Source: Dendrobates tinctorius
Taxonomy: Eukaryota
Assembly: GCF_039654945.1 (NCBI RefSeq)
Contig: NW_027361679.1
Coordinates: 123,938,001 to 124,002,000 of the forward strand
Direction: 5' to 3'
Length of the DNA: 64,000 nt
The notes under the pieces are model-generated. The model searched no databases. It was not told the origin of the DNA and saw only the letters and a program-made list of their open reading frames with translations. The translations under genes were made by a program, and so were the position numbers. Of the stretch, positions 1 through 64,000 are shown one piece after another. How positions within the stretch are numbered: position 1 is the stretch's first letter; every line of letters starts with the position of its first letter.

Positions 1-542
1 TATGCTGCTGTGGAATCATCAGGTGTTGGCCAAGTTTTATTTCCTGCACTGTACAGAATTGCAACCAAAATGTACCAGTGCTACCGTCGCAGCCAACTAA
101 GTATTTAAGTTCTGGCTAAAAGCAAGAATCCCTACAGGGCAACAGTATCACATGATCAGTAAGGTGAAGTCTGTTTGGTCAGTGGAAGAGCCAAGAAGAA
201 AAGTAAATGTGGAACCAAGACACAAGAATCCACGGAGAAGTAATTTGATAATAAACTTGATGAATTGTTTGTCGCTCATGTGGATACCATGAAACTTATA
301 AAGTTTCAGGGAGATAGTGACTGTTGACTTCTTGCTTAAAGAGAAAAAGGTAAGGTAGTAGTGAAAGCATGGGGTAAGACACAGGTGGACAAGGTAAGAA
401 GATTTAAGAGAATTACAGGCAGAGAAACGAGGAAAAATGGAAACTGAGCAAGTTCAGCAGTTGACAGCAACAGCTGAACTTTGCAGTAGTAGTAGCACCA
501 GTTGCAGCGACAACGATAGTGATAAGGGCAAAGGACATTTTA

Positions 543-908
543 GGGCCCGTTACATTTAGCGATGCACCAGCGATCCCAACGATATGACCTGGTCAGGATC
601 GCTGGTGCATCGCTAAATGGTCGCTAGTGAGCTGCCACACAGGCAGATCTCACGAGCGACGTAGCAGCGGTCGGTGGTCGTTACTTAGCTGTCAGACGCG
701 GCGATGAAAACATCCTCCGGCCTGCGTCGCTCGTCGGCGCCAGCAGGAAGCCGCCGATGAGAAACGGCCCATGAAGTTCTCGCGCGATCAGCGATAGCCA
801 GCAGGGGAGCCGGTCGGAGGTATCACACATAGCGATATCGCTAGCAATATCGCTGCTGAGTCACAAAATCGGTGACGCTTTAGCGATACCTCTATGTGTG
901 AAGGCCCC
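543..908. mobile_element. PIF/Harbinger-type MITE (family A)
   Basis: TTA target duplication (540-542, 909-911), termini GGGCCCGTTACA / TGTGAAGGCCCC, internal AGCGAT/ATCGCT inverted motifs. Confidence 0.8.
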
Positions 909-1221
909 TTAAGTCTCAAGAAACGGAAGTCGTTAAGATTGTTACTCTGGAAGTTGCTGCAGCTCTTCACAACTAATTCCAGTGATAAAACAGTGACCTA
1001 CCTGCTTGCTGCGGCTTCTCAGTCTCTTGGCCATGATTCAGTCTCACGTTAAATAGGGAACCTATTAGACAGGCTCATCACTGGCATAGAAAGATTGCAG
1101 TCAATGCCATCAAACCTTCCTTCGATAGCAGTGGAACACTGACTGTTCACTGGGAAAGTTAAAAGGTTTGCAAGCCAGACCCCACAATGAAAATGCTGAG
1201 CGACTGGCAGTACTAATGTTA

Positions 1222-1395
1222 GGGCTCATACTCACATGTGAGAAACTCGGACGAGTCGCGCACGTGAATATCCAGGCACTGCCGCCAGCACTCGGAGTGT
1301 TCAGCTGCATCTATTTCTATGCAGCTGAACGTTCCGATCTGAGTGCCGGGTATTGACGTGCAACACTCATCCAAGTTTCTCACATGTATGAGCCC
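1222..1395. mobile_element. Short Harbinger-type MITE
   Basis: TIRs GGGCTCATAC..CATGTGAGAAACT / AGTTTCTCACATGTATGAGCCC, following TTA. Confidence 0.7.
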
Positions 1396-2289
1396 GTAGT
1401 AAGAGGAACTGAAAAGTTGGTGTCGGTCCCAAAAATGCCTAACAGCACAGGAGCCTCGCGTTTTTATTATTTTTGACGGTGAGGTTCCAACCACAAAAAA
1501 AAGTTGAGATGATACTGGCTCTGTAGATGGTCAGATGGAAGGCAACGATGTCTGCTCAACTCGCGTGAAGCTTGCTGAAGACCTTGTGCCACACAAGAAG
1601 CTTCATCACTTCATGTCATCCAACACAAAAAAAATAAAAAAATAAAAAACTTTGCTGCACTGGAAATAAATCAAGATTTTCTTTGTCAAGATAAATTGAC
1701 TGTGGCAATTTAAAGCAAGTTACATTGATGCATCCACAAAAGTCTTCGGATTGAAAATCATGAATTATGCCACAGAACACTCCATTGCTCTCATCAGTAT
1801 ATTCAATTCGTTAAGAACTCAAGACGACCAGAAACAGTTTATTCTCTAGTGTGTGGAAAAGCATCGCCATGAACTATCCTGTTCCACAAACCGCTTTTCG
1901 ATAACAAAAGTGAAGCTACTGTAAAATTGTACATTTACTTAGCTGCACGATATTACAAATTGTTAGTTTTGTGATGATTGAGCCACCAGTAAACAAGGTT
2001 GCGATGTCATGAAAGATTGTGTATGTTACAATGTTTACGCAGTTGTGGAAACAAAGTTAGAATATTCCTTTAAATAAAGCAAAGAGCTTTTTGTTAATTG
2101 ATAAAAATAAACTGAAGGAACAAAAGATAAATCAAAATTTGGCTTGCCCATCCATTGCTTGGAGAAAAGCATCAATTTTTCTAACTACAGTATTTTTGAC
2201 GGAACTCGGCAGGGAGGTTGTTCTAAACATGTTGTAGGACAAACCACAATACTGTGGCTTGCTCAAACCAGTCTCTCCATTTAATTCCA

Positions 2290-2702
2290 GACTGACGTTG
2301 GATCGGAAAGAGTCCTCAATGCTCCATTGTACAGTACCATCAGGGAGGAGTCTGGCCCAATCTATTCTGCAGAAGGACATCAACCCCAAGCATACAACCA
2401 GTATCATTAAAATCTATCAACAAAAAACAAGGAATGATGTAGCCCCCCCACAAAGCCCTGATTTCAACATGGAGTCTGTGTAGGACTGCACGAAGAGACA
2501 GAAGGATTTGCACAAGTAATACACACAAGATATGCAGTTATTTTTTCAAGATGTTTGGAACAACCTTCCTGCTAAGTTCCTTCAAACACTGTGTGCAAGT
2601 GGACCCAGAATAATTGATGCTTAGAAGGCGAAATAGGGACATGAAATATTGACTTCTCTTTTGCAGTATTTTTTCCCACACCTGCCTAAAAGTTTTGCAC
2701 TG
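2290..2702 (+). mobile_element. Tc1-like transposon 3' remnant
   Basis: Degenerate ILQKDINPKHT and PPQSPDFNME motifs. Ends in a TIR-like aaaagttttgcactg. Confidence 0.65.
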
Positions 2703-3189
2703 ATATACAAGTCATGTTGATCACACAGGTACCGACTGCCTCTATAAGATATAGGAGTGCTCATGTGGAAATGCCATAAATGTGAGATGGTGACATAACT
2801 TTCCAACATAATCTGCTATCCATATTCCATAGTTCTATAAAACATCAAGAATCTGGTGTGTATACTTTTAAGAACGAAAAGTTGCGAATTTGTCATGACT
2901 TGGTAGAAGAAACACATGATGACATGGCTCTGTTCACACTAACATATCAGTTGTGATAAAAGCAAATTGTACTGTATCTATTAGAAGACTGGGTAATGAT
3001 AATACTAATACAATTAGATTAACCTGTGAAATGTAGGCAGAGCTTTTTAAATTGTATCAGATGGGAACTGTGTATGTGAAGATTAAGTAGTTAGTCACTG
3101 ACTTTTTTCCATTCAGAATTTGTTTGAGGCAGAACTGAAAGTCTCTTAAAAGAAAGACACCACAAGCTACACTCCAAAAGGATTTTTTC

Positions 3190-3195
3190 TTTATT
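3190..3195 (-). terminator. Distal poly(A) signal AATAAA
   Basis: Sense reads gtttgAATAAAgaaaaaatcc, followed by GU-rich downstream sequence gtgtagcttgtggtgtcttt. Confidence 0.75.
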
Positions 3196-3811
3196 CAAAC
3201 CAGGAGGTATTCACCAGTTAGTGCAAAATGCACTGCAAACCTTCAGCCTGAGGAATTTACATTGAGATGGCTCCTATACCCCAGATTATCAGCAAAAGGG
3301 ATGCGACAGGCATGGGGCATAAATCAACTCTCTACATTGGTGACTTCGGAGCAGGTGGCTGTTCCCTGAACTCTGCCTCATGTCAAGTAACAAAATTAAG
3401 AACTACACTCAGTAGGAACTCATTGGGTAACCTTGAGATGCTGACTTATTGCACTCAACAACCCACAACCCCAAAATAAAATTAAGGAAAATATATTCAG
3501 AAGCAAGGAGTTAAAAATTTTCTGAACTCCAGTGTCACCGGAAACCCTGCAATTAAATTAAAAAATAAACCTGCATACATAGTAGAAAATTTTCTTTTAA
3601 AAAATTCACAATCTTTAAATGTATATATTTTTATATCTTTAAACATAAAAGTTTACAATTTATGGTAAAACAAAGGCTCAGAAAAAAAATACTTCCCCCC
3701 TCCCCCCAACAAAAAAAAAAAAAAGAAAACAAATTAACCAAAAAACCTGAAGAGTTCTGTTAAAGCTGCAGATGTTTTCAAAACCCTGTTTGGAACCAGT
3801 GACTCATTGGC

Positions 3812-3817
3812 TTTATT
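3812..3817 (-). terminator. Proximal poly(A) signal AATAAA
   Basis: Sense reads cacaAATAAAgcc, about 175 nt after the stop, with U/GU-rich tracts further downstream. Confidence 0.6.
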
Positions 3818-3992
3818 TGTGCTGATGGGTCAAAAAAAAGATGTAAAAACTTTAGTCCAAACACCCACAGCTTCTCCTTCAAACGTACAACCTCCCAAAG
3901 TCTCTAGCAGGATGGGTCTTCACCAGGTGATTGTCACAAGTTCAGAGGTGGATGTACCCTCTAGTCTCCTCTGTGCATACGCTTCCCTGATG

Positions 3993-4165
3993 TTAACGTC
4001 TGTAGGGGTGGAATTGCACATTGTGATTCTGCCCTCGTCCCGCGCCACTTCCCCCAGCGGCCGGGCCTGCCGATGCTGGTGCAGTGGGTCCTGTTGTATA
4101 AGATGGGGGCTGTTGGCTGAGGTCCGAGAAACTCTGTCCAAACCCACTCATGTCCTGTCCATATC
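3993..4165 (-). CDS. DAZAP1: DAZAP1 last coding exon (approx. exon 12) with C-terminal PY-NLS-type shuttling signal
   Basis: Translates (G)YGQDMSGFGQSFSDLSQQPPSYTTGPTAPASAGPAAGGSGAGRGQNHNVQFHPYRR* (TAA 3993-3995). Acceptor ttattctttgtag. Confidence 0.97.
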
Positions 4166-6204
4166 CTACAAAGAATAAAAGGACAGTATTACGTTACATA
4201 TGACGAGTATAACTTGTGCTGCATCACAGACACTAGGAATGTAGTGCTCGAGACAAAAAAACCTCACACCAAGTGTACATCATATTATTCAGTTTAAAAA
4301 GGTAATTTATTAACAGAAAAAAAATACCCTATGTCCCATAGCCTAGAATGTGAAAACATAAAATAGAAAAGCAGATGCTATTAGGAAGGCAGTCATGTTT
4401 ACTTCCCCCAAAAATGCTAGTATACGTGAGCATGGAAATTTAGGAGGAAGGGGCTGGGATTTTAGGATGCATATTTTTTGGTTTACCCATGGCCATTTTG
4501 TTGGTAGGAGGCATCTAGTTAGTAGTAACTATACCAACAGTGGTTCACATAGGGGTTGTGCTTCACAAGGGCATAGAAGCCATTTTTTGTATAAATTGGC
4601 AAATGTAATCAGACTGCTCATATAATATGCAACTATTCTAGTATTAAACACCAAATGGGGCCTCCATTAAAAAAAGGGGAGCCGGACGTAATTTACTCAC
4701 CATTGTCCTGATAATGAATGTATGTATGTATGCATGCATGCATCAAGCGTGGCCTCCCTTACATATCTGCACAACTTACTGCTCACCTTCCCCAGAATCC
4801 TGAATTTTGATCTGCACAGGGATAAAACCCCACGTATAGCCATCTGTTCAGTGTACAGGAAAACTGGGTGACGAGACTAATTTTGCCTTGATACAAACAA
4901 AACGGCTTTTTTTTTTTTTTTTTTTTTTAATATAAGCAGTATATTCTCCATTGCAGCTTGACAGAGGTCAGTATCCAGCTTTCTCAGACTTCAGAATGTC
5001 TTATCTGCCTAGTTACACAGCAATAAATTCACTATATAGATTTGCCTTTCAGGAAAGCTTGGTAATAAACAGTGTGGAGCGCTAATAAGAGATCTGCTCA
5101 ATATTCAAATAAAGATTTTGTATCTACATACAAAAACCTCCAGAACTAAAGTGTTGGCCCTTCAGGAGCCGGCAAAAGCAGGGTATCAGGTCAGCATATA
5201 TTCAGAAATATCGGTGTATTCTAAACATTCCTGCTGCATTTATAAAAAACTGTCAGGAAAGTATTTTCCTCACTATTAAAAAAAAAAAACATCCGTTTCC
5301 CATTTTCATTTTTGCCTCTCCAATGTCACCAGTCCATGGTCGCTGACAGCTTACGGCAAGTTGTAGTGTACTGGTAAGTGACCGATCTGCAGTAGGGATG
5401 CCAACACAGACTCACAGGGAATCGCTGACTGGTGATGCTGGACCAGCAGGGATTTCATTTCTTTCTCTTAGCAGCCCTGAAAACTTATTTACCCGGATTA
5501 TTCACTACATATTTTTGTATTAAAATGTATTAACGGTGGTGATAAAAAAACATCAGCAACTAGACCGCTGTTGCTCCTCCACATCACTGACCATCACCCA
5601 CCAGTTTCCTCACTTCCTTTTCTGGCGGGGAGAACATGTGACCTTGGCAATCAATCAGCAGTCACTGATTAGCTGCAGCTTTCAGGTTCCATCTGAGCTA
5701 GAAGACAAAGGATCTCTTTCGGGACAGACAATGCTGCCTGGGGACTGTGCACTTTCAACATTTCCCTGTCACACTGTGGGCAATAGCATGACATTAAAAC
5801 CATTCATATCAGGCTAAGAGTTAGGACTTTTCATTGATGCAGCCACTTACAAGACACTGTTTTGTTACTGTACAAAAATGGTATGCGTGCACCTATAAAG
5901 TGTTTTGGGGAGGCAAATTTCCTCCATCAGTATGCGGAAATGTGAGAGTGACCATAAAGTACAATTTAGTAGCTAACTGTAAAATTAAGTTGATACCAGA
6001 AGATAATGTGTTCAAAGAAATCAGCAGATCAACACTTACAAATGGATACACAAAATACGCATAATTACACATGTCCGATCTCAACAACACGTTAGTTGTG
6101 TAACGCATTACATTTTATCAACGCCAATTTAAAATCTCGCGCCATCCAGTAAAAAGAAACTGGACACCAACATAGCATCCTTCTGCAAGAGAGATGGTTA
6201 GATA

Positions 6205-6373
6205 GATATTTTTTTTTATTATTCTCACGTATGTAGGAATATGTAGGAATCTATGCCCTCGTAGGGAACTTAGATTGTGAACCCCATTCAGTATGTGGAA
6301 TGTGGTGGGATTTGAACTCAGGATCACAGCACAGCAAAGGAACAGTACTAACCACTGAGCCACCATGCTGCCC
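6205..6373 (-). mobile_element. tRNA-derived SINE fragment
   Basis: Reverse strand GGGCAGCATGGTGGCTCAGTGG (A box) and GAGTTCAAATCC (B box). Related to the SINE at 29915-30126. Confidence 0.65.
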
Positions 6374-6429
6374 AAGCCAACAGATGGTATGTCAGGCATC
6401 CATGCAGAAAAAGAAAAAAACATCGTAAA

Positions 6430-7238
6430 AAAGGAACCTGTCTCCAGGTTTTTGCTATCCCGAGAGCAGCATAATGTAGTTATAGAGACCCTGATTCCAG
6501 TAATGTGTCACTTTCATACAATCACTGTTTTATCTGCAGAAGATCTACCGGTTGTCTGAATACTACTGATTGGCAGCTTTTTATGTATGCTGTACATGGG
6601 CAAAAAGCTGCCAATCAGCGGTGGGGACGGGTTTATACAGCACTCCTATAAATGTTAAACTACCTGGCAGACAGTTTACTAGTCCTCTAATAATCTACTG
6701 ATAAAACACAGATTTTATGGAAACTACAGTATGCAGTCCAGTAAGGGTACCGTTACACCTAGCGACTCACCAGCGATCCCGACCAGCGATATGACGCTGT
6801 CAGGATCGCTGGTGAATCGCTGGGTGGTCGCTAGTGAGCTGCCACTCAGGCAGATCTCACTAGCGACATCGCAGGGGACGGGGATCGCTACTTACCTGTC
6901 AGACGCGGCGATCCTGCGTCCTCCCGCTCGGCTCCACGCGTCGCTCGTCGTCACAGCAGGAAGCGCCACAGGAAGTGACCGACGAGGAATGGTCCAGCAG
7001 CTTCTCGCGCGACCAGCGATAATCAGCGGGGGAGCCGGTCGGAGGTAAGTATCACATGCAGCGATATCGCTAGTAATATCACCGCTACGTCATCACAAAA
7101 TCGGTGACTTTACAGCGATATTGCTAGCGATATCGCAGTGTGTAACGGGGGCTTAAGTGACACCACTGGAATCAGAGACTGATTCCATCATGCTGCTCTC
7201 ACATTAGGTGGCAAAAACCTGGTGAGAAATTCCCTTTA
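6430..7238. mobile_element. Kolobok/T2-type MITE hosting a Harbinger MITE
   Basis: Termini AAAGGAACCTGTCTCCAGGTTTTTGC / GCAAAAACCTGGTGAGAAATTCCCTTTA with inverted internal arms. Confidence 0.7.
6745..7153. mobile_element. Harbinger-type MITE (family A)
   Basis: TAA TSD (6742-6744, 7154-7156). CpG-rich and highly similar to 25688-26083 in the opposite orientation. Confidence 0.85.
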
Positions 7239-8587
7239 CATGTCAAAAACAATATTTTTCAGCATGGAAGACTATGGGGCAATGGATGGCATTTGTTTCC
7301 ATGTATGTTTAAACTTTGCTGCCAAACATCTTGGGATATGTTGTGATAAGTTAAAGTGGGATATGGTTCTATGGATGTACATCACATACATCCATAGAAC
7401 TAAATAGAAGTATACATAAAACAATAAATGGGTTAGATTTATATTGGACACGATACTTCTTGTTTAAATAAAACAGGGGTGGGGAACCTCCAGCCTGCAG
7501 GCCATACATGGCACACAATGTCATTTTCTCAGGCTCCTGTGTAGACTCCCAGGGGTCACAATGCTTTGACTTGTGGTCCTGTTTTGCCAGCCCTTTAATT
7601 TATCTTTACACTGAGCACACGCACATGAACGCTGCTGCGCAATGAAGGATTATATCCAGACGCTGACCAGTAACCAGGATATGGATATCCTTTGTGAGCT
7701 GAATTAATGTGCTCTGTACTCCCATCCCCATTAACCCCTTTGTGACAGCCAATTTTGACCTTAATGACCAGGCCAAATCTTACAATTCTGACCACTGTCA
7801 CTTTTTGTGGTAATAACTCAGGAACGATTCAATGGATCCCGGTGATTGAGACTTTTTTTTCCGACATCATACGTCACGATAGTGGTAGAATGTGTTTGCT
7901 CCGACTTGCGTTTGTGAAAATATCGGAAATTTGGCAAAAATTTTACAATTTTCTAACTTTTAATTCTTATGCCCTTAACCCCTTCACGACCTTTGACGCC
8001 ACATAGGCATCATGAAAAGTCGTGCCAAAACGACTCATGACGCCTATGCGGGTCGGGTGACCGGGGTCACTGAAAGGTCACCCGACCCTCAGATACAGGG
8101 GGCTTTGTCCTTCACCATAGGGGGCGTGGCTTCGCCCCCACGTGGCTACGATCGCTCTGATTGGCTGTTAAAAGTGAAACAGCCAATCAGAGCGATAGTC
8201 GGACATGGCTGGAGACCGTGATCCGACCCCCCCCCCCCGACTCACGGGACTGATCGGCCCCCGATACCGACTGACGGCGGCAATGTGCCGCCGCCATCAT
8301 CTGCTCCCCTCCCCCTTCTCTAGGCTCCACCCACCTTCCGACCCCCCCCTCACCCCCCGGTACCTCCGATGTCCCTCTCCTGCTCCCGGTGTCCCGTGGT
8401 CCTGATTCATGGGCGCCGCCATCTTGGAAAATGGCGGGCGCATGCCGGCTGCAGATTAATTCATTCATTCTATTTTGATCACTGTGAGAGTTTATCACAG
8501 TGATCAAAATAGAATGAAAAGTAAATAAACCCCCCCGTTTATCACCCCCATAGGCAGAAACAAATAAAATAAATTTTTATTTTTCCA

Positions 8588-8667
8588 TTAGGGCTAGGGT
8601 TGGAACTAGGGCTAGGGTTGGAACTAGGGCTAGGGTTGGAACTAGGGCTAGGGTTGGAACTAGGGCT
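8588..8667. repeat. 18-bp tandem repeat (TAGGGCTAGGGTTGGAAC)n, telomere-like, inside a MITE
   Basis: About four direct copies visible. Confidence 0.9.
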
Positions 8668-11600
8668 GTGGTTACGGGTGTGTTGGGGTTAGGTTTGGAG
8701 TTAGAATTGAGAGGTTTCCACTGTTGAGGCACATCAGGGGGTCTCCAAACGTGACATGGTGCAACCATTGATTCCAGCCAATTTTGCGTTCAAAAAGTCA
8801 AACGGTGGTCCCTCCCTACCAAGCCGCGACGTGTGCCAAAACAGTGGTTAACCCCAACATATGGGGTATCGGCGTACTCAGGAAAAATTGCACAACAACT
8901 TTGGTGGTCTAATTTCTCCTGTTACCCTTGGGAAAATAAATTGTGGGCTAAAAAATTATTTTTGTGGAAAAGAAAATGATTTTTTTATTTTCACGTCTCT
9001 GCGTTATAAACTTCTGTGAAGCACTTGAGGGTTCAAAGTGCTCACCAGACATCTAGATAAGTTCCTTGGAAGGTCTAGTTTCCAAAATGGGGTCACTTGT
9101 GGGGGGTTTCTACTGTTTAGGCACATCAGGGGCTCTGCAAACGTAACGAGGACCGCAGACCTTTCCATCAAAGTCTGCATTTCAAAACGTCAGTACTTCC
9201 ATTCTCAGCCCTTACGTGCGCCCAAACAATGGTTCCCCCCCCCCACATATGGGGTATCAGCGTACTCAGCACAAACTGGACAACAACTTTTGGGGTCCAA
9301 TTTCTCCTGTTATCCTTGTGAAAATAAAAATTTGCGAGCTAAAAAATAATTTGAGGAAAAAAATATTTTTTATTTTCACAGCACTGCGTTATAAACTTCT
9401 GTCAAGCACCTGGGGGTTCAACGTGCTCACCACACATCTAGATAAGTCCGATAACGATTGGAGCTAATTTTTCATTCAAAAAGTCAAATAGCGCTCCTTC
9501 CCTTCCGGACCCTGCCATGTGCCCAAACAGTGGTTTATGACCACATATGAGGTATCGGTGTACTCAGGAGAAATTGCCCAACAAATTTTAGCATCCATTT
9601 TATCCTGTTGCCCATGTGAAAATGAAAAAACTGAGGCTAAAAGAAAAATTTTTGTGAAAAAAAAAATTTTTTTTTACCGATTTGTGAAGCACCTGGTGGG
9701 TTCAAAGTGATCATTATGCATGTAGATAAGTTCCTTGGGGGGGTGGGGGTCTAGTTTCCAAAATAGGGTCACTTGTGGGGGAGCTCCAATGTTTAGGCAC
9801 ACAGGGCCTCTCCAAACGTGACATGGCAACCGCTAAATATTCCAGCATGTTTTCCATTCAAAAAGTCAAATGGCGCTCCTTCTCTTCTGAGCCCTGCCAT
9901 GTACCCAAACAGTGGTTTATGACCACATATGAGGTATCGGTGTACTCAGGAGAAATTGCCCAACAAATTTTAGGATCCATTTTATCCTGTTGCCCATGTG
10001 AAAATGAAAAAATTGATGCTAAAAGAAAATTTTTGTTGTAAAAATTAAAATGCTCATTTTTTCTTCCCACGTTGCTTTAGCTCCTGTGAAGCACCTGAAG
10101 GGTTAATAATCTTCTTGAATGTAGTTTTGAGTGGCTTGAGGGGGTTCAGTGTTTAGAATGGTGTCACTTGGGTATTTTCTGCCATATAGACCCCTCAAAG
10201 TGACTTCAAATGTGAGGTGGTCCCTAAAAAAAATGGTTTTGTAAATTTTATTGTAAAAATGAGAAATCGCTTATCAACTTTTAACCCTTATAACTTAACA
10301 AAAAAAAAAAAAAAAAATTTGTTTCCAAAAATTTAGTAACCACTTTATGTCACATAACTCTCTGGTTTAACAGAATAAAAATTCAAAATTTGAAAATTGC
10401 GAAATTTTCAAAATTTTTGCCAAATTTCTGATTTTTCACAAACGCAAAAATCAACCTAAATTTACCACTAACATGAAGCCCAATGTCACGAAAAAAGAAT
10501 CCCAGAATCGCTAGGATCCGTTGAAGTGTTCCTGAGTTACATGATAGAAAATAGCAGAAAAGTGACACCATTCTAAAATCTGCACCCCTCAAGGTGCTCA
10601 AAACCACATTCAAGAAGTTTATTAACCCTTCAGGTGCGTCACAAGAACTAAATCCATGGGGAAGGAAAAAAATGAACATTTAATTTTTTTTTCCACAATG
10701 GTTACAGGATAAAATGGACCCCAAAATTTGTAGTGCAGTTTGTCCTGAGTGCGCAGATATCCCATATGTAGGGGAAAACTATTCTCTGGGCGCACAGCAG
10801 GTCTTGGAAGGGAAGGCGCACCATTTGACTTTTTGAACGCATAAACGGCTGAAATTGAAAGCGAACTCCATGTCGCGATTGGAGAGCTCTTGATGTGTTT
10901 AAACAGTGGAAACCCTGCAACAAGTGACCCCATTTTGGAAACTAGACCCCCTCAAGGAACTTATCAATGTTTGGTGAAAACCTTGAACCTACAGGTGTTT
11001 CAAGGAAGTTTATAACAGAAAGCCATAAAACACAAAAACCCTTACTTTTAGCCACAATTTTTTCAATTTCACAACGTAACAGGGGAAATGGACCTAAAAA
11101 TGTGTTGTACAATTTCTGCTGAGTACGCAGATATCCTATTTGCAGGGAAAGACTACTGTATGGGTGCACGTCAGGGCTCGGAAAGGAGAGACGTTTTTGA
11201 ATGCAAACTGATGCAATGGTCTGCGAGTGTCATGTTGCATTTGAAGAACCTTTGATGTGCCTAAAAAGCGGAAACCCCCCACAAGTGACTCCATTTTTGA
11301 AACTACACCCCTCAAGGATTTTATCCAGGAGCATAGTGAGCATTTTGAACTAACAGGTGCTACACAGAATTTGACGACATTAGGTCATCAAATGGAAAAT
11401 TTTCATTTTTTTCATGAATATGTTTTAGCCCCAAATTTTAATTTTCACAATGGATAATAGGTGAAAACGGACCTCATAATTTATTATGGAATTTCTCATG
11501 AATTTAACATTCACGCCAGGCTTTTATTCCTGGAGAATTGCAAATATGCCAGTTTAGTGCCCATACATTGTGCCTAGATTGCATTTCTGGAGATATGCCA

Positions 11601-11729
11601 CCCTGTTAATTGTTAAGGGCTCCATCCCCACTACAATAATGCCAAACATGTGGCCGCTTACTGCGGTTTAGGCACAGTGGGGCATTTGGGAGAGGAGAAT
11701 TCACTGAATTTTATTTGAGGGGTCGGGAG

Positions 11730-11989
11730 TAGAGTTGAGCGACTTTGGTCGGATCGGGTTTCGTGAAACCCGAATGAAACAAAATAAGTTTCAGATGAAA
11801 CTCGTCCGACTAGAGCAAAAAAAAGTCGGAGTTTCGTCCGACTTTTATTTCCCATTGACTTGCATTGGGGTCGGGTTTCGGACGAAACTCCGACTTTGTT
11901 TTGCTCTAGTCGGACGAGTTTCATCTGAAACTTATTTTGTTTCATTCGGGTTTCACGAAACCCGATCCGACCAAAGTCGCTCAACTCTA
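11730..11989. mobile_element. Foldback hAT MITE, 260 bp
   Basis: Exact 8-bp TSD GTCGGGAG (11722-11729, 11990-11997), termini TAGAGTTGAGCG, ~112-bp arms with one visible mismatch. Confidence 0.92.
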
Positions 11990-14235
11990 GTCGGGAGCCA
12001 TATCGTATTTCCAGAGTATGGTCTAGCAGTAACGTGGTAACCCCCCTATTGTTCCAGTGACAGATGAAGGACCTGAGTGGGGGCTGGTTTTGTGTGTGAT
12101 AAATTAGGGTTTTTATTGGTAACATTTTTGGGAATATTTTTCGATTGCTTCCAGAATAAGGCTGAATCACAATCTTGTGTTCTACACTGATCACTTACGT
12201 CAGGTTTTCCGTGTAAATCACACAAATACGAGTATGGGATACTCCTGATGGAGCCACCCACTATGAGGCAGATGGAGACACTGTCAGAACACAGACCAGT
12301 ATAAAGAGACTCTCTGCCTCAAAAGCGAGTGGCTCCGTCTGGGGTTTTATCTGAATCGCAGTTCTGGGGAATTTAAATGGAAACTCCGACGTAAGTGCTC
12401 AACAGAGAGCACAGAATGAGTATGAGCCGAGCCTTATTCCTATTTTTGGGAGACAGGATGAAGAAATAACAAAGCAACACAAAAATAGTTCTTATTTTTG
12501 CACGGTACCTCATGCGGTATAGGTGATAAGGCAGGTGCATTCTTTGGTTCTGTGCGATTCCAGCGATATCAGATTTATATGTTTTTTTTTAGGTTTTGCT
12601 GCTATCACACAGCAAAGGCGTTTGTTTATAAAAACAATATTTTACAATAATGAATTTGTTCTTTTCATCACCATATTCTGAGAAACGTAACTTTAATTTT
12701 TTGGCGAACAGATGTATGAAGGCTTATTCTTTGCGGGATGAGCCGCAGATTAGTACAATTTTGGGGTACATAATATTTTTTGATTGCTTTTCATTCAGAT
12801 TTTTCTGACAGAAAGAACAAAAAACAGCAATTCAGTTATTTTTTATTGCGTGCCAGTTTTATAGAGCAGGTTGTTCCAGGTTCGGTGATACCAATTATGT
12901 GTACATTTGTTTTTGTTTATTTTTATCACAAATGCTGTGTTTTGTGTGGCGAAACTGCTTTTGTGATGTGTGCGCTTTTTTGCAGTTTTTAACATATTTT
13001 ACTTTTTCTACTTTCACTGTGGGACACGTATAATTTATTTTTGATTATTCATCTCATACATTGTTGTACTCATGTGCAGCAGTGCATGAGAGCAGTCCGT
13101 GTCTCACTGACAGCTTGTGAGACCCAGCTTATAGCTGGATCTTACAGGTCAACGTACCCCTGCGGTCATTACATAACCTTAGGGTACAGTGATAACCATT
13201 GGGACTTCCAATTCTCATTGCAGGGGTCAGATGGTTACTAAGGGAGGTCTTGTGACCCCCTTGCAATCACTTAAATACTTGTCACGATTCACATTGGCAT
13301 TTAAGGAGTTAATCAGCCTCAAACGGTGGCAAAACCGTCCAGGTCCAATACTGCAGGGTGTCAGCTGTCATGTGCCAGGCAGCGCTATTCCCTTGTTCCC
13401 GATCGCTGTTATTCTTAAAAGGGTGATAAGGGAATAAAGCCCCTTAACGAACACCGTTTTAATGCGTATTGGCGGTTGTTAAAGGGGTTAAGAAAGCAGT
13501 GTCTCCTATATGATGTATATGCTCCAGCCCATTCTCCTATGTAATTATACATACTCCAGTCCCAGTGTCTCCCATGTGATGCATTTAGACCCATCCAAGT
13601 GTCTCCAATGTGATGTATCTACACCAATCCCAGTGTCTGCTATGAATGTATATGCACAAGCACTACTGTCTCCTATGTGATGCATACAGCAGACATCCCA
13701 CCGCTTGAGTTCTACAAATGTAAAATGAACAGTAATGAATTTCCCGCTGTGAGGAAACAAATAGTATGCATCTAAAGTATTTGTCAGGTGTATGGCTTTC
13801 TCTGGCCTTTTGCTTCCAGAATTTCACGGAAGAATTGCACCCAATCAGCAATAGAGTCACTGTCCCCGCCTTCGGTAAGGCGGGGACAGTAAGTAAGGGC
13901 TGCTGCTGCTCTAACTTCCTCTTGATGTTTGATTTGTCCCAAGGTGGGGACAGTGATGCCAGAGCAGATTGGGTCTCGGGCTCAAGTGACATACCCTCAC
14001 AGGAGCCTCAGGAACGAGAGTGTTGACACCAGCTGAGGCAGCGACCGCATCGGAGGTGGGTATAAGTCTTTATTTTAATGGGGCCATTTCACAGACAATC
14101 AGATCAACATCCATGGATAAATTAAAGGATTATTCAGAGCTCAGATGTAAACAAATACATAAATATACTAAAGTCACAATTTATACTGGTTCATTTCATG
14201 TGGAGCTCCAGTCAAACAGTCATACATGCAATTTA

Positions 14236-15281
14236 CTTAAAAGTAATGTGTCACCATATTTGAACTATTTAAACTATTAAAGGGAACCTGTCAACCCCAC
14301 CAGGCGTTTTTAAGTAAAAGAGCCACCTTGTGCAGCACTGATGCTGCCTTCTGTCAAGGTGGCTCGGTTACTTAGCTTGCCTTCCACTGCCGAAATAATA
14401 GTTTATAAAATTGTTGAAAAATACCTGAAATTTGACAGGGGGCAGGTCTTTCCCCCTCTGACAGACGCCTTGCATCCGTCACTCATTTCGTATTTGGCGC
14501 CTCCTCAGTTTTCTTTTGAAATGCGGCACCTGCGCTGTACTATATCTTCTTGGGCATGCGCAGTCAGCGCTGCCCGACGTGCCCGTGCTCACATCACACT
14601 CGGCCTGCCTTCGTATCGCGCAGCCATAGATCCCGCCCCGCAGTCGTAGTGCTACACAAGGTGGCTCTTTTACTTAAAAACGCCTGGGCGGGGGTGGCCG
14701 GTTCCCTTTAATATGGGAATACAGGTTTTAGACTGCTGAGGAGTGATACCTGTAATGCCTCATATCAGATGCCTTGTTGTGGATAACTCCTCTTATCACT
14801 ATGTAAATGACCTCTTGGCTCTGGGGAGGACACTGCCTGGAAGATCACACTAGTAATCCCCTGACATGTAAAATAACCTCTGGAGGCAGAGTTCTGTGTA
14901 CTTGCCGCTCTCTGCAGAGCTGTGTGTGGTTATAAAAGACATCTGCAGACTTCTCTCAGCTTCCATCTCGAAGTAGAAAGGGTTCCAATGCAACAGAGCT
15001 CAGAGAAAAGCAAGACGACAAATTTCATTTCTCCTGTTCTGTGTTAGTTACATATGTCACATTGGTAGCTCCCAAGTCATGTAAAATAATCTCTGGAGGC
15101 AGAGTTAGCTTTCAGGTAGTGTCCTCCCCAGAGCAGCTCATTTATATAAAGGAATAAAGGGTGATTTAACCACAACAAGGCATCTGATATGAGGCATAAA
15201 GGCATCACTCTCCTCAGCAGTCAATAACCTGTATGCCCATATTAGTTTACATAAGTAAAATGTGGCGACAGATTGCCTTTA
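14236..15281. mobile_element. Kolobok/T2-type MITE with a second T2 MITE nested at 14281-14707
   Basis: Inner element reads TTAA-AGGGAACC...GGTTCCCT-TTAA. Outer arms 14711-14860 and 15090-15245 are inverted. Confidence 0.75.
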
Positions 15282-16342
15282 CGGCCTCCACCGTATTTGG
15301 TCGCTTCCCTCCCTTTGATGTGGGCCCTGGCGCTGAGCCCACATCTTTCCTAGGACATGTCAGCTGTTTTGAACAGCTGACATGTGCTGGCAAACTGACA
15401 GCGGCATTTAAAGCGCGCTTCCGGCCACTGGCCCGGCAATCCTCCCACCGTGACCCCCGCAGGTCAACGGTTCGTTGGCATGACAATCAAAGGTCTCCTG
15501 GAGACCTCTATGGTTGTCAGTGCCAGATTGCTATGCGCGCCTCCCAGTGGTCGGCACTCATAGCAAGTAATTTTACTACATAGAGGCAATGTGATCATTG
15601 CCTGAATGTAGCAGGGCCGATCGGGTTGTGGCAGCTTCTAGTCTCCCATGGAGACCATTGAAGCATGCCAAAAGTAAAAAAGTTTTAAAATTTTTTTTTT
15701 TAAAAAAAATGAAAGTTTAAATCACCCCCTTTCAAAAGAAACCAAAAAAAAAAAAATCAAACTTACACAGTGAGAAAAAAAAGTCAAAATGCCGGAATTT
15801 TTTTTGGTTGCCGCGACATTGCATTAAAATGCAACAACAGACAATCAAAAGATGTTATCTGCACCAAAAACGTCAGCTCGGCGTACAAAAAATAAGCCCT
15901 CACCTAACCCGAGAACAAGAAAAATGTAGACGCTACGTGTCTTGAAAAATGTCGCAATTTTTCGTTTTTACAAACTTTGGGTTTTTTTCACAACTTAAAC
16001 AAAGAACCTAGACATGTTTGGTGTCTAAGAAATTGTAATAACCTGGAGAATCATAGAGACAGGTCAGTTTTAGCATTTGGTGAACATGGTAAAAAAAAAA
16101 TCCAAAAAACTTGTGGAATTGAACTTTTTTTTTCAATTTCACCACACTTGGAATTTTTTTCCCCATTTTTGAGTACAGAATATGGTAAAACTAATTGTGT
16201 TGTTCAAAAGTACAACTTGTCCAGCAAAAAAACAAGCCCTCACACAGCCATATTGATGGAAAAATAAAGTTATTGTTCTGGGATGAAGGGGAGCAAAAAC
16301 AGTAACGCAAAAAAGAAAAAGGGCAGGGTCTTGAAGGGGTTC
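15282..16342. mobile_element. piggyBac-like non-autonomous element, left end lost
   Basis: Ends in gaaggggtt. Homologous to 63050-63921 and to parts of 29584-35427. Confidence 0.65.
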
Positions 16343-16975
16343 AAGACATTACCGAGTTTAACGCAGAAGTTCTGAGGCCTTCTACTCGAGAAAACAATTA
16401 CATTGATCACCAAAGAGGTGTGGAGCGTCTGTTGTACTGAGGTGGAGTGATGCTATAAAGGGAACCTGTTACTCCTCCTTCCAAACTCAAATTTGACTAT
16501 TTAGACTTAGCCACTAAAAAACAAAATCATAATGATACCGTAGATTTTAGTAAATTCGTTTTACAGAAAAACAGTTTTATTTAATATGTAAATGAAGGCG
16601 ATTTGATGCACCCTTGGCACAGCTAGTGGCCCAATGCACCTTTCCACCCCCCTCACATACAATACTCCCCTCATGGTGACTGAATGTACATGCTTTGGAG
16701 CGCTGCCTGATTTAACTCCCCAGCCCTAAACACACTGACATTGCAGGGACCACGTTCTCATCACCATCTCCTGTGTAGCAGCCGCTAGCGCCACAGATGA
16801 TCACACAGCAACGGGTGGCCGATGCTGACAGGAGCGGGTTGAGAACGAGCACTATGTTAATGTGTGCGCACTCAACTCCCTCTCCTGTGTAGTGTCTGGA
16901 TGCTACCATGTGAACCTATGTGTAGCAAGTGGCCATTACACAGTAGTGGGAGATTAGTGCACAAGCACACACTGA

Positions 16976-19470
16976 AGGCCCCGTCACACATAACGATGCA
17001 CCAGCGATCCCGACAACGATACGACCTTGTCAGGATCGCTGGTGCCTCGCTACATGATCGCTGGTGAGATGCCAAACAGGCAGATTTCACCAGCGATCAG
17101 AACCAGCGAGGATGCTGGTATCCAAGGTAAATATTGGGTAACTAAGCGAGCGCGTCGCTTAGTTGCCCGCTGTGTACCTTGAATACCTGCGTGCTCGCGT
17201 TGGACACTGGTATCCAAGGTAAAATCGTAGTTACTTACCGTTAACAGTATTTCTCTGAGCCCATGACGGCACCACGGAGAGGGGATCCGCCCCACGGGGA
17301 CAGGAAACCTACAGACAAAAAGGCGGTACACCTCTCTCCCGCATCAGTTGTTTTACAGAGCATTTAACGGAACTTTGGTCTATAACATGAACTACTTTAA
17401 GAAAAAGAACATTTCTATAATCATTAAACTGCGTAGGAGACACCACGTGACTATTTGGCTAAACTGTATTTACAATAAGTGTGCACCCCACGCGTGTAGG
17501 GAGGGAATATATGGGTGCTGTCATGGGCTCAGAGAAATACCGTTAACGGTAAGTAACTACGATTTTCTCTTTCCCCCATGACGGCACCACGGAGAGAATT
17601 GCAAAGACTATCTATTAGGGGGGGAGCACTGCCTCCAGCACCCTACCACCAAAGGTTAGATCTGAGGACATGGCTAGGTCCAGCCGATAGTGGTTAAAGA
17701 AAGTTGAAGGAGAGGACCAAGTAGCGGCTCTACATATCTGCTCAATGGAGACGCCTGATCTCTCTGCCCAGGAAGTTGACATCGCTCTTGTGGAGTGGGT
17801 TGTTATTCTGTCTGGGACGTTCGCCCCCTGCGACAAGTATGACAAGGTGATGGCGTCTCTTATCCACCTCGCCAGCATGTTCTTTGATGCCTTCTGCCCT
17901 TTTCTTGGCCCCTGGAAGCACACAAAAAGAGACCTATCCCTTCTACACTCCCTGGTGGCCTCTAGGTATTCAATTAGGCATCTCCTAACAGCTAATGTGT
18001 GTAATACCTCTTCTCCTGTTTTTGGGATTGGGGCAAAATGAAGGGAGTGAGATTTCCTGGTTTCTGTGGAATTGGGATGCTACCTTTGGTAGGCTGGGTC
18101 TGTCCTAAGTACCACCCTATCCTCTAGGATCTGAGTAAACGGAGGGAAGGCTGACAGGGCTTGGATATCACTGATTCTGCGGGCCGATGTCAGGGCTACC
18201 AAGAGGGAGGTCTTGAGCAATATCAGTTTTAGAGGGGCCTCTTGTAATGGTTCAAAGGGAGGGTTGGACAGGGCTGAGAGTACCAAGTTTAGGTCCCAGG
18301 GAGGAGTATTTAGGGAAGGTATTGGCCTGGATCTACCGGCTGCTTTGATGAACCTGGCCACGCAATGGTTCCCTGCCAAGTTATAGTTGTAAAGGGCCCC
18401 TAGGGCCGCCACCTGAACTTTCAATGTACTGGTAGCTAAGCCTTGCTCTAAGCCCTTCTGCAGGAACTCTAAGATCTTTGATAGAGGTAAACCCCCCCCC
18501 CCTGCGCTTCGTATTTGATACTGAGAGGAACTTCCTCCAGATCCTCCCGTACGGTCTGGTGGTTACTGGTTTCCTACACCGTAGGAGGGTGGACACTAAA
18601 TTTTTGGAGAAGCTCCTGTTGGTCAACAGCGCCCTTTCAAATTCCAGACCCCAGAGATGCATTGCGCGCCCGGCAGCTGACGTCACTAGGCTCCGCCCCC
18701 CGCAAGTGCGCTCTGAGATCCTTCCCAGAGACGCATAGCGGCGGCGGTGACGTCCGCAGGCCCCTGCACGCTGCCGCTCCCAGCGTTGCAGCGGTCCCAC
18801 TCCACCGGAGCTTCCAGCGCCCGCTGACAGCGCTGCCCTGGAGTGCTTTTTTTCCCCCTCCTGGGTGAGGCGGTCTTCGGCAATACTTCTGCCGCCTCAC
18901 CACCCTCCGCACACCCTGGAGGCCCGCTGACCTTCCAGCGGTGGCACCTCGGGTCACCACCCCAGTCGGGACAGGGAACCCCCCCCCCCCCCCCCGCTCC
19001 TCCGGAATGGTCGGTCCCGGCATCCAACTACGACTGGTGAGTCCATAGGTTCCCTGTGGGGACAGAAACCAACTGATGCGGGAGAGAGGTACCACCTTTT
19101 TGTCTGTAGGTTTCCTGTCCCCATGGGGCGGATCCCCTCTCGGTGGTGTCATCCGGGGAAAAGAGAAATATCGGGTAACTAAGCGGCTCGCGCTTAGTTA
19201 CCAGATATTTACCATGGATACCAGCATCTGCTTAGAGCGCTGGGAGCTCGCTGATCGTTGCTCTCCCGCTGCCACACGCAGCGATGCGTGCTGGCCAGCA
19301 GGAGACCAAGGATCAAAAAATGGCCCAGGACATTCTTGCACGATCAGCGATACCCGGTGGGGGGGCCGGTCGCTGATGCGTGCCACACACAGCGAGATCG
19401 CTGGTGAGCTGGCTGTTGCGTCACAAAATCAGCGATCTCGCTAGCGATCTCGCTGTGTGTGACGGGGCCT
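16976..19470. mobile_element. Harbinger-type MITE (family A relative) split by a DIRS insertion
   Basis: TGA TSD (16973-16975, 19471-19473), TIR AGGCCCCGTCACACA. Confidence 0.85.
17221..19168 (-). mobile_element. Non-autonomous DIRS1-like retrotransposon with ITRs, ICR and disrupted tyrosine recombinase, no gag or RT
   Basis: ITRs ~17262-17350 and ~19069-19168, ICR 17511-17596. YR motifs TSARRISDIQAL and HSTRAMSTSWA...ATWSSPSTFFNHY. No TSD. Confidence 0.92.
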
Positions 19471-19585
19471 TGACTGACATGCAGGAGGCGAGCATGTGCA
19501 CACACCGACATTGTGCTCATTCTCAACTCCCCCACAGCTGTAGAGGGGGCACCAAAGTTCAATGGTGCACTGAAGCGCTTACTAA

Positions 19586-20083
19586 GGCCGGTTTCACATT
19601 AGCGCTTTTTCAGCGCGCGCACGGCCGGGGGTAGCTCCGCCCCCGAGCCGGCTCTCTGCCCGGCGTGCCCGCCCCTTGCTTGTAGCGCCGCCTACTAGCG
19701 GACAGCGGCGCCTGCGATCGGCGCACCCTATCTTTAGCATAGGGTGCGCAGATCGTGCGCAGGCCGTGCGCTAGTTGCGCTTTGACCTGCGCTGCGCACT
19801 TTTGACGGTGCGCCGTGCGCGCCAAAATCCGAAAAGTTTGATTTTGGCGCGCACGGCGCACCGTCAAAAGTGCGCAGCGCAGGTCAAAGCGCAACTAGCG
19901 CACGGCCTGCGCACGATCTGCGCACCCTATGCTAAAGATAGGGTGCGCCGATCGCAGGCGCCGCTGTCCGCTAGTAGGCGGCGCTACAAGCAAGGGGCGG
20001 GCACGCCGGGCAGAGAGCCGGCTCGGGGGCGGAGCTACCCCCGGCCGTGCGCGCGCTGAAAAAGCGCTAATGTGAAACCGGCC
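19586..20083. mobile_element. Palindromic Harbinger-type MITE (family B termini GGCCGGTTTCACATTAGCG)
   Basis: Arms 19583-19829 and 19840-20086 are reverse complements around a 10-nt loop, with TAA/TTA flanks. Confidence 0.92.
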
Positions 20084-21097
20084 TTAAACTGTTTATCTGC
20101 AAAACAAATTCACAAAAAAAAAAAAAAAAAAAAAATCAACTATACCACCATATGAAAGTCTAAACAGTTCAATTTCAGTTGCAGATGACAGATTCCCTTA
20201 AAAAAACCTAACACTTAAAAAAAAAAAAAATTAACTTGTGAAAATCCCTGAACTCCCACTCCCCCCATGAATCTGCAGTTTGTGGAGGTGTTGCTCCATT
20301 GCAAAGACATTCTCATTTATTGTTTTGGAGTGAAATATGTGAAATCTCTGCCTATAGCCAAGCTGGGCATTTCTTCACTGTCTTCTCTAGGGGAATGTAA
20401 TTTTACCTCTCCCTACCAGACACTGCCAATCACAGGTCAGCAACTCATTTTGCAGTCTGTCTGATATGATGCAGAGTTGTGATTAGCTGAGCCTGAGAGG
20501 GAGGCGTGACACTGCGCTCTTACAGAGAAAACTGAAAAAATGACTAGTTGCACTACTAGCCGAGCTTTCACATATTGTGCTCCAAAAGCAATAAATGTGA
20601 ATATGTCTGCAATGGGGTGACGCAGATAGAAAGGGAAAAAAGTGGCAGGATCTAGGGAGAACAGGGCTGTACAAGGCAGGGAGCTTTTGTTTGCACAAGA
20701 GATGGGTTCTTTTAAAAGTTTAGGTTCAGTTTAAACATCCCTGATGTGGCAGTTAACACTGCATAACTCGACCTCTGAACAAAAGACAGAAGTTATGTAA
20801 GCTATCAAGTAATAAAAGTATTAGCAGCGATTTATTAGAATTTTAAAAGGAACCTAAACTTAAAGAGGTCATGAAAGTAATGTATTTCAGATTATACAAT
20901 AATTAAAAAAAATATAAAAAAATAAATATTATGAGAAGGGGCATTAATGTAGATGTTCAAAAATTTCAATATCAAAAACTGACTGGAACCCCATAATCAG
21001 ATCTGTTCCATGGCAGGTTATTTTTTTCCCATGCATGTGAATCCAACGGGCCTCCAAAATTGAGATGGAGGATCTAACGCTACCTACCATTTCTTAC

Positions 21098-21159
21098 CTT
21101 TTTATGTCCTTCATAGTGAGCTCAGATCCACTCGGACAATTTCACAAAGCAGGCATTTC
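21098..21159 (-). CDS. DAZAP1: DAZAP1 alternative 62-nt cassette exon encoding short C-terminus GNACFVKLSEWI* (stop 21122-21124)
   Basis: Acceptor ctctttccag, donor AAG|gtaaga. In phase 1 it reads G-N-A-C-F-V-K-L-S-E-W-I-TGA, matching the Xenopus Prrp C-terminus as I recall it. Confidence 0.85.
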
Positions 21160-21472
21160 CTGGAAAGAGTGATTTCTTCAGGCTTTTTAAGTGGGAGGGT
21201 TAAGGCATGCACTACAACCCCAACCTGACATCCCGCCCAGCCAGGTAATAGGCTTTTTGTGCATGGCAAGGTCAGACATGGAGCGGTCCACTCTGAAGTT
21301 TGGGTAGGACATGGGTGTCTTTGTTTTATACGAAGATGTAAGGAGATTACGAATACTTTTGAAAAGACATTGAACACAGTCAGCTGGTCACTGGGACATT
21401 TTTCAAGAGTCTTTGAAACCCACCCTCAAATGACATATCGTGGGACAAAACTTGCACAAGGACACCACTTAC

Positions 21473-21649
21473 CAAACTGGCTAAAAGCAAAGTCTTGCTG
21501 ACCACCAGGGGGTTTACTGAGATCCTGAGCTGTCTGTCCTGGTGGTGGAGGGTACGCCAGTGGCGCTGCTCCTGGAGTACCAGCTGGTGCTGGAACTCCT
21601 GATGTGACGAACTGATCAGGAGGGGGAGGGGGTGGGCCATAGCCATAGC
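21473..21649 (-). CDS. DAZAP1: DAZAP1 proline-rich coding exon (approx. exon 11)
   Basis: Translates (G)YGYGPPPPPPDQFVTSGVPAPAGTPGAAPLAYPPPPGQTAQDLSKPPGGQQDFAFSQF(G). Acceptor ttattgcag, donor gtaagt, 177 nt, phase 1-1. Confidence 0.96.
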
Positions 21650-21743
21650 CTGCAATAACACATCAAAATATATAGGGATAGCTCGGGATTAGTTCTATTA
21701 GAAGAGCCTGAATTAAATAGGATAAAATTACACTACGTCTTAC

Positions 21744-21875
21744 CAAAAGGAGGTGGTGTTGCATATCCTTGTGGAAAGCCTTGTGCAGGAAATCCTCCTT
21801 GTGGTGTTGACACTAAGAAGGGGAAAGCTGGAGGTGGGGGAGCAGCACCCCGGGCAGCAGGAGGACCATACCCGC
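21744..21875 (-). CDS. DAZAP1: DAZAP1 proline-rich coding exon (approx. exon 10)
   Basis: Translates (G)GYGPPAARGAAPPPPAFPFLVSTPQGGFPAQGFPQGYATPPPF(G). Acceptor ttctccacag, donor gtaaga, 132 nt, phase 1-1. Confidence 0.95.
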
Positions 21876-21977
21876 CTGTGGAGAAGACTGCATTAGGAAG
21901 AACCAAAAGGTAGGAGAGATTGATGTGAATTGCCCGAGTAATAGAGTAACTACAAAGACATATGTCCAGTTACTTAC

Positions 21978-22007
21978 CAATTGTTTGTCCAGCTGGCATC
22001 CACATAC
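21978..22007 (-). CDS. DAZAP1: DAZAP1 30-nt coding exon (approx. exon 9)
   Basis: Translates (G)MWMPAGQTI(G). Acceptor ttctctttag, donor gtaagt, phase 1-1. Confidence 0.94.
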
Positions 22008-22596
22008 CTAAAGAGAAAATGGATTATGAATGTTAGGCCAAGAAATTAACTATGATACATATAAAAAGAACAGGTATTTAATACATTAAAGCAAAACGTT
22101 AATTTTATTCTCTGCAGATGCCCCAACTAAATGGGAAAGATGAGGACTTGGATGTGCAAAAATGATTGGTCTGCCCTCACAAGGGCAAACACTACGAACA
22201 TGTCCTGGCTTTCAACTCTACTGTGCAAATTCCAATTTTATGTTGCCATGAAGGGTGTAACAAAAATCAAAAGAAACAGGATAGGGAATAAAAGATTCCA
22301 TAGAATATACACCATCATTCAGTTGCCTACAAGGTAGAGAACTTCAAAATTAATTTTACAAATTAGCAAATTGCAGTGCCATGTAAGTCTTAAAGCCAGC
22401 TAGAAACATTACATGGCTGTCTGCCAAGCACTCCTGTGGTCTCTGAGAAAGCCTCCGCCAGACATATCTGGCAGCCCGATATTTTCCCCAACAATAAATT
22501 GTCCAGGGCTCCCATTACACAACTGCTGGCTGAACCCACTGATATTGGCAGGTTCAGCCAATATTACTATAATGTGTGCGGATTAACTCTTTAGAG

Positions 22597-22758
22597 CAGG
22601 GTTCCCCAACTCCAGTCCTCAAGGCCCACCAACAGGTCATGTTTTCAGGATTTCCTTTGTATTGCACAGGTGATGCAATTATCACCTGAGCAATACTAAG
22701 GAAATCCTGAAAACATGATCTGTTGGTGGGCCTTGAGGACTGGAGTTGGGGAACCCTG
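22597..22758. mobile_element. Foldback hAT MITE, 162 bp
   Basis: 8-bp TSD CTTTAGAG on both sides, termini CAGGGTTCCCCAAC, near-perfect palindrome. Confidence 0.93.
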
Positions 22759-23950
22759 CTTTAGAGGGATCTTTTCAAATAAGACAAGGTAGTGAGGTAA
22801 TGATTTATGAGTGTAAATCCAGGAGATAGCTTTGCACTGGAACCTATCACATGATCATGAATTCGGCAGTTTCCATAATGCCTAATCTCCCTATAGTTAC
22901 CATGATTTTGGGTGATACATACAATGTTGAAATGAGATTATCCAATATGGGTCACATGCTGGATATGGCATCACATAGTTTGTTTGTGGCTGTTTATTGT
23001 GACATATTGCAGAAGGGTTGATAAAAAAATAGGAACTTTATTTTTAAAGTACAATGGAATATTGCTGTAGAACATTCTGCATGAGTTAAACATTTTTAGA
23101 TTAGTTTTGTACTAAGATGCATTACTAAAAACAAAAAAACAAAACAAAAAAACTATTGTCTTCAAATCAAGGTGTAGAAATGTCAGCACGATTTCAATAC
23201 TTGTGGTTATTTAACCTCTCAATCGCAATGGGAGTAGAGGGAAATCATGACAGAGCCTAGAAAACACCTTCATGGGTATGTTCACAATTTTTTTTTTTTT
23301 AATTCAGGTGTGTTTGGAGCGAGTCCACTCCGAAACTCACCTGAAAAGGCGCTAACAAAACATTCAAAATATGAACATTCATTTCTATGTGAAAACGAAC
23401 TGCTATGCTGTTCAAGCTTTTAAGCATCTTAACTGCTTCAGATCTCCAAATATGCCATGCATTTGAAAGATGTGGCCTGAACTATACATACAAATCAAAG
23501 GGAAGGTGTTTGAGAGTTTTGTCAGCATTTTTGCTTCAAAAATGGTTAGTGGTTTTATCATTGTTAGAGCAGGTGCATATGGCCATATTAATGGTCCGAG
23601 TACAATATGATAAAACATCAGATCGCACCCAGACCAGTCTTTAGGGCCTTACACATGTCTGACTTTTTCCTCACTCTGTCAGTGAAAAAATAAATAAGCT
23701 GCGTGTCCAAGTTTGATCCAATGTTTGGATTGCACTCAACCATGAAAGTCAATCAGTGTAGAAATTGAAACTAATTGGACTGCACTTGAATGAGATTTGA
23801 ATGCAGTCCAATTTCCACGCACTGACAACAGAGAAGATGGAGAAATGCTGCTCTCCATCTTCTCTTTAGTATGCTCTTATGTTCTAATCCAAATGTCATT
23901 TGTATAATCTGCCAGATTCTCTCGGATGAAAAAACATCTACAGCTGTGTG

Positions 23951-25620
23951 TTATCTCCTTTTTCCCAGGGCTTGTTTTCACCTTCTGGACCTGGCCAAAT
24001 TTTATAATTCTTACCAGTGTCATTTTCTGAATTAATAACTCTCGAACACTTCAATGTATCCCAGTGATTTTGAGACATGTTAATGGCAAATTTAGGTCTA
24101 GATTTCTTGCGCTTATTTTTGAAAATATAAAATTTTAGTTAAAATATAGCAATTCTCAAACTAAATTTTTATACCCTTAATCCAGATCATTAGATCACAC
24201 AAAAAAGATCAATAACACTTCCTACATGTTTACTTTACACAAGCATTTTTAAAACATATTTTTTTGTTAGGAAGTAGAAGAGTTAAAAGTTGATCAGCAA
24301 TTTCTCAATTTTCCAACAAAATTTACAAAACAAATAGGTTTTGTACCAATAGGTAGGGACCACATCCTATTTGAAGTGACTGAGGGGAACTGCCAAAAGT
24401 GACACCATTTTAAAAACTGTACCATTCAAAGTGCTCAAAACCACATTCAAGAAGTTTACCGCTTCAAGTGTCTCACAGGAATTAAAGCAATGTGGAAGGA
24501 AAAAAAACCTTTTTCCCTTAAAATGTTGATTTATCCCCAAATTTTTCATTTTCACAAGGGTAAGAGGAGAACTGGACCTTACAATTTTTTGGGGCAATTT
24601 CTTTCTAAGTACACAAAGAGCCCATATGTGGTGGAATACTACTGTTTGGATGCACGGTAGGGCTTGAAAGTGAAGGAGTGCCATTTGATTTTGGAGTGCA
24701 AAATTGGCTGGATTAGATAGCAGACTCCATGTTGTGGCTGAACAGTGGCAAACCCCCACAAATGACTGCATTTTGTAAATTACACCTCTGGAATTTATCT
24801 ATGGGTGTAGTGAACATTCTTAACCTTTAGACGATTCACAATCGGATGTAAAAACGGAATATTAACTTTGTTTCCACAAAAATGTTGCTTTTGCACTAAG
24901 ATTTTAATTTTCAAAAGGGGCAATAGGAGAAAATAAATGGTACAATTTGTTACGCAATTTCTCCTGAGCATACGAAAACCCCCATGTGGTCAAAAACTAC
25001 TTTTGAGGCACCGCACAAAGCTCAGAAGTGAAGAGTGAAATATTAGAGTTCAGATTTTGCTAGATTGGTATGAGGGTGCCATGTCGCATCGGCAGAGCCC
25101 CTGAGGTGCCAGAGCAGCAGAACCTCCCTATAAGTGACCCCATTTTACAAATTACACTTCCAATGAATTCATCTAGGGTTGTAGTGAGCATGTTGACACC
25201 ACATGTGCCTGACAGAATGTTATACCACTGGGTAGTGAAGAATAAATAATGACATTTTTACCACTAAAATGTTTTAGCATCAAAGTTTTTAATTTTTATA
25301 AGAGCTAAAAGGAAAAAAAAATGGACCTCACAGTTTGTTATGCAATTTCTCCTGAGTGCGCTAATAACCTACGTAAAATTGTGAAATTCTTTTCAGGCAC
25401 AGTGAAAAGCTCAAAAGTGAAAGAGCACTATATTGTACTTTAGATTATTTTGTTTGAATTTGGAAGTGTAGCATTCACTCTGCTCAACCTGCTGCTGTCA
25501 AGAGGTGGATGATAGCTGAATTCAGCCATCGTCTGCTGGGAAAGATGCAGGCTCACACACCTAAGTCAGGGACCAAACATATATGATGTAACTATACGTC
25601 ATATGTTGGGAAGGGGTTAA
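23951..25620. mobile_element. piggyBac-like non-autonomous element (old)
   Basis: Ends in GAAGGGGTTAA. Shares internal modules with 7731-13491. Confidence 0.65.
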
Positions 25621-25687
25621 AGTGTTTGGGACCATGTTTATCCAAAAGAGTGGTTGTAACTTAACCGACTGCTGTTTAAGTGTCTAA

Positions 25688-26083
25688 AGCCCACGTTACA
25701 CACTGCGATATCGCTAGCAATATCGCTGTAAAGTCACCGATTTTGTGACGTTGCAGCGATATTGCTAGCGATATCGCTGCATGTGATACTTACCTCCGAC
25801 CCGCTCCCCCGCTGATTGCACGAGAAGCTGCTGGACCATTCCTCGTCGGCCACTTCCTGCGGCGCTTCCTGCTGTGACGACGAGCGACGCGTGGAGCCGG
25901 GCGGGAGGACGCAGGATCGCCGCGTCTGACAGGTAAGTAGCGATCCCCGTCCCCAGCGATGTCGCTGGTGAGATCTGCCTGAGTGGCAGCTCACTAGCGA
26001 CCACCTAGCGATGCACCAGCGATCCTGACTGCGTCATATCGCTGGTCGGGATCGCTGGTGCATCGCTAGGTGTAACAGTACCC
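25688..26083. mobile_element. Harbinger-type MITE (family A), inverted relative to 6745-7153
   Basis: TAA TSD (25685-25687, 26084-26086). Confidence 0.87.
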
Positions 26084-26346
26084 TAACTGCTGAAACCTAC
26101 TCTAATCAAAATGAGCTATACAGAGCCCCATGACAATGGAGTGCAGGTTGAGAGTGTGCACCTACCCTCTATTCATTGTCTGCAGGATTTCTTAGCACAA
26201 TTTACTGTCTATTTCTGGCAGTAAAATTAAAAAATAAATAAAATGATGTAAACAGTCTGCCGAGGAGCTGATGGATTCATGATTCACATCTCAAGTTGTC
26301 CACCCACTTCATGATTGCAACATTTATATCCACGTAATAGTCTCAC

Positions 26347-26500
26347 CTTGCGGACTGTAGCTCTGTGGCCAAGTGGCAGGAGGCTGGCCCGTCCACCCAT
26401 TAGCTGCACTTTGCATTCCTCTACTTCCCCACTGATTAGAACCTGCAGATCCAAGAGTTTGGCTTTTGCTATCACGGGGTTCAGCTCGTTTTACTTCCAC
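26347..26500 (-). CDS. DAZAP1: DAZAP1 coding exon (approx. exon 8): end of RRM2 and start of low-complexity domain
   Basis: Translates VEVKRAEPRDSKSQTLGSAGSNQWGSRGMQSAANGWTGQPPATWPQSYSPQ(G). Acceptor tctttgtttag, donor gtgaga, 154 nt, phase 0-1. Confidence 0.97.
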
Positions 26501-26898
26501 CTAAACAAAGACAGAGACTGATCAGAAAATAGCTCAATAGTTACTGCCCACTCCCCACCCACTACACCCAAAATTATACTTATAAGCTTAGCATTCTAAT
26601 ACTTAATTTAATTAATCTTATATTAAAGGACTCTATATGGGTCTCTGAGAAGCTTAACATACACAGTATAAAGCAAATATATATCTTACTCTATGTGGAA
26701 AACTAGGGATTATTACTATAGCTCTAAAAAGAAAACACTCTCATCCGGACTGTAGGGCCGAGTCGGGACTGGACTTCGCTTCATGTGAATAGTAGTCTGG
26801 GCTCTCTTCTTATCAGAGAATCTCATGGGGCTGGGATACTGCTAGGGAGGCTGCTGATTGGCTGCGTCAAAAATAGCTAATGGAAGATAAAGACTTAC

Positions 26899-26991
26899 CT
26901 TCCCCAGGCTAACGCTTTAAGAATCTCAATTTAATTAACTCGCAAATAATGTCAGAGGGAATGGATGTGGTAAGAGAATCTTACACTATAT
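26899..26991 (-). other. Candidate 93-nt poison (stop-codon) cassette exon of DAZAP1
   Basis: Acceptor gttttgtttactttttttgttag, consensus donor AAG|gtaagt. Four in-frame stops in phase 0 (ATA TAG ... TAA ... TGA ... TAA). Confidence 0.65.
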
Positions 26992-28178
26992 CTAACAAAA
27001 AAAGTAAACAAAACATGCAAGTAATACAAAATGGACAGTTTGGTCAATAAGAAGCATATTCTTCATACTGTGTTGTTAAAGTTACATAGCAGTAGCAACA
27101 ATCCATCGCTTTGGTCTCACCCACATTTTTTTGTCTGTAAGAATATATTGGGGTCCTGTCAAGATCTTCTATTTGAACTATTGTGTGCTACAGACATACT
27201 ATATGAGACACCATCATAAAACGTAATCAGCAGCTGGAAACTGCATTACATGACTTAAAGCTTTCCCTTGTACTAGACAATTATATACAAGAGGAACATA
27301 ATTCCACAGTGAATCTTCATTTTCGGTCCTCCATTATTCAGACTGTATAGCAATCCATAGATAGAATATAAGAGGATGAGCGAGGCCCAGAGAAGTTTTC
27401 TTCTCTGTCCTCATTCTAACTAGTGTGTCCTCCATCAAATGATCAGACTAGCCAGCCAGTCTGAACAACAGAAATTACTATTTCAGGAAGTTTTAGAAGT
27501 CAGCGATGATAATAGTGTATCTCTCAAGGAATGTATCTTGTGCTAGTTTATAAACATCCAGCCTGGTGTGGCACTATTAGTTGTGCATGACCTGTAGCTA
27601 CAAATGGTAATTGCTCCTACGCAGTCTTCTCTAGCCACTGAATAAATTATGGGGAACCTACATATGAGCCTACACCACTATCGCTAACCCCTAACGTTAG
27701 CGATGCAAGACCTCTCAGACATGACAACACAGTATGAACAGTTCACTTTACTGCAGAATGGTTAAACTACTGAGAACATGGCTTTTGTACCAAAGTTTCA
27801 CAGTAAGTGACCCAGTAATGAAACAGTAACAGCATCCAGTCCTTCATGAAGTCTTCCATTTGCCAAATACTTTTTTCCTGTCCCCGTTGCATAATGAATT
27901 TGAAACCCCGTGACTTCAGAAGGAATGGCATCAAGCCAAACCTTAGGCAGCAGAGATGTCCTTGAGGACTCCATGACTTAGGAGCAAGAAGAACAGAACT
28001 AGCAATAACTGAATTTTACTGAGCATCCTTCCAATTTTTTAACATGAAACATTCCCTCTTCCTACTGGAACTATAAAATGCTCACATCCCCAACTTTTTA
28101 TAATAAGAAAAAAAAAAAAAACACAAAACAAAAAAAAAAAAACATCACTTCACCAAGGACATTGACTGCTCCCCAAGA

Positions 28179-28390
28179 NNNNNNNNNNNNNNNNNNNNNN
28201 NNNNNNNNNNNNNNNNNNNNNNNNNNNNNNNNNNNNNNNNNNNNNNNNNNNNNNNNNNNNNNNNNNNNNNNNNNNNNNNNNNNNNNNNNNNNNNNNNNNN
28301 NNNNNNNNNNNNNNNNNNNNNNNNNNNNNNNNNNNNNNNNNNNNNNNNNNNNNNNNNNNNNNNNNNNNNNNNNNNNNNNNNNNNNNNNNN
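28179..28390. other. Assembly gap (212 N), probable site of the missing RRM2 RNP1 exon
   Basis: N run. The expected GFGFITF...MGKK exon (phase 1-0) was not found by eye elsewhere between 26501 and 36530. Confidence 0.7.
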
Positions 28391-29914
28391 CTCAGCAGCA
28401 GGATTAGGGTATAGCAACTCCAGCCATAGTGAAAACAGCAAGCTGACTTGTAGACAAGTGGGAGAATTAATTAACCACTGAAAATCTGGTTACAATCATA
28501 TATGTCAGTAAAAGATCACTAGTCAAACATGGACAAAATGTCAAGGAATGGGAGCCAGAAATATCATTTTGTAAGGTACCCAAATAGAAACCATGTCATC
28601 TTGCTGCAAATGGCATCTGAGTGTACTTAGAAACTAGCATGTGCTGTGAAGTTGCTTGCAACTCTGCTGCTTCCTTCTTGGTGGCATTTTGCTTTGCAGC
28701 TAGTGCTGACAGCAGCCATACATATTTCTAAAGCGTTAAACAGATACAATATCTAACAGCTAAGGACTACCAAAGCTTTCCCAACACTGTTGGAAAAGCC
28801 CAGAGTCTAAACTGGAGAAAAAGCTATATGAATACACAAAGATACAGGCCAAGCTGAGATCCAGCAGGACAATTGTTAAATATTCTAAAGGTTTGCATTT
28901 CCCACTACAGCAAGTGAGGTGTAAACAAAGTATCAGTAGATGTGCAAATAATCTCCATGTAGACCATTCACTAAACACTGCTAAAACTGGTATGGAAGCA
29001 AAAACCTTTTCACCCAAACGAAGATCATGGTAACACTACTGTAAAGGCACCTTTCTGTTTCTGTATTACAGTCCCTAATCTTGGCCTGACAACAGTCCTG
29101 ATCATCATAAGGACCAAGAAATATGTTAGTTTGGATGAGGAGACCCACAAAGTATGATGCCTGTGAGAAATTGGTTTTAGATGGATTATTATCTGGGACA
29201 TCCAATCTACATGAGTATAAAGGAAGAAGTCTTATGGCTCTCTAGAGAGGGGCAAAAGGATAGAAACCAACAGCACTAAAAACGTTTGCAGAAAAGGTGT
29301 ATGAAATGTATAAAAGCCAACAACTAAAAGGTCAACAAATATGTACAACTCGATCATTCTTATCCTACGCTCACACCATCGTATATTTGATCCAAGTGCT
29401 TTCTGTGGAAAAGCTGAAAGCACTCGGACCAATGTTATTCAGACAGCTGTTGATACAACAGGTTTTTTTCGTTTCCCGGAACAAATGTCCTCCAAGAACA
29501 ATTTGCAAAACGCACTAGTCCCAAAAAATGGATCCCAAGTAGTCAACCGTATAGCATCAGAATTTTAGACATATTGTATTTCTTTAACCCCTTTACACCA
29601 TTTAGATATGGCATATGTTGTGTCCCTGCCTTTGATGTGGGCTAGCAAGCAGCCGCATATTTCCTTGCAGATGGTCGATTTTGGTCGAACAGCTGCAGGT
29701 GGAACAGAAATATGCCTACAAATGTTAACATGTTAAATACCACTGTCAATCTCTGAGTGTCAGATAACACACACCAATATGTAAGAAGGAGTTAGTGGAT
29801 GATCTCCGCGCTGCCGACAGAATTAAGACATATCCCAGTGTAGTAAAGTAAAATGGTTTTATTTTGACGCGTTTTGAAGTAAAGCTACTTCAGGAAAAAA
29901 ACACAACACATGTA

Positions 29915-30126
29915 TATTATTAATTTTACTCAATCATATAGCGCCATTAATTCCACAGCGCTTTACAGGCATTATCTGTACTGTCCCCATAGGGGCTCAT
30001 AATTTAAACCAGTATGTCTTTAGAGTGTGGGAGGAATTCGTAGAACCCAGAGGAAACCCACACAAACACAGGGAGAACATACAAACTCCTTGCAGATACT
30101 TTCCCTAGGGGATTTGAACCCAGGAT
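29915..30126 (-). mobile_element. SINE with L2-like 3' tail, 5'-truncated
   Basis: Reverse strand has B box GGTTCAAATCC, core GGAGTTTGTATGTTCTCCCTGTGTTTG and tail TAAAGCGCTGTGGAATTAATGGCGCTATAT. Confidence 0.8.
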
Positions 30127-30528
30127 TATATCATGCGTTTTTTCCTGAAGTAGCTTTGTACTAACCTCCTTCTTACCTATTGATGTCTATTGGTCCCTTA
30201 TTGACCCGTGGATCTGCTGCAGCTGATATTGCACTATATGCCGTTTTAACAGATTAAACAGGCGAGTTTAATCTGAGCGTAAAGCTCACCATTTCTCAGA
30301 GAAGGCTTTATTGGCGCTGAACTCTCCTACTGTTTTCCTTGGAGATAACACACCGGTATGGGGCTCGCTATCCCATGCTCCTATTGGCACACCTGTGACG
30401 TGATCACGGGGCACCAATGTGCTGCCTTGACAGCCATCATTACTATACTGAAAGCCAGAATTTAGCTGGAGTTCATAGGAGATCCTGATCTTAGCTATAC
30501 ATAGCAGTGCTGATGCACTACTGTGTAA

Positions 30529-30824
30529 GGCTACATTCACATTAGCGTTCGGGGGCTCTGCGGAGGGCTGCGTACTTCCTCCGTTAAGCCCCGCCTATTT
30601 CCGCATGCGTCCTTCGTACCTATCATTAACATTGGGTTCGCAGGACAAGTTGCTTTTTGCGCAGACGGCAGGCGCATCAAAACAACGCATCTGCATACAT
30701 CCGCATGTCCTGCGTACCCAATGTTAAAGATAGGTACACAGGACGCATGCAGAAGTAGGCGGGGCTTAACGGATGAAGTATGCAGCCCTCCGCAGAGCCC
30801 TCAAACGCAAATGTGAACCCGGCC
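30529..30824. mobile_element. Harbinger-type foldback MITE
   Basis: TAA TSD, termini GGCTACATTCACATT / AATGTGAACCCGGCC, long imperfect arms. Confidence 0.8.
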
Positions 30825-30977
30825 TAAAGTACACACAATCAATCGCAGCTTCAAGTCCCCTAAGAAAACTATCATAGCAAAAAAAAAAAAAATACAAAAG
30901 TTCAAATAAGAAAAAACAAAACACAATTTGGTATCGCAGCATTCAGAAAAGTCCAATCAACATGTAAAATAAATTAC

Positions 30978-31545
30978 CATATTTTTAGGATTATAAGACA
31001 CTCCATATTATAAGACACTTTGGATTATAAGACGCACCCCAAATTTTGAGAAAAATAGGAAAACATTTTTTATTAAATAAAACGGTGGTGGTTCTTATAA
31101 TCCTTGCGTCTTATTGCTTACCGTGGGTGGTGGCTGCGGTGAAGCAGGGGTCCCAGCTGGAGAAAGCAGGAATGGGGTGATGCTTCAGGCCACAGGCTGG
31201 GACGAGGGGGTGTCCGATGTGCAGTGCGCTGCATGGAGATCTCAGCATAAAGATCTCCGGAGATGAGATTTCAGCGCTGAAATCTCATCTCCTGAGATCT
31301 TGATGTCGGCATGCGCTGCCCCCTGGAGGCCATTTTCCCAGAGACCACGGAACTGCAGGGGGGCCCCCTCTGGCCTTTCTCAAAATGTAAGCAGAGCCCC
31401 ACCACACTGCCGGAGACCCCGCAGCACCGCAGGGCACGTCCTCATCAGCCTGCAGCAACGGTATCAGTAAGGTATATAGACATTTATAAGACGCACCCCC
31501 ATTACCCCCCAAAATTAGGGGGGGTGCATCTTATAATCAGTAAAA
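30978..31545. mobile_element. Tc1/mariner (Tc2/pogo-like) MITE
   Basis: TA-CCATATTTTTAGGATTATAAGAC terminus with repeated TTATAAGACGCAC motifs. Right end is eroded. Confidence 0.6.
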
Positions 31546-31830
31546 GACCGTAATCCGATTGGTAAATAGCGTAATAGGAGCATCGAAACAGAATACAGTT
31601 TTTTTTAGCAGCCACAACATTGCAATAAAATGCAGTAAGAGGCAAGCAAAACATTGTATCTATCCCAAAATTGTATCAGTAAAAAAGTCAGGTCAGAGAG
31701 CAAAATACTAGTCCTCACACAGCTCCCTATAGCAAAAATGTAAAATGTTACAAGTTTTGGGGAGAAAAATGCGAATTTTTTTCACCACAAAAACAAAAAA
31801 AAACCCACGCTATACATTTTGGAATATTTA

Positions 31831-34800
31831 CCGTATATGCTCGTGTATAAGCCGACCCCCCAATTTTGCCACAAAAAATGGGAAAACTTATTGACAGCCT
31901 AGGGTGGAAAATGCAGCAGCTACTGGTAAATTTCAAAAATAAAAATAGATACGAATAAAAGTAAAATTAATTGAGACATCAGTAGGTTAAATGTTTTTGA
32001 ATATCCATACTGAATCACGAGCCACAATGCTCCATACAGTTCACGATGGCCCCATAAGATGCTCCATACAAAATACACCCCATATATTGCTGCACAAAGT
32101 TTAATAAATGGCCCCTTAAGATGCTCCATAGAATAATATGCCCCCACAGGCTGCCCCCTAGAACATGCCCCCACAGGCTGCCCCCATAGAAGCTGCCCCC
32201 ATAGAATATGCCCATAGAAGCTGCCCCCATAGAATATGCCCATAGAAGCTGCCCCCATAGAATATGCCCCCATATGCTGCCCCATAGGATATGCCCCCAT
32301 ATGCTGCCCCATAGGATATGCCCCCATATGCTGCCCCATAGGATATGCCCCCATATGCTGCCCCATAGAATATGCCCCCATATGCTGCCCCATAGAACAT
32401 GCCCCCATAGAAGCTGCCCCCATATGCTGCCCCATAGAACATGCCCCCATAGAAGCTGCCCCCATATGCTGCCCCATAGAACATGCCCCCATAGAAGCTG
32501 CCCCCATATGCTGCCCCATAGAATATGCCCCCATATGCTGCCCCATAGAATATGCCCCCATATGCCCCCATATGCTGCCCCATAGAATATGCCGCCCCAT
32601 AGAAAATGCCCCCCCACAGAATATGCCCCATAGAATATGCCCCCCCACAGAAGCTGCCCCATAGGATATGCCCCCATATGCTGCCCCATAGGATATGCCC
32701 CCATATGCTGCCCCATAGGATATGCCCCCATATGCTGCCCCATAGGATATGCCCCCATATGCTGCCCCATAGGATATGCCCCCATATGCTGCCCCATAGG
32801 ATATGCCCCCATATGCTGCCCCATAGGATATGCCCCCATATGCTGCCCCATAGGATATGCCCCCATATGCTGCCCCATAGGATATGCCCCCATATGCTGC
32901 CCCATAGGATATGCCCCCATATGCTGCCCCATAGGATATGCCCCCATATGCTGCCCCATAGGATATGCCCCCATATGCTGCCCCATAGGATATGCCCCCA
33001 TATGCTGCCCCATAGGATATGCCCCCATAGGATATGCCCCCATATGCTGCCCCCATATGCTGCCCCATAGGATATGCCCCCATAGGATATGCCCCCATAG
33101 GATATGCCCCCATATGCTGCCCCCATAGGATATGCCCCCATATGCTGCCCCATAGGATATGCCCCCATATGCTGCCCCATAGAATATGCCCCCATATGCT
33201 GCCCCATAGAATATGCCCCCATATGCTGCCCCATAGAATATGCCCCCATATGCTGCCCCATAGAATATGCCCCCATATGCTGCCCCATAGAATATGCCCC
33301 CATATGCTGCCCCATAGAATATGCCCCCATATGCTGCCCCATAGGATATGCCCCCATATGCTGCCCCATAGGATATGCCCCCATATGCTGCCCCCATAGG
33401 ATATGCCCCCATATGCTGCCCCCATAGGATATGCCCCCATAGGATATGCCCCCATATGCTGCCCCCATAGGATATGCCCCCATATGCTGCCCCCATAGGA
33501 TATGCCCCCATATGCTGCCCCCATAGGATATGCCCCCATATGCTGCCCCCATAGGATATGCCCCCATATGCTGCCCCCATAGGATATGCCCCCATATGCT
33601 GCCCCATAGGATATGCCCCCATATGCTGCCCCATAGGATATGCCCCCATATGCTGCCCCATAGGATATGCCCCCATATGCTGCCCCATAGGATATGCCCC
33701 CATATGCTGCCCCATAGGATATGCCCCCATATGCTGCCCCATAGGATATGCCCCCATATGCTGCCCCATAGGATATGCCCCCATATGCTGCCCCATAGGA
33801 TATGCCCCCATAGAAGCTGCCCCATAGGATATGCCCCCATAGAAGCTGCCCCCATAGGATATGCCCCCATAGAAGCTGCCCCCATATGCTGCCCCATAGA
33901 ATATGCCCCCATATGCTGCCCCATAGAATATGCCCCCATATGCTGCCCCATAGAATATGCCCCCATATGCTGCCCCATAGAATATGCCCCCATATGCTGC
34001 CCCATAGGATATGCCCCCATATGCTGCCCCCATATGCTGCCCCCATAGGATATGCCCCCATATGCTGCCCCCATAGGATATGCCCCCATATGCTGCCCCC
34101 ATAGGATATGCCCCCATATGCTGCCCCATAGGATATGCCCCCATATGCTGCCCCATAGGATATGCCCCCATATGCTGCCCCATAGGATATGCCCCCATAT
34201 GCTGCCCCATAGGATATGCCCCCATATGCTGCCCCATAGGATATGCCCCCATATGCTGCCCCATAGGATATGCCCCCATATGCTGCCCCATAGGATATGC
34301 CCCCATATGCTGCCCCATAGGATATGCCCCCATATGCTGCCCCATAGGATATGCCCCCATATGCTGCCCCATAGGATATGCCCCCATATGCTGCCCCATA
34401 GGATATGCCCCCATATGCTGCCCCATAGGATATGCCCCCATATGCTGCCCCATAGGATATGCCCCCATATGCTGCCCCATAGGATATGCCCCCATATGCT
34501 GCCCCATAGGATATGCCCCCATATGCTGCCCCATAGGATATGCCCCCATATGCTGCCCCATAGGATATGCCCCCATATGCTGCCCCATAGGATATGCCCC
34601 CATATGCTGCCCCATAGAATATGCCCCCATATGCTGCCCCATAGAATATGCCCCCATATAATATGCCCCATATGCTGATGCTGCAAAAAAATGACACTCA
34701 CCTCTCCTTGCTGAGGGCCAGGTGCTGGTGTCGCCGCTGGCTCATGACCCGGCACCTGAGATACTCACCTGTCCCCAGTCAATCGCTGCTTGCTGCTGCA

Positions 34801-35196
34801 TCTTCTGTCAGTGACTGTTTAGGCAGCAAAGGACGCAGCGCGCACTAACCACGTCATCGCGCCCTCTGCTGCCTAAACGTCACTGACCGAGGACGCAGCA
34901 GACAGCAGCAAGCAGCGATGGACCAGGGACAGGTGAATATTGGATAGACTTACCCCCCTCCTTGCACGGTCTCTGCAGCCCCCTTTGCTTCTCTGACGGT
35001 CTCCCTTCCTTCAGCGGTCACATGGTACCGCTCATTAAACTCATGAATATGCACATATTCATTAGTTTAATGAGCGGTACCATGTGGGGGGGGGCCGCAG
35101 AGATGCGTCAGTAATATCTGACACCCCCGCTCCCCCTCCCCGGTATATGACTTGTGTATAAGCTGAAAATCTCGGCTTATACACGAGTATATACGG
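31831..35196. mobile_element. Tc1/mariner (Tc2/pogo-like) MITE carrying an expanded minisatellite
   Basis: TA TSD, TIRs CCGTATATGCTCGTGTATAAGCCGA / TCGGCTTATACACGAGTATATACGG. Confidence 0.85.
32137..34675. repeat. ~2.5 kb minisatellite, dominant 27-bp unit ATATGCCCCCATATGCTGCCCCATAGG
   Basis: Tandem array with 28-bp variants and 14-15-bp sub-unit variants. Source of the three 865-925 aa ORFs. Confidence 0.98.
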
Positions 35197-35756
35197 TATT
35201 TAAATCATACTGACTGTACACTGTATAGTGAACATAGTAAACAAAAAAAATCGTGGAACTGCACTTTTTTTGCAATTTCAATGTAATTGGATTTTTTTCC
35301 CCACTTCCCAGTGCAACATATGATAAAATGAATGATGCCATTCAAAAGTACAACTTGTCTAGGAAAAAACAAACCCTCATACGGCCATGTGGATGGAAAA
35401 TTAAAGTTATGGACATGAAGGGGTTAACAGAAGACTATTTGTTACTGTAAATTTCAATAACGGTTGATGCATAAAAAACGGATGCTATACAAAGTGCAAA
35501 TGCATGAAAAAAATTATTTTACTAAATGAAAATTTGCAAAAATTTTGAATACTCATCTGACCTCTGCCTTAGAAGAATTCAACATGTCAGCTAGTATAGG
35601 AAGATTGTGAAAGAAGGGGGAAAGGTCTGTCTAAAAGTCACAGGTAAAGTTTAACAGCACAGAAATCCCTAAACATACAAAAACAGTACTGACACTTCAT
35701 TTACACCCCAAACATACAGCAGCACCCCCAGCTTATCTAACTAGACTGGCCTGTAC

Positions 35757-35778
35757 CTGAGTGATAGAGCTTAAACAC
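35757..35778 (-). other. Candidate 22-nt poison microexon of DAZAP1
   Basis: Strong acceptor ctctctagctttcttttctctag, exon GTGTTTAAGCTCTATCACTCAG, donor gtacag. After the phase-1 upstream exon it reads G|GT GTT TAA. Confidence 0.55.
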
Positions 35779-36530
35779 CTAGAGAAAAGAAAGCTAGAGA
35801 GATAACATTAATCACAGTCAAACAACAAACAGTTTAACAATACTTTACAGTAACTTAAAATGGATAGGAATGGGGGGAAAAGAACAAAACAAAATATGCC
35901 TTAGCTTAAAATGGAAAGGAACACTACTATAGATATATATATATATATATATGGCCTTAATGATGAGGTGAATAGTAGGACATTCAGATGGCAAACAATT
36001 TTGACAGCATGTATGAAGCAGGTAATGGATGTTCTGTGGCCAGCACCAGCACGTGACCTGGGCTCTGGAGAGGAACACCGAATTGGACAAAAGGAGACAA
36101 TGCATCCGACACACAATACAGAACACCCAGGATTCTGATTGGTGCACTGGCATTATTTCAGTAGGACCATACACGTGTAACAAAGGAAAAGTAAGAATGG
36201 CAGTTTGAAAAAAATACAGTTTATGTAAAAGTGAAACATGTCAGATGTCTGAGACACAAACGTCACAGCTTGCAAATGACCCAACATGCAGCACAAGGTA
36301 GGCTGCTGATTTTTTTATTTTATTTTCTTTGGAGTGAGGGAGCAATTTTAAGATATTCAAGGTCAATTTACAAATACAAACACATTTTCAATGCGATATG
36401 GAGCAAGCAATAACCCCTAAGAAGTGAAGGTAGGTAATGTGTGAAGCTCGGTCACTCAGAAAACTGTTTGCCATCTAAATGAGGAGAAGAATGAAAGATT
36501 GGAAAATAAGATGGATCAGAGTTTATTTAC

Positions 36531-36579
36531 CTCTCGGCCTCTGCTTCTCTGCATCATAAATCATCACAACTTCAGTGAC
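36531..36579 (-). CDS. DAZAP1: DAZAP1 coding exon (approx. exon 6), RRM2
   Basis: Translates VTEVVMIYDAEKQRPR(G). Acceptor tttccag, donor gtaaat, 49 nt, phase 0-1, in frame with the previous exon. Confidence 0.96.
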
Positions 36580-36667
36580 CTGGAAATCAGAAACATTAAT
36601 TATATAATATACTATTTATGGAACAGCGCAAAATTAAGGTTCCAATCTATATATATATAAAACTGAA

Positions 36668-36715
36668 TGTATGTATGTATGTATGTATGTATGTATGTAT
36701 GTATGTATGTATGTA

Positions 36716-36753
<38 letters not shown>

Positions 36754-36755
36754 TA
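36668..36755. repeat. Compound microsatellite (ATGT)n(GT)n
   Basis: Seen directly, about 90 nt upstream of the 49-nt exon acceptor. Confidence 0.95.
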
Positions 36756-37099
36756 TCAACAACCAATCACGAAGCATCTTTCATTTCACCAAAGCTGTTC
36801 AAAAGAAGCTGAGCTGTGATTGGTTGTATGAGCAACAGTTTTCCTTGCAACCAATCACTAAGCAGCTCTCATTTCACCAGAGCTGGTTAAAAGAAGCTGA
36901 GCTGTGATTGGTTGCTATGAGCAAGTTTTCCCACTTGACAACACCTCAGCAGACACTGACATGATGGGAGAAACCTAGCATCCCTGGGAACATAAGCTCC
37001 CAGCCATTGTCTGCCCCCCAGAAAAGAGCAGCGAGCACGGTTTTTGGACGGATCCGTTGCAGCAGCCAGTGTTTGAAATTTAAAGGAACAGAACTCTGG

Positions 37100-37848
37100 A
37101 AAAGGGGAGAGACCCCAGGGTCTCTTAAAGGGATCATTGGTATGGAAGTTAGGGCAAATTCATACTGCGCTTTTAGTACTGACCCCAGGCCTTTCTTAAA
37201 GGGATCACCGGTAAGGAAGTCCAGGCAAATCCATCCAGCCCTTTGGTTCTGACCCCAGGCCTTTCTTAAAGGGATCCCCGTGCATTATGTTACACATAAA
37301 TAACCTATATGACTTTAAACAGTCTTCCCACCTCTTGATGCTCTGGTACTGACCCCAGGCTCTCAAAGTGATCTCCTGTATGGAAGATGGGCAAATCCCT
37401 CAGCGCTCTGATTCTGACCCCAGAGTTCTATTAAAGGGATCATTGGTATGCAAGTAAGGGCAAATCCACTCAGCGCTCTGGTACTGACCCCAGACTGATA
37501 GGATGATGTGGGATATTAGGGGTAGTAGTCCTGTGGCTCTGGCTGATGGGATGATGTGGGATATTAGCAGGAGTAGTCCGGTTGCTCGGGCTGACGGGAT
37601 GATGTGGGATATTAGCAGGAGTAGTCCGGTTGCTCGGGCTGACGGGATGATGTGAGATATTAGGGGTAGTAGTCCGGTGGCTCGGGCTGACGGGATGATG
37701 TGGGATATTAGTGGTAGTAGTCCGGTGGTTCTGGCGGGATGATGTGGGATATTAGGGGTAGTAGCCCGGCGGCTGTGACGGGATGATGTGGGATATTAGT
37801 GGCAAATGTCCGGTGGCTCTGGCTGACGGGATGATGTGGGATATTATA
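37100..37848. repeat. Two adjacent minisatellites: ~55-70-bp unit (ctgaccccagg...aaagggatc) and ~47-bp unit (gggatgatgtgggatattag...ggctgac)
   Basis: Degenerate tandem copies ending near the N-gap at 37874. Confidence 0.85.
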
Positions 37849-38366
37849 GTGAATGTGGCTATGCAGAGTGGGTNNNNNNNNNNNNNNNNNNNNNNNNNNN
37901 NNNNNNNNNNNNNNNNNNNNNNNNNNNNNNNNNNNNNNNNNNNNNNNNNNNNNNNNNNNNNNNNNNNNNNNNNNNNNNNNNNNNNNNNNNNNNNNNNNNN
38001 NNNNNNNNNNNNNNNNNNNNNNNNNNNNNNNNNNNNNNNNNNNNNNNNNNNNNNNNNNNNACTAGCCGTAGTTAGTTAACTATGCCCGGGAGGCGCTGGG
38101 CTCTTCAGCTGGTTGGTATATAAAGAGAAGTTTGTCTCCTCCATAAGATCACATGCAGTTGTGTTTAAAAGTGTTTGCCCCCTTCCTGATTTCCTATTCT
38201 TTTGCATATTTGCCACACTTAACCCCTTAATGACTGCCAATACGCCTTTTAACGGCAGCAGTTAAGGGTACTCATGCCTCAGCGACGCTTTTTAACTGCG
38301 CTGAGAAATAAGTGTATAGCGCCCCCTAGAGTTTAAATTTCTCCAGGGTCTCAGCTACCAGGGGTA

Positions 38367-38780
38367 CTTATCTGCCCTGTTGAGGGCCCATTCAACTAGG
38401 GCTATAGCTACTTCATGGGCTGAGAAAGGGGGGCTTCAGTAGATCAGATTTGCAGGACCGCAACTTGGTCTAGTCTGAATACCTTCTCGAAACATTATAA
38501 ACTAGACGTAGTCTCAGGGCAACTAGCCTTCGGTAGGAAGGTTCTTCATGCAGTGGTCCCGCCCTAGATAGTCATACTTTGGTATTCTTCATGGTGCGGT
38601 CAGGATTGGTGAACTGGAAAGCGATAATTAGACCTACCAGTAATTGTATTTCCAGGAACCCATCCTGACAGAACTACTAGTTCCCTCCCTTCTGAGAAAA
38701 TTCTATACTAATGTAACGTTTGTATAAAGAATGTCTAATAAAATTTTTAGTTGCATCAATCCAGATGTGGTACTTTGGAA
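38367..38780 (+). mobile_element. DIRS 3' fragment (YR C-terminus and ICR)
   Basis: AHSTRAIATSWAEKG...ATWSSLNTFSKHYKLDV...VVPP*, then ICR catggtgcggtcaggattggtgaactggaaa matching the terminus at 50721-50751. Confidence 0.88.
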
Positions 38781-39185
38781 ATCAAGGTCCCAGTGTCTGG
38801 AGGAAGAGTGGAGAGGCACACAATCCAAGCTGCTTGAGGTTTAGTGTGAAGTCTCCACAATCAGTGATGGTTTGAGGAGCCATGTCATCTGCTGGTGTAG
38901 GTCCACTGTGATTTATCAAGATCAAAATCAGCGCAGCAGTCTACCAGGAAATTTTAGAGCACTTCATGCTTCACTCTGCCGACAAGCTTTTTGGAGATTG
39001 AAATTTCATTCTCCAGCAGGACTTGGCACCTGTCCACACCACCAAAAGTACCAATACCTGGTTCACAAACTATCACTGTGCTTTATTGGCTAGTAAACTC
39101 ACCTGACCTTAACCCCATAGAGAATCTATAGGGTAGTATCAAGAGGAAGATGAGAGACATCAGACCCAACAATGCAGACAAGCTG

Positions 39186-39443
39186 AATCATAGAATCAGA
39201 GTTGGAAGGGACCTCCTGGGCCACCTGGTCCAACCCCCTGCTCAAAGCAGGATTCGCTAAATCATCCCAGTCTGATGTCTGTCCAGCCTCTGTTTGAAGA
39301 CTTCCATTGAAGGAGAACTCACCACTTCTCGTGGCAGCTTGTTCCACTCATTGATCACTCTAACAGTCAAAAAGTTTTTTCTAATATCTAATCTGTGTCT
39401 CCTCCCACTCAGTTTCATCCCATTGCTTCTAGTCTTTCCTGTC
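39186..39443 (-). mobile_element. CR1 LINE 3' fragment
   Basis: GKTRSNGMKL...RKNFLTVRVINEWNKLPREVVSSPSMEVFKQRLD, with ATTCTATGATT-type 3' end. Confidence 0.9.
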
Positions 39444-40534
39444 AAAACAACCTGGGCTTCCATAACACCTCAGCAGTGCCACAGGCTGATCACCTCCATG
39501 ACATGCCGCATTGATGCAGTAATTGATGCCAAAGGAGCCCCGACCAAGTATTGAGTGCCTTTGCTGAATATACATTTCAGTAAGCCAACAATTCGGATTT
39601 TAAAATAATTTTTTCAAGCTGGTGGGTGTTATAAAGTATTTTAATTTACAGAGATAATGACTTTTGGGTTTTCATTGGCTGTAAGCTATAATCATCAACA
39701 TTAACAGAAATAAACACTTGAAATAGATCACTCTGTTTGAAAAGACTATATAATATATGATATTTATATTAACACAGTCTGGTTATAATGAAGGCAAACA
39801 TCCAAATACAGGAATCTTACACACGAACGCAAAAATGAATGGAGAAAAAGGATGACTGAAGTAAAAAAAATAGTACCAAAGAATCTTTATTATGAATAAA
39901 AAAAATGTTTTGTATCTATTAAAAATCACATCAAGAAATGAGAAGCACAAATCAAAGGATACGGATCAAGGGACATAAGGTAAATACCTCAATTTTTTTG
40001 CACAAAATATAGACAAAAAAAATGTGTAATTATGTTCTTAAAATCCACAAAAATATTAGTGTAAAGACAATGCTATTTTAAAGTGCTGAATGCACAAATA
40101 GGGTCAAAAGATACAAAAATGCAAAAAACAATTGCAAAAAAAGTTGCAGCGCACAATGGAACATGTAGAGTGTCACCTGTTTTAGTCAGAATGATAATAT
40201 AGCACACAGTGTAGTGCAAAGACCACTATGAAGTGATCCCAAATGCGAGCCTACGGTGCAACAGTGCATTGTAATGGACTCTAAATGGTGCTATGTGCGC
40301 ATAGGTTTGCTGCAAGAAAAGTCAAGGACATATGGATGGAACGCAAGCGTTCCAGCGCGGTGACCGGAAGTAATTTCTTCACTTCCGGGCGAGTGTCAGC
40401 GGTGCAGAAGCGCTGGTTCACTGCCCACCAATGAATTGACACAGAACATTTAGGATCTCACTACCCACCAATGAATTGGCACATACATTCAGGACCTCAT
40501 ATATAAGGGACCATGTTAAACCAGGTTGGTTACG

Positions 40535-40575
40535 CCCCCATAGAGGAAGCAATAGCGAAACGGCGATGTCGGGGT
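40535..40575 (+). ncRNA. Minimal type I hammerhead ribozyme-like motif (variant or degenerate core)
   Basis: CCCC-A-TAGAGGA-A-GC-AATA-GC-GAAAC-GGCGAT-GTC-GGGG. Stem I CCCC/GGGG, GAAAC box and GUC triplet are present, but CUGANGA reads UAGAGGA. Confidence 0.5.
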
Positions 40576-41090
40576 TAGGACACGGCTCTGGTGGGACCAT
40601 TACTGCGCTGCACTTCAGGGAATTAACTTTTTCATAGCAATCCTGTTGCTTTATTCATCCATATGTCCATGGCTTTTCTTGCAGTAAACCCATGCATATA
40701 TAGCACCATTTAGAGTCAATTACATGCATTGTTGCACTTTAGGCTCGCATTTGGGATCACTTCACATTGGTCTTTGCACTACACTGTGTGCTATATCATT
40801 CTGACTAAAAGAGGACACTCTACATGTTCAATCGCACGCTGCAACTTTTTTCGCAATTTTTTTTGCATTTTTGTATCTTTTGACCCCATTTGTGCATTCA
40901 AGACTTTAAAATAGCATTTTCTTTACACCAATATTTTTGTGGGTTTTAAGAACATAATTACACTTTTTTTGTCTATAGTTTGTGCAAAAAAAATTGAGGT
41001 ATTTACCTTATGTCCCTTGATCTGTGGTTCTCATTTCTTGATGTGATTTTTAACGGATACAAAATTTTTTTTTTTATTCATAATAAAGAT

Positions 41091-42088
41091 AATCTCGCCT
41101 CCTTACTGACTGACATCCCACAATTTCTGTCTGCTATCTCAGCCGCCTTCTCTGCTCACTTTCTCAAACTGAACAGGGACAAAACAGAATTCATCATCTT
41201 TCCCCCACCAGACCTATCCATCAATGTCAACGGCTGCTCTCTTTCCCCAGTGCCGCATGCCCGGTGCCTTGGGGTGATCCTCGACTCTGCGCTCTTTCAA
41301 ACCACATATCCAAGCCCTCGCCTCCTTCTGCCGCCTCAAACTCAAAAATATTTCCCGGATCCGCTCACTCCTCAACCACAAAAACACTAGTGCACGCTCT
41401 TATCTCCCGCCTCGACTACTGCAATCTCCTACTCTCTGGCCTCCACTCTAGCACTGCTTCAGTCCATCCTACACTCTGCTGCCCGACTAATCCACCTGTC
41501 TCCCCGCTATTCCCCAGCCTCCCCCCTATGCCAGGCCCTTCACTGGCTTCCTATAGCCCAGAGGATCCAATTCAAAACCCTAACCATGACATACAAAGCC
41601 ATCCACAACCTGTCTCCTCCATACATCTGTGATATGGTCTCTAGGTACCTACCCGCACGTAACCTTCGATCGTCCCAAGATCTCCTTCTCTACTCCCCCC
41701 CTTATCTCTTCTTCCCATAACCGCATACAAGACTTCTCCCGTGCTTCCCCCATACTCTGGAACTCCCTACCGCAACACATCAGACTCTCACCATCAACGG
41801 AAATCTTCAAGAAGAACCTGAAGACCCACCTGTTCCGACAAGCCTACAGCCTGCAATGATCCTCGGTCTACAGAACCACCGCACGACCTGCTCTACCCTC
41901 TCCTACTGTATCCTCACTCATCCCTGTAGACTGAGCCCTCGCGGGCAGGGTCCCCTCTCCTTATGTACTTGTGTGTCCCTTGTCTTACACTTATTACTCT
42001 TGAATATATTACACTTGTCTATATTTCCCCTTTTCACATGTAAAGCGCCATGGAATAAATGGCGCTATATAAATGCATAATAAATAAT
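41091..42088 (+). mobile_element. L2 LINE 3' fragment
   Basis: LKLNRDKTEFIIF, ARCLGVILDS, LVHALISRLDYCN, LWNSLPQHIR...FKKNLKTHLF, with tail GGCGCTATATAAATGCATAATAAATAAT. Confidence 0.92.
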
Positions 42089-43748
42089 CTTTGGTACTAA
42101 TTTTTGCTTCAGTCATCCTTTTTCTCCATTCATATTTTGGAGTTTGTATGTAAGATTTATATATGAGTTTTACTTTATATATTGAAGAACTGAAATAAAT
42201 TAACTTTTTGATATTCTAATTTTGTGAGATGCACCTGTAGCTCTAGAGACCCTAGCTATCCAGGGGTGAATGGATAGGGGAGAGTCAAAAAATACACTAA
42301 GGACCCGAGATCTGTACCCTCAGAGTACATGGTCAAAGGTTCTTCTTGAAACCCGTCTGCAGGAAATCAAGAATCTTAGGGATGTCCAGGAGGGACGTAT
42401 CTACCGCTGTTTCTCCGCAATAAATGCAGAAGCGCTTCCAGATCTTGTTGTATATAGCAGAAGTCACAGGCTTTCTGCTTGCTTGAAGGGTAGTAATTAC
42501 TTCGTCGGACAATCCTTTTGACTTCAGGACCTACCCTCTCAGAATCTATGCTGAGAGTTGAAGACTGTCTGGGTTGTGGTGGAGAACTGGGCTCTGGTGG
42601 AGATCTTTTCTTCTTCAGAGGATGAGGTCTTCTTCCGTCAATTTCCTCAGTAGAGGGAACCAACTCCTCTTCGGCCAGAAAGGCACCCCAAGGCAATCTT
42701 CGCTCTTTCCTCCTTTACCTTCCTGAGAACCCTCGGGACCAGAGGAAGAGGGGTAAATGCATAAGACAGCCCCTCTCCCCATGGCTGGGACAGTGCGTCG
42801 ACTCCTGCTGAACGATCTAGGGGGTTTAGGGAGAAGAATCTTCTGACCTTCGCATTCTCTCTGGCAGCGAAGAGATCCACTCGTGGCACCCCCCCAGCAC
42901 TGACACAGCATACTGAACACTTCCTCGTTCAGCTCCCACTCCGTGGGACATAACTTTTGTCTGCTCAAAAAGTCTGCCACCTGGTTTCTGAATCCCTCCA
43001 GGTGTACTGCAGAAACGGATAGGACCATTGCCTCTGCCCATCTGAAGATCTTCTTGGACAGATATGGTAGTGCAGGATGTTGTGGTCCCCCTTGATGACG
43101 TAGGAATGCCACCGCCATCATGTTGTCGGACAGGATCTTTATGTGTCTGCCCCTGACCATCGACTGGACCTGCAGTAGTACTTTCCATACCGCATACAGC
43201 TCCCTGAAATTCAAGGACCTGGATCCCATCTCTGGACTCGTTTCTCCATGGAAATATCGCTCCTCCACATGACCGTCCCAGACTAGCTGACTTGTGTCGG
43301 TGGTGATCATGACTCCCTGGAAGAGAATCCATGGAACTCCTGCCTGGGGGTTTTCTGGAGTGGTCCACCAACTTAAGGTTTCCCTTACCGGGAGGGATGG
43401 GGCATCACTTTGTCCAGCAACAGTTGACTTTTGTCCCAGGGGGATAGAACCGCACCCTGAACCTCCCAAGAGTGGAACTGACTCCACCGTACGCAGGGGA
43501 TAGAAGATGTCATTAGTTCCAAGATTCTCATAGCTTCTCTGAAGGGAGCAGCTGCTTCCTGTAAACTGGTGGAGTCTTTCTACCATAGCGTGTTTTTCTT
43601 CTGGCAAAAAAGATGATGTTCTCAGTCAGGAGTAGGACCCATAGGAATTTCTTCCTGGGTTCTGGGACCAGGTCTGACTTCTCCCAATTTATGACCCATC
43701 ACAGGCTTCTGAAGCCTGGACATCGAGATCTGGCAATGGTCCCTTAGC

Positions 43749-43930
43749 CAGGGCTGTGGAGTCGGTGCTCATTTTGGTGGAGTTGGAGTCGGTATAAAAT
43801 GGACCGACTCAGACTCCTAAAATATATAATAAATTGGGTACAGTAGTTCAATGCAGAATATGCTGAATATTTTTTCATAGGAATTTGGGAAAGTTATGAA
43901 ATGTCCTATAAATGACTGTTCTATTCCTGA
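43749..43930. mobile_element. hAT-type MITE left end
   Basis: Terminus CAGGGCTGTGGAGTCGG with GGAGTCGG subterminal repeats. Right end not seen. Confidence 0.55.
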
Positions 43931-44548
43931 TCTAAGGCTACATTCACACAGCGTTTTTCCTGAGTTTTTTGAGGATACGTTTTTCAGTTGCAAAAGCAGA
44001 TCAACTTTTTAAAAAAAAAAAAAACCGCATCACCTGAAAGGTTTTTGAGCTCATAGATAATGTTTTCAATAGCAAAAGCAGATTAGAAATCTGCTCTATC
44101 TATATATCCATATCTGTCTATCCATATCATATCTATACCAAAAAGAATGAAAGCCGGATAGCACACGGACTAACACTTTTTTTTTTAGCACCAGTCAGGT
44201 ACACCTCATAGCTGCCCAAAAGGACGCCCAGGACAGGCATTGCTCGTCTTCAGTAACATCAACTGATAGTTGGAATAAATAGACTGCATTCATCACCACA
44301 TCTTCTTAAGGTGCAGTCTTTATTTTCAAGTGTAGGGGTGTGAAGTATGAGGTTCTGCAGCAGCTGAGGTGTGTAGTATGAAATTCTGTGGAACAGTATG
44401 AGATTCTGCCCCCCCCCNNNNNNNNNNNNNNNNNNNNNNNNNNNNNNNNNNNNNNNNNNNNNNNNNNNNNNNNNNNNNNNNNNNNNNNNNNNNNNNNNNN
44501 NNNNNNNNNNNNNNNNNNNNNNNNNNNNNNNNNNNNNNNNNNNNNNNN

Positions 44549-46099
<1,551 letters not shown>

Positions 46100-46237
46100 N
46101 NNNNNNNNNNNNNNNNNNNNNNNNNNNNNNNNNNNNNNNNNNNNNNNNNNNNNNNNNNNNNNNNNNNNNNNNNNNNNNNNNNNNNNNNNNNNNNNNNNNN
46201 NNNNNNNNNNNNNNNNNNNNNNNNNNNNNNNNNNNNN

Positions 46238-48308
46238 AAGTTTGGACACCTTCTCAAAGCATTTTCTTTATTTTCAAGACTATGAAAATTGTAGATTCAC
46301 TCTGAAGGCATCAAAACTATGAATTAACACATGTGGAATTATATAACTAACAAAAAAGTGTGAAACAACTGAAAATACTGTATGTCTTATATTCTAGGTT
46401 CTTCAAAGTAGCCACCTTTTGCTTTGATTTCTGCTTTGCACACTCTTGGCATTCTCTTGATGAGCTTCAAGAGGTAGTCACCGGCAATGGTTTTCACTTC
46501 ACAGGTGTGCCCTGTCAGGTTTAATAAGTGGGATTTCTTGCCTTATAAATGAGGTCGGGACCATCAGTTGTGTTGTGCAGAAGTCTGGTGGATACACAGG
46601 TGATAGTCCTACTGAATAGACTGTTAGAATTTGTAATATGGCAAGAAAAAAGCAGCTGAGTAAAGAAAAACGAGTGGCCATCATTACTTTAAGAAATGAA
46701 GGTTAGTCAATCCGAAAAATTGTGAAAACTTTGAAAGTGTCCCCAAGTGCATTGGCAAAAACCATCAAGCACTACAAAGAAACTGGCTCACATGAGGACC
46801 GCCCCAGGAAAGGAAGACCAAGAGTCACCTCTGCTGCGGAGGATAAGTTCATCCGAGTCACCAGCCTCAGAAATCGCAGGTTAACAGCAGCTCAGAATAG
46901 AGACCAGGTCAATGCCACACAGAGTTCTAGCAGCAGACACATCTCTACAACAACTGTTAAGAGGAGACTTTGTGCAGCAGGCCTTCATGGTAAAATAGCT
47001 GCTAGGAAACCACTGCTAAGGACAGGCCACAAGCAGAAGAGACTTGTTTGGGCTAGAGAACACAAGGAATGGACATTAGACCAGTGGAAATCTGTGCTTT
47101 GTTCTGATGAGTCCAAATTTGAGATCTTTGGTTCCAACCACCATGTCTTTGTGTGACGTAGAAAAGGTGAACGGATGGACTCTACATGCCTGGTTCCCAC
47201 CGTGAAGCATGAAGGAGGAGGTGTGATGGTGTGGGGGTGCTCTGCTGGTGACACTGTTGGGGATTTATTCAAAATTGAAGGCATACTGAACCAGCATGGC
47301 TACCACAGCATCTTGCAGCGGCATGCCATTCCATCCGGTTTGTGTTTAGTTGGACCATCATTTATTTTTCAACAGGACAATGTCCTCAAACACACCTCCA
47401 GGCTGTGTAAGGGCTACTTGACCAAGAAGGAGAGTGATGGGGTGCTACGCCAGATGAGCTGGCCTCCACAGTCACCAGACCTGAACCCAAATCGAGATGG
47501 TTTGGGGTGAGCTGGACGGCAGAGTGAAGGCAAAAGGGCCAACAAGTGCTAAGCATCTCTGGGAACTCCTTCAAGACTGTTGGAAGACCATTTGGAATGC
47601 ACTTCCCAGGTCAATACGATTAGTCCCCAATCCCCACAATTTTAAGCGTGTCCTGAAAACGCATTTATTCAGACTGGCCTACCACCCCAACACATTAACC
47701 TAATCTATCCCTGTGTGGCAGAGCCAAAAGTTTTACCATAACCAGGTTCCCCGCATCATGTTCCCACATGCTTTATGCCTCCATTAGCCCTCTGTGTCTG
47801 TACTGTTACACACTTAACATTATGACTGGTCCATACAATCAGGGTAACTGTTACCACCCACCTTTCGTGTCTCCCTCTTTCCTCATAGACTGTAAGCTTG
47901 CGAGCAGGGCCCTCTTTCCTCTTGGTATTTGTAATAATCTACTGTATGTGATTATTGTTATGCTGTAATGTCTATTGTCTGTACAAATCCCCTCTGAAAT
48001 GTAAAGTGCTGCGGAATATGTCGGCGCTATAAAAATAAAATTTATTATTATTATTATTTCTGGTGACTACCACTTGAAGCTCATCAAGAGAATGCCAAGA
48101 GTGTGCAAAGCAGTAATCAAAGCAAAAGGTGACTACTTTGAAGAATCTAGAATATAAGACATATTTTCAGTTGTTTCACACTTTAATTTTATAATTCCAC
48201 ATGTGTTAATTGTTTTGATGCCTTCAGAATGAATCTACAATTTTCATAGTCATGAAAATAAAGAAAACTATTTGAATGAGAAGGTGTGTCCAAACTTTGG
48301 TCTGTACC
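46238..48308 (+). mobile_element. Tc1 transposon with disrupted transposase (46638-48155) and L2 3' fragment at 47592-48058
   Basis: MARKKQLSKEKR...GRPR...SDESKFEIFGS...QQDN...WPPQSPDLNP, ~200-bp inverted ends, L2 tail (TTA)n. Confidence 0.9.
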
Positions 48309-51300
48309 GTATTGACAGACCCTCACAGCAAAATTTAGGAATCTCTGGGAAGCATGGACTGGAACGTGATAGTACGCATTCTTTAAATCTAGGTATCACC
48401 ATATTTTTGTCTATAAGAGGAATCATAGATTTGATGGATTCCAACTTGAATTTCTTGTATCTTATCCATTGGTTTAAGGGCTTGAGGTTTATCATCCTGC
48501 TCTCTCCTGAGGGTTCCTTTACTGAGAAGAGGTTGAAATAATGGCCCTTGCACTTTTCCTGCTCGGAGACCGGGACTATCACTCCGATCTTTAGTAAGTC
48601 CTGGATATCTGTTCACATGGGGGAAGCGGCTGACGTAAGGCGGGAATTCGTTGTAATGAACGTTTCCGGGGGTAGATGGGTGAACTATCTTGTAGCTTCG
48701 GGAGACTCTCTCTAAGATCCACAGATTTTCGGAGATCTCCTGTCACCCCTCAGGAACCGCCCCAACTCATGGCGTCACTTTCTACCTGAGCCTGAACCAA
48801 AAGTGGAGTTCCCTAACTCTCCCTGGGTGTAACGCAATCTGCCCGTTTTCCCTTTCCCCTTATAGCCTGACTTCTGGCTAGGTTGGGGCCTAAGAAAAGC
48901 GTTGATATTTCTTTGGTTTCTCCTCAGGGAACCCCTTTTTGTCTGATGCCTTCTCTAGAATATCATCCAGAACAGGCCCAAATACTTTATTACCTGAGAA
49001 GGAAATGGAGCAAAGCTTATTTTTTGGACTGCGTGTCCCAAGACCAAGTCTTTAACCAGATAGCCCTTTGGGCAGCATTGGACAAAGACCCATTCCTGGC
49101 TGCGAATCTTTCAGATTCCGCAGACGCGTCAGCCATGCAGTCGGTCGCCAGTTTCATGAGGGGAAGGGATTTTAGGATGGTGTCCCTGGGAGTCTTAGAT
49201 CTCAACTGTTTCTCTAGGTCGTCGACCCATAAGTGCATGGACTGAGCCACCGAGGTCGCCACAATGTTAGCTTGGATTACGGCTGCCGAGGTTTCCCAGG
49301 TTCTTTTAAGGAGACCATCCGCCTTCCGGTCCATAGGTTCTTTCAAGCTGGAGGAATCTTCAAATGGGATCCAAGTTCTCTTCGCCACTTTGGCTACCGG
49401 AACGTCTATCTTGGGGATGTCTTCCCATGCTTTGACGTCCTCTGGCTCAAAGGGTAGGCGGAGTTAAAGTCTCTCGGAATGAACGTTTTTTTTTCTCCGC
49501 ATTTTCCCACTCCTCCATGATCATAGAACGAACGTGGCTGTTGACCGAGAACACTCTACTTCACTGTGATCGTAACCCTCCAAACATCTCGTTCTGTATG
49601 GAGAAGAGAGGGGTTTTGGGGTTTCCTCCATCTGCATGGCATCTCGTACCGCACGAAGGAGTTCGTCCATGTCCTCGGATTAAAAAAGGTACCCCTTTCC
49701 TCCCTCTGGTGGATCAGTAAAGGCTACCCTTTCCTCCTGGTCGGATTCATCCGACATCTCGTCATCATAGGACACTTCTGCCTCACTTGGTCTCCTATGG
49801 TACCCTCCCTGGGTTTCAGATTGTGAGGCTTGAGAGTATACAATCCCAGAAATGGATGCATGGACCTCCTCTCTTATAATGGACCTCATGTCTAATAGTG
49901 AAGAAGTCTGCTCTTCTCTGATGATTGTTGAAGTGCAGGGTTCACATAGGTGTTTCTGCGAGGTCTCTGGTAGTTCGGCATTACAGATAGCTCATCTTTA
50001 AATTCTCCCTGACTTCTTGTTATCCTTCTTTGGAGTTGCCGAGACAGGTATTCCCCCCTAGAATACACAGAGTATATGCCATGTGTTTCAAAGTGTAGAG
50101 AAAGGGCTAAAATGGGTGTTGCTTTGCAAGCTTATTCACATGCCCCTGGCTTTGTTCCAAGCCAATATCTGTTTTAGTGGAATCCTCCATGTAGAATTTT
50201 CTGGTATGAAGTCCTATCTTACAGTAAGGAAGCCAACATACACGAGGACCCCATTTTTACGATACCCATGCCACCTGAAGTCCCCGCCGGATCCTCTTCC
50301 TGCATTCCACTGTGGAACGCACACTGAAAGGCACGCCGGCCATAACCTGGAAGTGCTCTGCCTGGCCTGCAGAGATGACTTCTCCAGAAGCGCGCCCGCA
50401 GGGCTTACAGCACGCAAGAGGCAGACACCAGAGCCAAAAGCCCCCAAGCAGGGGGAAGCGGCTCGCAACTCAGGAGCAGTACTTCACTGAGGTAGGCTGA
50501 GGTACCCCCCATTGGAGGGTGTCAGCCGCAGATTGCTGGATAGCAGGAAGGAAAAAGCTGGGCCCCCACGTTGATCTGCCCGGTGCAGCTAGGGATAGGA
50601 GCTTCCTCTCATCGTTCCTATCCTCATTGGGACAGGAAAAACCACTGAGGGGTGGAGATGGGAGGGTCCTTTTAACCTCGCGTTGTTTCCTGTCCCAAAG
50701 ATGATAATAAGGACGTCCTCCATGGTGCTGTCAGGATTTGTGAACTGGAAATGAACATTTTACTTTAGCCCAAATTTTTCTCATTTTCAGAGGGTGACAA
50801 GAAAAAATGGACCCAAAATATTGTTGCGCAATTTCTCCTGAGTACGCAGATACCTGATATGTGGGGGAAAACTATTGTTTGGGCGCAGCATGGCAGGGGT
50901 CGGAGGGGAAGGAGCACTGACTTTTTGAACGCAAAAATGTCTGGAATATAGAACGGACGCCATTTCGCATTTGGAGAGCCCATTATGTACCTAAACTGTG
51001 GAAACGCCACACAAGTAACTCCATTTTGGATACTACAGATGTGTGGTGAGCACCTTGAACCCCCAGGTGTTTGACAAATTTATAGAGCTGTGAAAACAAA
51101 AAAAACTAACATTTTCCCACAAAAATGTACTTTTAGCCCCAAATTTTATATTTTCACAGGATAACAGGAGAAAATGGACACTAAAAGTTGTTCAATTTCT
51201 CCCGAGTACACAAATACCCCATATGGGTGAAAATTTAGCATTTGGGCACATGGCAGAGCTCTGAAAGAAAGGAGTAATGTTTTGGAACGCACACTTTGAT

Positions 51301-51801
51301 GTGATGACTGCAGGCCTCAAGGATTTTATCCAGGGGTATAACGAGCATTCCGAACCCAGGGGTACTACACAGAAATTGATAACATTAGGGTTGTATAGAA
51401 AATGCTCATTTTTTTTGTGAAAATGTTTTAGCCACAAATTTGTAATTATCACAATAGATAATAGGAGAAAACAGACCCCATAATTTGTTGTGCAATTTCT
51501 CCCGAACGCAACTATACCCCATATGTGGTCAAGAACTCCTGCTTGAGCACATAGCAGGGCTAGGAAAGGAAAGCGGGCTATTTGGTATAGATTGTGAATG
51601 CGATGTTGTATTTTGAGAGCCCCTGACATGCAAATAACCAGAAACCCCACACAAGTGAGCCAATTTTGGAAACTATACCCCTCAAAGAATTCAACCAGGT
51701 GTGTAGTGAGCATTTTTGACCTACTGTTTTAGCATAAAATTTATAATTTACACGAGGGGGAATAGGAGAAATTGGACCCTACAATTTGTTATGGGAAAGT
51801 C

Positions 51802-51804
<3 letters not shown>

Positions 51805-51857
<53 letters not shown>
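51805..51857. repeat. (GT)n microsatellite
   Basis: Seen directly. Confidence 0.97.
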
Positions 51858-51859
<2 letters not shown>

Positions 51860-54436
51860 ACTCCCTGCTACCAGCCAACACCTTGCCCAGAACCAGTTGA
51901 GCAAACAGAAAGCATAATGAAAAAGGTAGGGAGGGATCCAGCAGTAGGCGGGGTAGTTAAAAAATAGCTTTATTTAAAAATGTTGGAAACACATATTGTC
52001 TGGTACTATACACCCAGAGGCACAGATCAACGCATTTTGACGCTAGTCTTCCTCATATCATAAAATAAAGCTTTTTTTTTTTTTTAAACTACCGCGGGAT
52101 CCCTCCATACCTTTTTCATTATACAATTTGTTATGCAAAGTCTCTCGAATGTGGCAGTACCCCATATGTGATTGTATACTATTTGAGCACATGGTGGGGG
52201 ATCGGTTGGGAAGGAGCGCTGCTTGCCTTTTAGAATGCAGATCTCATTTGAATAGATTGTGGTCTCCATTAGCTGAGCCCGAGGTACCAGAACAGCAGAA
52301 CCCCACCCCCAAGGTGACCCCATAATGGAAACTTCATCGTCTAAGGAATTCATCTAAGGGTGTAATGAGTATTTTGAACCCCTGGGCCCTCACAAAACTT
52401 TACAACATGGAGAATATGACATTTTAGTGGTAAAAACGTAATTATTGTATTTGCTGCAAACTTTTCAGGTACACAAGGGTTAATACGTAAAACTGAACCC
52501 CATTGTTTATTGAGCAATTTATCCAGAACGTGGTGATGCCCCACATTTTGTCAGAAATTACTATTAGGCCACATATCAGGGCTGAGAAGCAAAGAGTGCT
52601 ATTTGGCTTTTGAAGCACCGATTTTGCTAGAATAGTTTGCGGGCAACTTCAGCGGAGCGCCCTGAAGGTGTCGGAACAGCAGAAAAACCCCAAAAGTGAC
52701 CACATTTTAGAAACTGCACCTCTCTATGACTTAGTCTACAGCTGCAGTGACTATTTTGTAACATCCGCTCCAGGCTTTTTTTCAGGAGAATTGTAAATAT
52801 GCCAGTTTAGTGCCCATACATTGTGTCCCTATACAGTGTAGAGGTCCTATACGTTGTGCCCAGCTTGTGCTTATGGTGAAAGGCACCTGCAAATTAAGTG
52901 ATCTCCCCCCCCAGTACAATAATGCCAAACATCTATGTATTTGGGGCTGTGTCACTTATCCAGTTTTTATTTTACCAATAATGTGGAAATCCCCTATAAA
53001 TTCCAGTGACATAACACACCCGAGTGGGGACTGGTTTTGTGAAAGATGCATTAGGGGTTTTATAGGGAACAATTATTGATTGCTTCCAGAATAAGGCTGT
53101 GTCACATTATTGTTTTCAATGTTGAGCACTTGCAGCTGGGTTTCCATGTAAATTACATAAAAACGCGGTTCAGACAAAACCCTCAACGGAGCCATCCACC
53201 ATGAGACAGATGGAGACACTTCATACTCAGTTTGGTTTCTGCTCCGGTGGTATGGTCTTATTAGGTGTGCCCAGATCTGTGGTTGCCCACACTTCTGTGC
53301 TAAAAAGACACCTAAAAAGGATGTGATACCGCCGTGATACAGACCATTCCAAAGTGGCTCCATCTGCCTCATAAGTGAGTGGTTCTGTCGAGGGTTCTCT
53401 CTGAATCGCAGTTTTGGGGAATTTACATGGAAACCCCAACATAAGCGCTCAGCAGAAGGTGCAGGATAAATGTGAGTAAAGCCTTATTCCGATTTTTTGG
53501 GGGCGGTTGATATGAACAAATAAGACAGCAGTACAAGAACAGTTTTAATTTTTATTTTTGTGTTGCACTGTTCATCGTGTGATTTAAGTGATAAGGTGAA
53601 TTTTTTCTTCTGGTCTGTGCGTTTACCAGATTTATTTAGGTTTTGCTGCCATCACACAGTAAAAACCTTTTTTTTTTTTTTTTTTTTTTTAATCAAAACT
53701 TATTTTTTCACCATATTCTGAGCTGTAACTTATTTTTGGGCGAACAGAGCTGAGAGAGCTTATTTTTTGCGGGATGAGTTGCAGGTTTTTTTGGTACAAT
53801 TTTAGGGTGCATAATATGTACATAATACACTGCAGTACTCGAATACAGCAGTGCATGAGACTGTCAGTGTCTCACTGACACAGCCTGTGAGACTCAGCGT
53901 ATTGCTGGATCTCACAGGCCACCGTACCCCTAGGGTCATCACATTACCTCAGGGTACCATGATAACCACTGGGACCCATGATTCTCATAGCAGGGGTCCA
54001 ATGGTCCGGTGACTCCCTTGAAACAACATAAATACCGCTGTTGCAATTGATAGTGGTATTTAAAAGGGATAATCAGCCCCAATCGGTTGCAAAAATCAGC
54101 CGGGTAAGACACTGCAGTTTGTCAGGTGTCACGTACAGCTACCACCCTCAGGAAATGCCATCAGCAGGCAACGCAGTTTTAAAATGGCAATGAGGGAATA
54201 AGGTCCCTTAACAACCACTGTTTTAATGTGTATTAGCAGTTGTTAAGGGATTAAAAACAGCATTTTGTGTCTACTTGTGTCATCTGTCTAATATTTAAAT
54301 TAGTTTGGTAATTTGAAACACAGAAGTGGACAAACATGCAGAAGAATATGAAATCAGAAAGTGGGCAAACACTTTTTCACACAACTGTACATTACATAAA
54401 GACATACTGAAGGATTGAAGGACTTGGTGGACTTAC

Positions 54437-54550
54437 CACTCCAAAACGCTTAAAGTACTCTCTCAGTTCAGCTTCCCCACAGTTATGTGGAATTCCACCC
54501 ACAAATATCTTGTTAGATTTATTGCTTTCAGTTCTAGGGCTCTTCTGTTG
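54437..54550 (-). CDS. DAZAP1: DAZAP1 coding exon (approx. exon 5): RRM linker and start of RRM2
   Basis: Translates QQKSPRTESNKSNKIFVGGIPHNCGEAELREYFKRFGV (RNP2 IFVGGI). Acceptor tttttgtacag, donor GTG|gtaagt, 114 nt, phase 0-0. Confidence 0.97.
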
Positions 54551-55745
54551 CTGTACAAAAAAGGAAAAACAATCAGGATCAACACCATATCCAGCTCCAA
54601 AATTGGATTTTGCATATTGATTCTTTAAGAATCCTTTATTTCACTAAATAACCATCACTCAGAGGGTGCACAAAAAAGTTGCACTCAGGAGTCCTTGGTG
54701 TTCATGAACTGGAAGCTTAATCCAGTATTTGAAATCCAACTGCTGATTTCAACTTCTCCCTATGTTTAGTTATAAGGAGAAAGCTGTCCATCAGCGTAGG
54801 GGGGAGCCTTGGCTTGAGAATGAATACGCACGATTCCTTTCCAGCGTGATGCAATAGCTGCAACTAACAGTGCATATTTCCCCAAGAGCTACACAGCAAG
54901 CACATAACACTAAAATCAAATCTATCATCTTATGAAGCACAAAGGGGATCCGATTTCCAAGTCCCACACTGAAATCATTCAAACATAAATATCACGGAGG
55001 GCGTGGTGATGCAGAGGAGCTGAGGACATGCTTAGGCAGAGTTCCTACGATCCTGACTCAAATCTTACCTTTATAACACCCGAAAGACCCACCTTGATAA
55101 TACTGTGGACCCCCTGGGCTCAAGGAAACCTCTGGCTTCCGAGGAGGTGCGGAGTGCGGCTCCAGTCAGGGCAGATCCCGGGAGACCCGGACAGAAAGCA
55201 GAGCCTGCAAGGAGGCAGCAGCCATTTTCTACTGCGTGCTCTGAAACTGAGATGCAGTCTGAAAGACTTCACCTCAGGTGCAGCGGGTTGGATGGCGCGC
55301 AGGACTCAAAGATACACAGGAGGGTGCGCAAGGTGTGACCTTTGAGAAATGAGCCCCAGTGCTCCTTCACTGAAGTTATACGCTGCCCACTGGCGCCCGC
55401 CATCTTGATTACATTCACCGCTCTCATCACCTCTCAGTTGCTTGGGACTGGGGATGCGGTGTCCGTGGCAGTTTGCTGACAGCACACTTCATCGGATCGC
55501 ACGCTGGGGTCTGTTGTAGGACCTTTATAATACGATCTCACTGCCCTGAAGCTAAGGTCGCATTGGGTATTATACACTGCTGATAAATGACATAAGACTG
55601 TGCTGATATCTCTCTACTTTCACTTCTCCAGTTCCCTGAGGCTGGAAGGGGTGGATAACGCAGTGACTTGCTGACAGAGCAGCATATTATAGCTGAAAAA
55701 GAGCTGCACAACTGACCAGATAAGTTTGGTTGTTCTGTCTCACTA

Positions 55746-57285
55746 CACTGCGTGCAGAATTATTAGTCAAGTTGTATTTGAGAGGATTCTTTTTATTATT
55801 GAACAACTATGTTCTCAATCAACCCAAAAGACTCAAATATCAAAGCTTAATATTTTTGGAAGTTGGAGTGGGTTTTTTTTTAGATTTGGCTATCTTAGGA
55901 GGATATCTGTTTGTGCAGATTTATTAGGCATCTTAATAAAAAAAAAAACAAAAAAAAAAAAACATATCCATCTCACTTGTTTATTTTCACCAGGTAAACC
56001 AATATAACACAAAATTTAGAAATAAACATTTCTGACATTCAAAAACAAACAAAAAAATGATCAGTGACCAATATAGCCACCTTTCTTTACGATGACACTC
56101 AAAAGCCTTCCATCCATAGATTCTGTCAGTTGCTTGATCTGTTTACGATCAACATTGCGTGCAGCAGCCACCACAGCCTCCCAGACACTGTTCGGAGAGG
56201 TGTACTGTTTTCCCGCTTTGTAGATCTCACATTTTATGAGGGACCACAGGTTCTCTATGGGGTTCAGATCAGGTGAACAAGGGGGCCATGCCATTATTTT
56301 TTCTTCTTTTAGACCTTTACTGGCCAGCCACGCTGTGGAGTATTTGGATGCATGTGATGGAGCTTTGGCCTGCATGAAAATCATGTTTTTCTTGAGCGAT
56401 ACCGACTTCTTCCAGTACCACTGCCTGAAGGTGTCTTCCAGAAACTGGCAGTAGGTCTGGGAGCTGAGCTTCACTCCATCCTCAACCCGAAAAGGTCCCA
56501 CAAGTTCATCTTTGATGATACCAGCCCATACCAGTACCCCACCTCCACCTTGCTGGCGTCTGAGTTGGAGTGGAGTGGAGCTCTCTGCCCTTTACTGATC
56601 CAGCCTCGGGCCCAACCATCTAGCCCATCAAGAGTCACTCTGATTTCATCAGTCCATAAAACCTTAGAAATCAGTCTTAAGATATTTCTTGGCCCAGTCT
56701 TGAAGTTTTATCTTATGTTTCTTGTTGAAAGGTGGTCGTTTTTCAGCCTTCCTTAACTTGGCCATGTCCCTGAGTGTGGCACACCTTGTGCTTTTTGATA
56801 CTCCAGTAACATTGCAGCTCTGAAATATGGCAAAACTGGTGGCAAATGGCATCTTGACGCTTGATTTTCCTCAATTCATGGGCAGTTATTTTGTACCTTT
56901 TTTTTTTATCAACACGCTTCTTGCGACCCTGTTGGATATTTGTCATGAAACGCTTGATTGTTCGGTGATCACGCTTCAAAAGTTTGGCAATTTCAAGACT
57001 GCTGCATCCCTCTGCAAGACATCTCAATTTTTGACTTTTCAGAGTCCGTCAAATCTTTCTTCTGACCCATTTTGCTAAATGAAAGGAAGTTGCCTAATAA
57101 TTAAGCACACCTTATATAGGGTGTTGATGTCATTAGACCACACCCCTCCTCATTACAGAGATGCAAATCACCTGATTTACATAACTGGCAGTTGGCTTTC
57201 AAGCCTATACAGCTTGGAGTAGGACAACACGTATTAAAAGGATGATGTGATAAAAATACTCATTTGCCTAATTCTGCACACACTG
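55746..57285 (-). mobile_element. TRT-type (DD37E) Tc1-like transposon, disrupted, inserted in the L1 5' region
   Basis: TA TSD, TIR CACTGCGTGCAGAATT, transposase MGQKKDLTDSEK...TDEIRVTLDG...[14 protein letters not shown]. 37 residues from the mutated second D to E. Confidence 0.85.
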
Positions 57286-60200
57286 TATAGTAAATTCAGG
57301 CAAATTAAGCTCCTGAGCTAGGGCAAAGGAAAGGGACAATTTACTTCACCTACTTGCTATATATACCACATAAATCTTAACCATGAGCTCGCCGAATAGT
57401 TCAGGGGCGATTGAAAATTTAAAAAGAATTTGCAAGGGCTGACCCCTCTGATAATTCAAGATCCCGCAGAAATACCCCATCAAATGTTAAAGCTGCGGAC
57501 CAGTGTAAAAATCTCAATTCTGACAGCGGAAAGGGAGGGGATCAAGAAGACTTGAACAATTAATGCAAGCCATTTTTCTAACTAGAACATCCCAGACTGG
57601 GAAAATTGAGGAGGTACATTCAGAAGTGGGGCATCTTTGGCAGGATATGCAAGCCATGAGAGGGCGCATTACGGAAGTTGAAACGAGAGTATCCAGTCTG
57701 GAGGATACCCTTACTAAACTGATAAAAGTAGCTGGCTCCATGCCCGGAGGCAGAAGACGGACGACTTGGAAAACAGGTCACGCCGGAAAAATATCCGAAT
57801 CATTGCATTACCAGAAAGTTCTGAAGGTCAACGGCCGGAGCAATTTTTGGAAAATTGGCTTAAAGACACTCAGAGATGAGTTCTCTTCAACCTTTTCTGT
57901 AGAAAGGGTCCATAGGGTCTCAACAAAATCTCTCCCCCCAGGCAGTCCGCCACATCCTTTTTTTGGCACGTCTCCTAAACTACAGGGACAGAGACGCTAT
58001 CCTCCTCATGCCAAGGCAAAAAAGCCCCATTAAATTCAATAATGCCACAATATCAATTTTTCCATGGAGCTACAGAAGCAGCAGGCTCAATTTATGGAGA
58101 TCAAGAAGCAGCTCAGAGAAAGAAACATCTTATACTCAATGATTTACCCAGCTCGACTCGTATTGTTTACAAGGGCTCTTCCATATTCTGCACAACGGCG
58201 GAGGCTGTGGAATGGCTGCAGGGTCCTACGCGTGAGCAACTGGAACGTCACCCTGATTTGACTGCTGCCGTCCCCTATATGGGTACATTGGGGAAAAGGG
58301 GCTCTTTCCGCCAACATCCAATGTAACACCGATACCGCACACTGTGTTCAGTGAGGGTACCCTCTTTTTGGGAATATGAGAGGAGCTTGGGACTGTGCTC
58401 CTTTGAACTTTATTTTGTTTTTTCTTGCTTCAGTATTGTTAGTTGATGTTTATAGAGATACTGCTGCAAAGATACTAATTATGCTGCCTGTAAGGTTCAG
58501 TCTGCGTGACATTGTATACCATATTAGGACAAGGGACCATGGGGTCTGAATTAATATGCATGACTTGGAAGGTGAGAGGTCTTGGGTCTCCCCGAAAGAG
58601 AATTAAGTTTTTTTCCCCAGATTAAACGTCATTGTCCTCACATTGTGGCCCTGGTTGAAACACTTGATCAGAGATTTGGCTCGATGTGTGCAGAAACCAT
58701 GGGTACAATGGTCCATACATGCATTCCATTCCATTTACTCTAGATGAGTTTCTTTGTTAATCCATAAGGACACTAGATGGAAGGTCAAGGAGGCTCGGAA
58801 AAGACCCTGAGGGATGCTTGTTTTTGTGCACGCGTCGATAGATTTGAAAGACTACGTCATAATGTGTGTCTATAACCTACTCAAGGCCAATATCAGTCAT
58901 TAAAAAGGCTGTAAGCTTTGTCTTAAATTATCCAGATGCATTAGTTATGTGCATGGGAGATTTTAACCTCGTCATGGATAACGGTCTTGATAGACTTAAG
59001 ACTAGATGTCGGAGTATCCAGGACAGCCTGCTCTCCATCTCCGCTATCATTGCTCATTGAGGGCAGTGGTTGTGGAGGATAAGTCATTCTGATGTGACAA
59101 TATACCTGTCACTCATCCTTTAGACACACACTCTCTCGTATAGATTATATATTTGGTTCCAGCAACCTGGCAATGTGGGTGGGGGATGTGGAACATGGGA
59201 ACAGGGGCATCTCAGATCATAGCCCGATAATAGTTACACTTAGGTTTGGCCAAAGGAGTCAATCTGTTTTGGAAGTTGAACCCATTTTGGCTGAAATAGG
59301 CCCCAATGACAGAACTCTAGACCAATTAGACTGCTTCATTTCATCCCACCCTGAACCACAGAATATTAACTTATGTTGGGATGCCCTTAAAGCATATCTA
59401 AGGGGATGTTTGTCTTCCACAATTTCCTATATTAAACGGATGACATCTAGGGAAGATGATGAGATGGAGAAGCGAATGAGGAATTCAGAAGCAAATTATA
59501 GAGCTAAACAAATTAAAATAGAAGTGAGTGGCTAAACTCCTATAGATTATATATTCAATATATGGATACCAAAACTAAAACGTACATTTTTTACTCAAGT
59601 CATATTTTGAACTAGGAAATCAGTCCAGCAAGTTATTGGCATTCATAGAGCGCCAACACAACACATCTAATACCATATTTCAAATTCGAAGACTAGATAA
59701 CTCAATAGTAACCTCAACGGGTGATATACTCCAGGAGTTTCAGTTTCCATGACTATTATAAAACGTTATGTAGTTCCAGAAGGCGTTTTAGCACTTCGGA
59801 CTGCCTTGATTATGAGACGTAAAGTTTCCCACACCGAGTCCCGCTCAATAAGCCTTTCTGGATGCAGACTTCACAATAGAGGAAATAAATGAAGCCATAG
59901 CGGATATGGCCTCTGGGAAGGTGCCTGGGCCGGATGGATTTCCCACAGAAATGTAGAGGAAAGATTGGGATGTTTTGGCACCACTCCTTCTGAGGGTGTT
60001 TCAGAGGACCCGGGAGGAAGGTTCTTTACCGGACTCCTTTTATGAGGCAAATATAATAGTGCTTAGGAAGGAGGGGGAAGGATCCTCTTGAATGTGGATC
60101 ATATAGCCCCATATCGTTGGTAAATGTGGACTATAAGATCTTCACTAAAATCCCGGCCACTAGATTAAATTCAGACCAGACTGGTTTCATGCCTGGGAAA

Positions 60201-61262
60201 AATACATCTATTAATATTAGGAGAGTTCAGTCAGTGGTCCAGTACAGTTCCCTAGTGCCAGATAATCAAAGGGCCTTGGCTTCGCTGGATGCGGCTAAGG
60301 CCTTCGATTCTCTTGAGTGGTCATTTTTATCTGCATATTTACAAAAATATGAATTTGGTTCCAAATTTATGAAGTGGATATACACGATGTACATGAAACC
60401 AAAAGCCCGAATAATAAATAACTCTGTATCCGAATCGTTCTATTTGGCAAGAGGAACACGCCAGGGGTGCCCCCTTTCCCCGGCCCTTTTCGTGCTTGCA
60501 ATTGAAGCGTTGGCAATTCATATAAGATCCACTCCAGTCATTAAAGGTATAGAAATAGCGGGTCGTTTAGATACCATTGGCTTATATGCTGATGATATGG
60601 TGATATTTATGGATAAACCAGAACACACACTACCCCATGTGATTGCTACTATAGACAAATGTAGTAATTATTCGGGATTATACATAAATTGGAATAAATC
60701 CGCCTTGATGCCTCCCTCCCTTGGTCCAGTGGATCACCTTGAAACGTTATCCCCATTGCCTGTTGTAACTTAACTTTAAGTACCTGGGAATAAACATTTC
60801 AAAATATAGTAGACTTGGCTTAAAAATGAATATTCTCCCGTTGTTAGATCTTGTTAAACTTAAATTTGCGTATTAACCTCATTAAAATGATCCTACTCCC
60901 CCAAACTCCATTACTCCCTTCTAACAGTGCAGTACTGATCCCCAAATCTTTTTTCTCAGGCCTAAATTCATTAATCTCATCCTTTATATGGGGGAAGGCT
61001 AGACCTAAACTCAAATAGTCTACCTTACATAGGTCTAAACAGTTGGACGGGGTGGCATTGCCGGATTTCTTTTTATATTACTTGGCTGGGCAAGTCAGAG
61101 CCCTGAGTAGATGGATGCCTAATAATTGTTTGGCTAACTCGGAGAGCCATCTGGCTCATGCTGCAAGGACCGATTGCTTGTTGGGGTTTTTAGAAGTAGA
61201 CAAACTTAACATCTCTGGATTACCCTTACTCCTGTTGGCAATGTCATTCTGGAAACAACTTA

Positions 61263-61708
61263 GGCTGGTTTCACATTAGCGTTTTTTAGCGCAGCGCATC
61301 GTGCGCGTCCATGCGCCCCTATGTTTAACATGACTGGCGCATGGTCTAGTGTTTGCACACGTTTGCATGCATTTTCGTGCGCATGCGGTTTTTTGTAGTG
61401 TGCGCCCGACGCAACCTGTTGCATTTTTTGGGTCCGTCCAACGGCATAAAAAAAACGCATGTGCACGCTTGCGCACGGAATGCCCAAAAATAACACATTA
61501 AAGTCTATGGGAGCGCAGGCGTGCGCATAGACACGCACACGCCTGCGTTTGAAGTTGCATGCGTTTTAAGAGTTACCATGCCTAGAAACTGGTTAAAACG
61601 CATGCGCCTAAAAAATGCAAACGCAAGCAAAACACATGATGCGTTTTTTGCATGTGTTTCTACTGCGCACGAAGCGCAGTGCTAAAAAACGCTAATGTGA
61701 AACTAGCC
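61263..61708. mobile_element. Harbinger-type MITE in L1 ORF2
   Basis: TTA TSD, TIR GGCTGGTTTCACATTAGCG. Confidence 0.88.
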
Positions 61709-61953
61709 TTAAACGAGTGGTTCGTTTTGTTGACGTTATAGCTGAAATGCCATTATGGAACAATTCCTATTTCCCGATGCTATTAAACCACCCGTCCACT
61801 CAATTCTGGATCTCATATAATGTTTCCTCGATTAATGATTTATATGATCACAATGTCCTAATGTCCTTTGAGTAAATGCAAATTAAACACGGTGTCCCGA
61901 GGTCCCAATTTTTTCGATACCTACAGCTTACATCAGCAATTCAATCACACTTA

Positions 61954-62371
61954 GGCTAATTTCACATTAGTTTTTTTTGCATGCGCATTGTGCGCAATAA
62001 AAACTCATCATGCATTTTTGCGGTTTTTATGCGCATTCGTTCTCTAGGGGTCAAAACCAGTGTCTACACATTTTTACACCAAAAATGCATGCGCACGAAA
62101 AAGCAGACGAACGCATGTCCATGTGCACACCTGCATGCCCATAGACTGTAATGCGTTATTTTGTTGCATTCCATGCGCAAGCGGGTTTTTTTACGCCTTT
62201 CGGCAGACCCAAAAATGTAACAGGTTGCGTCTGGCGCGCCTAGGCGCACACCTTGAAAAAAAAACGCTTGCGCACGAAAATGCATACGAACGCGTGCAAA
62301 CGCAAGGCCATGCGCACGCCATATTAAACATACGATGCGTTGCACAAAAAAACGCTAATGTGAAACCAGCC
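61954..62371. mobile_element. Harbinger-type MITE of the same family, opposite orientation
   Basis: TTA TSD, TIRs GGCTAATTTCACATTAG / CTAATGTGAAACCAGCC. Confidence 0.88.
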
Positions 62372-63049
62372 TTACGACCCAAGCAATATCGTCCTATCCT
62401 TTGATAGGGATTCTCAAATTACAAGGCCCCCAGGGTCTTATTTTTACCTCATACTTATATGTAGTCCGCAGGCTCTGACTGGCTTTAACGTCAGTAAGGG
62501 AGAGGTGGCGGTCTCTAGTTCCAGATATCCAAAATGAAGATTGGGAGGAGATCCTTGGTTCTCCAACCGGGGTGTCTATCAGCCAATAATAAAATGACTC
62601 AAATGTATATAGTACACCAGTCATATCTGACCCCACTAAGGTTATTTAGGATGGGGTGTTCCCAATCCTGAGAATGTTTAAGATGTCATACAATGGATGT
62701 GGATTTTATACATATGGTGTGAGGATGCCCAACTATTCTATCTTTTTGGAACGTTGTTAACCTCCCCTCATAGGTGCTCCTGTTCCTCTCACTCCATTGG
62801 TATGTCTGTTTGGTGTGCTGGAGGAAGAGATATGGGGACACCACGTCAGAACTTTCCTGCGGGAGACTTTTTTTAGCCAGGAAAATATTGGCCTTACGCT
62901 GGATGGATAATCAACATCATTCTCTTAGAGCTTGGATTGAACTAGTAAATTCAATTATACATTACGAGCAGACAATGTACCAGAATAGGGGCCCAAAGCA
63001 AAGCAGTAAATCTGCTACTTATGGGCGATCTGCTCATCGTCCATATGTA

Positions 63050-63921
63050 GCAGAGCCGATCGAGTTGTGCATGCTTCAAGCCTCCTATGGAGGCTATTGA
63101 AGCATGCCAAACGTAAAAAAAAAAAAGTTAAAAAAATAAAAACATAAACCTAAGAGTTCAAATCACCCCCCTTTCGCCCCAATCAAAATTACACAATTGA
63201 AAAAAAAATAAAAAAAAAAATCACACATACACATATTAGGTTATCGCCGCGTTCAGAATCGCCTGATCTAGCAATAAAAAAAAAGCATTAAACTGATCAC
63301 TAAAAGGTGTAGCGAGGAGAAAAAAAAAAAAAAAAAAAAAAATCGAAACGCCAGAATTAGGTTTTTTTTTTGTCGACGTGACATCGCATTAAAATGCAAT
63401 AACGGGCGATCAAAAGAACACTCCTGCACAAAAGTGGTATTAAAAACGTCACCTCGGCCCGCAAAAAATAAGCCTTCACCCGACCCCAGATCACGAAAAA
63501 TGTAAACACTAAGGGTCTCGGAAAATTATGCTTTTTTTTATTTTAAAGCAAACTTTGGAATTTTTTTTCACCACTTAGCTAAAAGAGAACCTAGACATGT
63601 TTGGTGTCTATGACCTCGTAATGACCTGGAGAATCAGAATGACAGGTCAGTTTTAGCATTTACTGAACCTAGCAAAAAAGCCAAGTAAAAAACAAGTGTG
63701 GGACCGCACTTTTTTTTTGCAATTTCACCGCACTTGGGAATTTTTTTTCCAGTTTTCAAGTACACGACATGCTAAAACCAATGATGTCATTCAAAAGTAC
63801 AACTTGTCCCGCAAATAAGCCCTCACATGGCCATATTGACAAAAAAAATAAAAAAAAAAGTTATGGCTCTGGGAAGGAGGGGAGCGAAAAACGAAAAAAG
63901 CTCTGGTCATGAAGGGGTTAA
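63050..63921. mobile_element. piggyBac-like non-autonomous element, right part
   Basis: Homologous to 15600-16342. Ends GAAGGGGTTAA. Confidence 0.75.
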
Positions 63922-63946
63922 TAACAATAACAATATTATTATTATT

Positions 63947-64000
<54 letters not shown>
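63921..64000. repeat. (TAA)n/(TTA)n microsatellite
   Basis: Seen directly. Confidence 0.95.

What the first reader, a model, noticed from the sequence alone, without database searches (positions are those of the whole stretch)
21098..21159. NMD-escaping cassette exon that swaps off the DAZAP1 nuclear import tail
Seen: a 62-nt exon with good splice sites, 313 nt downstream of exon 11, reading GNACFVKLSEWI-TGA. The stop lies only 24 nt upstream of its donor, which would be the last junction. Established: stops within about 50-55 nt of the last junction escape NMD, and the mammalian DAZAP1 C-terminus carries the nucleocytoplasmic shuttling signal. From recall, Xenopus oocyte Prrp (binds Vg1/VegT mRNA) ends in this peptide. 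Inference: inclusion gives a stable NLS-less cytoplasmic isoform and turns the last coding exon into 3' UTR, while skipping gives the nuclear splicing factor.
Basis: partly seen in the sequence, partly recalled or inferred. Interest (0 to 1): 0.8.

Follow-up and report, generated by a model that had tools for sequence, protein, structure and literature searches.

The report
Known Prrp-tail exon of frog DAZAP1
The 62-base exon is real and gives the RNA-binding protein DAZAP1 the short tail already known from Xenopus Prrp, a tail unchanged in frogs and salamanders; so this is a known isoform, and its proposed escape from mRNA decay and cytoplasmic location remain untested.

Summary
On the minus strand, a 62-nt exon (21159..21098) lies 313 nt after DAZAP1 exon 11. 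It has AG/GT splice sites and reads G-NACFVKLSEWI-TGA, with the stop 24 nt before its donor.

It is not new. The window matches Dendrobates tinctorius DAZAP1, whose RefSeq isoform X5 already ends in this peptide. So do X. laevis Prrp (Q98SJ2) and the X. tropicalis reference protein. The tail is identical in annotated isoforms of 22 frog and salamander species.

In five frog genomes the coding part is 36/38 invariant, against 124/177 for exon 11, and both changes are synonymous. The intron flanks are conserved, and the stop sits 23-24 nt before the donor in all five.

RNA contigs show that skipping (21473>4165) dominates and that the donor 21098>4165 is used. The one contig crossing that junction keeps the upstream 313-nt intron. 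No 21473>21159 joint was seen in four runs of contigs.

The shuttling signal (ZNS) lies wholly in the last exon, so inclusion removes it. NMD escape and cytoplasmic location are reasonable inferences, not shown here.

The scan holds a second note on this same stretch (s1-376897).

The parts
21744..21874 (-). DAZAP1 exon 10 (proline-rich region)
   Evidence: Spliced in the RNA contig X7 record 15. Matches P0162. 66% invariant across five frogs.
21473..21649 (-). DAZAP1 exon 11, 177 nt, ending ...FSQF + G (phase 1)
   Evidence: RNA contig X7 record 15 joins it directly to the last exon. 124/177 columns invariant across five frogs.
21160..21472 (-). Intron 11a, 313 nt. Its last 120 nt (21279..21160) are as conserved as coding exons, and it is retained in some RNA contigs.
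   Evidence: Intron length is 313/313/313/316/384 nt in five frogs. The last 120 nt are 70% invariant, against 21% for the middle of the intron. RNA contigs X1 record 3, X6 record 9 and X7 record 14 run through it into the cassette.
21098..21159 (-). Alternative cassette exon ('Prrp exon'), 62 nt. Codons for NACFVKLSEWI run to 21125, TGA is at 21124..21122, and 24 nt of untranslated sequence run to 21098.
   Evidence: Coding part plus stop is 36/38 invariant across five frogs, and both changes are synonymous (21137, 21125). The tail is identical in 22 amphibian species. The donor is joined to 4165 in X1 record 3.
21058..21097 (-). Conserved intronic block just after the cassette donor, with an invariant ATGGTAGGTAG (GGTAGGTAG at 21088..21080). 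It is a candidate binding site for hnRNP A1/DAZAP1-type factors.
   Evidence: 65% invariant, against 8-12% further downstream. GGTAGGTAG occurs once in the window. Published DAZAP1 ligands include GU(1-3)AG (PMC3834821). Function is inferred only.
3996..4165 (-). Coding part of the last exon (GYGQDMSG...NHNVQFHPYRR, stop at 3995..3993). The ZNS-equivalent residues GPAAGGSGAGRGQNHNVQFHPYRR are encoded at about 4067..3996. The whole stretch becomes 3' UTR when the cassette is included.
   Evidence: The 28-nt loose ends are the reverse complement of 4164..4137. ZNS residues are from PMC9445803, Table 3.

Best explanation
This is the conserved alternative penultimate exon of amphibian DAZAP1.

Skipping joins exon 11 to the last exon. 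That gives the roughly 404-aa hnRNP-type protein, whose C-terminal ZNS (a PY-type signal ending FHPYRR) mediates nucleocytoplasmic shuttling.

Inclusion adds 12 codons and a TGA. That gives the 359-aa Prrp-type protein, which keeps both RRMs and the proline-rich region but loses the 56 residues of the last exon, including the ZNS. Because the stop is only 24 nt upstream of the last exon junction, the fully spliced inclusion mRNA is expected not to trigger EJC-dependent NMD. Its product is then expected to be biased to the cytoplasm, where Xenopus Prrp acts on Vg1/VegT RNPs.

Shown here: the exon, its frame, its conservation, use of its donor in RNA, dominance of the skipped form, and the position of the ZNS.

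Inferred: NMD immunity, localisation and tissue regulation.

The conserved intron flanks, the weak acceptor and the RNA contigs that keep intron 11a suggest that removal of that small intron is the regulated or slow step.
For: Anatomy:
- Searches give the coordinates, frame and splice sites.
- P0162 (D. tinctorius isoform X5, XP_073403307.1) matches the window exons and ends in the peptide.

Known isoform:
- X. laevis Prrp Q98SJ2 (P0185), its homeolog (P0174) and X. tropicalis NP_001006737 (P0032) end identically.
- So do Ascaphus, Bombina and three salamanders.

Conservation:
- The cassette coding part is 36/38 invariant against 124/177 for exon 11 (Fisher p = 0.0009).
- Third codon positions are 10/12 invariant against 28/59 (p = 0.03). 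Both changes are synonymous.
- The stop-to-donor distance is 23-24 nt in five frogs.

RNA:
- X7 record 15 (depth 832) and X1 record 4 (depth 54.5) join 21473 to 4165.
- X1 record 3 (depth 7.2) joins 21098 to 4165.

Literature:
- The ZNS is human residues 383-407 (PMC9445803, Table 3).
- Myc-tagged Prrp bound Vg1 and VegT RNA in cytoplasmic but not nuclear oocyte lysate, and no NLS or NES had been found in Prrp (PMC2172032).
Against: - No contig in four runs shows the exon 11|cassette joint. The contig that uses the cassette donor retains intron 11a. However, contigs drop minor variants, and some records are filtered out without notice.
- RefSeq X-isoforms can be propagated by homology, so they are not independent proof of expression in each species.
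- Conservation at synonymous sites and in the flanks shows an RNA-level constraint. The invariant peptide alone therefore does not prove a protein-level function.
- DAZAP1 nuclear localisation also needs an N-terminal signal (a title cited in PMC3834821), so loss of the ZNS need not make the protein purely cytoplasmic.
- A long 3' UTR could still make the mRNA unstable.
Confidence: 0.7

Rival explanations
1. In this species the region acts mainly as an extended exon 11, or retained or detained intron 11a, that uses the strong donor at 21098. These RNAs read GKWCPCASFVPRYVI-stop about 330 nt before the 21098|4165 junction. They would be degraded by NMD or held in the nucleus. The block would then be conserved as an RNA-level regulatory device that lowers productive DAZAP1 mRNA, not as the source of a protein tail.
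For: - X1 record 3 runs unbroken from 21501 through intron 11a and the cassette, and then jumps to the last exon. X6 record 9 and X7 record 14 also run from the intron into the cassette. The intron downstream of the cassette is not covered in those runs.
- Intron read-through proteins are annotated in Hymenochirus and Ascaphus.
- Synonymous sites and intron flanks are unusually conserved.
- The acceptor is weak.
Against: - cDNA-derived proteins in X. laevis (AAK26172) and X. tropicalis (NP_001006737) carry the spliced tail.
- The 12-aa tail has no amino-acid change in 22 species, and the only two nucleotide changes are synonymous.
- The read-through tails are not conserved between species.
- The stop stays 23-24 nt from the donor although exon length varies between 61 and 62 nt.
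- A de Bruijn contig can thread pre-mRNA and mRNA reads into one path.
Confidence: 0.2
2. The exon is used as proposed, but the tail swap does not change localisation. The short isoform differs instead in partner binding, or simply lacks C-terminal activities such as translational stimulation. The NMD geometry would then be incidental.
For: - The invariant 12-aa tail suggests a specific interaction rather than a mere truncation.
- DAZAP1 nuclear localisation also depends on an N-terminal signal (a title cited in PMC3834821).
- Kress et al. could not exclude a nuclear role for Prrp (PMC2172032).
Against: - The ZNS is the described shuttling signal, and it is removed completely (PMC9445803).
- Prrp-myc associated with its target RNAs only in the cytoplasm (PMC2172032).
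Confidence: 0.1

Closest known systems
Xenopus laevis Prrp / DAZAP1 short isoform (UniProt Q98SJ2, GenBank AAK26172, NP_001082088; 360 aa)
   Same: It has the same exon position and the same 12-residue tail GNACFVKLSEWI after ...FSQF. It has the same domain content of two RRMs and the proline-rich region. It lacks the residues encoded by the last exon.
   Different: It comes from a different species. Here the exon is seen in a dendrobatid genome, and in this species' RNA contigs only its donor junction was observed, not the exon 11|cassette junction.
Dendrobates tinctorius DAZ-associated protein 1 isoform X5 (XP_073403307.1; P0162)
   Same: It matches the window exon by exon wherever the protein aligns, and it ends in the cassette peptide. 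It is therefore the existing annotation of this very exon.
   Different: It is a computed RefSeq model, so it carries no statement about NMD, localisation or regulation.
Mammalian DAZAP1 short isoform ending ...FVYTLMVRLSSDVA (P0057 right whale, P0060 giant panda). From my memory this corresponds to human 'isoform b'.
   Same: It also arises from an alternative exon between exon 11 and the last exon. It also replaces the ZNS-bearing C-terminus with a short unrelated tail.
   Different: The tail sequence is different. It derives from an older exon that is in frame in fish, sharks and coelacanth (LGNYPQDPS...GQAEQGYSA). No DNA similarity was found between the frog block and the lizard copy of that exon (z about 0). 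The two are therefore analogous, with no demonstrated homology.
Poison exons of RNA-binding protein genes (NMD-coupled autoregulation)
   Same: It is an alternative exon with an in-frame stop and strongly conserved flanks, including synonymous-site conservation, inside the gene of a splicing regulator.
   Different: The stop is only 23-24 nt from the last junction, so the fully spliced form should not be an EJC-dependent NMD target. It also encodes a conserved, cDNA-supported protein tail. Only the intron-retaining form has poison-exon geometry.

Membership tests
Prrp-type short isoform exon of amphibian DAZAP1 | Reading frame from exon 11 gives G-NACFVKLSEWI followed by a stop | tested here: met
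   One search gives the translation. It is identical to Q98SJ2 (P0185) and to 21 other species.
Prrp-type short isoform exon of amphibian DAZAP1 | Lies between exon 11 and the last coding exon, about 313 nt after exon 11, with AG/GT boundaries | tested here: met
   The upstream intron is 313/313/313/316/384 nt in five frogs.
Prrp-type short isoform exon of amphibian DAZAP1 | Donor of the exon is spliced to the last exon in RNA | tested here: met
   X1 record 3 has 28 letters of the last exon joined at 21097/21098.
Prrp-type short isoform exon of amphibian DAZAP1 | Exon 11 is spliced to the acceptor of the exon in RNA of this species | tested here: inconclusive
   no 21473>21159 joint was seen in four runs, which were contigs only. 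Contigs covering the cassette keep intron 11a. cDNA-derived Xenopus proteins do show the junction.
Termination codons exempt from EJC-dependent NMD (50-55-nt rule) | Stop lies no more than 50-55 nt upstream of the last exon-exon junction | tested here: met
   The distance is 24 nt here and 23-24 nt in four other frogs.
Termination codons exempt from EJC-dependent NMD (50-55-nt rule) | No further spliced intron downstream in the 3' UTR | not tested
   The 3' UTR below 3993 was not mapped with reads.
Termination codons exempt from EJC-dependent NMD (50-55-nt rule) | mRNA level is insensitive to UPF1 loss or translation block | not testable with these tools
   This needs an experiment.
Isoform switch that removes a C-terminal PY-type/ZNS transport signal | The signal is encoded entirely downstream of the alternative stop | tested here: met
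   The ZNS is human residues 383-407 (PMC9445803, Table 3). Its frog counterpart GPAAGGSGAGRGQNHNVQFHPYRR lies in the last exon.
Isoform switch that removes a C-terminal PY-type/ZNS transport signal | The two isoforms localise differently | not testable with these tools
   There is only indirect support: Prrp-myc bound its target RNAs only in oocyte cytoplasm (PMC2172032).
Poison exon (NMD-coupled) | Premature stop lies more than 50-55 nt upstream of a downstream junction | tested here: not met
   The distance is 24 nt for the spliced cassette. The feature is met only by the intron-11a-retaining RNA, whose stop at 21428..21426 lies about 330 nt upstream.
Amniote/fish alternative penultimate DAZAP1 exon | Detectable sequence similarity to that exon | tested here: not met
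   Local alignment of the frog block to the lizard exon (L005 47761..47836 with flanks) scores at the shuffled mean. tblastn with the fish and mammal tails finds nothing in the frog introns.

The most novel reading that the evidence does not exclude
The cassette and its conserved flanks could form a roughly 300-million-year-old regulatory switch rather than a simple alternative tail. In this reading, nuclear DAZAP1 or hnRNP A1-type proteins bind the invariant AUGGUAGGUAG just after the cassette donor. That binding controls inclusion and the slow removal of the conserved 313-nt intron 11a. The nuclear pool of DAZAP1 would then set how much ZNS-less, cytoplasmic Prrp is made. In the same reading, the invariant SEWI tail is itself a cytoplasmic anchoring or partner-binding motif needed for vegetal RNA localisation.
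Probability: 0.15. Interest if true: 0.6.

Novelty: already known. Interest (0 to 1): 0.3.

Why it matters
Prrp has been studied for over twenty years as a cytoplasmic Vg1/VegT localisation factor. DAZAP1 has been studied separately as a nuclear splicing regulator with a C-terminal shuttling signal. The two are splice isoforms that differ exactly by that signal.

The short form's exon is invariant across frogs and salamanders, and its stop is always placed within NMD-safe distance of the last junction. This gives a simple, testable explanation for the two behaviours. It also points to a compact set of conserved sequences that could be tested for regulating the choice: the last 120 nt of intron 11a, the exon itself, and the GGUAGGUAG block.

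None of the pieces is new as sequence. The value lies in a tidy hypothesis and in the conservation data.

Tried and rejected
- **Word search with the 70-aa peptide (exon 11 plus cassette).** It was blank. Only proteins of 38-122 aa were candidates, so the blank means nothing. Full-length queries then found the isoform.
- **Chance pseudo-exon.** Rejected by the conservation data.
- **Alternative terminal exon with its own poly(A) site.** Rejected. The donor is conserved and is spliced to 4165. X1 has no coverage downstream of 21097. The AATAAA about 270 nt downstream is not conserved.
- **RNA helices that loop out the cassette or pair with its donor.** They were predicted, but covariation counts equal the shuffled controls. 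The sequences are too invariant to test this, so no structure is claimed.
- **Homology with the amniote or fish alternative exon.** No support was found. A weak hit at lizard L005 about 47197..47303 is not consistent between frogs, so it was dropped.
- **Exact-product look-ups.** They failed for short isoforms and some long ones. The axolotl gene spans 1.85 Mb, so no salamander DNA was obtained.
- **Papers not held.** Lin and Yen 2006, Zhao et al. 2001, Dai et al. 2001 and Hori et al. 2005 could not be read. What I say about them rests on citations in other papers or on my own knowledge.
- **Masked and human-like sequence.** No N stretch was filled. No human contig was handled.

Full report
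**What is in the sequence**

The window carries the 3' two-thirds of a DAZAP1 gene on the minus strand. The RRM2 exon lies near 54550 and the stop of the last exon at 3995..3993.
- Exon 11 is 21649..21473 and ends ...QQDFAFSQF plus one G.
- After a 313-nt intron comes the reported exon, 21159..21098.
- Its acceptor is CACTCTTTCCAG| and its donor is AAG|GTAAGA.
- In the frame set by exon 11 it reads GNACFVKLSEWI, then TGA at 21124..21122. That leaves 24 nt to the donor.
- The last coding exon starts at 4165. It encodes GYGQDMSG...GPAAGGSGAGRGQNHNVQFHPYRR.

The donor is very strong, in the 99.7th percentile of GT sites on this strand by a simple matrix. The acceptor has only a short pyrimidine run behind a purine-rich stretch.

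**Whose gene it is, and whether the exon is known**

A representative search with a neighbouring exon, followed by word searches with a full-length frog DAZAP1, returned the family.
- Dendrobates tinctorius isoform X5 (XP_073403307.1, P0162, 359 aa) matches the window's exons and ends in GNACFVKLSEWI. The exon is therefore already annotated in what is evidently this species.
- The X. laevis protein Q98SJ2/AAK26172/NP_001082088 is the original Prrp entry, 360 aa. It ends ...FSQFGNACFVKLSEWI, as does the other X. laevis homeolog.
- The X. tropicalis reference protein NP_001006737 (362 aa) ends the same way.

**Conservation**

The 12-residue tail is identical in annotated isoforms of 22 species. 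These include the early-branching frogs Ascaphus and Bombina, and the salamanders Pleurodeles, Lissotriton and Ambystoma. The exon therefore predates the frog-salamander split.

I fetched the gene from Bufo bufo, Rhinophrynus dorsalis, Aquarana catesbeiana and Engystomops pustulosus and aligned exon 10 through the cassette and beyond. Across the five frogs:

| Region | Window coordinates | Invariant columns |
|---|---|---|
| Exon 11 (coding) | 21649..21473 | 124/177 (70%) |
| Intron 11a, middle | 21399..21280 | 21% |
| Intron 11a, last 120 nt | 21279..21160 | 70% |
| Cassette coding part plus stop | 21159..21122 | 36/38 (95%) |
| Downstream intron, first 40 nt | 21097..21058 | 65% |
| Downstream intron, further on | 21057..20700 | 8-12% |

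- The cassette is significantly more conserved than exon 11 (Fisher p = 0.0009).
- The only two changes in the cassette are synonymous: TTG/TTA at 21137 and ATC/ATT at 21125.
- Third codon positions are 10/12 invariant, against 28/59 in exon 11 (p = 0.03).
- Intron 11a is 313, 313, 313, 316 and 384 nt long in the five frogs.
- The exon is 62 or 61 nt long. The stop is 24 or 23 nt from the donor in all five.

This is the usual signature of a regulated alternative exon. The protein tail is under constraint, and the RNA itself is under additional constraint.

**RNA evidence in this and closely related species (Logan contigs only)**
- In X7, a 522-nt contig at depth 832 joins three consecutive exons (22009..21977, 21874..21743 and 21648..21472, the last two being exons 10 and 11). 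It then continues with 28 letters that are the reverse complement of the start of the last exon. That is the skipped form, 21473>4165.
- In X1 the same junction has depth 54.5.
- Also in X1, a 432-nt contig at depth 7.2 carries the same 28 letters of the last exon joined at 21097/21098. So the cassette donor is used.
- That X1 contig then runs unbroken through the cassette, all of intron 11a, and into exon 11.
- X6 and X7 also have contigs running from intron 11a into the cassette. The intron downstream of the cassette is not covered in those runs.
- No contig shows 21473>21159.

Contigs drop minor variants, can thread pre-mRNA and mRNA reads into one path, and some records are filtered out without notice. 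Absence of the joint is therefore weak evidence. Taken at face value, though, cassette-containing RNA in these samples is a minority, and much of it still holds intron 11a.

An RNA that keeps intron 11a reads GKWCPCASFVPRYVI-stop, with the stop about 330 nt before the 21098|4165 junction. That is NMD-prone geometry. Read-through tails of this kind are annotated in Hymenochirus and Ascaphus but are not conserved.

**How it most likely works**

Lin and Yen's shuttling signal ZNS is given as human residues 383-407, GPPAGGSGFGRGQNHNVQGFHPYRR (PMC9445803, Table 3). Its frog counterpart lies wholly in the last exon. Inclusion of the cassette therefore removes it and turns that exon into 3' UTR.

A stop 24 nt before the last junction is inside the 50-55-nt zone that does not trigger EJC-dependent NMD. 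That rule is established knowledge; its application here is inference. Conservation of that distance across frogs fits a selected, translated product.

Kress et al. expressed Prrp-myc, which is this short isoform. They found it on Vg1 and VegT RNA in cytoplasmic but not nuclear oocyte lysate, and they noted that no NLS or NES had been identified in Prrp (PMC2172032). This fits a ZNS-less, cytoplasm-biased isoform but does not prove it. DAZAP1 nuclear localisation also needs an N-terminal signal (a title cited in PMC3834821).

**Regulation: speculation**

The invariant ATGGTAGGTAG lies 9 nt after the donor. It contains two GUAG units and a UAGG core. Published DAZAP1 ligands include GU(1-3)AG, AAAUAG and GGUUAG, and these overlap hnRNP A1 sites (PMC3834821). 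GGTAGGTAG occurs once in the window, though a single match is also what 29 of 100 shuffles give. Autoregulation through this block is possible but untested. Predicted helices that would loop out the exon or pair with its donor have no covariation support.

**Comparison with other vertebrates**

Mammals have an analogous short isoform ending ...FVYTLMVRLSSDVA. It comes from an alternative exon in the same intron. That exon is an in-frame coding exon in fish, sharks and coelacanth.

The lizard copy lies at L005 47761..47836. Neither protein-level nor DNA-level searches relate it to the frog cassette. The two look like independent routes to a ZNS-less DAZAP1, unless they have diverged beyond recognition.

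**Verdict**

The mechanistic claims (NMD escape, localisation switch, ovary-specific use) remain inferences. In this species' RNA contigs, the fully spliced inclusion junction was not seen.

The scan holds a duplicate note on this same stretch (s1-376897). It did not affect my reading.

Noticed in passing
window 32264-34659: A large minisatellite with a 27/54-nt unit and about 87 copies lies inside a DAZAP1 intron. It has a strong C-over-G skew on the plus strand.
   Followed up: partly
window 20562-20625: A short repeat piece is present on many unrelated RNA contigs in all four runs, with loose ends on both sides. It is probably part of a dispersed, transcribed repeat.
   Followed up: no
proteins P0042, P0044, P0028, P0073: Isoforms that skip exon 11 in frame (...PPPFG|YGQDMSGF...) are annotated in many frogs and in a newt. 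Exon 11 itself therefore appears to be alternative.
   Followed up: no
proteins P0231, P0236, P0176, P0195, P0219: Further lineage-specific alternative tails follow exon 11. Ranids have ...FSQFVPGKPLLCLKGLFMA, X. laevis has ...FSQFAGQRSLI, and Pleurodeles has ...TQYEPQDSNLI. Bombina also has its own.
   Followed up: no
L005 47761-47860 (Podarcis raffonei): The lizard copy of the amniote alternative penultimate exon is followed by TAGGTAGGT about 13 nt after its putative donor. This resembles the GGTAGGTAG that follows the unrelated frog cassette.
   Followed up: partly
window 56591-56064, 18562-17618, 43625-42618 (minus strand): Long open reading frames inside DAZAP1 introns look like transposon genes. 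One is Tc1/mariner-like, and the others may be tyrosine-recombinase or retroelement ORFs.
   Followed up: no
axolotl record: The annotated Ambystoma mexicanum DAZAP1 gene spans about 1.85 Mb, against 25-60 kb in frogs.
   Followed up: no

What the first reader, a model, noticed from the sequence alone, without database searches (positions are those of the whole stretch)
26899..26991. Candidate 93-nt poison exon packed with in-frame stops
Seen: a long U-rich acceptor and consensus AAG|GTAAGT donor. The length is a multiple of 3, yet it has four phase-0 stops (codons 2, 19, 22, 25). It also stops if the second AG 6 nt downstream is used, or if entered in phase 1 (G|AT ATA GTG TAA). It sits in about 3 kb where I recognised no TE. 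Established: many hnRNP and SR genes autoregulate by AS-NMD through conserved stop exons. Inference: a homeostatic off-switch that truncates RRM2.
Basis: partly seen in the sequence, partly recalled or inferred. Interest (0 to 1): 0.72.

Follow-up and report, generated by a model that had tools for sequence, protein, structure and literature searches.

The report
Deeply conserved DAZAP1 poison exon
A 93-base stop-filled mini-exon inside an intron of a frog's DAZAP1 splicing-factor gene is conserved, splice sites included, from sharks to mammals, so it is very probably a real built-in off-switch exon, although its use in RNA could not be checked here.

Summary
On the minus strand, 26991-26899 is a 93-nt interval with a T-rich tract, an AG acceptor and an AAG|GTAAGT donor, and it has stops in all three frames.

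These features alone are not beyond chance. About 0.9 such site pairs are expected in this window, and 70% of 93-nt windows in this intron are closed in all frames.

Conservation decides the matter. The host gene is DAZAP1 of a dendrobatid-like frog. The exon and its flanks form an island of about 200 nt that I found in the same intron of three other frogs, a lizard, a bird, a mammal and a shark. Identity is 81-98%, higher than for the downstream coding exon. The AG and GTAAG are invariant, exon length drifts out of frame (86-93 nt), and codon 2 is always a stop (TAG or TAA).

Three further conserved features were found:
- a UGCAUG motif upstream of the acceptor;
- a 15-17-bp long-range duplex between the island's 5' edge and a second intronic island;
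- a hairpin over the donor.

The best reading is a vertebrate-wide poison (or decoy) exon. No paper I could search describes this exon.

The parts
26899..26991 (-). Candidate poison exon, 93 nt. Phase 0 reads ATA TAG, a stop at codon 2.
   Evidence: direct reading. Orthologous exons of 86-93 nt lie in the same intron of 7 other vertebrates. Window 26932-26991 is 88-98% identical to the frog and lizard loci.
26992..27013 (-). Polypyrimidine tract and AG acceptor (…TTTTTTTGTTAG). The AG is part of a GUUAG motif at 26996-26992.
   Evidence: The frogs and amniotes keep TTTTTTGTTAG, the shark has …CTGTTAAAG, and the AG is invariant in all 7 orthologues.
26877..26898 (-). Donor GTAAGT plus a conserved downstream segment of about 22 nt ending CCATTAG. 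In the orthologues it forms a hairpin with the last 9 exon bases that covers the 5' splice site.
   Evidence: The hairpin and its conservation were shown on the 7 orthologous loci alone: dG -9 to -12 kcal/mol, z about -2.7, and all variation falls in the loop.
27014..27019 (-). UGCAUG (RBFOX-type motif), 23-28 nt upstream of the exon.
   Evidence: for the position. It is invariant in all 7 orthologues and in the window.
27062..27076 (-). Box B (ACAACACAGTATGAA), the 5' edge of the exon island and the 3' arm of a long-range duplex.
27724..27738 (-). Box A (TTCATACTGTGTTGT), the 5' arm of the long-range duplex, 663 nt upstream of box B.
   Evidence: There are 15-17 uninterrupted bp in 7 of 8 species, and at most 1 of 2000 shuffles reaches the observed perfect complement.
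27712..27854 (-). Second conserved intronic island, which contains box A and a local inverted repeat (GGGTCACTTACTGTG … CAGTAAAGTGAAC).
   Evidence: About 90% identity to Aquarana and Rhinophrynus. Alignment of 8 species; motif positions.
26877..27085 (-). The whole conserved island: upstream flank, exon and post-donor segment.
   Evidence: Mean pairwise identity is 0.886 among the 7 orthologues and 59% of columns are invariant. The flanks outside the island cannot be aligned.
28179..28390 (.). N run (not read, not filled). By collinearity it hides the upstream constitutive exon, residues 157-183 of the frog protein, …HDIMGKK.
   Evidence: tblastn of P0034 leaves exactly these residues unmatched. 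The Bufo blocks on either side of the N run bracket the Bufo exon.
26346..26500 (-). Downstream constitutive exon (VEVKRAEPRDSK…SPQG), entered in phase 0.
26501..26628 (-). Conserved 3' end of the intron (TAAG repeats, then a G-rich run) next to the constitutive acceptor.
   Evidence: Aligns with a distant sauropsid-like contig, L001 446-580, with z = 7.5 and 0 of 200 shuffles reaching it. Also aligns with Bufo.

Best explanation
This is a genuine, vertebrate-wide unproductive ('poison') cassette exon of DAZAP1. It lies in the intron between the exon ending …HDIMGKK and the exon starting VEVKRAEPR.

When it is spliced in, the reading frame meets a stop at its second codon. That stop is 87 nt before the exon's own 3' junction, and several more junctions follow. 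By the established exon-junction rule the mRNA should then be degraded by nonsense-mediated decay. If it escaped decay, it would encode a protein lacking the last strand of RRM2 and the whole proline-rich C-terminal domain.

Inclusion is probably kept low and adjustable by conserved RNA features around the exon: a hairpin that covers the consensus donor, a UGCAUG motif just upstream of the acceptor, and a 15-17-bp long-range duplex that ties the exon's upstream flank to a second conserved island 0.7-3.7 kb further upstream.

Shown here: the anatomy, the conservation and the complementarity. Inferred: that the exon is actually included, that inclusion triggers NMD, and that DAZAP1 itself (through GUUAG-type sites at the acceptor and near the donor) or other factors such as RBFOX or ZFR set the level.
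For: Host gene and strand. DAZAP1 of Phyllobates terribilis matches at 50/51 and 57/57 residues.

Splice sites and stops.

Conservation of window 27096-26932, which stops only at my mask: 95.8% to Bufo, 98.0% to Aquarana, 92.3% to Rhinophrynus and 88.0% to the lizard Podarcis. Coding exons in the same comparisons are 69-92%.

The Bufo island matches a bird at 89.9%, a mammal at 85.9% and a shark at 81.6%, each over about 200 nt.

In all 7 orthologues the exon lies in the same intron with AG and GTAAG invariant. Lengths are 93/93/93/86/86/87/92, all three frames are closed, and the phase-0 stop at codon 2 is kept by different codons, TAG in frogs and TAA elsewhere.

The island is sharply bounded and more conserved than the downstream coding exon (0.886 against 0.744 mean pairwise identity).

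Neither strand is coding. There is no Rfam family in the unrefused part.

Long-range duplex. Donor hairpin.

Context from papers: human DAZAP1 has a detained intron bound by the dsRNA-binding protein ZFR (preprint 10.1101/2022.06.15.495552). Reported DAZAP1 sites include GU(1-3)AG and GGUUAG (PMC3834821).
Against: No RNA evidence of inclusion was obtained in any species.

The splice sites and stops alone are within chance.

The helix arms are nearly invariant, so classical compensatory covariation is thin: there are helix-end shifts and two G·U-compatible changes only.

The motif arguments (GUUAG, UGCAUG) rest on 5-6-nt words.

Conservation shows function but does not tell NMD-coupled inclusion apart from a decoy role.
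Confidence: 0.72

Rival explanations
1. Decoy exon for intron detention. The conserved cassette engages the splice sites at the ends of the intron without being efficiently joined, so the host intron stays unspliced and the transcript is held in the nucleus. Output falls without, or in addition to, NMD. This overlaps with the main reading and could act together with it.
For: The decoy model describes highly conserved, non-coding cryptic cassettes in retained introns longer than 1 kb of splicing-factor genes (PMC6097662). Human DAZAP1 has a detained intron whose reads rise on ZFR loss, reported alongside SNRNP70. The host intron here is 1.7-6.8 kb in the species examined. One Logan product reads straight from …GKK into the conserved start of the intron (P0252). 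The upstream exon has weak-looking sites while the cassette has consensus sites.
Against: The preprint's text does not say which DAZAP1 intron is detained. The strict retention of a stop at codon 2 through different codons is expected if the exon is translated after inclusion, and less so for a pure decoy. No retention data exist for this species.
Confidence: 0.15
2. A conserved intronic regulatory RNA element that is never spliced as an exon, such as a structured platform for dsRNA- or hnRNP-type proteins that helps the weak upstream exon to be recognised. On this reading the splice-site-like ends are binding sites for U1 or U2AF used as enhancers.
For: The long-range duplex and the donor hairpin. 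The extreme conservation of the neighbouring 84-nt exon and its flanks, including synonymous sites. ZFR enrichment on conserved complementary regions.
Against: A full exon architecture is kept in 8 species: a tract, AG, 86-93 nt, then MAG|GTAAG. A stop at codon 2 is kept through different codons. A pure binding platform would not need both splice sites at exon-like spacing.
Confidence: 0.06
3. A DNA-level element, such as a transcriptional enhancer of the kind many ultraconserved non-coding elements are. On this reading the exon-like features are incidental.
For: Deep, sharply bounded non-coding conservation is also typical of developmental enhancers (established knowledge). The small multi-species runs that hold this locus look like sequence-capture data (inference).
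Against: The invariant features are strand-specific RNA signals in the sense orientation of the host gene: a pyrimidine tract, AG, GTAAG and UGCAUG. Two separate sets of complementary segments are also conserved. These have no meaning for an enhancer.
Confidence: 0.03
4. A chance pseudo-exon: ordinary intron sequence that happens to carry good splice-site matches.
For: About 0.9 such pairs are expected in the window, and stops are the default in intron sequence.
Against: 81-98% identity over about 200 nt across eight jawed vertebrates, with flanks that cannot be aligned.
Confidence: 0.01
5. An embedded small RNA gene (snoRNA or miRNA) hosted in the intron.
For: Introns of RNA-binding-protein genes often host snoRNAs (established knowledge).
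Against: No Rfam match at E up to 1 in 26932-28178. Local folding of the island is weak and inconsistent, z from -0.2 to -2.3.
Confidence: 0.01

Closest known systems
Conserved poison exons of SR and hnRNP genes (AS-NMD: TRA2B, the SRSF family, HNRNPL-type cassettes)
   Same: A cassette exon in an intron of a splicing-regulator gene. It has early in-frame stops, evolves in a non-coding pattern, and its nucleotide conservation extends into the flanking introns and exceeds that of some coding exons.
   Different: This exon is in DAZAP1, for which I found no description in the searchable literature. Inclusion, NMD sensitivity and self-regulation are not shown. Identity across classes is 81-98%, not the 100% of classical ultraconserved elements. 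It has consensus splice sites together with a donor hairpin.
Decoy exons in detained or retained introns (SF3B1 intron 4, SNRNP70, OGT)
   Same: A highly conserved non-coding cassette in an intron longer than 1 kb of an RNA-processing gene. Human DAZAP1 is reported to have a detained intron.
   Different: Retention of this particular intron is not shown. The conserved early stop suggests that included transcripts are read by ribosomes.
Long-range intronic RNA duplexes that control splicing (RBFOX 'RNA bridges'; pairs of conserved complementary regions)
   Same: Two conserved boxes in one intron, 0.7-3.7 kb apart, form a 15-17-bp helix next to a regulated exon. A UGCAUG motif lies nearby.
   Different: No functional test has been done. 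The helix arms are almost invariant, so covariation support is limited to helix-end shifts and G·U-compatible changes. I could not check whether this pair is already in published catalogues.
5' splice-site hairpins (MAPT exon 10, SMN2 exon 7 TSL2)
   Same: A short stem sequesters the donor of an alternative exon. Variation is confined to the loop.
   Different: This one is only predicted: dG is -9 to -12 kcal/mol and 1-2% of shuffles are as stable. There is no covariation because the stem never varies.

Membership tests
Poison cassette exon coupled to NMD (AS-NMD) | A cassette bounded by a 3' and a 5' splice site on the sense strand, inside an intron of a protein-coding gene | tested here: met
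   The same architecture is present in 7 orthologues.
Poison cassette exon coupled to NMD (AS-NMD) | Inclusion gives a premature stop more than 50-55 nt upstream of a downstream exon junction | tested here: met
   The stop is at codon 2 in phase 0, 87 nt before the exon's own donor, and at least five coding blocks follow. The phase follows from the downstream exon starting GTG GAA.
Poison cassette exon coupled to NMD (AS-NMD) | Conservation of the exon and its flanking intron above the neutral intron level, with a non-coding pattern (frame-breaking indels, stops in all frames) | tested here: met
Poison cassette exon coupled to NMD (AS-NMD) | The included isoform is detected in RNA and stabilised when NMD is blocked | not testable with these tools
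No truncated product in the protein searches.
Poison cassette exon coupled to NMD (AS-NMD) | Inclusion responds to the level of the gene's own protein (autoregulation) | tested here: inconclusive
   Only motif presence was found: GUUAG at the acceptor and near the donor, against the published sites GU(1-3)AG and GGUUAG. These words are too short to be significant.
Ultraconserved element (at least 200 bp, 100% identical among human, mouse and rat) | Perfect identity over at least 200 bp among those three mammals | not tested
   Comparison with human sequence is barred here and only one mammal was fetched. Across vertebrate classes the island is 81-98% identical, and 59% of columns are invariant.
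Decoy exon / detained intron | The host intron is retained in nuclear polyadenylated RNA, and the cassette's splice sites are needed for that retention | not testable with these tools
   There is only a literature statement that human DAZAP1 has a detained intron, with the intron not specified in the text, plus one read-through product, P0252.
Conserved long-range RNA duplex (RNA bridge / conserved complementary regions) | Two conserved intronic boxes with complementarity beyond chance in every species | tested here: met
   15-17 bp in 7 of 8 species, and 1 mismatch in 21 positions in Rhinophrynus. At most 1 of 2000 shuffles reaches the observed value.
Conserved long-range RNA duplex (RNA bridge / conserved complementary regions) | Compensatory changes that keep the pairing | tested here: inconclusive
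   The 13-bp core never varies apart from one mismatch. The helix is extended at opposite ends in frogs (GT:AC) and in amniotes and the shark (ATC:GAT). Two substitutions give G·U pairs. There is no clean double substitution.

The most novel reading that the evidence does not exclude
The poison exon is one part of a conserved RNA-structure switch that is roughly 450 million years old (my estimate from the shark-tetrapod split). The other parts are an upstream 84-nt coding exon frozen even at synonymous sites and carrying weak splice sites, a second intronic island, a 15-17-bp long-range duplex and a donor hairpin. Together they decide between productive splicing, poison-exon inclusion and intron detention of DAZAP1. 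The switch is read by dsRNA-binding (ZFR-type) and RBFOX-type proteins rather than, or as well as, by DAZAP1 itself. Nothing of this kind has been described for DAZAP1 in the literature I could search.
Probability: 0.3. Interest if true: 0.7.

Novelty: new member of a known kind. Interest (0 to 1): 0.6.

Why it matters
DAZAP1 is a widely expressed splicing activator needed for growth and spermatogenesis, and how its level is set is not described in the papers I could search. A stop-carrying exon kept from sharks to mammals, with conserved structural elements around it, would add DAZAP1 to the set of RNA-binding proteins controlled by unproductive splicing.

It also gives concrete handles for experiments: two splice junctions to look for, a duplex that can be broken and restored by mutation, a donor hairpin and a UGCAUG site. 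The case also shows that a sequence-only call that was statistically unremarkable turned out to be real once orthologous introns were compared.

A caution: human or mouse gene annotation may already list this exon in an NMD transcript, and I could not check that here.

Tried and rejected
RNA evidence:
- Both sequencing-run searches returned only small runs of the same or a sister species that hold the whole intron. They are probably DNA-capture data. None is on record as RNA.

- After no letters of 26876-26931 were sent to any search tool.
- All local comparisons used the window with those 56 bases masked.
- The orthologous intervals were read on their own loci only.
The only later search-type call on window DNA was Rfam on 26932-28178.

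Orthologue retrieval:
- The first distant contigs (L001-L004, species unknown) showed no match to the candidate. This is uninformative: they carry only 566 nt of the intron, while the exon lies about 1.1 kb upstream of the next exon in Bufo.
- Look-ups of P0016, P0002, P0043 and P0088 found no contig.

Sequences left alone as possibly human:
- P0004, P0005, P0006, P0009 and the primate entries were not used.
- No contig was fetched for them or for P0145. For P0145 only the protein cluster was listed.

Truncated products: none ends …GKK+I or …GKK+M. P0145 ends …GKKSGS, and no matching acceptor exists in the Tamandua intron.

Other negatives:
- A search for a pairing partner of the ultraconserved upstream exon gave unrelated sites in each species and was dropped.
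- There is no repeat or TE copy of the candidate elsewhere in the window.
- I did not fill the N run. Letters of the orthologous exon in other species appeared and are not transferred to the window.

Full report
**What is at the coordinates.** The gene reads on the minus strand. Positions 26991-26899 form a 93-nt interval. It is preceded by a tract with 17 pyrimidines in 20 and an AG, and followed by AAG|GTAAGT, a 9-of-9 match to the donor consensus. Phase 0 has stops at codons 2, 19, 22 and 25, and the other two frames are also closed. The next exon starts GTG GAA at 26500, so phase 0 is the relevant phase. The one correction is that the host intron is about 1.7-1.9 kb, not about 3 kb.

**Host gene.** Translation of the minus strand gives DAZAP1 exons at 54550-54431, 36579-36529, 26500-26345, 22008-21742, 21632-21471 and 4166-3996. 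DAZAP1 of the poison frog Phyllobates terribilis (P0034) matches at 50/51 and 57/57 residues in two variable exons, so the window comes from a dendrobatid or a very close relative. Residues 157-183 (the exon ending …HDIMGKK) find no match in the window. By collinearity with Bufo they lie under the N run 28179-28390. I did not fill that run.

**Is it more than chance?** Taken alone, no.
- At the candidate's own quality the gene strand has 53 acceptors and 5 donors. That gives about 0.9 expected pairs at 40-250 nt spacing, and 1 is seen.
- The other four perfect donors do not appear to be at the ends of coding exons.
- Within this intron a 93-nt window has 1.97 stops per frame on average. 11% of windows have 4 or more stops in a frame, and 70% are closed in all three frames.
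- So 'packed with stops' is the normal state of intron sequence.

**RNA evidence.** None could be obtained.
- Two run searches found only small runs of the same species and of a species about 1-2% diverged. All hold the whole intron, and none is on record as RNA. Their size and spread over many studies suggest sequence-capture data, which is an inference.
The tool states that this filter also trips by chance and is no evidence of anything.
I masked them in every local comparison and read the orthologous intervals only on their own loci.

**Conservation.** An exon-level protein search and one profile search led to full-length DAZAP1 proteins. From these I fetched gene loci of Bufo bufo (L005), Aquarana catesbeiana (L006), Rhinophrynus dorsalis (L007), the lizard Podarcis raffonei (L008), the shark Heptranchias perlo (L009), the anteater Tamandua tetradactyla (L010) and the bird Eurypyga helias (L011).

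Window 27096-26932 covers about 105 nt of upstream intron, the acceptor and the first 60 exon bases, and the alignment ends only at my mask. Its identity to each species:

| Species | Identity |
|---|---|
| Bufo | 95.8% |
| Aquarana | 98.0% |
| Rhinophrynus | 92.3% |
| Podarcis | 88.0% |

In the three frog comparisons this is the highest identity of any block in the gene. In the lizard comparison one short coding-exon match is 88.5% over 61 nt, but this block has the highest bit score. Coding exons range from 69 to 92%. The Bufo island matches the bird at 89.9%, the mammal at 85.9% and the shark at 81.6%, each over about 200 nt.

Aligning the seven loci alone shows a sharply bounded island. 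It comprises about 80 nt upstream, the exon and about 22 nt past the donor, and the flanks outside it cannot be aligned.

In every species the exon lies in the same intron, between …HDIMGKK and VEVK(R/K)AEP. The AG and GTAAG are invariant. The length is 93, 93, 93, 86, 86, 87 and 92 nt, so indels ignore the reading frame. All three frames are closed. Phase 0 stops at codon 2, as ATA TAG in frogs and ATG TAA in the lizard, bird, mammal and shark.

Mean pairwise identity among the seven species is 0.886 for the island, against 0.744 for the downstream coding exon. The opposite strand is closed in all frames too. This is the signature of a functional non-coding exon, and it rules out a chance pseudo-exon.

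1. UGCAUG at 27019-27014, 23-28 nt upstream of the exon, is invariant in all eight species.
2. The island's 5' edge (box B, 27076-27062) is complementary to box A (27738-27724), which lies in a second conserved island at about 27854-27712.
   - The helix is 15-17 bp without interruption in seven of eight species. Rhinophrynus has one mismatch in 21 positions.
   - It spans 0.66-3.7 kb, and at most 1 of 2000 shuffles reaches the observed perfect complement.
   - Frogs extend the helix at one end (GT:AC), and amniotes and the shark extend it at the other (ATC:GAT).
   - Substitutions in Podarcis and Tamandua give G·U pairs rather than mismatches.
3. In the orthologues the last 9 exon bases and the donor pair with the invariant segment downstream, which ends CCATTAG.
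   - This gives a hairpin of -9 to -12 kcal/mol (z about -2.7; 1-2% of shuffles are as stable).
   - The only variable columns fall in the loop.
4. The upstream 84-nt coding exon is 98.4% identical on average, and 81 of 84 columns are invariant from shark to mammal, synonymous sites included.
   - About 60 nt of intron before it and about 32 nt after it are nearly invariant.
   - Its splice sites look weak.
5. The last 130 nt or so of the intron (26628-26501) is also conserved in a distant species.

**Mechanism.** The best-supported reading is a poison cassette. Inclusion places a stop 87 nt before the next junction, and several junctions follow. By the established exon-junction rule this marks the mRNA for NMD. 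Any escaping product would lack the last strand of RRM2 and the C-terminal domain.

A consensus-site exon that must be skipped most of the time needs repression. The donor hairpin and an upstream UGCAUG are plausible repressors, because RBFOX-type sites upstream of an exon generally repress it (established knowledge). The long-range duplex could either present or hide the branch-point and acceptor region.

Self-regulation by DAZAP1 is possible. GUUAG sits at the acceptor and near the donor, and reported DAZAP1 sites include GU(1-3)AG and GGUUAG (PMC3834821). DAZAP1 has been inferred to enhance inclusion from downstream intronic positions (PMC13751310). This remains an inference from short words.

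**Rivals.**
- **Decoy exon.** A decoy-exon role in intron detention is a serious alternative or complement. Such decoys are conserved non-coding cassettes in large retained introns of splicing-factor genes (PMC6097662). Human DAZAP1 has a detained intron that is strongly bound by the dsRNA-binding protein ZFR and raised on its depletion (preprint 10.1101/2022.06.15.495552). The text does not say which intron.
- **Regulatory platform.** A non-exon regulatory platform is less likely, given the strand-specific exon architecture and the preserved stop.
- **DNA enhancer.** This is less likely for the same reasons.
- **Embedded small RNA.** This is also less likely. Rfam found nothing in 26932-28178 and local folding is weak.

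**Comparison with what is known.** The finding works like the conserved poison exons of SR and hnRNP genes. It meets the features I could test: cassette architecture, an early stop upstream of junctions, and conservation in a non-coding pattern. The defining functional features were not testable: inclusion, NMD sensitivity and feedback.

Six literature searches combining DAZAP1 with poison exon, nonsense-mediated decay, autoregulation, unproductive splicing, ultraconserved, decoy exon and cassette exon found no paper that describes this exon. Supplementary tables and gene annotations could not be checked, so it may already be listed there.

**Verdict.** I file it as a new member of a known kind, with conserved RNA-structure features attached that would merit their own test.

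Noticed in passing
window 27724-27738 and 27062-27076 (minus strand); the same pair in L005-L011: A conserved long-range complementary pair. Box A is TTCATACTGTGTT(GT) and box B is (AC)AACACAGTATGAA. It forms 15-17 bp, spans 0.66-3.7 kb and is present in all eight jawed vertebrates examined. The helix is extended at different ends in frogs and in amniotes.
   Followed up: yes
window 27712-27854 (minus strand): A second conserved intronic island. Besides box A it holds an internal inverted repeat (GGGTCACTTACTGTG … CAGTAAAGTGAAC). The ACTTAC part resembles the 5' end of U1 snRNA, that is, the complement of GTAAGT. Its function is unknown.
   Followed up: partly
window N run 28179-28390; orthologues L005 23331-23414, L010 16814-16897, L009 18032-18115: In other vertebrates the 84-nt coding exon (GFGFITF…HDIMGKK) is 98.4% identical at nucleotide level from shark to mammal, with 81 of 84 columns invariant and synonymous sites frozen. 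About 60 nt of intron before it and about 32 nt after it are nearly invariant, and its splice sites look weak. The window's N run most likely hides this exon. It was not filled.
   Followed up: partly
window 35747-35816 (minus strand), in the preceding intron: A 70-nt block is 80% identical between the frog window and the lizard. It lies within a block of about 900 nt that aligns among frogs (36595-35663). It coincides with the scan's sibling note on a 22-nt stop microexon.
   Followed up: no
window 21060-21288 (minus strand): A block about 83% identical to Aquarana and Rhinophrynus, downstream of the proline-rich exons. It covers the sibling note's candidate cassette at 21098-21159.
   Followed up: no
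window 28622-28874 (minus strand): A conserved intronic block upstream of the N run: 91% to Bufo, 80-86% to other frogs, and 70.6% over 231 nt to the lizard. Its role is unknown.
   Followed up: no
window 26501-26628 (minus strand): The last 130 nt or so of the host intron (TAAG repeats, then a G-rich run) aligns with a distant sauropsid-like contig (z = 7.5). It may be a splicing-regulatory element next to the constitutive acceptor.
   Followed up: partly
runs X1-X33: About twenty small runs (20-165 million letters) from 8-9 studies and two close species all hold this intronic stretch in full. That is more like targeted capture of a conserved element than whole-genome or RNA data.
   Followed up: no
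proteins P0252 and P0148: P0252, a product called on a Logan contig, reads from …GKK straight into the conserved start of the intron (VCSCSFILP). The echidna gene model P0148 carries a similar tail (VYSCNFILP). This suggests intron read-through, either in transcripts or in gene models.
   Followed up: partly
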